Assembly: GCA_051647205.1 (NCBI GenBank)
Contig: JBOFDR010000091.1
Span: 1 to 31,410, forward strand
Length of the DNA: 31,410 nt
Direction of reading: 5' to 3'
DNA from: Brevinema sp.
GTDB lineage: Bacteria > Spirochaetota > Brevinematia > Brevinematales > Brevinemataceae
How positions within the stretch are numbered: position 1 is the stretch's first letter; each line of letters begins with the position of its first letter. Position numbers and translations under genes: made by a program. A model generated the notes under the pieces. That model made no database searches. It saw nothing but the letters and a program-made list of their open reading frames with translations, and was not told where the DNA came from. This document shows positions 1-31,410 of this stretch, one piece after another.

Positions 1-1704
1 GAAAAAGATATGTTAGATAGTTTTGACGAAAAAAATATCATTGTAGATCATTTTGAAGAATATAATTTTTCTAGTATTGTCGAAGAAATGACTCCTTGGG
101 AGCGTATACTGAGATTATTTTATTCTTTGTTTCGTAAAGAACAATTACTTGAATTTTATCTTCATTGTGGTATTAAACATATTGAGCATAAACTAACAAC
201 AAACGCTTCTTGGTATGATGAAGAGCATAAGGCTTTGGATATTACTTTTGCGGATACTTTATTTCATTTGGTTAGGTCATTAGATGTACTTTCTCCCCTA
301 ATTAAATCAATGATTCTTAATAACCCTCCTCCAACCAATCCCCCTAACAAACAAATTCCAGAAATTATCGAAGTTGTTTTTTATTCAATTTATAAATCTC
401 AATCAATCCAATCGTATCCCTTTTCAGAAATTAAAATGATGAATCTTTTTCAGGGGGTTCCTCCTTCACAGATGCTTCATAAAAAAGATCATTGTGTGCG
501 GGATTATATTGATAGTATTACGGAGCATGATTGGGGTTATATTGATATTAAATATTCTAATTTAATAGGTGTTGCTCGATTGATTGAGTTACCGTTGATG
601 GATTTTTTGAGAAGATTTGCTTTTGATGTGTCGATTCATTCGGCCAGCAAAATATCTTGGGATTTAGTAACAATAAGTGCCGTTGATTCCTACCTTGAAA
701 TGCTTTATAAAGTTGTTGATAGCTTCTCTCTTTCTAGAGACTATGTTGATATTATTAAATCTCTAAATACATCTAATAAATCTCTATTTGATCCTTCGTT
801 TCCATTAACTTCTCAACAAATCAGCTTAGCTTGGGATGAATTAGTTATAGCATTAGAAAAATTCAAAGCAGATGACACATTATACAACCTCCTATGTATC
901 TCAAAAAAACACCCTCTAATCTCAAAAGAAAATCATCCTGTGACTTTTTCATTAAGAGAAAAGTTTTGTTCGACATTAAAAAAGAGAGTTTACAGTACTT
1001 CTGATACAGTTATTAAAAATATTTTCTTAAGAAAAATAGAAGATCTTATGGCATTAATTGTCCTACAAAAACACTATACTTTTATTCCTTTTGGGGTTTA
1101 TAGTATTGATAATCATAAGAGAATTGAAAAAATTAGCTCTGAAAATCTCATGCATGCCTTTGTTTTGACTTCTATTTATGTTTTTGTTTACGATTCTGTT
1201 CAACCATGGCTAAAAAGTTTTCTTGGATTTTTAATGGTTAATGCAGAATTCTCTGATCCTGAAAGTATTACCATTCTTGAGACTTTATATAAAAAAACCA
1301 CAAAATTTATGTTGAAATTTCATTCTTTCTCTCAAGAAGTAGCTACTAAATCACCAGTAAGTAAACGGATGCAACAATTTTTAGATGCTAATAATTCTAA
1401 ATTAACAGATGAGCAAGTCCGAATCTTAAAAATGTTTATTGATTCAATGAATTCTCAGGCAGGTGTCTTGGTCTCACAATTTGAAGATCTTATAGGTGTT
1501 TTAGCACCATTTTTAGGCTCAGTCTCTAATGAATTGCAACAAGAGCATCAAAATTTCATCCCAAATGTACTTGCTATAAAAAAATTAATGAACAGAGGTG
1601 AAATTGTGAGAATTTCTAATTTCTATATTTTCTGCCAGAATGTAGAACGTCTCATCCAGCTGGAAGAGCAGTTAAACATGTTGAAAAAATCTAAAGAGGA
1701 TTAA
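1..1704 (+). CDS. Large alpha-helical hypothetical protein, possibly DUF5312 family; may be 5'-truncated by the window edge
   Basis: 564-aa ORF from ATG at 10, but the frame is open back to position 1 (gaa aaa gat atg). Helical, no TM segment. Its size and character recall spirochete DUF5312 proteins (family assignment is recall only). The stop TAA abuts the hflX ATG. Confidence 0.5.
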   Translation, partial: EKDMLDSFDEKNIIVDHFEEYNFSSIVEEMTPWERILRLFYSLFRKEQLLEFYLHCGIKHIEHKLTTNASWYDEEHKALDITFADTLFHLVRSLDVLSPLIKSMILNNPPPTNPPNKQIPEIIEVVFYSIYKSQSIQSYPFSEIKMMNLFQGVPPSQMLHKKDHCVRDYIDSITEHDWGYIDIKYSNLIGVARLIELPLMDFLRRFAFDVSIHSASKISWDLVTISAVDSYLEMLYKVVDSFSLSRDYVDIIKSLNTSNKSLFDPSFPLTSQQISLAWDELVIALEKFKADDTLYNLLCISKKHPLISKENHPVTFSLREKFCSTLKKRVYSTSDTVIKNIFLRKIEDLMALIVLQKHYTFIPFGVYSIDNHKRIEKISSENLMHAFVLTSIYVFVYDSVQPWLKSFLGFLMVNAEFSDPESITILETLYKKTTKFMLKFHSFSQEVATKSPVSKRMQQFLDANNSKLTDEQVRILKMFIDSMNSQAGVLVSQFEDLIGVLAPFLGSVSNELQQEHQNFIPNVLAIKKLMNRGEIVRISNFYIFCQNVERLIQLEEQLNMLKKSKED

Positions 1705-2829
1705 ATGACTCAAATTCAAGAACTTTATTTTTTAATAGGGATTAAATTACCAAAAGACGATCCTCAAATTATTGAAGATTCTATGAAAGAATTAGAAGGA
1801 TTAGTGGTAACGGCTGGTGGTAGAGTGGTTGGTTCAGTAGTACAAAACAGAGTTTCTATTGATCCAGTCTATTATATAGGACAAGGAAAATTAGACGAAA
1901 TAGATATGCTGTTTGATCGAAAAGAAGGCGAAAAAGGAGCATTGATTTTTAATGCATCTCTTAGCCCTTCACAGATTAGAAATATTGAAGAAAAAAGTGA
2001 ATGCCGTGTTATTACACGAACAGAATTGATTTTGGATATTTTTGCTTTGAGGGCTCAATCTAGAATTGCCAAACTTCAAGTAGAAACAGCTCAATTAAAA
2101 TATCTTTTGCCTAGATTAGTAGGAAAAGGAGCTTCTATGTCCAACACAGGTGCTGGTATTGGCACCAGAGGTCCTGGGGAAACAAAATTAGAAACAGATC
2201 GTCGAAAAATAGATAATAGATTAGTTATTCTAAAACGAGAGCTAAAACATCTTGAAAAATCTTCCAAAGAACGACGAAAATCACGTGATTCTGTCTTTAA
2301 AGTAGCCGTAGCAGGTTATACTAATGTTGGCAAATCATCACTTGCGACGACTCTTGTACAAGATCAATTTCATGCAGAAAATAAGCTTTTTGCGACAGTT
2401 GATACCACCACAAGACGCTTATCACTCGGTGGTATAGAAGCTGTGATCACTGATACAGTAGGATTTATTAGAGATATTCCACATGAATTAATTGAAAGCT
2501 TTAAATCCACTTTTGCAGAGACAATACATGCTGATTTGGTACTTCATGTAATAGATCTTTCTTCGCCATTTTATTTGAATAATATGGCGACAGCACAAGA
2601 CTTATTTGCAGAACTTTCTGTAACATCATCTATAATTTTGGTTTTTAATAAGATTGATCTTGTTGATCCTGAAATTTTATTACAAGCCAAAATTGATTAT
2701 CCAGATGCTTATTTTGTTTCTGTAAAAGCAAAAAAGGGACTTGATGAGCTTCGAACAATGCTCAAACAACAATCAATCGAATTTCTTAAACAACAGAATA
2801 GAGCTATCCCAGAGTGGATGAGCTACTAA
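1705..2829 (+). CDS. hflX: Ribosome-splitting GTPase HflX
   Basis: HflX N-terminal motifs (IGQGKLDEI, LSPSQIRNIE, LILDIFALRA, GPGETKLETDRR) and G-domain motifs GYTNVGKSS, FATVDTTTRR, DTVGFI, NKID. SD-like gagga lies upstream inside the previous gene. Confidence 0.97.
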   Translation: MTQIQELYFLIGIKLPKDDPQIIEDSMKELEGLVVTAGGRVVGSVVQNRVSIDPVYYIGQGKLDEIDMLFDRKEGEKGALIFNASLSPSQIRNIEEKSECRVITRTELILDIFALRAQSRIAKLQVETAQLKYLLPRLVGKGASMSNTGAGIGTRGPGETKLETDRRKIDNRLVILKRELKHLEKSSKERRKSRDSVFKVAVAGYTNVGKSSLATTLVQDQFHAENKLFATVDTTTRRLSLGGIEAVITDTVGFIRDIPHELIESFKSTFAETIHADLVLHVIDLSSPFYLNNMATAQDLFAELSVTSSIILVFNKIDLVDPEILLQAKIDYPDAYFVSVKAKKGLDELRTMLKQQSIEFLKQQNRAIPEWMSY

Positions 2830-3281
2830 TAGGGATACTCGGACTTGATGAAATCATTGATTTGATGTGCAACTTCTTTGTTTTTATTTTTTGGTGCACT
2901 TTCAATAAGACGTAATAGTGTTTTATTCATCGTGATACTAGCACACTTGGACATATTGATAATATACTCGTTTTCTGAGGAACATGGAGCTAAGATGCAA
3001 AAAATAATCTTTACTGTTTTTAGCCTATGATATTTGATGGGATTTTTTAGAGTGATCAAAAAAGTAGTGAGATTGGATATTTCTTCGTTCCTTGTATGAG
3101 GAAACGCCATATTATAAGTAAGTAAGGTGGAGCTTTGAGCCTCCCTTTTTTTTAAACCATTGATGATAAGTTTTTTATAAGGAGCTATGTGGGATGTAAC
3201 AGCCTTAGTTGCAATAAAATCAAATAGTTCTTGTTTGTTTTTAAATGACATATTCAGGAATATGTGTGATGCTCTAAACAT
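2826..3281 (-). CDS. PTS EIIA component (PtsN/fructose-mannitol EIIA family)
   Basis: KKREAQSST...MAFPHTR with the conserved phospho-His, N-terminal NKQELFDFIA, 151 aa. Overlaps the hflX stop convergently by 4 nt. Confidence 0.85.
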   Translation of the reverse strand: MFRASHIFLNMSFKNKQELFDFIATKAVTSHIAPYKKLIINGLKKREAQSSTLLTYNMAFPHTRNEEISNLTTFLITLKNPIKYHRLKTVKIIFCILAPCSSENEYIINMSKCASITMNKTLLRLIESAPKNKNKEVAHQINDFIKSEYPY

Positions 3282-3310
3282 ATTTTTTCTCTCTGTTAAA
3301 TAGGTTTTAT

Positions 3311-3339
3311 ATTATAAAGTCTTTTAAAAGAATAATCAA
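3311..3339 (-). promoter_or_regulatory. Putative sigma70 promoter for the EIIA gene
   Basis: Minus strand TTGATT (3339-3334), N17, TATAAT (3316-3311), about 30 nt upstream of the ATG. AT-rich context lowers specificity. Confidence 0.5.
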
Positions 3340-3364
3340 TTATCAAAAGATTTTTTTATTTGCT

Positions 3365-3392
3365 TAAGATTTGCTACTTGGTAATCCGATAT
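3365..3392 (+). promoter_or_regulatory. Possible sigma28 (FliA/SigD-type) promoter for the TPR gene
   Basis: TAAG (3365-3368), N16, TCCGATAT (3385-3392), versus consensus TAAA-N15/16-GCCGATAA/T. Lies 57 nt upstream of the ATG at 3450. Confidence 0.4.
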
Positions 3393-3449
3393 CAAAAATA
3401 GAATTATTCTGATTGAGATGTGATTTTACATATTAATCAAGGAGATTTT

Positions 3450-4928
3450 ATGAAAAAAATCTTGAAAAAAATCTGTGTCTTATGTTTGATTCCGATATAT
3501 GCTCATACTATGTCTTTAGATAAGGCAACTTTTCAGGTGGGACAACGATTTTTAAACCAAAAACTATTTTCTGAAGCAGAGATGCGTTTTTTAGATATTG
3601 TAAGAAAATATCCTGACTCTTCGTACTATCGTCAATCTCTATTTTATTTAGGTCAAACGTATGCCCATCAAGGAAAATATGAATCAGCCCTTCAGTACTA
3701 CAAAATTTTAATGAACAAATCACGTACCACCAAAGAGCGTCAATTAGCCTTACTTGGTATAGCAAAAAGCTGGCTCCAGATGGGTGTCCATGATAAAGCT
3801 GCTCAGTTTTATTCTTTTTTTGCGTCTGAATATCCAGAATCAGAACATGCGCCTGTTTCTCTTTATTTTGCTGGAATTTCACGTGAACGTGAAGGAAATA
3901 ACAAAGCTGCTGTTGAAAAATTTCGTGCTTTAATAAGTCAGTACCCAGAAACAGACTATTACGCTAAATCAATCGAAAAATTAGCAGTCCTTGAAAGTCA
4001 GACTCCTGAAGAATTATTTCTTGCTTCTTCTGCAAATAAAAAATCTTCGTCGTATCAACGTTCTGTTTCTGATATTCAGTTATTTGCGGATGATGACTTC
4101 AATCTTGATGAAGTGCCTAACTTTAATAATACAGATTTTCGTGGACAAGCTATTAATCTTGGAACGCCTGCACCACTTGTACTTACTCCAAGTATTGTTA
4201 CACAAACCATTCTTCAACCATCTCAGCCTACTGTTGTCACCCAACAGGTCTTTCAAACTCTTACACAGTTTGTTGAAAAGCCACCTGTTTATATTGCAGG
4301 AACTAATGCTCAATTAACTACTCCTTCTAATGTTGTCCCTGAAATTATTACTCCTGAAATTTCAACAGAACTTAATAATTTACAAAACAGTTCTGTGGTA
4401 CAACTTTCTAACAATCAGTTTACACCTTTAGAAACAACTGCACAACAAATACACAAGGCAGAATTAGAAGCTTATAAGAAAAAATGGGAAGCGGAATTTA
4501 AAGCAAAGTTAAAAAATGCAGAACTCCAAGAAGCAGAACAATCTGTTAAAGATCTTCTTCAATTAACCCAAAGTAAGGCTGATGTTTTATCAGTCAAAGA
4601 AGCAGATTTACTTGAGAAACAGAATCAACTAAAAGGTAATATTTATCGAGATTTAAAAAACGTAAATCCTGATTTTGCTGTAGCACCTCAATTTAACAAT
4701 CCTCCTTCATTTACAGGACAAAAAAAATCAGCTCCTTCTCCTGCTCCAGAGACTAATATTTCCCCTGTAATTACATCACCACCAATGCCTGCTCCAGAAT
4801 CTAATCCAGATCCTGTTTTGGAAGAAGAAGCTGATGCATATGAAGAAATTTCTAATGAAGATGATGAATACACAGAAGATTTTGATGAAGATCTCATAAG
4901 CTATGATGAGATAGAAGATGGAGAATAG
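3450..4928 (+). CDS. Exported TPR protein (BamD/CpoB-like TPR block, Pro/Thr/Gln-rich linker, coiled coil, acidic tail)
   Basis: SD aaggag precedes ATG 3450. Signal peptide MKKILKKICVLCLIPIYAH. About four TPRs with BamD/CpoB-style motifs (KYPDSSY, EYPESEHAP, QYPETDYY), then low-complexity and Asp/Glu-rich segments. Confidence 0.75.
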   Translation: MKKILKKICVLCLIPIYAHTMSLDKATFQVGQRFLNQKLFSEAEMRFLDIVRKYPDSSYYRQSLFYLGQTYAHQGKYESALQYYKILMNKSRTTKERQLALLGIAKSWLQMGVHDKAAQFYSFFASEYPESEHAPVSLYFAGISREREGNNKAAVEKFRALISQYPETDYYAKSIEKLAVLESQTPEELFLASSANKKSSSYQRSVSDIQLFADDDFNLDEVPNFNNTDFRGQAINLGTPAPLVLTPSIVTQTILQPSQPTVVTQQVFQTLTQFVEKPPVYIAGTNAQLTTPSNVVPEIITPEISTELNNLQNSSVVQLSNNQFTPLETTAQQIHKAELEAYKKKWEAEFKAKLKNAELQEAEQSVKDLLQLTQSKADVLSVKEADLLEKQNQLKGNIYRDLKNVNPDFAVAPQFNNPPSFTGQKKSAPSPAPETNISPVITSPPMPAPESNPDPVLEEEADAYEEISNEDDEYTEDFDEDLISYDEIEDGE

Positions 4929-4969
4929 ATACCCTCTATGCTAAATATTTGCTTTATAAGGAAATAATA

Positions 4970-6160
4970 ATGAAAAATCTTAAATTATATTGTATACTCG
5001 TCTTTGTTTTCGGCGTACTGTTTTCTGTCCACTCACAAGATATCCCTAAATTGTCTTTTTCTGCAGGCGATCTATTGTTTACTGTAGATCAAATTAGTGG
5101 ACGGTTTGGTTTGCGAAACATTAAAGAAAATGATTTTAATCTTAGTTCATTATTATTTGATCCTGGGTTTCCTACTTCTTATATTGAGATTTGTATTAAT
5201 GGGAATCCTTATCGATTAGAAGAATTGAAATCTGTTTATCCTTTAGGAATTGCTGCTGGTTATCAGATTGACGCTATTTATCAATGGGAGAATGATATTC
5301 AGATAGAGATTGGATACTTTACTATTGATGTAAAAACTAATCTTGATGCTATTGGTATTGCTGTTCGCATTACCAATATCTCAGATCGGGATCAACATAC
5401 TGTTTCTGTGAAATTATTATTAGACACTGATATTAGTGAGATTGATAATAAATCTTTGGTTTATCTCCAAAATGGTGAACATATTACTGAAGGAAGAATC
5501 TTTACAAATCCAACAATCCCTAATTATTTATTTTTTGGTAAAAAATCACAGTTTACCGAAAAAATAGAAGGAGCGGGATTATATCTGTATCCCACGATTT
5601 CTACTAATATTCCAAGAATGCTTGCTATTGGTAATTGGAAATATCTTTTAGATGCGGGCTCTTTTCCAAATAAAATCAATCCTTCTTTAAAATATCAAAA
5701 TAGTGATTCAATAGACATAGGTGTAGGGGTGTATTTTGATAAAAAAATACTTAAAGCTTCTGATTATTATGATGTTGCTTCTGCCATTTCTTTGAATAAA
5801 AATCAAACAGATTTTATTCTTGATCAAAAAATGATTGATAAAGGGGTATTTGCTCCAGAACGCTTTGAGATTGAAGAAATCTTACAACATCTTCCTACCA
5901 ATCATACAGCCAGGGTAGAGATTCGTTCTACACCTAGGTCTAAATCAATAATGAATACTTATGAGATCGCTAGACAAAATTATCGTCAGAAAAAACTACA
6001 AGTAGATACTACAGAGCTAGAAGCAGATTCTGTAAAAGCTTACGATTATTTAGGTAATTTATTACGAAATGATACTATCTGGAAGTACCTGTTTCAATTG
6101 AACTTCAAAATGGAAAATATTGAAGAAAAAATCAATAAAGTAATTAAAAGAGAAGATTAA
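4970..6160 (+). CDS. Exported hypothetical protein, beta-rich N-terminal domain and helical C-terminus
   Basis: SD aagga precedes ATG 4970. Signal peptide MKNLKLYCILVFVFGVLFSVHS. No recognised family. Probably co-transcribed with the TPR gene (41-nt gap). Confidence 0.65.
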   Translation: MKNLKLYCILVFVFGVLFSVHSQDIPKLSFSAGDLLFTVDQISGRFGLRNIKENDFNLSSLLFDPGFPTSYIEICINGNPYRLEELKSVYPLGIAAGYQIDAIYQWENDIQIEIGYFTIDVKTNLDAIGIAVRITNISDRDQHTVSVKLLLDTDISEIDNKSLVYLQNGEHITEGRIFTNPTIPNYLFFGKKSQFTEKIEGAGLYLYPTISTNIPRMLAIGNWKYLLDAGSFPNKINPSLKYQNSDSIDIGVGVYFDKKILKASDYYDVASAISLNKNQTDFILDQKMIDKGVFAPERFEIEEILQHLPTNHTARVEIRSTPRSKSIMNTYEIARQNYRQKKLQVDTTELEADSVKAYDYLGNLLRNDTIWKYLFQLNFKMENIEEKINKVIKRED

Positions 6161-6188
6161 TCTTTTCTAATGATAAAACCATATAATT

Positions 6189-6223
6189 AAGTGAGAGAAT
6201 TCATTATTCTCTTATTTTTTTTT
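6189..6223 (+). terminator. Probable intrinsic terminator
   Basis: aagtgagagaat-tcatt-attctcttattt stem (with G.U pairs) followed by a T run, 29 nt after the stop at 6160. Confidence 0.55.
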
Positions 6224-6315
6224 ATTTAAAACCGATAAAATTAATGAATTCTCTTATCTTGAGGAATTTTATTGAATTAATAATAAGATTTTTTATCGAA
6301 TCAAGGAATATTCAT

Positions 6316-8376
6316 ATGTCACAATGTATTTTTGATGCGATCTCTTTGCTAGAAGAAAAATTATCATCGGAACACCTAAATATTCACGAAACAAAAGAAA
6401 TGCTTGCTGATATTGTCAAAAAAAGTAGAGCCAACACTAAATTACGTATTATCACACAGTTTTTGGTGATCTTACATGCACTTACTGATGAATATGAATA
6501 TGAAAATACTGATCAGATTAGTTTTATCAAGGAACTTGTTAATAAGTCTCTTTCTTTGATTAGAGGTATGTCTGAGGGGACAATCAACTATACACAAGGC
6601 GTTTATTTAATAGAGCAAAAAATTGTCGAGATCTCTTCTTTTTTTAAACGAAAAATTGGTACTGATACTTTTCTTAGTAACTCTATTTTATCAGAACAAC
6701 TAGCAGTAGAATTGAAAACAGAAATGGCCAATATAAAAATAATTATTGATCAGCTTAATGAAGAAAAAAAGGATATTGATACTCAGTTTAAAGAAATAGT
6801 TTATCATTTAAAACGTTTGATTACTTTTGTTGATCTGATAGGGGTAACAGTTTTCTGTGATGAACTTCATAAAATAAAAGATTTTATTATAGATCAATAT
6901 AACAAAAATCAATTACCCCTCCTCAAAGAGAATAAACTTTTTCAAGAAGTACTATTTTATTTTTATGAAGTTGGTTTAAAAATTTCAGCTATTTATCATA
7001 GTACTAAAGAATTAACCTCCTATATCAATAGTATCAATAGTAGTCATTTTCCTAATATTTTAGAGGACTATACCACTCAAATGAATAAAGAAAATTCTTT
7101 TTCTAATACTTCAGAAGAAGGGTCTAAAAATAATCTCCGGTTTTCAAGAAATCAACATATGGATGATTATACTTCTTTATTAAGTAGTGATGAGATTAAT
7201 GCTTTAATGAATAATGATGATCCTTTTCCCAGCATTGATTTTGATCAAGTGCCACATTCTTCTGATACTAAAGAAGAAGCTGTTCCTTTTGATCTTTCTT
7301 TAGAAACAGCAAATGATATTTTTCATCAACAACAAAATCTATACATTCCTTCTACTTCTATAAAAATTGATCATATTAAAGATGAAGACAAATTAATTCA
7401 ATTAACAGGAAAATTATTTTTGAAGCAAGAGCAGATTAAATATCTTATTTCTAAGGATAATCAGATGATGTTGGCTGATTTGACAGAGCTGGATCAATTA
7501 ACAGATGATATTAAGCAGGTTCTTTTTCAACATTACTATATTTCGTTTAAAAATCTTCTCGGTGAAGAATTACGTACATTTATTAAAACAGAAGCAACAA
7601 ATTTAGGGAAAAAACTAAGATTAGGAATCAAAGGGGAAGACGTCGAGATTTTATCTCGAGAGCAGGATTTTGTGAAAAAAATAGTCTTTGATATTGTTGG
7701 TTATTCTTTGCAGCGTAGTATTGAGGTGATTTCTCGGAGAAAAGCTCTTGATAAAAATGAATCTGCTTCTTTATTGATTGAGTTTGATGATAGTGGGGAT
7801 ACCTTGTCAATTTATATTCGGGATGATGGGCGAGGAATCTCAGATGATGCTACAGTTTTAACTGATATTCAATCAAAAGTTATTGAAAAACAAGGTTTAA
7901 TGGATATTGAGACAGAAGAAAATGAATATCTTAAAATACGAATTCATTTACCAATGAAAAAAATAATTACTAAATCTCTTGTTGTACAAATTAAAGATAC
8001 CAAATTTCTTTTTCCTAGCAAATCTATTCTTCAAATCCTCACCCCTAGTGAGGCCGCTATTATCTTAAAAACAGATCATTGTTTAGGGCAAATTGCTTTA
8101 ACTACCTTAACAGGAATGGATCGGTCTATCGTTAATGCTTATTTGTTCTGTCTTTTTGGAAATGAAAAAATATTACTTGGTGTAGAGAATATATTATATT
8201 ATACAGAAGCACTTATGGAAAAAGTTAATGTTCCTTTGATTCCATGTACCAGTAGTGTAGTTGTTTTAAAAGATGGTACAATTGGTTTTGTAATCGATGA
8301 ACGAAAGATCTACAGTGAAAGTAAAAAACTCATTGAAAAACGTACAGAAATATTTCTAGAAAATATGATTATTTAA
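6316..8376 (+). CDS. CheA-like protein with degenerate Hpt and kinase motifs (predicted pseudokinase)
   Basis: SD aagga precedes ATG 6316 (in frame with track ORF 6244). Contains a P3-like SIKIDHIKDEDKLIQLTGKL, a P4-like NLGKKLRLGIKGEDVEI, G1 box IRDDGRGI, the RIHLPM junction and a C-terminal CheW-like P5 ending GTIGFVID. N-box, ATP lid and G2 box are degenerate or absent. Confidence 0.85.
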   Translation: MSQCIFDAISLLEEKLSSEHLNIHETKEMLADIVKKSRANTKLRIITQFLVILHALTDEYEYENTDQISFIKELVNKSLSLIRGMSEGTINYTQGVYLIEQKIVEISSFFKRKIGTDTFLSNSILSEQLAVELKTEMANIKIIIDQLNEEKKDIDTQFKEIVYHLKRLITFVDLIGVTVFCDELHKIKDFIIDQYNKNQLPLLKENKLFQEVLFYFYEVGLKISAIYHSTKELTSYINSINSSHFPNILEDYTTQMNKENSFSNTSEEGSKNNLRFSRNQHMDDYTSLLSSDEINALMNNDDPFPSIDFDQVPHSSDTKEEAVPFDLSLETANDIFHQQQNLYIPSTSIKIDHIKDEDKLIQLTGKLFLKQEQIKYLISKDNQMMLADLTELDQLTDDIKQVLFQHYYISFKNLLGEELRTFIKTEATNLGKKLRLGIKGEDVEILSREQDFVKKIVFDIVGYSLQRSIEVISRRKALDKNESASLLIEFDDSGDTLSIYIRDDGRGISDDATVLTDIQSKVIEKQGLMDIETEENEYLKIRIHLPMKKIITKSLVVQIKDTKFLFPSKSILQILTPSEAAIILKTDHCLGQIALTTLTGMDRSIVNAYLFCLFGNEKILLGVENILYYTEALMEKVNVPLIPCTSSVVVLKDGTIGFVIDERKIYSESKKLIEKRTEIFLENMII

Positions 8377-8384
8377 GAGGTACT

Positions 8385-8837
8385 ATGCCAGTAGTAATAC
8401 CGTTTATGGTAGGTGAAGGTTGGTTTGGACTAACATTAGATTTTGTTAAGGGAATTGAATCCACAGGTTCTATATCTCTTATACCTAATTCTCAAAAGCC
8501 TCTTGTAGGTTTGATGCATAAGAACAATAAGATTATCCCTGTTTGGTCTATAACTCCAGCTATTTTAGACCGCCAAAGTGAAATACAGCATCGTCGCTAT
8601 TACATAGATTTATTGATAGATAATCAACAAATCGCAATACCTGTTGATGTAGTAAAAACTGTGACTGAAGTAGCTGAGGGATGGATTCCTTCCGAAATTG
8701 CTGGACTGACGATTTATCGTTCTTTGGGCAAGAATCCTTCTTTAGAAACACAGAAACTTGTTAAAGAAATAAAAATCCCAGAGTCTAAGTTTTACAAAGA
8801 CACAGAATTGTCCTCTTTTTCATTAGAAGACATATAA
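8385..8837 (+). CDS. Divergent CheW-like protein
   Basis: 8 nt after the cheA-like gene, SD gagg. FMVGEGWFGLTLDFVKGI, LIPNSQKPLVGLM, IIPVWSI and IAIPVDVV match the CheW fold pattern. The canonical NLRG is replaced by HKNN. Confidence 0.85.
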   Translation: MPVVIPFMVGEGWFGLTLDFVKGIESTGSISLIPNSQKPLVGLMHKNNKIIPVWSITPAILDRQSEIQHRRYYIDLLIDNQQIAIPVDVVKTVTEVAEGWIPSEIAGLTIYRSLGKNPSLETQKLVKEIKIPESKFYKDTELSSFSLEDI

Positions 8838-8862
8838 AAATCCCCATATTGGGGATTTTTAT
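8834..8862. terminator. Bidirectional intrinsic terminator
   Basis: Perfect inverted repeat ataaaaatcccca-tat-tggggatttttat between convergent genes, with A/T tracts on both sides. Confidence 0.85.
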
Positions 8863-9512
8863 TTTTGTTTTGTTAATTCTTGTAAACTTTTTTCTAGTCG
8901 TCTGATTTCATCTTGAGCACCTTCAGGTGTGTCAATAAAGACTAAAATACGTCTTCGATAGAAAGAAAATTCTGCAGGGAAGTTTATCTTAGATAATTCA
9001 TTCCTTAGGATTCCGTATTCTAAAGACAAAGAATATTGTTTTTCTGTATCTGTATTAAGAGAGTTTTTTGCCCAAAGAAGCATCTCTGATTCAACTTCAT
9101 AAAGAAATTTTGCATAGTGTTTTGTATTGTGCTGACTTTGATAAAGAGCTATTAATTTTGGTAATAAAAATAAAAACACCTTGATTTTACTAAGGTCTGT
9201 TTTTGCAAGATGTACTTTATTTGATATAGTCATGTTTTCTGTAGGAGCAGAGGGATTAGCATAAATAAAAAACTCTAAAGTAGGAAGTGTGATCACAGCA
9301 CTATTTTTTAGAACAAGTGCTTTTGATGTTGGCTGATACATTGTAAGATCACATTCCAAATTTAATAATTGGGTAGAATTTCTGATAGTTAGAGCTTTTG
9401 AAATATATTCATGATATTTTTCTTGTAGGCTTAGGAGTTCTTTTTTTGTCCATTCATGCTCATTACAAAATAACTGTGTTACTGTTAATAATATGATTAA
9501 TAAAATTCTCAT
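8859..9512 (-). CDS. Exported hypothetical protein, helical
   Basis: 217 aa, hydrophobic N-terminus MRILLIILLTVTQLFC, SD gggga upstream. No recognised motif. Confidence 0.65.
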   Translation of the reverse strand: MRILLIILLTVTQLFCNEHEWTKKELLSLQEKYHEYISKALTIRNSTQLLNLECDLTMYQPTSKALVLKNSAVITLPTLEFFIYANPSAPTENMTISNKVHLAKTDLSKIKVFLFLLPKLIALYQSQHNTKHYAKFLYEVESEMLLWAKNSLNTDTEKQYSLSLEYGILRNELSKINFPAEFSFYRRRILVFIDTPEGAQDEIRRLEKSLQELTKQK

Positions 9513-9619
9513 AGTAATCCCCCTAAATTTATTATAACTTAAATAACATTAAAAGTAAAAAACTTGTAATAAAGATGTTTTTCTAGTAAAGTATATCTAT
9601 AAAGCATGAGGAGAAAGCC

Positions 9620-10069
9620 ATGAATGTAAAAAAAGGTGATGCTATTAAAGTCCATTATAAAGGGACATTAGATGATGGTAACGTATTCGATAGTTCTGAG
9701 GGAAGAGAGCCTTTGGCTTTTACTGTTGGTCAAGGTCATGTTATACCTGGTTTTGATAATGCAATGGAAGGAATGCAAGTTAATGAAACTAAAAAAGTTC
9801 ATATTCCTTCTGCAGAGGCTTATGGTGAATATTCTGAAGAAAATGTCTTAGATGTTCCAGTTGGGCAACGTTTATTTTTGTTGCACCCACAATCAGGACA
9901 ACCTGTTCCAGTAAAAGTTATGAAAGCAGAAAATGGTGTAGTTGTACTTGATGCAAACCATGAACTTGCTGGTCAAAACTTAAATTTTGAAATTACATTG
10001 CATGCTATTGGTGACACTACAGAAGAAGATCACGATCAATGTGGATGTGGTGGTTCTTGCCAACATTAA
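9620..10069 (+). CDS. slyD: FKBP-type peptidyl-prolyl isomerase, SlyD family
   Basis: VKVHYKGTLDDGNVFDSS, VIPGFDNAM, EAYG, LDANHELAGQNLNF. Short His/Cys tail HDQCGCGGSCQH. SD gaggag. Confidence 0.92.
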   Translation: MNVKKGDAIKVHYKGTLDDGNVFDSSEGREPLAFTVGQGHVIPGFDNAMEGMQVNETKKVHIPSAEAYGEYSEENVLDVPVGQRLFLLHPQSGQPVPVKVMKAENGVVVLDANHELAGQNLNFEITLHAIGDTTEEDHDQCGCGGSCQH

Positions 10070-10080
10070 TATAAAATTTA

Positions 10081-10112
10081 AAAAAACTCCTCTATATTTA
10101 GAGGAGTTTTTT
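10081..10112. terminator. Bidirectional intrinsic terminator
   Basis: Perfect inverted repeat aaaaaactcctcta-tatt-tagaggagtttttt between convergent slyD and the beta-barrel gene. Confidence 0.85.
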
Positions 10113-10141
10113 GTTTTTAATATTAATATAAAATAGAAAAA

Positions 10142-10807
10142 CTAAAATCTAAATCCTATCACCCCACCAAAAGTTAGATAGTGGATAAGTCCAAGGTCTT
10201 TTCCTTTGATAATACCAAAGAAATCAAAATCATTACTTGTTTCGTATGTTGATAATGAATACCCAACATCAAAACCAATAACAAAAGCAGAATATTTGCT
10301 AAAATGGACGTTATAACGTACCATCATTTCGAGTCCCCATGATAAAAATCCTGGAAACTTGTCATTATCGACTTCAAAAAATTTATTATGAATATTAAAA
10401 TCAAAGACCATTGCTGTTGTAATCAAGAGAGATGATCCACGACCACTTTGAGGATCTACTTTTCCTAAACCATATCCTCCACCAATAGAAAACCCTAATT
10501 TGGATGTTTGAGAATAAAGAGAATTGATGGATTTTATTTGGTAAGATAGTTCTTCTGGTACCATAGGTGTTGTAAAACGTAAAGCTGAATAAAAATTACG
10601 GCGATAGTTTCCGTAAGTTAATTCTAACATAGTGGTATTTACAGGTATAATTTGATTAAAGTTTTCATTAAAGTATGATTGTCCTGCAAATCTGTTGACA
10701 ACATTCACCCCTATTCTAGGTGTTGTTGCATCTTTAACGGCTTCTTGAGCCGATGTTAGTGTAGGTGCTACGAATAATGCTATTATTAATGCGATAAAAA
10801 GTCTCAT
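10142..10807 (-). CDS. Putative small outer-membrane beta-barrel protein (paralog 1)
   Basis: Signal peptide ending LTSA-Q, alternating amphipathic strands (FSIGGGYGLG, WGLEMMVRYNVHF, FVIGFDVGY), C-terminal GFRF resembling a beta-signal. SD gggag. Confidence 0.7.
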   Translation of the reverse strand: MRLFIALIIALFVAPTLTSAQEAVKDATTPRIGVNVVNRFAGQSYFNENFNQIIPVNTTMLELTYGNYRRNFYSALRFTTPMVPEELSYQIKSINSLYSQTSKLGFSIGGGYGLGKVDPQSGRGSSLLITTAMVFDFNIHNKFFEVDNDKFPGFLSWGLEMMVRYNVHFSKYSAFVIGFDVGYSLSTYETSNDFDFFGIIKGKDLGLIHYLTFGGVIGFRF

Positions 10808-10945
10808 AATTATATCTCCCGAATAATATAATGAATATTTATAGTAATTATATATAATATATGATGTTTATTACCTATATTTCAAATTATAATTGAGAAT
10901 ATTTAATTTTTTAAATATTTGATTATAAATTTTATGTTATAGATT

Positions 10946-13252
10946 TTATTTTAATAATTTTGCAAAAGGATTATGAGTGATTTGACCAGCATCATTTTTT
11001 TTAATCTGATCTTTTGAATTTTGTTGTCCAGCAGGTTTTTTTAGAGAAATTTTTGATTTATTTCCTGACGGTGCTTTAGAATCTTTTTCGGATTTTTGAG
11101 CAAATACTTTAGGATTTCTAGTTCCTGACCCTGATTTCATAGACAATCCAATACGACGACGTTTTTCATCCATATCAATAATATAAGCAGTGATTACATC
11201 ACCTGCTTTTACTACATCCATAGGGTGATCAATATATTGATCACTCATCTCAGAAAGATGGATTAACGCAGTTTCTTTAATTCCAAGATCGACAAAGGCT
11301 CCAAAATCTACAACATTTTTAATTTTTCCTGTCACTTGCATGCCTACTCTTAAATCTTCAAAAGTCTTTACACCTTTTTGCATAATAGGTCCTGGAAAAT
11401 CTTCTCTAGGATCATGAGCAGGTTTTTGTAGTTCGACGATGATATCTTCAATAGTAGTGTCGCCAATATGATATTTATTCATTAAAGATTCTTTTTGTTC
11501 TTTTGTTGGCTTTCCAGAAGAAAGAATCGCTAAGATTTCACGAGCAACATCATAATTTTCAGGATGAACCCATGAATTATCCAAAATTTCCTGAGAATTA
11601 GGAACTTTTAAAAATCCTGCGGCTTGTTCAAAAGTTTTATCGCCCATTCCTGTTACTTTTAGTAATTCCATTCTATTGGTAAAAGCTCCATTTTTATCAC
11701 GATAAGAAACAATTTTTTTTGCAAGGCTGATCTTGATGCCAGAAACATATTTTAGAAGTGAGTAGGAAGCTGTATTAATATTAATGCCTACTCTATTTAC
11801 AACAGATTCTACTGTTTCATCAAGAGAATCATTTAAAGCACTTTGATTAAGGTCATGCTGATAAAGACCCACTCCAATAGATTTAGGATCTATCTTTACT
11901 AATTCTGCTAGTGGATCTTGTAGACGTCTACCAATAGAAATAGCTCCTCTAATACTTACATCCAAATCAGGAAACTCTTCTTTAGCAATAGGTGATGCCG
12001 AGTATACACTGGCACCATCTTCTGCAACTACGGTAAAAGGAATATCTATCTTAGATTCTTCAATAACTTTTGAGACATATTCTTGTACATCATGGGAGCC
12101 AGTTCCGTTACCAATTGCAATGAGATTAATGTTATGTTTTTTGATCATTCCTGTAATAAGAGCACTGTATTGAGGATTATCTTTTAGTTGGTAGAACATA
12201 AAATCTTCTAAGAATTTTCCGTTTTCATCAATAGCAACTACCTTTGTTCCAGTACGGATTCCTGGGTCAAAGGCAAGAATTCTGGTACTTTTGATAGGAG
12301 ATTGAAGAAGGATGTTTTGTAAATTGGCAGAAAATAATCCAATACCGTGCTTATCAGCACTAGATGTGAAATTTGATCTGATTTCACGGAGAACAGCAGG
12401 TATTAGAAGACGTTTCATCCCATCAACGATAGCTTCAGAGTGAAATTTATTATTAAGTGAATAATGTGAAAGTACCACATTATTCACTTTTTCTTCTTCA
12501 ATATCAATCTTAATTTCTAATTCTTTTTCGCTTTCTCCACGATTCATCGCTAAAACTCTATGTGGTTTTACAGTGGATAAGGGTTCTTTATAGTCGTAGT
12601 ACATGCCGTATACGCTAGTTTCTTTATCTTTATTTCCAGTGATTATTAATTGACCATGTTTCAGAATAAAATCACGTGTTTTGGCACGATTTTCAGTATC
12701 TTGAGAGATTCTTTCTGCAAGGATATCCATTGCTCCTTGCAAAGCGTCTTCAATAGTCAAAATAGCATGTTCCTCGTTGAGATAATCATTAGCAGCCACA
12801 ATAATAGCACTTTCTTCTGCAGTGAGCATTAATTCAGCTAATCCCTCTAGATCAGCTTCAATTGCTTTCATACCACGAGTTTTTTTCTTACGTTTATAAG
12901 GTGCGTAGATATCTTCAAGTTCTGTTTGAGTAGAACAAAGCTGAATATTAGCAAGTAATTCTTCAGTTAAGAGACCTTGTAAAAAAATTCCTTTAATGAT
13001 CTCGATACGTCTGGTTTCAAGATTTGTTAATGATTTATTCAAATGTTCAATAGAACGGATCTCTGTTTCATCTAAATTACCAGTTTTTTCTTTTCGGTAA
13101 CGAGCAATAAATGGCACCGTACAATCTTCAGCAAATAAATCTAATGTTGCTTTGATCTGTGTTGCAGTAATTGATAGTTCCTCTGAAATACAAGAAATGA
13201 TATCATCTGTATCAATAAGCAATGATTCAATTAATTCAGGTGTTAATGCCAT
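10946..13252 (-). CDS. tex: Tex family RNA-binding transcriptional accessory protein
   Basis: TVPFIARYRKEKTG, YAPYKRKKKT, YqgF-like AFDPGIRTGTK, IAIGNGT, EDGASVYSAS, RRLQDPLAELVKIDPKSIGVGLYQHD, HhH motifs and a C-terminal S1 domain (NVVDFGAFVDLG). Start moved to ATG 13252 because of SD ggagg. Confidence 0.97.
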   Translation of the reverse strand: MALTPELIESLLIDTDDIISCISEELSITATQIKATLDLFAEDCTVPFIARYRKEKTGNLDETEIRSIEHLNKSLTNLETRRIEIIKGIFLQGLLTEELLANIQLCSTQTELEDIYAPYKRKKKTRGMKAIEADLEGLAELMLTAEESAIIVAANDYLNEEHAILTIEDALQGAMDILAERISQDTENRAKTRDFILKHGQLIITGNKDKETSVYGMYYDYKEPLSTVKPHRVLAMNRGESEKELEIKIDIEEEKVNNVVLSHYSLNNKFHSEAIVDGMKRLLIPAVLREIRSNFTSSADKHGIGLFSANLQNILLQSPIKSTRILAFDPGIRTGTKVVAIDENGKFLEDFMFYQLKDNPQYSALITGMIKKHNINLIAIGNGTGSHDVQEYVSKVIEESKIDIPFTVVAEDGASVYSASPIAKEEFPDLDVSIRGAISIGRRLQDPLAELVKIDPKSIGVGLYQHDLNQSALNDSLDETVESVVNRVGININTASYSLLKYVSGIKISLAKKIVSYRDKNGAFTNRMELLKVTGMGDKTFEQAAGFLKVPNSQEILDNSWVHPENYDVAREILAILSSGKPTKEQKESLMNKYHIGDTTIEDIIVELQKPAHDPREDFPGPIMQKGVKTFEDLRVGMQVTGKIKNVVDFGAFVDLGIKETALIHLSEMSDQYIDHPMDVVKAGDVITAYIIDMDEKRRRIGLSMKSGSGTRNPKVFAQKSEKDSKAPSGNKSKISLKKPAGQQNSKDQIKKNDAGQITHNPFAKLLK

Positions 13253-13273
13253 AAAATTTCCTCCAAGCATGTG

Positions 13274-13299
13274 TATAGGGGGTATAAATACCCCCTATA
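13274..13299 (-). promoter_or_regulatory. Hairpin in the tex 5' leader just upstream of the SD
   Basis: Perfect inverted repeat tatagggggtat-aa-ataccccctata, ending 8 nt before the ggagg SD. No U tract on the minus strand. Confidence 0.6.
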
Positions 13300-13384
13300 G
13301 GTTTTCTCATCTTTTTACAGACTGAGTCTGATCTCCAAATCTACAAAGCTCATAAATTTTCAATGAATACCTATGAGGTACTTT

Positions 13385-13413
13385 ATTATAATCTAAAAAC
13401 TGATTCTTGTAAA
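13385..13413 (-). promoter_or_regulatory. Putative sigma70 promoter for tex
   Basis: Minus strand TTTACA (13413-13408), N17, TATAAT (13390-13385). Confidence 0.65.
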
Positions 13414-13443
13414 GCAATTATACAATTATTTTATAAATTTTTT

Positions 13444-14139
13444 TTAGAATCCAAGCCCAAAACTCAATGCATATGTTAAAGTATGAAAAGATGCAATTGT
13501 TTTTTGCATATTAACATAAAACGGATCTCCTGTACCAATAGCATACAAATAACCAAAATCAGCACCCAAGATAAAATTTAAGTGTGGTCTTATCGTATAG
13601 GATGCACGCATATTAAATTCAAAACCTGCATTGATTAGTTGATTTTCGATCGATTTTGAAGTTGTTATCTTCTCTAAAAGATTTGGAATAGCATGAGAAT
13701 GAACACCTGCCTCTACAATAATAGCACCATTAACAGAAATGAGCCATCCAATATTATTGGAACCCCTAACATCGAATACTGTTCCCCCAAATCCAAATCC
13801 ACCACCTAATCGAACGGCTTCCATATTAATAATAGGTAATAATAAAGCAAATGGTTTTTCAGAATACATTAAAGGAATACTAACACGTATTTGAGTATAA
13901 AAATATGATTTTGATGTTGATATTGGTATTTTAAATTCAAAAAGTGTTGTTGCGAATGGAACAGTAATTTCAGGAGCAGCTCCACCAACACGGCTAATAG
14001 ATCCTATTCTTTGTACTATTCCAAAATAATAAGAATGTCTGTCAGCATATTCTGTTTCTTGAACAGAAATTGGTTCTTGAGCTAATATTTTGATAGATAT
14101 GCTACAAATAAGCGTAAGCATAAGCGTTGCTTTCCTCAT
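13444..14139 (-). CDS. Putative small outer-membrane beta-barrel protein (paralog 2)
   Basis: Signal peptide ending ILA-Q, strands LGGGFGFG, AGFEFNMRASYTI, FILGADFGY, C-terminal FGLGF. SD aggagg. Same pattern as 10142-10807. Confidence 0.7.
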   Translation of the reverse strand: MRKATLMLTLICSISIKILAQEPISVQETEYADRHSYYFGIVQRIGSISRVGGAAPEITVPFATTLFEFKIPISTSKSYFYTQIRVSIPLMYSEKPFALLLPIINMEAVRLGGGFGFGGTVFDVRGSNNIGWLISVNGAIIVEAGVHSHAIPNLLEKITTSKSIENQLINAGFEFNMRASYTIRPHLNFILGADFGYLYAIGTGDPFYVNMQKTIASFHTLTYALSFGLGF

Positions 14140-14236
14140 GATATCCTCCTCTTATGCTTAATGTGTAAATATAAATATGTAATCATTATACATTATATTA
14201 TATGGTTATATAAAATTATGTTCATGTATTTTTAAT

Positions 14237-14265
14237 TTGACTTTTATTATCTACTATATTAAAAT
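14237..14265 (+). promoter_or_regulatory. Putative sigma70 promoter for the metal-binding protein gene
   Basis: TTGACT (14237-14242), N17, TAAAAT (14260-14265), 37 nt before ATG 14303. Confidence 0.65.
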
Positions 14266-14302
14266 ACAGCAACGATTTACTATTTTTGTTGAGGAGAATT
14301 AT

Positions 14303-15148
14303 ATGAGATTTTTTCTGATATTTTTATTATTGATAGGAACTTCATGTTCAGAAAAATCAAAAGATAATAGATATTATATTATCACAGGTATTGAGCCAAT
14401 AGCTTTGTTAATTCAGCAGATTGGTGGTAGTCATATTAAAACTTCTGCTGTTATTCCTCCTAATATTGATCCTCATACTTTTAATCTGAAAATATCTGAT
14501 GGGGTGGCTGTTGCTGAGGCTGATTTACTTATTATCTTGGATGAGCATATTGATGGTATGCTATTACAGATTTCTGACCAGACTAATAAAATAGTATTAA
14601 AAAAATCTAAAGACCATCATGGTCACGGATCTCACAATGAAAACCCACATTATTGGCTTTCTTTTACAAAATCTATCGAGATAGCTACTCAGATATTGAA
14701 TATTCTTGAAGATCTTATGCCAGAACATAAATCAGAATTTCAAATGAATTATAACTTATTTGTTGCAGAAATCAATACTAATTTTACATATTATAAAAAT
14801 CAACAAAAAAATATTGTAGTAGTGCAACGTCATGCTGCTTGGGATTATCTTTTGGAAGAATTAGAAATCAAACAGATTGCGCTTTTAGAGGAATTTGAAA
14901 ATCAGCAAGTATCACTTAAAAAAGTACGAAGCCTAATTGATCTTGTAAAAAAACAAGATAGTCAAGTTTTATTAATTGAAGATGCTTTTTCAACACCATC
15001 TAGTGTTTTTAAAGAAATTAGTAAAGAGAGTTCTGCTAATATCGTGGTATTAAATCCTTTACAAACGGATAAAAATATATCTACTATTGTTGAACTACTA
15101 CATTATAATACAGAATTATTAATAAAAAAACAATCATTTTTACAATGA
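14303..15148 (+). CDS. ZnuA/TroA-family (cluster A-I) metal ABC transporter substrate-binding lipoprotein
   Basis: SD gaggag. Lipobox LIGTS-C. Motifs IDPHTF, His-rich loop DHHGHGSH, NPHYWLS and QRHAAWDY, with three canonical His ligands. Confidence 0.9.
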   Translation: MRFFLIFLLLIGTSCSEKSKDNRYYIITGIEPIALLIQQIGGSHIKTSAVIPPNIDPHTFNLKISDGVAVAEADLLIILDEHIDGMLLQISDQTNKIVLKKSKDHHGHGSHNENPHYWLSFTKSIEIATQILNILEDLMPEHKSEFQMNYNLFVAEINTNFTYYKNQQKNIVVVQRHAAWDYLLEELEIKQIALLEEFENQQVSLKKVRSLIDLVKKQDSQVLLIEDAFSTPSSVFKEISKESSANIVVLNPLQTDKNISTIVELLHYNTELLIKKQSFLQ

Positions 15149-15200
15149 TCACTTTCATTAAGTATGTATTGGGGAATCTTCAAAATAAGAGTGTTTTATT

Positions 15201-16049
15201 ATGAAATTGGATGAATTTTTTATTAAATATATTGTAAAAGAATACCAGGAACAAAAAAATCCTTCTCAAATTCAAATATTTCAAGAAGCAATTTGTGAAT
15301 TTGTTGAAGAATGGACTAAGATCACCTACCATTGTTCAACAGATATAGCACGTGATTTTTTAGTATATATTTTAGAATTCTCAGAACAAATCATGCTTTC
15401 TTATCCTAAAGATTTGAGAGTACTTTTTAAGACATGGTTTATTGCTGTATTAACAAATAAATTCGCCGATTTTTCTAAAACAACAGCAATATTTTCTCCT
15501 TATGCTGTAATAGATTTTGATTTTTTTGAAGAAACCTTAATTGATGTTGAATACTCGCAATCTCTATATTATGAACAATTAATGGGATTAATGGATAAAT
15601 TATCTTCATATGAGCAAAGTATCGTGTTTTTTTTGTATATGCCAAGAGATATTAATGAAAAACATTTTTATCATTTGTCTAAATTTTTTCAAAAACCTGT
15701 ACATATTATAATGAAAGTGTATCATAATATTTTAAAAGTACAAGAGATATCATTAAAAAATCAAGAAACAATACAGTTAGAACGGGATAAAATAAATCAA
15801 AAAATTATTCGATTAGAACATATGTACAAAAAAACACAAAATCTTTCTAAAAAAGATTCATTGGTCAATAAAATTTCTTATTTCAAAAATAGACAGTATA
15901 AATTATCCTTACAAATAAAAACAAAGAAAAAAATTCTTTTGAAACATTTTGAAGAATTAGTAGGGGATTATCAATCTACCTATTCATTAATTAGAAAAAT
16001 CGAAACTAAAATTCGTGTACTATTAAGTGAGCTAATTGGAGACCAGTAA
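15201..16049 (+). CDS. Atypical ECF-like sigma70-family factor with a long insertion in region 4
   Basis: ARDFLVYI and LFKTWFIAVLTNKFADF resemble sigma region 2. LMDKLSSYEQSIVFFLY resembles the start of region 4. The terminal KHFEELVGDYQSTYSLIRKIETKIRVLL resembles the 4.2 HTH. About 100 charged helical residues lie between the two region-4 parts. Confidence 0.65.
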   Translation: MKLDEFFIKYIVKEYQEQKNPSQIQIFQEAICEFVEEWTKITYHCSTDIARDFLVYILEFSEQIMLSYPKDLRVLFKTWFIAVLTNKFADFSKTTAIFSPYAVIDFDFFEETLIDVEYSQSLYYEQLMGLMDKLSSYEQSIVFFLYMPRDINEKHFYHLSKFFQKPVHIIMKVYHNILKVQEISLKNQETIQLERDKINQKIIRLEHMYKKTQNLSKKDSLVNKISYFKNRQYKLSLQIKTKKKILLKHFEELVGDYQSTYSLIRKIETKIRVLLSELIGDQ

Positions 16050-16051
16050 AT

Positions 16052-16552
16052 ATGAACAAAATGTTGTTGTATATAGAAAATAAACTCCCCCTCGACCAAA
16101 TGAATGAATATTCTTCTTTTCTAAAAAATAATCCAGATGAGATGAAGAAGGTGGTGCAACTTTCTAAGGCATTAGCAATTTATGATGCTCAGCATTCTCG
16201 AATTCATACTATGGAGATTGTTGATAAGCCATCTTCTTACTTAGATTTTATGTTAACAGGGTTGATTGACTTGATTGATCGGAAAAAACTTGCTTTTAGA
16301 GGATCTCATGATGTAATTATTGATAGTTTTTGCTTTTTAAAGCTAACTCTTCAAGTAATTAAAAAGAAAGAACAAGGCTTAGAATTGATAATTACTTCAG
16401 CAGAAAATCTTTGGTGTGAGTGGATGGATCTGGCTACTGGAAATACAGATATCATTACTCTTGGAGAGGCCGTACCAATTATTGCTGATCAAAGATACTT
16501 ACTACGTTATGATGATGAAGGCTATTCGGAACTTTTATTTATTTCTTTTTAA
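16052..16552 (+). CDS. Hypothetical protein, candidate cytoplasmic anti-sigma factor
   Basis: Starts 2 nt after the sigma-like gene. N-terminus LLYIENKLPLDQMNEYSSFLKNNPDEMKKV has the zf-HC2/ASD helical pattern but lacks the His/Cys ligands. No TM segment. Confidence 0.5.
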   Translation: MNKMLLYIENKLPLDQMNEYSSFLKNNPDEMKKVVQLSKALAIYDAQHSRIHTMEIVDKPSSYLDFMLTGLIDLIDRKKLAFRGSHDVIIDSFCFLKLTLQVIKKKEQGLELIITSAENLWCEWMDLATGNTDIITLGEAVPIIADQRYLLRYDDEGYSELLFISF

Positions 16553-16555
16553 ATC

Positions 16556-16586
16556 AAATAACCCCCTATTTTATAGGGGGTTATTT
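16556..16586. terminator. Bidirectional intrinsic terminator
   Basis: Perfect inverted repeat aaataaccccctat-ttt-atagggggttattt between convergent genes. Confidence 0.85.
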
Positions 16587-18012
16587 ATTCTGAAATATTC
16601 ATATTTTGTGAAATAATAGGATCAACACCATAGGTATTACGATATAGTTGTTCAAAATTCTTAACTAATCCATCTCGGATAAGAATGATTTTGGTTTCTG
16701 AAATTGATGGTTGTTTGGAGTTTTCTTGACTATGATAATCTAAAAGATACTCGTGTAATGCTGAGGATTGTTCTTTCATATGTGTACAAATACGCTTTAT
16801 TTCTGATAGTGATTCGGCACTTTGATCTAATTGAGAAAAATCTAGTGTTGGAGTCGTATGACTAGGAGTTCCTATCGCTGTATTCTTAATATCAGGAAGT
16901 GTTTCCAGAATATTTTTAGCAACGGCATAGGATTTTCTGATTACGAGATCGGCATCTCTTAGTTCTTCAATAATAGCATGCCCAATATTAGAACTTTTCT
17001 CAGCAAAATTCTTCACACGATCGGAAACAGACATAAAGACTTTTCCAGAATCACCAGCTTTAGATGCTTCGATAGAGATATTAAGCGCTAAGATTCCTGC
17101 TTGAAAACCATTATCAGAGGATGATTTTGCAAGAGTGGAAGCTCGTTCTGCTCTTGTGAAAAGACGTGAGAGCATTTTTTGCATAGAAAGAATTTTTTCT
17201 TTTAATACTACTGAATCCTGATTATTTAGATGATCTAGTGATTGTTGATGATCGCTTATATTGATGCTTGTGGTTCCTGCTTTAGAAATATATTCGGAAA
17301 TACTTTTTTGAATAGGATCAATCTTTAGGGGTAGCTCGTTTGAATACTTTAATAAAGAATAAAGATGCTCTATGTTGAATTTGTGAGAAGTATTTTGTGT
17401 ATTAGCAGATTCCCAATCAATAGATTGCAATTCTTCCCAAATATTTTCAAGCACAACAGAATTTTTAGCAATGATTTTTTTAGATAGCAAAGATGCACCA
17501 TTTAATGTCATAAAAATACAAATAAAAATAAATCCCATATAAACAGGAAGTATTAATTTTATAAATAAATAAATAAAAGAAGTTTTTATGGTAGAGTTAA
17601 TTATTCTTTTTATGAGTTCGATCTGATCATAAAATTCTTGGAAAGCATTTCCTTTTTCTTCTAAGTTTTTACTGGATAGTGAGGAATAAAATTTTTCACT
17701 AATCTCCTGTAATAAATTTATTTCTGCTTCAGCATTAGGAAGGGTTTTTAAAAATTGTTTTTTATGAAGAATGTTCCATGAACTAAGACTTGTTTTAGAA
17801 CTATCAATATCGATATTATTATTTAATAACATTGATGCTTCACTGCTGATTTCAGTAAAATACAAGGCGTTTTTTTGTAACAAGGTATGTTCAGAGTTCT
17901 TAATAAAATAAAATAATGCACAAACAATAGTAAAAATAGATAATAAAATCCATACAGCGATTATTTTTTGTGAGTATTTAGTAACAGATGAATTTATGTT
18001 ATCATATGCCAT
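16585..18012 (-). CDS. Divergent methyl-accepting chemotaxis protein-like receptor
   Basis: SD ggagg precedes ATG 18012. Two TM segments flank a ~105-aa helical sensor region. Hairpin-tip-like FQAGILALNISIEASKAGDSGKVFMSVSDRVKNFAEKS. Confidence 0.85.
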   Translation of the reverse strand: MAYDNINSSVTKYSQKIIAVWILLSIFTIVCALFYFIKNSEHTLLQKNALYFTEISSEASMLLNNNIDIDSSKTSLSSWNILHKKQFLKTLPNAEAEINLLQEISEKFYSSLSSKNLEEKGNAFQEFYDQIELIKRIINSTIKTSFIYLFIKLILPVYMGFIFICIFMTLNGASLLSKKIIAKNSVVLENIWEELQSIDWESANTQNTSHKFNIEHLYSLLKYSNELPLKIDPIQKSISEYISKAGTTSINISDHQQSLDHLNNQDSVVLKEKILSMQKMLSRLFTRAERASTLAKSSSDNGFQAGILALNISIEASKAGDSGKVFMSVSDRVKNFAEKSSNIGHAIIEELRDADLVIRKSYAVAKNILETLPDIKNTAIGTPSHTTPTLDFSQLDQSAESLSEIKRICTHMKEQSSALHEYLLDYHSQENSKQPSISETKIILIRDGLVKNFEQLYRNTYGVDPIISQNMNISE

Positions 18013-18059
18013 CTTATCATCCTCCATCGAATAGAAAAATTATCGTAATCGTAAATAAG

Positions 18060-18087
18060 ATATCGGTATAAAGTATAAAATATTTAG
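18060..18087 (-). promoter_or_regulatory. Putative sigma28 promoter for the MCP-like gene
   Basis: Minus strand CTAAA (18087-18083), N15, ACCGATAT (18067-18060), 47 nt upstream of the ATG. Close to the SigD/FliA consensus (C)TAAA-N15/16-GCCGATAT. Confidence 0.7.
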
Positions 18088-18175
18088 TATATAAAAGTAA
18101 TTTATTGCTTGTATTCTATTATCTTGATGATATTTTGAATCCTTACTAATCAATCATGCTATGCTGTGTGTTGAA

Positions 18176-18204
18176 TTGACAAACTACTGTATATATAATA
18201 TACT
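18176..18204 (+). promoter_or_regulatory. Putative sigma70 promoter for the glycosyltransferase cassette
   Basis: TTGACA (18176-18181), N17, TATACT (18199-18204). Confidence 0.65.
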
Positions 18205-18246
18205 AGAAATAGTTAAAAAATTTATAACTATTTTTGGAAGGTATTT

Positions 18247-19269
18247 ATGTATTCTTCACCTTTGATTTCAATTATTATTCCTGTTTATAATACAGAATTT
18301 TATTTATCTAAATGCCTTGATAGTGCTGTTAATCAGACTTTTAAAGATATCGAGATTATTCTTGTTGATGATGGATCGCTAGGTAATTGTAAAGAAATCT
18401 GTGCTCAATATCCTTTGGTAAAATATATTTCCTATGGTGAAAATAGGGGGCTTTTTCGTGCACGAGAAGAAGGAGTTCGCTCAGCACAAGGGGAGTATAT
18501 TCTTCATTTAGATAGTGATGATTGGCTCCCTTTAGATGCGTGTGAGCACATTGCTACTCAAATACGAAAAACATCAGCAGATATCTTAATGCACGGATCA
18601 AAAAGATTTCTTCCTAAAAACATATTAAAAAGAGATGCCCTTTCTGCAAAACTACCCCTCCTAGATTATTTTACTAATGAAAAAAAGCATACACATATTT
18701 TTTTATGGCAATTAACTATTAAGAAAGAAATTCTTTTAAATGTCTATAATGATCTGAAACTCACAGAACATTTTATTCTTTCTGAAGATGTGTTGCATTT
18801 TTATTGTTGTTTATATTATGCTAAAACATGGGGTGTAGTTTCCGAGTATTGTTATTTTTACAATGAGAGTAGTATTAGTGCTACCCGAAAACAAATAACC
18901 ACGGAAATAGCTTTAAAAGACTTAAAATCGATGGAAATTCTTATACGAAAATTAAAAGAATTTCGAATTCTTAATGATCTTCCAGAAAATATTTTTACTT
19001 CGATAATTGAGCGTCAACTTCAAGATCGTCTAGGAGAATTTAAAGCATCTTATAAGAATCTTTACTGGAATCAATTGATTCCTAGATTGGGGGAATTATT
19101 TAGCTATGATCTACTAGCAGAGAATATATTTAATGTGTTGAAAACACCGTCAATGAAAATCCCTCAACGACAATTTAATTATAAATTAATCAAATTACAA
19201 CAAAAAATATTCCCAGATAATTCTTTGTTGTTTAATATCCTCCAATCTTTATGGTGGAAGATCAGATGA
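18247..19269 (+). CDS. Glycosyltransferase family 2
   Basis: ISIIIPVYNTEFYLSKCLDSAVNQT, VDDGS, GLFRAR, GEYILHLDSDD (DxD), SEDVL. Confidence 0.93.
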   Translation: MYSSPLISIIIPVYNTEFYLSKCLDSAVNQTFKDIEIILVDDGSLGNCKEICAQYPLVKYISYGENRGLFRAREEGVRSAQGEYILHLDSDDWLPLDACEHIATQIRKTSADILMHGSKRFLPKNILKRDALSAKLPLLDYFTNEKKHTHIFLWQLTIKKEILLNVYNDLKLTEHFILSEDVLHFYCCLYYAKTWGVVSEYCYFYNESSISATRKQITTEIALKDLKSMEILIRKLKEFRILNDLPENIFTSIIERQLQDRLGEFKASYKNLYWNQLIPRLGELFSYDLLAENIFNVLKTPSMKIPQRQFNYKLIKLQQKIFPDNSLLFNILQSLWWKIR

Positions 19270-20486
19270 GAGATATTAGACATTTTTTAAAAATCACTTT
19301 AGGTTTGTTTATAATTTCTGTTTTTTCTTTTTGTGTAGGAATTTTAATAGGATTGCATCGTAAAAACGATATTTTCATTATTTGTGATCGATGGAATGAT
19401 GCCTCTGATAATGGCTTTGCTCTTTTTAAATATCTTCGTGAGACCTACCCTAATAAACCAATTTATTATATTTTTGATACTTCTCAAAAGAATTATCATT
19501 ATGAAAAAATCAAAGATTTGGGTAATATCCTTTCTTATCGCTCTTTAAAGATGTTTGTATATTTATATTTCGCAAGATATATTGCTTCTTCGCATACTCA
19601 TATTATGTGGCTCTGCAAAGATTTTCTTGGAACAAAAATTTGGCAACAAAAAATAAGCTGTTTTTTACAACATGGTGTTATTATTAATAAATTAGGAGAA
19701 TATTTTGATCATATTAATCAATTTGATATAATTGTCACAGGATCTGCTTTAGAACATACTTTTTTAGAAGAAGAAACTAAAAACTTATCGATTAAACCAA
19801 TTTATACAGGACTCGCTCGCTGGGATCGATTTGATAAAAAAAATAATACTGATCGTATGATTTTGGTTATGCCTACATGGAGAAAACCTTATTATGAAGC
19901 CGAAGAAAATAAAAATAAATCTGTTCCAGAACTTCTATCTCAATTAAAAAATACAGATTATTTTCTAAAATGGCAGGCTTTTCTTAATTCAACAAAATTA
20001 CATGAATTGTTACAATATTCTAAAGTTTCACTTTCTTTTTATGGGCATCCTAATCTTTATAATTTTTTTAATACCCCTGTGTTTTCATCGAACTATTCTT
20101 TGATTTCAATTGCTAATCCTAGGAAAGATGATCTACAGCAATTCATCGAAAAATCATCATTATTAGTAACTGATTTCTCAAGTATTTTCTTTGAGTTTGC
20201 TTATCTTAAAAGACCCATGATTTATTTTCAATTTGATGAAGCAGAATTTAGAGCAAACCACTATCAAGAAGGTTATTTTAGTTATAAAAGAGATGGTTTT
20301 GGACCTATATTTGATGAGATAGATGATGTTATTGATAAACTAGAGTACTATATTAATAATAATTTTCAAATGGAACTGGAATATCTTCAAAAAACAGAAG
20401 ATCATTTTGTATTATACGACGATCAAAATTCAAAACGTAATTATGAGGCTATAATAAATTTTTCAAAAGAGGTAGCAGATGGATAA
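19266..20486 (+). CDS. CDP-glycerol/ribitol:polyol-phosphate phosphotransferase family (TagF/TarF-like)
   Basis: ASDNGFALFKYL, FLQHGV, YTGLARWD, ILVMPTWRK, GHP, LLVTDFSSIFFEFAYLKRPMIYFQFD, RDGFGP. Start ATG overlaps the previous stop (ATGA). N-terminal hydrophobic helix. Confidence 0.9.
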   Translation: MRDIRHFLKITLGLFIISVFSFCVGILIGLHRKNDIFIICDRWNDASDNGFALFKYLRETYPNKPIYYIFDTSQKNYHYEKIKDLGNILSYRSLKMFVYLYFARYIASSHTHIMWLCKDFLGTKIWQQKISCFLQHGVIINKLGEYFDHINQFDIIVTGSALEHTFLEEETKNLSIKPIYTGLARWDRFDKKNNTDRMILVMPTWRKPYYEAEENKNKSVPELLSQLKNTDYFLKWQAFLNSTKLHELLQYSKVSLSFYGHPNLYNFFNTPVFSSNYSLISIANPRKDDLQQFIEKSSLLVTDFSSIFFEFAYLKRPMIYFQFDEAEFRANHYQEGYFSYKRDGFGPIFDEIDDVIDKLEYYINNNFQMELEYLQKTEDHFVLYDDQNSKRNYEAIINFSKEVADG

Positions 20487-21549
20487 TCCTAAAGTTTCGG
20501 TGATTATTCCTGTATATAATGTTGAATACTATCTTAGAGAATGTCTTGATAGTGTAATGAATCAGACCCTAAAAAATATTGAAATTATTATCGTAAATGA
20601 TTGTTCTCCAGATAATAGTGAAGCGATTATTTTGGAATACCAAAAAAAAGATTCTCGGATTATTTATATCAAACATGAAATTAACAAACGCCAAGGTGGT
20701 GCTCGTAATACTGGTCTTCGTATAGCTAAAGGTGAGTGGATTTATTTTATGGATAGTGATGATTATATTAACTTAAATCTTCTAGAAAAAATTATTAATA
20801 AATGTGAATCAATAGGTGCTAACTACGGTGTTTTTGGACGTCAAGATTTTGGCACATTTTTAGGTGAGAAAGCATCCATAGAATTTATTCCATCAAAAAA
20901 AATTGATGGTCAGATTCTAAATCAAGATACAATGTATGATGTATGGATAACGATCTGCACAAGAATTTTTAAACGCTCTGATCTTATAAAAAACAATCTT
21001 TTCTTTTTAGAGAATTTTTTTATGGAAGATCTTGTATTTGCGTACCAATATGCAGTGACTGTAGGGCCTAAAATAGCTAGCCTTCAAGAAAAAGCATATC
21101 ATTATCGTCGTCATGATATGTCTACAATGGGACAAATAAATAAAAATATAGTTTATCTACCATTAGCTTTTAAAATAATTGTTGAATTTTTAAAAAAATT
21201 CCAAAAATGGGAACAATATAAAGATGTTTTTTTGAGAGATGTTCCTAATCACATGTTTTCATATTTTATATATCTTGATCCAAATTTTTTAGGCGAATAT
21301 ATGAAGAATTTTATTGATTTTTGTAAAGTAGTAGATCCTTCTCCCAAAGATATAGAACAGTTCCCAGTCCTTTGTTTTGCTCATATTGAATCGATGTTAT
21401 TAGACCAGCAAAAAGTGTTACTTATGTATTTTATTCGTAATTGGGAATGTATTAATGATAAATGGTATCGTTTTGGACAAGCCTCTTGTATTGAAAAAAT
21501 TAAGATGTTTCTCAAGTTTATAATGAGAAAAATATTGAAGACATCATAA
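20479..21549 (+). CDS. Glycosyltransferase family 2
   Basis: KVSVIIPVYNVEYYLRECLDSVMNQT, VNDCSPD, GGARNTGL, GEWIYFMDSDD, MEDLVF, YHYRRH. 8-nt overlap with the upstream gene. Confidence 0.93.
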   Translation: MDNPKVSVIIPVYNVEYYLRECLDSVMNQTLKNIEIIIVNDCSPDNSEAIILEYQKKDSRIIYIKHEINKRQGGARNTGLRIAKGEWIYFMDSDDYINLNLLEKIINKCESIGANYGVFGRQDFGTFLGEKASIEFIPSKKIDGQILNQDTMYDVWITICTRIFKRSDLIKNNLFFLENFFMEDLVFAYQYAVTVGPKIASLQEKAYHYRRHDMSTMGQINKNIVYLPLAFKIIVEFLKKFQKWEQYKDVFLRDVPNHMFSYFIYLDPNFLGEYMKNFIDFCKVVDPSPKDIEQFPVLCFAHIESMLLDQQKVLLMYFIRNWECINDKWYRFGQASCIEKIKMFLKFIMRKILKTS

Positions 21550-21563
21550 AATATTTCTTTAAA

Positions 21564-21596
21564 AAATAAAAACCCTGTTTAACAGGGTTTTTATTT
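21564..21596. terminator. Bidirectional intrinsic terminator
   Basis: Inverted repeat aaataaaaaccctgtt-t-aacagggtttttattt between convergent operons. Confidence 0.85.
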
Positions 21597-21619
21597 GGAT
21601 TTTTGTATAACAAAAATAT

Positions 21620-22339
21620 TTAAAATTGAGCTAGTGTTTCTAATGCTAGTAGAATTGATTTTTCTTCACCTTTTATTGCTAATTGTTCAGACTCACTAAA
21701 ATTTAAAATAGCATCTTTTGTATCTTGTTGATATTTGACGACATTATTTAAAACAGCTGTTGCTTTTATGCCTCTTAAACGAGCTAGTGTCAGTAGAGCA
21801 GCTGTTTCCATATCTGCTGCTAAAATCCCTTTTTTCTGCCAAAAAGCACAAATCTCTTCTTCTTGATCTGTGTAAAAAGAATCATGACTACGAATAATTC
21901 CAGAATGATATGAAATATTTTGCTTGTTGGCTATAGTAAGCATTTGATAAGTCAATTCAATAGAGCTTATTGCAGGGTAGGATGTTTCTATATAGGCTGT
22001 TGAGCCTCCATCATGTCTTACAGCTCCCTCCACTAAAATAAGATCTCCAATGAGAATATTTTCTTGATAGGCCCCAGCTGAACCTACCCTTATCAAACGC
22101 TTTGCTCCACATAGAACTAATTCTTCTATGCAAATTAAAGTTGAAGGCGCTCCTATTCCTGTAGAAATTACGGTAATAGGAGCGTTTTTATAATAGCCAC
22201 TAATAGAGGTAAACTCTCTGTTATAAGCTATCTCCTGAGAGTCATTAAGGTGTACTCTGACATGATTTACACGCGCAGGATCACCTACTAAAATTACTGA
22301 CTCGCTGACAGTTTCACAATGAATATGAGCTTGTTTCAT
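21620..22339 (-). CDS. Nucleoside phosphorylase, NP-I family (Udp-like, altered base pocket)
   Basis: VILVGDPARV, NREF, STGIGAPS, IEEL, IRVGSAGA, RHDGGS, HDSFY, DMETAAL. Real start is probably ATG 22339, 2 nt after the pnuC stop. Confidence 0.9.
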   Translation of the reverse strand: MKQAHIHCETVSESVILVGDPARVNHVRVHLNDSQEIAYNREFTSISGYYKNAPITVISTGIGAPSTLICIEELVLCGAKRLIRVGSAGAYQENILIGDLILVEGAVRHDGGSTAYIETSYPAISSIELTYQMLTIANKQNISYHSGIIRSHDSFYTDQEEEICAFWQKKGILAADMETAALLTLARLRGIKATAVLNNVVKYQQDTKDAILNFSESEQLAIKGEEKSILLALETLAQF

Positions 22340-22341
22340 TT

Positions 22342-23049
22342 TTAAATCACCATTCTTTTTTTCCAAAGAATATATCCATATATTGCGTTGATGAGATAAG
22401 CTAACCAAACCATTGCGAGTGTATAAGATCCAATAGAGATATAGAGAGGAATACCGATAAGATTTACCAAAATCCACATATGCCAGTTTTCAAGGACTTT
22501 TAGAGACATAAACCATTGCCCTAAAATAGCAAAAATTGTTGATGCAGCGTCTGTTATTCCCTGAGAAATATGATTATAACGACCGACTTGCATTCCGATT
22601 ATTGTGAGTGCGAAGATACTTATTGTTGCTACAAGGCTATAAATAATTTTTTCTTTTTTAGAAAGTGATCGTGTTAAAGCAACAGAGCCTTCTTGTTTTT
22701 GTTTTTCTTGAGGGTGTAGCCAATAATAAAGTCCGTAAAAATTTAATATCAAGTAGACAATATTAATGAGACCATCCCATATTAATGGAGACCAAAAAAT
22801 CACGTAAGCAAGCCAAAAACTTACGGAGATAATACCAAAAGCATAGTTCCAAATATTTTCTTTTGCTACAAGAAATACACACAAAACTCCTGTTATGCCT
22901 GCTACATATGAGAGAATAAGACTCATAATATTAGATGTAGATAAAATACCTTCGAAACTAAGAAAATCTGTATAGGATCCATAGCTAATAATACAAAAAC
23001 TAAAAATCCCAAAAAATATTAGATAAATAATTTCCCATTTTTTAGACAT
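22342..23049 (-). CDS. pnuC: PnuC-family transporter
   Basis: Polytopic membrane protein with CVFLVAKENIWNYAFG, YGLYYW, TRSLS, DAASTIFAILGQWFMSLKVLENWHMWILVN, YLINAIYGYILW. SD aggag. The symbol denotes the family, not proven substrate. Confidence 0.9.
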   Translation of the reverse strand: MSKKWEIIYLIFFGIFSFCIISYGSYTDFLSFEGILSTSNIMSLILSYVAGITGVLCVFLVAKENIWNYAFGIISVSFWLAYVIFWSPLIWDGLINIVYLILNFYGLYYWLHPQEKQKQEGSVALTRSLSKKEKIIYSLVATISIFALTIIGMQVGRYNHISQGITDAASTIFAILGQWFMSLKVLENWHMWILVNLIGIPLYISIGSYTLAMVWLAYLINAIYGYILWKKRMVI

Positions 23050-23099
23050 AGGAGATCTCCTTAGTAATTATTTAATTCTTTATACAAAAATATACAAAT

Positions 23100-24050
23100 T
23101 TATTCTTTGAATGATTTTATAGTCTTAGCCAGCTGTTCCCCTGTCCAGCCATAAAGAGAAAGAAGTTCTTCATAAGTACCTACTTGTCCAAAAGTACTTG
23201 CTCCAATACGATGTAGTTTTTTAGGATAATGTGTTGTAAGTACTTCTGAAATTGCAGAACCCAGTCCTCCACGTATATTGTGATTATCTAACGAAACAAG
23301 AATCTGACATTCTTTTGCAGCTTTGATAATTATTTCTTCATCTATTGGAAGTATCGTAAAAAGATCAATGATACGAACACTTTTTCCTTCTTTTATAAGA
23401 ATGTCTGCGGCATCTATAGCTTGAGATAACATTGCTCCGGAGGCAAAAATACAAATATCTTCCCCATCATGTATTTGTACGCCTTTTCCTATAGTAAATT
23501 CCATTGAATCACTATAAATTTTATAAGAAGAACGACGTGCAAAGCGAATATAATTAAGTCCTTTGAAATTATTTAAAATTAATGAAAGTATTTTTGGCAT
23601 TTGTGCAGAGTCACAAATATCAAAAATCCTTGTATTTGATAATGCTCTAAACATAGAAATATCTTCAAATGTCGTATGAGTACCGCCATTATATGCTGTT
23701 GTAATACCAGGATCTGTGCCTAGTATCACAATAGGTAGATCAGCATAAGCAGAAGATACAGTCGCTTGATCAAAGCAACGTCGTGCAGCAAATGGAGCAA
23801 AACTATGAACAAATGGTTTGAAACCTGTAACAGCTAAGCCAGCTGCAAGAGATATTGCTTCTGCTTCCATAATTCCAATATTGAAAAATCTATCAGGGTG
23901 TTGTTTAGCAAAAACATTTGAGCCACTAGATGAAGCTAAGTCTGTTTCTACAAAGCATATAGAAGAATCATTTTGAGCAATTTCTGTAATTTTATCAATA
24001 CAAGATTTACGAATTTCCACACTATCTTTAATTTTATCTTTAATGATCAT
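23100..24050 (-). CDS. Transketolase, C-terminal subunit (split type)
   Basis: HPDRFFNIGIMEA, GFKPF, FAARRCFDQ, NGGTH, YIRFAR, DLFTILPID, NHNIRGGLGSAISEVL. Confidence 0.93.
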   Translation of the reverse strand: MIIKDKIKDSVEIRKSCIDKITEIAQNDSSICFVETDLASSSGSNVFAKQHPDRFFNIGIMEAEAISLAAGLAVTGFKPFVHSFAPFAARRCFDQATVSSAYADLPIVILGTDPGITTAYNGGTHTTFEDISMFRALSNTRIFDICDSAQMPKILSLILNNFKGLNYIRFARRSSYKIYSDSMEFTIGKGVQIHDGEDICIFASGAMLSQAIDAADILIKEGKSVRIIDLFTILPIDEEIIIKAAKECQILVSLDNHNIRGGLGSAISEVLTTHYPKKLHRIGASTFGQVGTYEELLSLYGWTGEQLAKTIKSFKE

Positions 24051-24061
24051 AATATGTTCCT

Positions 24062-24895
24062 TTATATATTTGCTTTTTCTTTGAACAATTTAAGCGCTTC
24101 TTGAAGGCTCTTTTTTTTCTCATCACTATCAATACGTAAGTGATGATCGTCAATTTGCTCTAAAAAGGAAATCCCTTTTCCCTTGACTGTATCCATAATA
24201 ATAGCTAACGGAGCATTGGATGATTTGGATTGAGCAATAGCTGTATGGAGCTCAGTATAATCATGACCATTGACTCTTACAGCATTCCATCCAAAAGCGT
24301 CAAATTTTTTCACAAAATCAAAAGATTTATTAATATGATTACAAAGACCATCTAACTGTTTTTTATTATCATCTACAAAAACAATTAAATTATTTAATTT
24401 TTGATGAGCAGCTACTTGAATTGCTTCCCAGCATTGACCTTCATTAAGTTCTCCATCTCCGACGATGCAAAAAACTTTTTGTCCTTTTTTGAGCTGGCGT
24501 GCTCCTAAAGCAATACCAACAGCTGCACCCAATCCTTGTCCTAAACTTCCTGCAGTCATATCTACGCCTAATGTTTTTAAGCGATCTACATGAGACGGTA
24601 ATGTTGTATGAATTTGATTTAATGAGTGTAGTTCTTTTAAATCAAAATAACCACGAATAGCAAGAGTTGCATAAAGTGCAGGGCCTGCATGTCCTTTACT
24701 AAGTACAAAATAATCACGATCTTCTTTTTTAGGATTTTTAGGATCGATCTTCATGATTCCTTCTTCAGGAGCATAAAGTACAGAAAGCACGTCTACTACC
24801 GATAGCGATCCCCCAATATGCCCAAATCCCAAATGTGAAATCATATCTGTTAAGTAATATCTTACTTTGTAAGCAAATAATTCTGTTTGGGTCAT
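24062..24895 (-). CDS. Transketolase, N-terminal ThDP-binding subunit (split type)
   Basis: GHIGGSLS, RDYFVLSKGHAGPALY, GSLGQG, ThDP motif GDGELNEGQCWEA, TVKGKG. Start at ATG 24895 is supported by SD aagga. Confidence 0.95.
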   Translation of the reverse strand: MTQTELFAYKVRYYLTDMISHLGFGHIGGSLSVVDVLSVLYAPEEGIMKIDPKNPKKEDRDYFVLSKGHAGPALYATLAIRGYFDLKELHSLNQIHTTLPSHVDRLKTLGVDMTAGSLGQGLGAAVGIALGARQLKKGQKVFCIVGDGELNEGQCWEAIQVAAHQKLNNLIVFVDDNKKQLDGLCNHINKSFDFVKKFDAFGWNAVRVNGHDYTELHTAIAQSKSSNAPLAIIMDTVKGKGISFLEQIDDHHLRIDSDEKKKSLQEALKLFKEKANI

Positions 24896-25479
24896 AAGTT
24901 CCATCCTTAAATAGCACAATATCTGCTATTCTTATTTAAATTATATATGTTATTATTGAAGTGAATTAATCACAAAGCGGGCTAAAATATTTAAAAAAAC
25001 TTCAGTAATTTATTCAAGATATAATATTATAATATATTTATTTCAAATAACAAAGTGATTTTTGTTATTTGAAAATTATTTCTGTTTTATGGATCTATGT
25101 TCAGATTTTTAATAGGTATAAATATATGATTTTCTATTTTCCTTATTTTATTATTAGAAGGATGAAATGTCGACATCATTTATATATTTCTCCCGAAAAA
25201 AATAACTCATACTATTGTAGCATGAGTTATAAAAAATATTTTAGTTTTTAGATCAAAAAGATTTTCTTTTAATTAAATTTTTATAGATATATTTTTTCTT
25301 TATATAAGAATCTTTATATGATATTGTAATAGAATAAAATATTATATAATTATGTCAATACTTTTTTAACAATTTATTCATCTTTTGCTATACATCAATC
25401 AGTTATACCATTTAAAGCTTCTATTACTTTTTTAGAAAATATTTTTATTAAATTAAGATCTTTATCCTTTATTTCTTAA

Positions 25480-25517
25480 AATAAAAAAGCACCATTGGGA
25501 AATGGTGCTTTTTTATT
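25480..25517 (-). terminator. Intrinsic terminator downstream of tRNA-Val
   Basis: Perfect inverted repeat aataaaaaagcaccatt-ggga-aatggtgcttttttatt with a T run on the minus strand, 20 nt after the tRNA. Confidence 0.88.
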
Positions 25518-25536
25518 AGGTTGTCCATATGGACTT

Positions 25537-25611
25537 TGGGCGTTGTAGGAATCGAACCTACGACCCTCTGCTTGTAAGGCAGATGCTCTAGACCAACTGA
25601 GCTAAACGCCC
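25537..25611 (-). tRNA. tRNA-Val (TAC); CCA not encoded
   Basis: Minus strand GGGCGTTTAGCTCAGTTGGTCTAGAGCATCTGCCTTACAAGCAGAGGGTCGTAGGTTCGATTCCTACAACGCCCA. Cloverleaf with anticodon loop TTACAA and T-loop TTCGA. Confidence 0.97.
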
Positions 25612-25632
25612 TCAATAAGAATTAAGTATAAT

Positions 25633-25661
25633 ATTATAAATGATTTGCATATTATTGTCAA
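25633..25661 (-). promoter_or_regulatory. Consensus sigma70 promoter for tRNA-Val
   Basis: Perfect TTGACA (25661-25656), N17, TATAAT (25638-25633). Confidence 0.88.
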
Positions 25662-25684
25662 GGGTTTTCAGTGATTTATCATTA

Positions 25685-26332
25685 TTAATTGTGTTTGTGT
25701 AAATCTTCAACTAATGTTTCTGGGGAAGAATCTTTAAAAAATCCTCCACCCATCACAAACCAATCCAATCCAGATTTTTTTAGGCTGCCCATATTTTTTC
25801 GAGAAATTCCTCCATCTGCTTCTATAATTATATTATCTCCACAAATATTACGAGCCTCTTGAACGCGTTCTAATGATTCTGGTATAAATGATTGAAACGA
25901 AAAACCTGGTTCTACACTCATGATCAAAAGCAAATCAAATTCTCCAAGAAAATCATTAATGGCAGATACAGGTGTACTTGGTTTTATAGATAACCCAGAT
26001 AGTACATTGTTAGCACGAATATCTTTAAGGATTTTTTTAACTGTAGCAGGAGTTCCTGCTTCTAAATGTATCGTTAGTACTTCAGGTTTTAATGCTAAAA
26101 ACGTTTCATAATAACCAGGAAGCTCAATCATTAGATGGATGTCTGCTTTAATTTCAGGGATAGCTGTCATAATTTGTTCAACAAACTGCAATCCAAAAGA
26201 TATATTTGGAACAAAATGATTATCCATTACATCGTAGTGTATTTTAGTGATTGATGATTTTTTGATTAATTCTAAAGAGGATTTAACATCTGAAAAATCA
26301 GAAGCAAAGAGTGATGGAAGAATATTAGTCAT
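25685..26332 (-). CDS. rpe: Ribulose-phosphate 3-epimerase
   Basis: ILPSLFASDF, IHYDVMDNHFVPNISFG, DIHLMI, TIHLE, LIMSVEPGF, IEADGGI. Confidence 0.96.
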   Translation of the reverse strand: MTNILPSLFASDFSDVKSSLELIKKSSITKIHYDVMDNHFVPNISFGLQFVEQIMTAIPEIKADIHLMIELPGYYETFLALKPEVLTIHLEAGTPATVKKILKDIRANNVLSGLSIKPSTPVSAINDFLGEFDLLLIMSVEPGFSFQSFIPESLERVQEARNICGDNIIIEADGGISRKNMGSLKKSGLDWFVMGGGFFKDSSPETLVEDLHKHN

Positions 26333-27482
26333 GGTTATAAAATCTCTCAGCGATTATTTCATTATCAGCAAAAATCGTCAATTTTGTGTTTCCATATGAT
26401 TTGAATACTCGAACAAATGATGCACCTTCTGCACCTTGTTTTTCATAAATTGTTCTAGCTCGTCCTAGTTCATCTTCTAATAATGCTTTGTAAAATTTTG
26501 CTGTTGGAGCATCTGGTGTGATGATTTCATTTGTTTGACCAAGTTCATTAGTAATAATTTCAAATTTACCAGTAGATTCTGCTTTAGGAATATAAAAATT
26601 AATTGCATGCCAACGAAGTTTGGTTTTTTCTCCAGAATCTTGAGCATGTAATCCTACATAAAGTACGACACTGCTATTTTTTGTAAGGACTTCACCTGAT
26701 TCGATATTTTGATATAGAATTAATCCATCTTCGGAATTTGATTCGATATTTGATGAAATAATAATAGGATTAATATTGTTGTTATAGAGAGTTGTAGTGA
26801 CGTATTCAATAGGTTGATAGATAAAGTCTTCCATCTCAAAAGAATCCGTTTGTTTTTTATCTGCAACACTAACAATTAAGGACACACTTCTATCTGAAAT
26901 TTGTCCAGGACTCATATTTATTGCTAAAACTATATCTGATGTATTTGTCCCAGATGGTACAGCTTGGATCGTGAAAGGGATCTTTTGAGTTTTTAGTATT
27001 TCTAAGGCTTCTCCCCTTGTCAAACCACAAATCTTTGGCACCTTATAAACATCTCTTCCTAAACTTACTGTCAAGGTAATCTCTCGTCCTTCACGTGCAA
27101 TCACACCACCGTTAGGATGTTGTCTGATGACTTTGTGAATAGGTTGATTGTTGTTAAAACGTGTCTCAAATCTGACTCTAAAATTTTCTGATTGTAAGAT
27201 ATTGATAGCTTCTAATATATCGTATTGTGTAACGTTAGGGACACGGGTTCTAGGAGATCCTATTTTGACAATAGTAAATGAAATCATAAAAGCAAGGCTC
27301 ACGGCTAATACCATCAAAATTAATGTAACCACTAAAAATCGAACCATTCGGATGTGTTCTTGTGGATTTTCAGGAAGAAGAAAATCTTTCCATGTAGATA
27401 ATTTTGTCCATTTTTTAGCAAATACAATCACAAGATTAGTATAGCTTTTTAGTTTTTGAATAATATCTGACAATTTAATCAT
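26325..27482 (-). CDS. Membrane-anchored PASTA-domain protein without a kinase domain
   Basis: Short cytoplasmic N-terminus, one TM, about three PASTA-like repeats (RVPNVT...VIRQHPNGG...ITLTVSLG; KVPKICGLT; ILYQNIESGEVL...VVLYVG). Confidence 0.85.
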   Translation of the reverse strand: MIKLSDIIQKLKSYTNLVIVFAKKWTKLSTWKDFLLPENPQEHIRMVRFLVVTLILMVLAVSLAFMISFTIVKIGSPRTRVPNVTQYDILEAINILQSENFRVRFETRFNNNQPIHKVIRQHPNGGVIAREGREITLTVSLGRDVYKVPKICGLTRGEALEILKTQKIPFTIQAVPSGTNTSDIVLAINMSPGQISDRSVSLIVSVADKKQTDSFEMEDFIYQPIEYVTTTLYNNNINPIIISSNIESNSEDGLILYQNIESGEVLTKNSSVVLYVGLHAQDSGEKTKLRWHAINFYIPKAESTGKFEIITNELGQTNEIITPDAPTAKFYKALLEDELGRARTIYEKQGAEGASFVRVFKSYGNTKLTIFADNEIIAERFYNHD

Positions 27483-27499
27483 ATAAATCCTACCGTAAA

Positions 27500-28462
27500 T
27501 TATATATTGAAGTGCTTATGATCTAGAAACAACCCTTTTTTTAAGCGGTTTCCGTTACAAAAATCTTTTCCACAAAGGGGTTTTTTGGTGGGTAATTGAA
27601 CTTTTTTTAATAGAATGGTACTCTCATAACAAGAAACAACAATACCTTCATCATTAACATCTAAGATCTCTCCTTCTTTTCCACTGTAAGGAAGATCTGA
27701 TATAGCACAATCTAAGATTTTTAAATTACCTATTTTTAAAGGAAAATATATCCCAGGTTTGACAATAAAAGCACGATAAGTATTGATGATATCTTCTGCT
27801 GTCATAGAAAAATAAACAGCTCCATCTTCTTTAGAAATCATTTTGGTGTAAGTAGCATCTTCATTGTTTTGAACAATTCGAGTGATGCTTTTATCTTTTA
27901 TTTTTTCGAGGCATGAAATCAAAAGCTTTGCTCCAGTATGCGAGAGTTTATTTTCAAGACTGATATAATTGTCTTCAGGTTCTATAGTAACACTATTTTG
28001 TCCAATGATATCCCCTTCATCCATTTTTTCGTTAATAAATTGCACAGTGTTTCCTGTTTCTGATAGCCCTTGCCAAAGTGCATACTGTATAGGAGCTGCT
28101 CCACGCAATGCTGGAAGGAGAGATGAATGAAGATTGATTGTATCGTATTTCGGAATGGTAATCATATCTTGAGGAATGATTTTACCGTAAGAAACGATAA
28201 CAAAAATGTCTGCGTCAAATGATTTTAATTGATCAAATAAGTTGGTGTTGTTTTTTAATTTTTCTGGTTGTAAAATAGGGATTTGATGTTTTTCTGCAAC
28301 TAATTTTACAGGATTAAGACGAGATGCTTTTTGTCCTCTTCCGATAACACTGTCTGGTGCTGTAACTAAAGCTTTGACATCAAAATGATGAATAAGTTTT
28401 TCAAAAGATTTGACAGAAAAATCACTATTTCCAAAAAATACAATTTTCAATAAAGTCTCCAT
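27500..28462 (-). CDS. fmt: Methionyl-tRNA formyltransferase
   Basis: KIVFFGNSDFS, VTAPD, VVSYGKIIP-like segment, INLHSSLLPALRGAAPIQ, MDEGDI. Confidence 0.97.
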   Translation of the reverse strand: METLLKIVFFGNSDFSVKSFEKLIHHFDVKALVTAPDSVIGRGQKASRLNPVKLVAEKHQIPILQPEKLKNNTNLFDQLKSFDADIFVIVSYGKIIPQDMITIPKYDTINLHSSLLPALRGAAPIQYALWQGLSETGNTVQFINEKMDEGDIIGQNSVTIEPEDNYISLENKLSHTGAKLLISCLEKIKDKSITRIVQNNEDATYTKMISKEDGAVYFSMTAEDIINTYRAFIVKPGIYFPLKIGNLKILDCAISDLPYSGKEGEILDVNDEGIVVSCYESTILLKKVQLPTKKPLCGKDFCNGNRLKKGLFLDHKHFNI

Positions 28463-28472
28463 AAGATCATTT

Positions 28473-29018
28473 TTATTCTATTATTTCTGGAAGATGTTTT
28501 TTGTTTTCCATTAAGTATTTTTGGATACACTTTTCGTTATTTGCTCGATCTGTTTCATTAAAATAATCAATAAATAATCGCCCGTGAAGGTGGTCATATT
28601 CATGTTGTAAGCAACGTGCAAATAGTCCTGTTGCTTCGATAGTACGTTGTGTACCAGAAGGGATAAATCCTGTGATTTTGATTTTAAATGGGCGCTTTAC
28701 TAGACCACGAACATTTATAAAAGAAAGACATCCTTCATGATCAGTTTCTATTTTTTTTGAAGAAAAAATTATTTTTGGATTAATGAAGATCACTTTTTGA
28801 TGAGCATATCTAGCTTCTTGCATTATGGAAAGATCTGCTATAAAAATCTGCTTTGATATACCTATTTGGGGAGCTGCAAGACCAAGCCCTCCAATATCTT
28901 GTAAGGTGTCTTTTAAATCTTCAATAATTTGAAGTATTTCTTCATCGATATGTTCTACTTCTTTTGCTGGAAGTCTAAGAGCTGGATGCCCATAAGAAAC
29001 AATAGGTTTAATAGCCAT
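28473..29018 (-). CDS. def: Peptide deformylase
   Basis: All three motifs present: GLGLAAPQIG, EGCLS, QHEYDHL. Confidence 0.97.
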   Translation of the reverse strand: MAIKPIVSYGHPALRLPAKEVEHIDEEILQIIEDLKDTLQDIGGLGLAAPQIGISKQIFIADLSIMQEARYAHQKVIFINPKIIFSSKKIETDHEGCLSFINVRGLVKRPFKIKITGFIPSGTQRTIEATGLFARCLQHEYDHLHGRLFIDYFNETDRANNEKCIQKYLMENKKHLPEIIE

Positions 29019-29035
29019 AAAATTTCCTCTGTGAT

Positions 29036-30157
29036 TTAATGGTATACAGTATTATTATTTAAAAGTACAATATTAATAATTTTACCAGCTGCGTAGATGT
29101 AATTATTTTTATAAAATACTGCAAATTGTCCAGGGGTGACAATTTCTTGAGGACTAGAGAGTTCTATCTCGAGGAGATCTTGCTCTAAAAATTGTACTTT
29201 ACCTGAGATTCTTTTGGATCGGTATCTGATTTGAATATCCCAATCGCCATCTTTAAATTTTTCAGAAAAAATATTGAGTTCTGAGACTTGGAATCTTATA
29301 CTTTTAGGTTTTTCACCAAGAATTAATGTGTTATTATTAGCATTAATTTCTCGGACAAATACTTTTTGACCAAGTGATACACCGAGTCCTTTCCGTTGAC
29401 CAAGAGCATAAAACGCAATCCCAGTATGTTCACCAATAACTTTATTATCAAAGATTATATTACCTTTATGTTCTGCAATACCATCCTTTTTTAAATAATT
29501 ACGAAAATCATCATCAACAAAACAAACATCCTGACTCTCTGATTTATTACTATTAATAGGAAGTGTTGATTGCGCAACAATACTTCGTATCTCTGATTTT
29601 TCTTTATCAGCCAAAGGAAATAATAAATAGGATAGAATCTCAGGTCTTAATAATGCAAGAAAGTAAGATTGATCTTTTTGTTCATCTTTGCCTGCTTTTA
29701 ATAAGAATTCACCATTTACCTCTTCTACTCCTGTATAGTGTCCCATGGCAACAAAATCTGCTCCGTTTTCCTTTGCAAAATCCACCAATGCTCCTAGTTT
29801 AACATAACGATTGCAGAGCATGCAAGGATTGGGGGTTTCTCCAGTAAGATAACTCTTAGTGAAAGGATCGCGAACTTTTTGTTTGAAAATCTTTGAAAGA
29901 TCTAAGGTGATATGTTTGATTCCGAGGTTGTAGCAGACCTCTTTGGCTACTAATACTTCTTCAGTAGAACAACATTTTCGTGAAGATTTTCCTATAAAAG
30001 CACCTTTTCCTGACTGAAACTCTTTTTGATCTCCACCAAGACCAACAAAAGTTACACCTGTTACCCTATAGCCCTGTTCTTTTAGCAATAGAACAGTAGC
30101 TGAGCTATCGATGCCTCCACTCATGCCTACGAAGACATGTTTTGGATTATTTTGCAT
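29036..30157 (-). CDS. mnmA: tRNA 2-thiouridylase MnmA
   Basis: PP-loop GMSGGIDS, TPNPCMLCN, AMGHY, KDQSYFL, ESQDVCF, GQRKGLG, TPGQFAVFY. Confidence 0.96.
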   Translation of the reverse strand: MQNNPKHVFVGMSGGIDSSATVLLLKEQGYRVTGVTFVGLGGDQKEFQSGKGAFIGKSSRKCCSTEEVLVAKEVCYNLGIKHITLDLSKIFKQKVRDPFTKSYLTGETPNPCMLCNRYVKLGALVDFAKENGADFVAMGHYTGVEEVNGEFLLKAGKDEQKDQSYFLALLRPEILSYLLFPLADKEKSEIRSIVAQSTLPINSNKSESQDVCFVDDDFRNYLKKDGIAEHKGNIIFDNKVIGEHTGIAFYALGQRKGLGVSLGQKVFVREINANNNTLILGEKPKSIRFQVSELNIFSEKFKDGDWDIQIRYRSKRISGKVQFLEQDLLEIELSSPQEIVTPGQFAVFYKNNYIYAAGKIINIVLLNNNTVYH

Positions 30158-30178
30158 ATCATTTTCTCGATAAATTTT

Positions 30179-30754
30179 TTATTTTTTCTTTAATTGATCG
30201 ATTTTATCCCGTAAAAACTCTAAAGCTTTTTTAGGTGTACCCTCTGGGAGTTTCGTAAGAAGATCAACAAATTTAGTATCTTCATCAATAATATCTTCTT
30301 TATTTAATTCAATAAAATCAATTGCTTCCTGATCAGTGATTTTATCTAGTAATCTCATTCCATCATTAGATAATGATACCAAATAATACAAAGTCCCCAA
30401 TTTAATAATCAAAAAATAAGATCCTAATCCTGCTGGAACTGTAGCAATAATCTCAAGACTTTTATTTGCTCTTGTCATAGATATTGTATTGCGTCCAAAA
30501 AAGAATTTAACAATGATCCAAAGTAAAAACCCTAAGATCCCTGCAATAATAAGCATCCTTAAAAAAGCTAATCCTATGGATTCATTTTGAAGAGTAGGTG
30601 TAGTCTGAGGATTACCACCGTCGTAAAATTCTCCAAGAAAACTAGTGGTAGTGTTGCTTTCTGTGATATTTATGTCTGTGGTATTAGAGATATTGTCTTG
30701 AGAAAAGACTAAAGGAGATATAAGAATTATTAAAAAATAAATTATTTTTTTCAT
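30179..30754 (-). CDS. fliO: Flagellar export chaperone FliO (FliO/FliZ family)
   Basis: Signal peptide, polar linker, TM (FLRMLIIAGILGFLLWIIV), then the FliO beta-domain LEIIATVPAGLGSYFLIIKLGTLYYLVSLSNDGMRLLDKI. Confidence 0.8.
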   Translation of the reverse strand: MKKIIYFLIILISPLVFSQDNISNTTDINITESNTTTSFLGEFYDGGNPQTTPTLQNESIGLAFLRMLIIAGILGFLLWIIVKFFFGRNTISMTRANKSLEIIATVPAGLGSYFLIIKLGTLYYLVSLSNDGMRLLDKITDQEAIDFIELNKEDIIDEDTKFVDLLTKLPEGTPKKALEFLRDKIDQLKKK

Positions 30755-30760
30755 GATATT

Positions 30761-30789
30761 ATCATATTATAAAAATGTAATTATGTCAA
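30761..30789 (-). promoter_or_regulatory. sigma70 promoter predicting a leaderless fliO transcript
   Basis: TTGACA (30789-30784), N17, TATGAT (30766-30761), 6 nt before the ATG at 30754. No SD. Confidence 0.7.
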
Positions 30790-30937
30790 ATAGATAGCAT
30801 AGCTGTGTTGTTGTTTTATTTCTATTTTATAATGAATTATCTTGTTATTTTTATTAATATTTTTGATAAAAATCCGAAAACTAAGATAGTATTAATTTTG
30901 TTTTTGATATTTATTTTAAAAACATGTTGAGGGTGTT

Positions 30938-31410
30938 ATGAAATTTTTTGTGCTCTTTAGTCTTTTATTTTCTTCTTTTTATTTGTCAGTTAATTTATTT
31001 CCTCAAGGCTATGAAGGTGATGCCTATTATGAAGAAGATGCTACTTATGATGAAGAAGAGAGTGAAGAAACCCCAGTAGAAGATGAGGAAGATGATACTG
31101 AAAAAATTCCATCAGAAGATAGCCCTACGCAAACACCTCCTATCGTACTGTCTAATGATACCAATACTCCAACAGTAGATCCGACCATTATTAACAAGAA
31201 AAAATTAATTCTTCCTGTATTAACAGATTATAAACCTCTTAGTGTTGTTGATCCTACTAATCCAGAACTTCCAGCTAATCATCAGCTTAAAAAAATTAGA
31301 GGTACTATTTGGAAGGGGAATAGACGTTTACTAATTACAAATGACTACAATATCGTGAAAGAGCAACGTTTGTATTTGTATTTTTCAGAGAACAGAGACG
31401 CTATTGCGTA
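30938..31410 (+). CDS. Exported hypothetical protein, 3'-truncated by the window end (absent from the ORF track)
   Basis: SD gagg, then ATG 30938. Open to the window end: MKFFVLFSLLFSSFYLSVNLFPQ, followed by an acidic Glu/Asp stretch and a Pro/Thr linker. Confidence 0.75.
   Translation, partial: MKFFVLFSLLFSSFYLSVNLFPQGYEGDAYYEEDATYDEEESEETPVEDEEDDTEKIPSEDSPTQTPPIVLSNDTNTPTVDPTIINKKKLILPVLTDYKPLSVVDPTNPELPANHQLKKIRGTIWKGNRRLLITNDYNIVKEQRLYLYFSENRDAIA

Follow-up and report, generated by a model that had tools for sequence, protein, structure and literature searches.

The window, a 31,410-nucleotide stretch of Brevinema sp. DNA (contig JBOFDR010000091.1 of assembly GCA_051647205.1), carries on its forward strand two adjoining genes that encode a kinase-dead descendant of CheA (6316-8376, 686 aa plus stop; hereafter pseudo-CheA) and its own CheW (8385-8837, 150 aa plus stop). 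Shine-Dalgarno (SD)-like sequences precede both genes (AAGGAA at 6304-6309 and AGAGG at 8376-8380), cheW starts 8 nt past the pseudo-cheA stop codon, and a 13-bp bidirectional hairpin resembling an intrinsic terminator (8834-8862) closes the two-gene unit, in agreement with the SD sites and terminator proposed in an earlier sequence-only reading of this DNA. Upstream, a second terminator-like hairpin on the forward strand (GAGAGAA / TTCTCTT) followed by a T-run (6193-6223) ends the preceding gene and sets the unit apart from the TPR and 403-aa genes that lie before it, and an equivalent hairpin with T-run lies upstream of the orthologue in the other loci. The forward-strand sequence AACCGATAA at 6230-6238, 77 nt before the ATG at 6316, resembles the -10 element of a sigma-28 (FliA)-type promoter. 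In 10 of 12 orthologous loci the motif CCGATA[AT] precedes the start by 58-104 nt; the other two have ACCGATGA or ACCGATAG. FliA is encoded in the genome, and CCGATAT also lies upstream of flagellin-, FliS- and rod-like genes and of a chemoreceptor (MCP) gene at 18027. The sigma-28 promoter pattern used for the regulon test was of the TAAA-N15-GCCGATAA type; no TAAA -35 element was seen at the right spacing upstream of pseudo-cheA, and across loci only the -10 part is conserved. The SD site, the promoter-like element and the terminator are all conserved. A start codon at 6244, which would give a 710-aa frame, was rejected as it lies 5 nt past the conserved -10-like element and is without counterpart in the orthologues, all of which start at MSxxLFD, the equivalent of position 6316.

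Domain architecture of pseudo-CheA and its CheW

Pseudo-CheA comprises an N-terminal extension, an Hpt-like bundle, a linker, and P3, P4 and P5 domains. A Pfam search matched no family even at an E-value of 10, HATPase_c included, and the CheA homology of the protein therefore rests on NCBIfam, the family profile and structure. NCBIfam CheA models match weakly (E 4e-9); a profile of 10 orthologues retrieves CheA structures from the PDB (6s1k, E 1.9e-16; 1b3q, E 1.4e-14) with an alignment that spans P3, P4 and the start of P5 and skips E. coli CheA residues 430-475; and the best PDB matches of the AF2 model in Foldseek are the CheA structures 1b3q, 4xiv and 1i59. Profile and structural comparison thus agree with the CheA domain order within an intact 686-aa frame that had been read from the sequence, and the collinear P3, P4 fold and P5 mark the protein as a CheA homologue by descent.

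The N-terminal extension (6316-6669, residues 1-118) is predicted to form five helices (AF2 pLDDT 65-91). Foldseek alignments to full-length Swiss-Prot CheA models run from about residue 125 to about residue 675 of pseudo-CheA and begin at residue 5-9 of the target, which identifies the second helical bundle (6670-7101, residues 119-262) as P1. This P1/Hpt-derived bundle is without a phosphorylatable histidine: hhalign places Lys166 (6811-6813) opposite the phospho-His of the HTIKG motif, as the sequence-only reading had suggested for exactly the stretch 6796-6843, and the position is occupied by K, Q, N or R in the 14 family members. It is also the least constrained domain, with no invariant residues and a dN/dS of 0.17-0.42 in the two least saturated pairs. 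The variable linker that follows (7102-7371, residues 263-352) contains one conserved island (7177-7209) with the pattern L-[ST]-x-[DE]-E-[IV]-x-A-L-[ML], here LLSSDEINALM, in which L289, E293, A296 and L297 are invariant in 14/14 members.

The P3 dimerisation-domain homologue (7372-7611, residues 353-432) is matched to CheA P3 by the family profile, forms a helical hairpin in the AF2 model and has a dN/dS of 0.09-0.10. The P4 (HATPase_c) relic (7612-7962, residues 433-549), assigned by profile match and joint alignment, is the most conserved domain, holding 27 of the 57 family-invariant residues at a dN/dS of 0.06-0.10. In the joint alignment with catalytic CheAs its degenerate N box (residues 455-470, 7678-7725) shows Asp459 in place of the His and Tyr463 in place of the Asn, the substitutions claimed from sequence, although the box begins one codon earlier than the 7681 given then. 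The G1 box DDGRGI (7822-7839) is retained at precisely the coordinates first reported, and the alignment bears out the loss of the ATP lid, F box and G2 box, which were removed by a 46-residue deletion with its junction near 7854/7855. P5 (7963-8373, residues 550-686), the CheW-like domain, carries a 13-residue deletion where CheA P5 has an RG-containing strand pair; it is poorly modelled in the AF2 monomer (pLDDT <50), from which we draw no structural claim, and reaches pLDDT 86-87 in complex predictions. The hallmarks of a functional CheA histidine kinase are thus missing: there is no phospho-His (HxxKG) and no lid, and G1 is the only box kept. Because it has neither a phosphorylatable histidine nor F and G2 boxes, pseudo-CheA cannot phosphorylate itself, nor can it hold a phosphoryl group. 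Judged from these residues, a complex of pseudo-CheA and CheW would be unable to signal by phosphorylation and must act otherwise.

As expected of a CheW adaptor, the adjacent protein matches the Pfam CheW domain (PF01584) with an E-value of 7.5e-8 and 32.5 bits against a cut-off of 23.5, though over model positions 5-96 of 138 only. It has HKNN where other CheWs show NLRG or NIRG, a substitution that the CheW alignment confirmed, and its subdomain 2 is shortened; the orthologous CheWs have Q/H-K-x-G/N at this site and no arginine. The conserved arginine of NLRG corresponds to Arg62 of E. coli CheW. The description of this protein as a motif-less CheW holds for the conserved arginine and part of subdomain 2, but not for the domain as a whole, which passes the Pfam threshold. 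A cheW gene follows pseudo-cheA in the annotated loci, and a frame of 128-169 codons is found at this place in 10/10 fetched genomes. Complex prediction weakly supports pairing of P5 with the dedicated CheW (score 0.47; best of three controls 0.01): the mark used is passed by 58 of 80 solved complexes and by 2 of 110 mismatched pairs, but scores of 0.60 or less among those passing come from only 7 of the 80 solved complexes and from both of the passing mismatches. The score may in part stem from solved CheA-CheW complexes that the predictor has learned.

Conservation and origin of the family

All 12 Brevinemataceae genomes contain a full-length match to pseudo-CheA; of 29 other genomes of the class, none does. 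The family is restricted: 1.84 billion representatives yielded nine clusters at E <1e-30, followed after a gap by ordinary CheAs at E 1e-19. The look-alikes retrieved with a protein language model are CheW+Hpt clusters without HATPase_c from Pseudomonadota. Orthologues span three genera and identities down to 34%. The same lesions, namely loss of the phospho-His, of the N-box His and of the lid with F and G2 boxes, occur in 14/14 members; the position of the Mg-binding Asn varies (Y, N or I), and the Asp and Gly of G1 are invariant. In each of the 12 Brevinemataceae genomes searched both genes of the pair are intact, and the frames are unbroken in all ten fetched genomes other than that of the window; an apparent internal TAA in two orthologues proved to be match overrun, both frames being intact.

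For pseudo-cheA we obtained dN/dS values of 0.11 and 0.22; in these genome pairs canonical cheA gave 0.06 and 0.22. The estimates are rough, as the genome is AT-rich, dS stands at 0.7-1.2 and the method was plain Nei-Gojobori counting; no conclusion rests on pairs whose dS exceeds about 1.4. P4, P3 and P5 are the most constrained domains. Both genes are under purifying selection across the family Brevinemataceae, and values so like those of canonical cheA speak against decay. The proposal that this is a maintained pseudokinase was therefore upheld, and the comparison of orthologues suggested alongside it turned up no intact N or G2 box in 14 members and a dN/dS far from 1.

A CheA class that is catalytically intact and bears this unusual N-terminal extension is found in sister families of the order (e.g. 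L018:7728-9929). Compared by hhalign, the extension matches that of the sister CheAs with a probability of 93% (E 2.6e-7; controls <1.5%), the extension together with the P1-type bundle with 96% (E 1.9e-9; cross-controls <1.5%) and P5 with 90% (E 1.7e-6). This N-terminal architecture is common only to pseudo-CheA and the sister class, whose members are also the best profile hits in the sister families (E 1e-14 to 1e-19, compared with 1e-8 to 1e-10 for the motility CheA), and the two proteins have complementary distributions. Both have the extension followed by a P1-type bundle, and both have cheW downstream. The sister class differs from pseudo-CheA in its HTIKG motif, its full set of N, G1, F and G2 boxes and its tandem MshEN-like motifs of 24 residues; its locus, laid out as cheD-cheR-mcp / cheA-cheY-cheW, has cheY between cheA and cheW and cheR, cheD and an RR-PP2C gene nearby. 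The c-di-GMP-binding MshEN domain contains two 24-residue motifs, [RK]hGxx..G..xxxxLxxxLxxQ, 5 residues apart (Wang et al., 2016; PMC5013675). A loosened version of this pattern matches 7 of 9 sister CheAs, of which three carry two matches spaced 29 apart, and even so loosened finds no match among pseudo-CheA family members; the linker island aligns with the MshEN-like motif region of the sister CheAs at an hhalign E-value of 0.002 (probability 14%). In a P3-P5 tree of 72, then 69 sequences the family stem measures 2.5 changes per column and joins another long branch, and AU tests reject neither a grouping with the sister class (lnL +4.3, p 0.63) nor one with the motility CheA class (lnL +2.7, p 0.59). 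As the tree is uninformative, the origin rests on the N-terminal architecture and the profile scores, which point to likely descent of pseudo-CheA from a CheA class that has both the N-terminal extension and an MshEN-like insert.

A candidate receptor and possible modes of action

A separate canonical CheA, whose presence we checked as had been advised, is encoded in this small, reduced genome of 1.4 Mb, in a pathway consisting of cheA-cheW-cheY plus CheB, CheR and four further MCPs. There is one canonical CheA and a single CheY among three receiver proteins in total. The candidate cognate chemoreceptor of pseudo-CheA is a two-TM MCP on the reverse strand of the window (16585-18027), to which the promoter-like site TAAA-N15-ACCGATA at 18061-18086 belongs. 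Its signalling tip is rewritten to GKVF.SVSDRVK where the other MCPs of this genome have the canonical GRGFA.VA.E.R. The variant is retained by the orthologues, of which there is one per genome in 12/12 Brevinemataceae and none outside, the phyletic pattern of pseudo-CheA itself. The best matches outside the family are often MCPs adjoining sister-class cheA genes. On this pattern, the rewritten-tip MCP may serve as the receptor of pseudo-CheA. The MCP gene lies 70-100 kb from the pseudo-cheA/cheW pair in two genera; the whole neighbourhood is syntenic within Brevinemataceae, so that gene order says little on function. A BLASTP comparison of the window MCP with the divergent MCP of a sister cluster gave a 34-residue tip match (E 0.002), which does not establish orthology.

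Pseudo-CheA probably acts within a non-phosphorylating receptor/CheW/pseudo-CheA scaffold or regulator that would belong to the motility regulon. A pseudo-CheA dimer would bind the dedicated CheW via P5, and dimer and CheW would dock on chemoreceptor tips, most likely those of the family-specific rewritten-tip receptor. The resulting kinase-free complexes would be core-unit-like, would be expressed with the sigma-28 motility regulon, and could scaffold or regulate the chemoreceptor array or the single CheA-CheY pathway, the output being conformational or exerted by binding, without phosphotransfer. Both the lidless P4 core and the linker peptide are strongly constrained, which suggests that they are the interaction surfaces for this output.

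The linker peptide is the basis of an alternative that we regard as unlikely, in which it mimics the N-terminal CheY~P-binding motif of FliM, of the LSQxEIDALL type, and receptor-bound pseudo-CheA captures or buffers the CheY~P made by canonical CheA. FliM of the same genome starts with MTEILSQDEIDALL, which resembles the linker island, and the pattern L[ST].[DE]E[IV].AL[LMI] occurs only in FliM and the pseudo-CheA linker among ~495,000 residues (frames of at least 80 aa), but it was picked after both sequences had been viewed. The four invariant residues stand within an otherwise variable linker, and the genome has only one CheY to be bound. Against this, amphipathic helices of this type are common, and the island is collinear with a helix of the sister MshEN-like motif (L-T-x-E-D-I-x-x-I-L), so that the likeness to FliM may have been inherited from the MshEN-like domain. 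Such a CheY~P sink could also be the output of the scaffold, and the two need not exclude each other. Somewhat less likely again is a fuller version, in which the rewritten-tip receptor, CheW and pseudo-CheA form a phosphorylation-free unit, in complexes of their own or within the main array, where the receptor state gates the FliM-like peptide or the P4 relic and ligand thereby tunes free CheY~P, or another partner, by sequestration; if true, this would add a second, non-enzymatic input to a one-kinase chemotaxis pathway.

E. coli CheA autophosphorylates in trans within the dimer, and pseudo-CheA might therefore pair with canonical CheA via P3 and lower kinase output by offering no acceptor histidine for trans-phosphorylation. 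The conserved P3, with a dN/dS of about 0.1, is consistent with such heterodimers, as is the sigma-28-like element, which makes it probable that the same cells produce both proteins; but pseudo-CheA has its own CheW, probably stems from another CheA class than the motility CheA, and has a P3 too diverged for the Pfam model, and we give this possibility a low probability. We are just as doubtful that the lidless P4 core binds a nucleotide or other small molecule and reports it to the array, much as some eukaryotic pseudokinases act as ligand sensors. The conservation of P4 and the invariant Asp and Gly of G1, whose DDGxG is an adenine-contact motif, would accord with binding, but the Mg-binding Asn is variable, the N-box His, the G2 phosphate-binding loop and the lid are gone in all members, and the conservation may equally mean a protein-protein surface.

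It is very improbable that pseudo-CheA is a cryptic active kinase with a lidless ATP site whose target is a non-canonical residue, for instance His24 in the N-terminal extension: this histidine (DIH) is invariant in the 10 closest members and G1 is kept, but His24 is missing in the deeper members P0019-P0021, the N-box residues are not conserved, and we know of no GHKL kinase that works without the G2 loop and lid. Recent decay of a functionless cheA paralogue heading for loss would fit the loss of all catalytic hallmarks, the lack of a Pfam match and the reduced genome, but is hardly credible in view of intact frames with identical lesions over three genera, dN/dS equal to or near that of canonical cheA, and conserved expression signals.

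Significance and comparison with known systems

CheA is regarded as an enzyme that no chemosensory array can do without. Here a very small genome keeps a complete, dimer-capable, receptor-coupling CheA shell without the chemistry, along with a CheW and probably a receptor of its own, which makes this a clean natural system for the scaffold roles of CheA apart from phosphorylation, candidate questions being how arrays are built in spirochete cells, which are thin and highly curved, whether kinase is diluted and whether CheY~P is buffered. Brevinema andersonii can be cultured, and the two proteins are small enough for biochemistry and cryo-ET. A survey of CheA homologues regards P1, P3, P4 and P5 as core to all of them and identified CheAs by HATPase_c and CheW hits (Berry et al., 2023; PMC10782961), a search procedure that is blind to the Brevinemataceae pseudo-CheA family.

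With canonical CheA (T. maritima 1B3Q and 2CH4; E. coli 6S1K) pseudo-CheA shares the P1-linker-P3-P4-P5 order, the P3-P4 fold, the G1 box and cheW as the next gene downstream, but it differs in having no phospho-His, a degenerate N box, no lid, F or G2 box, a 13-residue P5 deletion, an extra N-terminal domain and no P2. DivL of Caulobacter is a histidine-kinase pseudokinase whose fold is kept for non-catalytic, binding-based signalling (PMC4211667). DivL is of the classical DHp/CA type, its CA fold intact and its His replaced by Tyr; it is not a CheA and has neither CheW nor receptor coupling.

Our literature search on CheA pseudokinases and catalytically inactive CheAs found nothing on such proteins apart from CheA3 of Cereibacter (Rhodobacter) sphaeroides, the closest precedent, which resembles pseudo-CheA in being a kinase-dead CheA paralogue that keeps P5. 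CheA3 is encoded in a chemoreceptor cluster, and its degenerate kinase domain, which is without some helices and Mg/ATP residues, does not autophosphorylate (Berry et al., 2023; PMC10782961). In contrast to pseudo-CheA, which has no such histidine, CheA3 keeps a phosphorylatable P1 that is phosphorylated by CheA4 from the same operon; pseudo-CheA adjoins no gene for a P3-P4-P5-only kinase, has a dedicated CheW as its partner, and is not a CheA3-type member. Its Spirochaetota lineage implies an origin independent of CheA3, and the two together suggest that pseudo-CheAs are a recurrent, overlooked class.

Catalytic lesions in a CheA homologue, and its divergent adjacent CheW

The ORF at 6316-8376 (+) encodes a protein of 686 aa, hereafter pseudo-CheA, and is followed, across an 8-nt gap that contains an AGAGG Shine-Dalgarno site, by an ORF for a dedicated CheW (8385-8837, +, 150 aa). 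A bidirectional terminator hairpin of 13 bp (8834-8862) ends the pair, and a hairpin with a T-run (6193-6223) terminates the gene upstream. The source genome is a draft of 1.42 Mb in 318 contigs, 87.5% complete. Homologues of proteins from this stretch carry the names Brevinema or Brevinemataceae. A Pfam search of pseudo-CheA found no family, and the NCBIfam CheA models matched it weakly (E 4e-9, residues 347-522). Nine full-length orthologues (34-59% identity) were found and aligned, and their profile matched the solved structures of CheA from E. coli (6s1k, E 1.9e-16) and T. maritima (1b3q, E 1.4e-14). The match falls into two stretches, between which E. coli residues 430-475 are left out. 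The AF2 model (mean pLDDT 66; good at residues 1-250 and 355-550, poor in the CheW-like P5 domain) resembles CheA P3-P4 structures more closely than any other PDB entries. Swiss-Prot full-length CheA models cover pseudo-CheA residues ~125 to ~675 from their own residue 5-9 onwards, and the second helical bundle thus corresponds to the Hpt domain P1, with residues 1-120 forming an extra N-terminal domain.

Alignment together with catalytically intact CheAs revealed that the N-box His and Asn are replaced by Asp459 and Tyr463, that DDGRG of the G1 box is retained, and that 46 residues comprising the ATP lid, the F box (FLPGFST) and the G2 box (GRGVG) are missing, while hhalign placed Lys166 opposite the His of HTIKG. 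These are the lesions that the sequence-only reading had described, from the N box to the Lys at the phospho-His position, and its coordinates proved correct, the N box being off by at most one codon. The CheW alignment likewise agrees with that reading in showing HKNN where the other aligned CheWs carry NLRG or NIRG; the Pfam CheW domain (E 7.5e-8) reaches only two thirds of the way along the model, and subdomain 2 is short by about 10 residues. A complex prediction for P5 (alignment of 14 rows) with the dedicated CheW (6 rows) scored 0.47, compared to 0.01 for the best of three controls, with the verdict 'weak support': in calibration, 58 out of 80 solved complexes passed the mark, as did 2 out of 110 mismatched pairs, both with scores of 0.60 or under, a range in which just 7 of those 80 complexes passed. 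Because CheA-P5/CheW complexes have already been solved, this prediction expresses likeness more than proof.

Maintenance and origin of the family

These lesions are common to the whole set of 14 family members recovered, four of which are more distant and came from an exhaustive search. That search, over 1.84 billion cluster representatives, returned only 9 clusters below E 1e-30, followed after a gap by ordinary CheAs at E 1e-19. Full-length matches occurred in 12/12 Brevinemataceae genomes (three genera) and in none of 29 genomes from elsewhere in the class, whose matches were at CheA level only. In the 10 other genomes fetched, the pseudo-cheA frame is intact and has a CheW-sized frame after it in every case. 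Two orthologues flagged '1 TAA' do not have broken frames; the flags arose from match overruns. Nei-Gojobori dN/dS was 0.11 for genome pair G005/G007 and 0.22 for G001/G004, compared to 0.06 and 0.22 for canonical cheA in these two pairs; with dS at 0.7-1.2 in an AT-rich genome, the estimates are rough. The most constrained domains are the lidless P4 (0.06-0.10), P3 (0.09-0.10) and P5 (0.11-0.13), and in the less saturated pair, G001/G004, the Hpt-derived bundle and the linker show the weakest constraint; of 57 residues invariant across the 14 members, P4 has 27 and the Hpt-like bundle none. The gene is maintained, not decaying, as the sequence-only reading had held, and the shared lesions, intact frames and dN/dS near that of canonical cheA also support its interpretation of a pseudokinase kept as a non-catalytic chemosensory module. 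ORF 6316-8376 very probably encodes a kinase-dead CheA descendant under selection, with its own CheW. G001, a genome of the same genus (69% complete, 4% contamination, 2.3 Mb), has two copies on separate contigs (C22:14370-16400 and C173:2951-4552), which may reflect a strain mixture instead of duplication.

Searched with the family profile, other families of the order yield as their top match a second CheA (about 735-750 aa; E 1e-14 to 1e-19), ahead of the motility-type CheA (E 1e-8 to 1e-10). This sister class has HTIKG and every ATP-binding box; one representative comprises Hpt (residues 149-239), P3, HATPase_c and CheW domains. The N-terminal extension of pseudo-CheA has its homologue in the first ~140 residues of the sister protein (hhalign probability 93%), and the N-terminal halves are collinear throughout (96%, E 1.9e-9; cross-domain controls below 1.5%). 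From the profile scores and the shared N-terminal architecture we infer that pseudo-CheA is a degenerate descendant of the sister class; phylogeny did not confirm this descent, as the family sits on a stem of 2.5 changes per column and its grouping with the sister class and with the motility class were both accepted by AU tests.

In most sister-class CheAs the stretch from Hpt to P3 contains 24-residue motifs of MshEN-like type, in three of them two motifs at a spacing of 29 residues; the pseudo-CheA family has lost these motifs. Paired 24-residue motifs are the arrangement of the c-di-GMP-binding MshEN domain, whose occurrence in CheA proteins has been reported (PMC5013675), and hint at c-di-GMP input into the sister class. 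In the product of sister-family locus L018:7728-9929 the region spans residues ~283-335; the class also comprises L019:7639-9849 and proteins P0023-P0025, and in P0025 the extra N-terminal helical domain is duplicated. In one genome the sister-class cluster reads cheD-cheR-mcp <> cheA-cheY-cheW; genes for a Cache MCP and a receiver-PP2C protein are close by. The cluster includes an MCP with a divergent tip.

Expression, candidate receptor and output

A -10-like element, AACCGATAA, lies at 6230-6238, 77 nt ahead of the pseudo-cheA start. At 10 of 12 loci, CCGATA[AT] recurs 58-104 nt 5' of the orthologous start, the other two having one-base variants, in intergenic sequence that has otherwise diverged; no conserved -35 was seen at these loci. 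Elements of this type also precede flagellin-, FliS- and rod protein-like genes and an MCP gene of the window, and the source genome has a FliA gene. The element suits a sigma-28-type -10 and would put the pair in the motility regulon.

Upstream (3420-6160, +) lie two co-directional genes whose products have signal peptide-like N-termini. One product is a TPR protein whose tail is acidic and of low complexity, the other has 403 aa and no Pfam match; both genes are syntenic at every family locus examined and parted from pseudo-cheA by the terminator hairpin. Conserved ORFs at 10-1704 (+, 564 aa) and 8859-9512 (-, 217 aa), also without Pfam matches, have syntenic counterparts of 571 aa and about 209-222 aa in relatives.

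Two TM segments are present in the window MCP (16585-18027, -), and its signalling tip is rewritten, with GKVF for canonical GRGF and SDRVK for ADEVR, a variant kept in its orthologues. The gene is preceded by a TAAA-N15-ACCGATA promoter-like site (18061-18086, -). Each of the 12 family genomes has exactly one orthologue; the genomes searched outside Brevinemataceae have none, and their best matches are repeatedly MCPs adjoining sister-class cheA genes. As the gene lies 70-100 kb from the pair in two genera, what ties it to them is co-occurrence and the parallel divergence of tip, CheW and P5, which make this MCP a candidate cognate receptor.

The separate canonical CheA whose presence was to be checked exists in the source genome, broken over two short contigs with cheW and then cheY downstream, alongside another CheW, a CheB-type receiver protein, CheR and four ordinary-tip MCPs. 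In 5/5 genomes inventoried (this one, on contigs C27, C104 and C125, plus G003, G004, G009 and G011), only three receiver-domain proteins were found, an NtrC-like regulator, CheY and CheB, and pseudo-CheA therefore lacks a private CheY. The two-component inventory is very small, with one classical histidine kinase (~368 aa) and CheA per genome besides the receivers. We somewhat favor a module that would act as a scaffold or regulator. A rival or additional output, which we consider unlikely, would be capture of CheY~P by the only conserved peptide in the otherwise variable linker, L-[ST]-x-[DE]-E-[IV]-x-A-L-[ML] (7177-7209, +). It resembles the N-terminal CheY~P-binding motif of FliM, which in the source genome starts MTEILSQDEIDALL, and a strict pattern hits FliM and this linker and nothing else there; however, the pattern was picked after the fact, and the peptide also aligns to the helix of the sister CheAs' MshEN-like motif, so that the likeness to FliM may be inherited.

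Comparison with known systems

A survey that defines CheA by HATPase_c and CheW matches (PMC10782961) would overlook the pseudo-CheA family. The language-model look-alikes of pseudo-CheA are Pseudomonadota CheW+Hpt proteins without HATPase_c. Among the nearest is also a cluster of 533-aa 'hypothetical proteins' (ESM Atlas match 3), mostly from Candidatus Eiseniibacteriota and without common Pfam families, which may also derive from CheA without having been recognised. Among described cases, R. sphaeroides CheA3 comes closest: helices and ATP/Mg residues are missing from its hidden kinase domain, which shows no autophosphorylation (PMC10782961). Unlike the pseudo-CheA family, which is without the His, CheA3 retains a phosphorylatable P1 served by CheA4 (PMC10782961), whereas pseudo-CheA has no partner kinase beside it but its own CheW and probably a receptor of its own, in a family of independent origin within Spirochaetota.

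What the first reader, a model, noticed from the sequence alone, without database searches (positions are those of the whole stretch)
7177..7209. FliM-N-like CheY~P-binding peptide embedded in the pseudo-CheA linker
Seen: LLSSDEINALM lies in a polar, probably disordered linker at the position where CheA normally has its P2 CheY-binding domain. Known: the FliM/FliY N-terminal motif LSQxEIDALL binds phosphorylated CheY. Inference: P2 has been replaced by a switch-mimic peptide, so the protein could capture or localise CheY~P as a decoy or buffer instead of phosphorylating CheY. That would reverse the normal role of CheA.
Basis: partly seen in the sequence, partly recalled or inferred. Interest (0 to 1): 0.72.

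Follow-up and report, generated by a model that had tools for sequence, protein, structure and literature searches.

The report
CheY-docking-like peptide in pseudo-CheA linker
A kinase-dead copy of the chemotaxis kinase CheA, found only in Brevinema-family spirochaetes, carries in its floppy linker a conserved short peptide resembling the one the flagellar motor uses to catch the signal protein CheY; it may hold CheY away from the motor, but no binding has been shown.

Summary
LLSSDEINALM is encoded at 7177-7209 (+), residues 288-298 of a 686-aa protein (6316-8376). That protein is a CheA derivative without a conserved phospho-acceptor His and without the ATP lid and G2 box. The peptide lies in a 107-residue, low-confidence, polar linker between two His-less P1-like bundles and P3.

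Across 17 non-redundant orthologues (31-60% identity) the peptide is an ungapped conserved island, L[ST]x[DE]E[IV]x[A/V/E]L[M/L/T], in an otherwise variable, gappy linker. The family occurs in all 12 sampled genomes of one spirochaete family (Brevinemataceae by database labels) and in none of 389 other Spirochaetota genomes sampled.

In an unbiased scan of this genome with its own FliM peptide, the linker peptide ranks third, after FliM itself and FliN/FliY.

- CheY~P docking is the best reading (about 0.45) but is untested.
- The Gln and Asp that are invariant in FliM are never present, and profile searches do not cross-match.
- FlhG or the adjacent CheW-like protein are alternative partners.
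- "Decoy/buffer" is one of several possible roles.

The scan has noted FliM-type peptides outside FliM in other genomes, but not this family. I found no paper describing it.

The parts
6316..8376 (+). Gene for the CheA-derived pseudokinase (686 aa, P0002; an upstream in-frame ATG at 6244 is not used by orthologues)
   Evidence: ORF. The database gene call and orthologues start at the residue encoded at 6316. PDB phmmer matches CheA P3-P4-P5 at E 3e-11. No Pfam hit.
6316..7053 (+). Two tandem P1(HPt)-like five-helix bundles (residues 1-118 and 119-246) without a conserved phospho-acceptor His
   Evidence: AF2 pLDDT 90.6. The four top matches of 48,161 chains are CheA P1 domains: 3kyj_A Z 11.8 on residues 122-246, 2lp4 Z 11.6 on 1-117, 1tqg Z 11.4, 1i5n Z 11.2. 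hhalign of bundle 2 against a CheA P1 profile gives E 1.9e-4 and prob 48%, with the phospho-His column aligned to a variable Lys. Bundle 1 is not significant by sequence.
7054..7374 (+). Disordered, polar, fast-evolving linker (residues 247-353)
   Evidence: pLDDT below 50 for 250-353. 70% polar, charged, Pro or Gly. Top-residue fraction 0.09-0.39 with many gaps outside the motif.
7177..7209 (+). Core peptide LLSSDEINALM (residues 288-298); family pattern h-L-[ST]-x-[DE]-E-[IV]-x-[AVE]-L-[MLT]
   Evidence: Translation. L289, E293, A296 and L297 are invariant. Present in all 12 family genomes. Predicted short helix 291-297. BLOSUM62 score 36 against the organism's own FliM 11-mer, third best in the proteome.
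7210..7242 (+). Conserved extension NNDDPFPSIDF (residues 299-309): acidic/Asn run, then F-x-x-[VI]-x-F
   Evidence: The block 301-310 has top-residue fraction 0.53 and almost no gaps (0.02). Alignment of 23 sequences. An HMM that includes the extension finds the window's copy at E 4.9e-8 and nothing else in the genome.
7375..7527 (+). P3-like dimerisation helices (residues 354-404)
   Evidence: Aligned to CheA P3 in 8c5v and 6s1k. Helices 354-377 and 388-404 in the model.
7537..7953 (+). Degenerate P4 (residues 408-546). N-box DIVGYSLQRSIE against HMIRNSLDHGIE in the genome's own CheA; G1 DDGRG is kept; the segment of the canonical CheA that carries the G2 box (GRGVGMD) has no counterpart
   Evidence: BLASTP against the genome's own CheA. 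PDB alignments. The P4 segment between G1 and the C-terminal strands is equally short in all 11 aligned family members, none showing a GxGxG G2 motif there.
7966..8295 (+). P5 (CheW-like) domain (residues 551-660), followed by a C-terminal helix
   Evidence: Second matched stretch to CheA P4/P5 (query 512-606). Beta-rich model segment.
8385..8837 (+). Adjacent divergent CheW-like gene (150 aa), conserved directly downstream in the family loci that extend that far
   Evidence: Pfam CheW E 7.5e-8, 32.5 bits. Conserved cassette in loci L011-L021.

Best explanation
The peptide is a conserved short linear motif in the disordered P1-to-P3 linker of a kinase-dead CheA paralogue restricted to one spirochaete family (Brevinemataceae by database labels).

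Shown:
- It exists, it sits in a disordered linker, and it is under selection.
- Its conserved positions (L, S/T, acidic, E, I/V, A, L, M/L) are those of the FliM/FliY N-terminal EIDAL peptide.
- The host protein cannot act as a kinase as far as sequence tells.
- Each genome has one CheY, with the standard FliM-binding residues.

Inferred: the peptide folds into a short amphipathic helix that docks into the alpha4-beta5-alpha5 groove of the organism's single CheY, preferentially its phosphorylated form, as FliM_N does. The protein keeps P3 and P5 and is encoded with its own CheW-like partner, so it would tether CheY~P to a non-catalytic CheA/CheW-type scaffold, probably at a receptor array. 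That would compete with the motor switch for CheY~P (a sink or buffer), or present CheY~P to the phosphatase CheX. The constant absence of FliM's Asp and Gln suggests a weaker or tuned affinity compared with the motor.
For: - Motif and frame.
- Conserved, almost gap-free island in a variable linker across 17 non-redundant orthologues at 31-60% identity.
- Disorder with a helix at 291-297.
- Third-best match in the whole proteome to the organism's own FliM peptide, after FliM and FliN/FliY (36, against background of 30 or less).
- Mean score of family peptides 28.3 against FliM, versus 13.8 against the LID repeat core.
- Kinase-dead host: N-box Asn replaced by Tyr in this copy, no G2 box in any family member, no conserved phospho-His.
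- One CheY per genome in 12 of 12 genomes, 76-95% identical, keeping the equivalents of D57, T87, Y106 and K109.
- A canonical cheA-cheW-cheX-cheY operon exists elsewhere in the genome, so this protein is an addition and not the pathway kinase.
- The family is present in 12 of 12 genomes of one GTDB family.
- Known biology: FliM_N binds the alpha4/alpha5 groove of CheY-P as a high-affinity tether (PMC9126983; PMC6946799).
Against: - The Gln and Asp that are invariant in 96 of 96 spirochaete FliM N-termini are never found in the pseudo-CheA peptide.
- An HMM of FliM N-termini gives the peptide 0.8 bits (rank 271), and the reverse HMM does not retrieve FliM.
- The family-average similarity to FliM (28) equals the proteome-wide background maximum (28-38 in shuffles). 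Significance therefore rests on restricting the search to the linker.
- [ST]-x-x-E followed by an amphipathic helix is a common helix-capping pattern. For example, TLSKEEIEALV occurs in an Mrp-like ATPase.
- The same motif class binds FlhG in other bacteria.
- One peptide per monomer makes a stoichiometric sink plausible only if the protein is abundant.
Confidence: 0.45

Rival explanations
1. The peptide docks FlhG, the MinD-like flagellar-number ATPase, as the EIDAL motif of FliM or FliY does in Shewanella and Bacillus. It would then link the pseudo-CheA/CheW-like scaffold to the flagellar pole or to C-ring assembly, not to CheY signalling.
For: The EIDAL motif is reported as necessary and sufficient for FlhG binding in S. 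putrefaciens (bioRxiv 10.1101/2022.04.21.489128, citing Schuhmacher et al.). This genome encodes a 294-aa MinD-like ATPase directly downstream of flhF. The sequence evidence that links the peptide to FliM_N fits this partner equally well.
Against: No evidence links FlhG to chemotaxis kinases. FliM and FliN/FliY already carry full motifs in these genomes. The residues needed for FlhG binding are not known to me, so the loss of Gln and Asp cannot be interpreted.
Confidence: 0.15
2. The peptide is a LID-type docking site. In F6-class CheA of Vibrio and Pseudomonas, short acidic helix repeats (core EFExLLD) in the linker bind the CheW-like domain of ParP. By analogy, this peptide would bind the CheW-like protein encoded next door, or another array scaffold, to stabilise or position the complex.
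For: The location is the same (CheA linker before P3) and the motif is of similar type (acidic amphipathic helix) (bioRxiv 10.1101/2025.10.27.684771). A divergent CheW-like gene is conserved immediately downstream in the family. Language-model features of the peptide resemble SHOCT-bearing clusters, and one low-ranked cluster (score 0.78) also carries the CheA dimerisation domain in 38% of members; all scores are 0.84 or below, so this is a lead only.
Against: The peptide is much closer to FliM than to the LID core (mean BLOSUM62 score 28.3 against 13.8). There is a single copy, not repeats. The neighbour is only 150 aa and has no ParP-like N-terminal region. The only ParA/MinD-type ATPases found in this 87.5%-complete genome are Mrp-like, FlhG and Soj next to ParB, with no extra ParC candidate. 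P5 already provides the usual CheW interface.
Confidence: 0.15
3. The peptide binds CheY~P to sense it, not to sequester it. Occupancy would change the conformation or array coupling of the pseudo-CheA, giving output-to-input feedback as in DivL-DivK~P. Alternatively it would hand CheY~P to the His-less P1-like bundles or to CheX for dephosphorylation, as in CheA3 of R. sphaeroides or the CheA-short/CheZ arrangement of E. coli.
For: All the evidence for CheY docking applies. In addition, two well-folded P1-like bundles are retained without a phospho-His, which implies a binding role and not a phosphotransfer role. CheX is the phosphatase of the canonical operon and has no docking peptide of its own in this genome. 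Precedents: PMC6829392 and PMC4211667. CheA-short/CheZ is cited from general knowledge.
Against: There is no evidence of any phosphatase motif or of a CheX interaction. This reading is a refinement of the best explanation more than an alternative to it.
Confidence: 0.15
4. The peptide is an intramolecular or generic helix element, for example one that packs on its own P1-like, P3 or P4 domains, or a helix-capping motif kept for folding. On this reading its likeness to FliM_N is coincidental.
For: Profile searches do not connect it with FliM. Similar strings occur in unrelated proteins at background level. One of 20 shuffled proteomes produced an equally good match.
Against: The AF2 model does not dock it on any domain (pLDDT 44 or below around it). 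All conserved positions coincide with EIDAL positions. It occurs in a chemotaxis protein at the CheY-docking position. It lies in a disordered region, which is typical of partner-binding linear motifs.
Confidence: 0.1

Closest known systems
FliM / FliY N-terminal CheY-P docking peptide (LSQxEIDALL, 'EIDAL' motif; complex PDB 1F4V)
   Same: A short helix-forming peptide in a disordered segment. It shares L, S/T, acidic, E, I/V, A, L and L/M at the same spacing. It is the third-best match in this proteome to the organism's own FliM peptide.
   Different: It is internal, in the linker of a CheA-like protein, and not at the N-terminus of a switch protein. The Gln and Asp of the motif are never present. 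It has its own conserved acidic F-x-x-[VI]-x-F extension. No profile-level match was found. Binding is untested.
CheA P2 domain (CheY/CheB docking domain of canonical CheA)
   Same: It occupies the segment between P1 and P3. From general knowledge, P2 engages the same face of CheY as the inferred target here.
   Different: P2 is a folded alpha/beta domain that serves phosphotransfer. Here there is a roughly 20-residue linear motif in a protein without a kinase or a phospho-His. The genome's canonical CheA has only a weak, sub-threshold P2 match (E 0.0045, 17.5 bits against a cut-off of 23).
CheA3 of Rhodobacter sphaeroides (P1 + phosphatase region + P5) and E. coli CheA-short/CheZ
   Same: These are CheA-derived proteins without kinase activity of their own that act on, or recruit factors acting on, CheY~P at the array (PMC6829392).
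   Different: CheA3 keeps a phosphorylatable P1 and lacks P3 and P4. The Brevinema protein keeps P3 and a lid-less P4, lacks the His, and shows no homology to the CheA3 middle region.
LID repeats of F6-class CheA (EFExLLD core) that bind ParP
   Same: An acidic amphipathic helix motif in the CheA linker, with a CheW-like-domain protein as the known partner (bioRxiv 10.1101/2025.10.27.684771).
   Different: Single copy. Low sequence likeness (mean score 13.8 against 28.3 for FliM). No ParC/ParP system was found.
DivL pseudokinase of Caulobacter (binds DivK~P)
   Same: A histidine-kinase-derived protein repurposed to read the phosphorylation state of a single-domain response regulator (PMC4211667).
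   Different: A different kinase class and a different binding mode (a DHp/CA surface, not a linear motif). This is a functional analogy only.

Membership tests
FliM_N / EIDAL CheY-P docking peptide | Core helix residues L-S-x-x-E-I-x-A-L-L at fixed spacing | tested here: met
   LLSSDEINALM against the organism's FliM ILSQDEIDALL: 7 of 11 identical. The family pattern is L[ST]x[DE]E[IV]x[AVE]L[MLT], with L289, E293, A296 and L297 invariant.
FliM_N / EIDAL CheY-P docking peptide | The Gln (LSQ) and Asp (EIDAL) that are invariant in FliM of this lineage | tested here: not met
   96 spirochaete FliM N-termini all have Q and D. None of 19 pseudo-CheA peptides has either.
FliM_N / EIDAL CheY-P docking peptide | Detectable by a profile of FliM N-termini | tested here: not met
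   An HMM of 96 spirochaete FliM N-termini gives 0.8 bits, rank 271. That profile is narrow and over-conserved, so the test is a harsh one.
FliM_N / EIDAL CheY-P docking peptide | Lies in a flexible segment and forms a short helix | tested here: met
   pLDDT below 50 for 250-353, with helix 291-297.
FliM_N / EIDAL CheY-P docking peptide | N-terminus of a C-ring switch protein (FliM, FliY, FliN) | tested here: not met
   It is internal to a CheA-like protein.
FliM_N / EIDAL CheY-P docking peptide | Phosphorylation-enhanced binding to the alpha4-beta5-alpha5 face of CheY | not testable with these tools
   This needs peptide binding assays with BeF3-activated CheY. The one complex-prediction job gave no verdict (see Tried and rejected).
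CheA histidine kinase | Homologous P3-P4-P5 core | tested here: met
   phmmer against PDB CheA chains: E 3.3e-11 (8c5v) and 1.1e-10 (6s1k). NCBIfam CheA models: E 5e-9, but far below the cut-offs.
CheA histidine kinase | P1 with phospho-acceptor His in an H-x-x-K-G motif | tested here: not met
   The fold is P1-like. In hhalign the His column of 18 CheA P1 domains aligns to a variable Lys. No His is invariant in residues 1-246.
CheA histidine kinase | ATP-binding N, G1, F and G2 boxes with ATP lid | tested here: not met
   N-box RNSLDHG is GYSLQRS in this copy. G1 is kept. The segment of the canonical CheA that carries the G2 box has no counterpart in any of the 11 aligned family members.
CheA histidine kinase | P2 docking domain | tested here: not met
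   No Pfam P2 hit. The region is a second helical bundle plus a disordered linker.
LID repeats of F6 CheA (ParP docking) | Repeated EFExLLD core | tested here: not met
   Single copy. Mean BLOSUM62 score 13.8 (range 8-22) against the P. putida repeat, versus 28.3 against FliM.
LID repeats of F6 CheA (ParP docking) | Co-occurrence with ParC/ParP | tested here: inconclusive
   Three ParA/MinD-type ATPases were found (Mrp-like, FlhG, Soj) and no obvious ParC, in an 87.5%-complete genome. The neighbouring CheW-like protein is only 150 aa.

The most novel reading that the evidence does not exclude
The pseudo-CheA, its dedicated CheW-like partner and possibly the atypical MCP of the same genomes form a non-catalytic, receptor-coupled platform whose only output is reversible capture of CheY~P through the linker peptide. 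That would be a stimulus-regulated sink or feedback sensor that lets the array read and shape its own output. It could be useful in a long spirochaete cell that must coordinate motors at both ends. This would be a new logic element in bacterial chemotaxis.
Probability: 0.15. Interest if true: 0.8.

Novelty: new variant of a known kind. Interest (0 to 1): 0.55.

Why it matters
CheY-docking peptides are textbook features of the flagellar switch, and P2 is the textbook CheY dock on CheA. A kinase-dead CheA that has swapped the folded dock for a switch-type peptide would show that arrays can be built to bind the pathway's output and not to produce it.

The family is unannotated ("hypothetical protein", no Pfam hit). 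It is universal in the sampled genomes of one family of host-associated spirochaetes and has only about nine 50%-identity clusters among 1.8 billion representatives. It is therefore a compact, well-defined system. A single peptide-binding experiment with one CheY would decide the question. If binding is confirmed, it adds to evidence that EIDAL-type motifs are portable modules used outside the motor.

Tried and rejected
- Complex prediction of the genome's CheY (alignment A3) with linker residues 275-322 (alignment A2): score 0.02 and no verdict, with a low-confidence partner fold. It counts neither for nor against binding.
- Pfam on the whole protein at E up to 10: nothing.
- HMM of 96 spirochaete FliM N-termini, full length and 12-column core, against all six-frame ORFs: it finds FliM only, and the pseudo-CheA peptide is at background.
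- Leave-one-out HMM of the pseudo-CheA peptide: it finds only the window's own copy, and FliM is not among the top 8.
- phmmer of the 33-residue peptide against PDB: no hit.
- Foldseek of the N-terminal model against PDB: nothing at E of 0.001 or below. VIA-align was needed to show P1-likeness.
- Profile search of the N-terminal region against PDB sequences: nothing significant.
- hhalign of bundle 1 against a CheA P1 profile: prob 4%.
- DNA comparison of the motif region with the 5' end of fliM: the two stretches, printed side by side and compared by eye, show no obvious similarity and use different codons for the shared residues. No formal alignment was run, so a recent copy is unlikely but not excluded.
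- Sigma-28-type promoter upstream of the gene: only a -10-like ACCGATAA at 6231-6238 without a -35, and CCGATAW is not enriched in the window.
- Scan of about 140 canonical CheA representatives for the motif in their linkers: none. The two loose hits are in the P4 region next to the conserved F-x-P-G-[FI]-S-T box.
- Literature searches for a CheA-like protein with a FliM-type peptide, or for a CheA pseudokinase: nothing relevant in the held library.
- Rejected idea: that the pseudo-CheA supplies a missing CheY dock to a P2-less canonical CheA. The canonical CheA has only a sub-threshold P2 match, so this is not excluded, but nothing supports it.
Full report
**What is at the coordinates.** Window 7177-7209 on the + strand reads LLSSDEINALM; the opposite strand has stops. 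The peptide is in frame with an ORF running 6244-8376. The database gene call (P0002, 686 aa) and all orthologues begin at the ATG at 6316. In that numbering the peptide is residues 288-298. The window is contig C91 of a 1.42-Mb, 87.5%-complete assembly. Close homologues of its proteins are labelled Brevinema sp. or Brevinemataceae in public records.

**The host protein.**
- Pfam finds nothing, even at E = 10.
- Sequence search of PDB chains finds CheA P3-P4-P5 (8c5v E 3.3e-11, 6s1k 1.1e-10, 1b3q 4.2e-9). NCBIfam CheA models match at E 5e-9, far under their cut-offs.
- Compared with the genome's own canonical CheA, the N-box HMIRNSLDHGIE has become DIVGYSLQRSIE, so the Mg-ATP Asn is Tyr. G1 (DDGRG) is kept.
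- The segment of the canonical CheA that carries the G2 box (GRGVGMD) has no counterpart. The same short form is seen in all 11 aligned family members, although eight of them keep the N-box Asn.
- An AlphaFold2 model (11-sequence alignment) gives helices for P3 (354-404), an alpha/beta P4 (408-546) and a beta-rich P5 (551-660). pLDDT is below 50 for residues 250-353, apart from a short helix at 291-297, which is the motif.
- Residues 1-246, modelled alone (pLDDT 90.6, pTM 0.87), form two five-helix bundles. In an all-against-all structural comparison with 48,161 PDB chains, the four best matches are CheA P1 domains: 3kyj_A Z 11.8 on residues 122-246, 2lp4 Z 11.6 on 1-117, 1tqg Z 11.4 and 1i5n Z 11.2. 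Helical bundles often reach such Z values, so this is fold-level evidence only.
- A profile comparison supports homology for bundle 2 (E 1.9e-4, prob 48%). It aligns the phospho-His column of 18 CheA P1 domains with a variable Lys. Bundle 1 is not significant by sequence. No His is invariant in residues 1-246.

The protein is therefore a CheA derivative that most likely can neither bind ATP productively nor accept phosphate. "Pseudo-CheA" is a fair name.

**Is the peptide more than chance?** Three lines bear on this.
- *Conservation.* An exhaustive HMMER search of 1.84 billion representatives finds only nine family clusters (E 1e-83 or better). There is then a gap down to ordinary CheAs at E 1e-18. 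Searching 401 Spirochaetota genomes finds the family in all 12 genomes of one GTDB family (three genera) and in none of the other 389. In 17 non-redundant sequences (31-60% identity), the 10-residue blocks 291-300 and 301-310 have top-residue fractions of 0.68 and 0.53 with almost no gaps. The remaining linker blocks between 241 and 360 score 0.09-0.39 and are gappy. L289, E293, A296 and L297 are among the 38 invariant columns of the 11-sequence alignment. The family pattern is h-L-[ST]-x-[DE]-E-[IV]-x-[A/V/E]-L-[M/L/T]. It is followed by an acidic/Asn run and F-x-x-[VI]-x-F.
- *Specificity.* Every 11-mer of all ORFs of 100 aa or more (430,944 positions) was scored against the organism's own FliM peptide. 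The result was FliM 50, the FliN/FliY N-terminus 37, this peptide 36, and then background at 30 or below. Twenty shuffled proteomes gave maxima of 28-38, and one of them reached 36 or more. Genome-wide this is only suggestive. Within a 107-residue linker of a chemotaxis protein, my own arithmetic on these counts gives an expectation of about 1.5e-3.
- *Context.* The peptide sits in a disordered, polar linker (70% polar, charged, Pro or Gly). This is the usual setting of partner-binding linear motifs.

**What weakens the FliM analogy.**
- FliM N-termini are almost frozen in this phylum (MTEILSQDEIDALLTA...). The Gln and Asp that never vary there are never present in the pseudo-CheA peptide, where the positions hold S, T, E, A, D, P, N or V and N, S, T, R, A or Y.
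- An HMM of 96 spirochaete FliM N-termini gives the peptide 0.8 bits. A leave-one-out HMM of the pseudo-CheA peptide does not recover FliM.
- Orthologue peptides score 23-36 (mean 28.3) against FliM. That is no better than the best random match in a whole proteome.
- The pattern [ST]-x-x-E plus an amphipathic helix is common. For example, TLSKEEIEALV occurs in an Mrp-like ATPase.
- By eye, the motif DNA shows no obvious similarity to the 5' end of fliM and uses different codons, so any likeness looks convergent or old.

**Candidate partners.**
- The genome has a canonical cheA-cheW-cheX-cheY operon, split over contigs C265 and C125.
- There is exactly one CheY per genome in all 12 family genomes, 76-95% identical. 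It keeps the residues equivalent to E. coli D12/D13, D57, T87, Y106 and K109, plus A103, V108 and a basic residue at the K119 position. The residue equivalences are my own reading of the alignment against E. coli numbering recalled from memory.
- FliM_N is known to bind the alpha4/alpha5 groove of CheY-P as a high-affinity tether (PMC9126983; PMC6946799).
- The same motif is reported to bind FlhG in Shewanella and Bacillus (bioRxiv 10.1101/2022.04.21.489128). This genome has a MinD-like ATPase next to flhF.
- A third model is the LID of F6-class CheA, whose EFExLLD repeats in the linker are thought to bind the CheW-like domain of ParP (bioRxiv 10.1101/2025.10.27.684771). Here a divergent CheW-like gene (Pfam E 7.5e-8) is conserved directly downstream. 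However, the peptide resembles the LID core much less than it resembles FliM (13.8 against 28.3), and no ParC candidate was found.

**Mechanism.**
- I rate CheY (preferentially CheY~P) docking as the most likely function, at about 0.45. On this reading the protein acts as a non-catalytic CheA/CheW-type scaffold that competes with the motor for CheY~P or presents it to CheX.
- A sensing or phosphatase-presentation version of the same idea is listed separately at 0.15.
- The steps shown are the motif's existence, its disorder, its conservation, the dead kinase and the single CheY.
- The steps inferred are the binding itself, its phosphorylation dependence, array incorporation through P5 and the CheW-like protein, and the physiological role.
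- The constant loss of the FliM Asp suggests a deliberately lower affinity than the motor site. From memory, that Asp pairs with CheY K119 in 1F4V. This is inference only.

**Comparison with what is known.** The peptide works like FliM_N/FliY_N but fails membership on position, on two lineage-invariant residues and on profile detection. The host is CheA-derived but fails the defining catalytic features. Precedents for CheA-like or kinase-like proteins that act on, or read, phosphorylated response regulators exist: CheA3 (PMC6829392) and DivL (PMC4211667). The "reversed role" is therefore a new variant and not a new category. None of about 140 canonical CheA representatives carries the motif in its linker. 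Literature searches found no description of such a protein. Earlier notes of this scan report FliM-type peptides in other non-FliM proteins of other genomes, including a CheA with an N-terminal arm of such motifs. Those notes are unchecked leads. One of them gave me the LID comparison.

**Verdict.** The finding is a new variant of a known kind, of moderate-to-good interest (0.55), and one peptide-binding experiment would settle the main question.

Noticed in passing
window 16585-18027 (-), promoter-like site 18061-18086 (-): An MCP with an unusually weak MCPsignal match (43.6 bits, against 56-112 bits for the genome's four other MCPs). It has an orthologue in all 12 family genomes. It lies 7-12 kb from the pseudo-CheA in those same-genus genomes where both genes are on one contig, but 72-105 kb away in the two other genera. 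A TAAA-N16-CCGATA sigma-28-like site lies just upstream. It could be the receptor partner of the pseudo-CheA/CheW-like pair.
   Followed up: partly
window 8385-8837 (+): The CheW-like gene directly after the pseudo-CheA matches Pfam CheW only weakly (E 7.5e-8, profile positions 5-96 of 138). It is conserved directly downstream in the family loci that extend that far.
   Followed up: partly
window 4949-6160 (+): A 403-aa protein with no Pfam or NCBIfam hit is always encoded directly upstream of the pseudo-CheA (400-440 aa in relatives). Its language-model look-alikes are spirochaete hypothetical-protein clusters. Whether it belongs to the module is unknown.
   Followed up: partly
window 6231-6238 (+): ACCGATAA, resembling a sigma-28 -10 element, lies 78 nt upstream of the 6316 start. 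No TAAA -35 element is present at the right spacing, and the heptamer is not enriched in the window.
   Followed up: yes
G000 C311:1-384 (-): The FliN/FliY-type N-terminus MSDTTLSQEELDAILSG carries a degenerate EIDAL motif (second-best match to FliM_N in the proteome). The gene is cut by the contig end, so whether it has a CheC-like phosphatase domain could not be seen.
   Followed up: no
G000 C265:41-1981 and C125:1-429: The canonical cheA is split across two contigs that overlap by the same 11 residues. It has Hpt, P3 and HATPase_c domains, but only a sub-threshold P2 match (E 0.0045).
   Followed up: partly
G000 C185 (+), residue ~100 of a 423-aa ORF: ALSQEEIDKVF is a partial EIDAL-like string at background score (29). 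It was the top non-FliM hit of the FliM_N HMM (E 1.2). The protein was not identified.
   Followed up: no
window 15201-16552 (+): Two adjacent ORFs (282 and 166 aa) have no Pfam hit. I did not examine them.
   Followed up: no
P0002 residues 283-312: Language-model features of the peptide are nearest to clusters carrying the SHOCT short C-terminal domain. One low-ranked cluster (score 0.78) also carries the CheA dimerisation domain in 38% of members. All scores are 0.84 or below, so this is a lead only, possibly pointing to LID-type repeats.
   Followed up: partly
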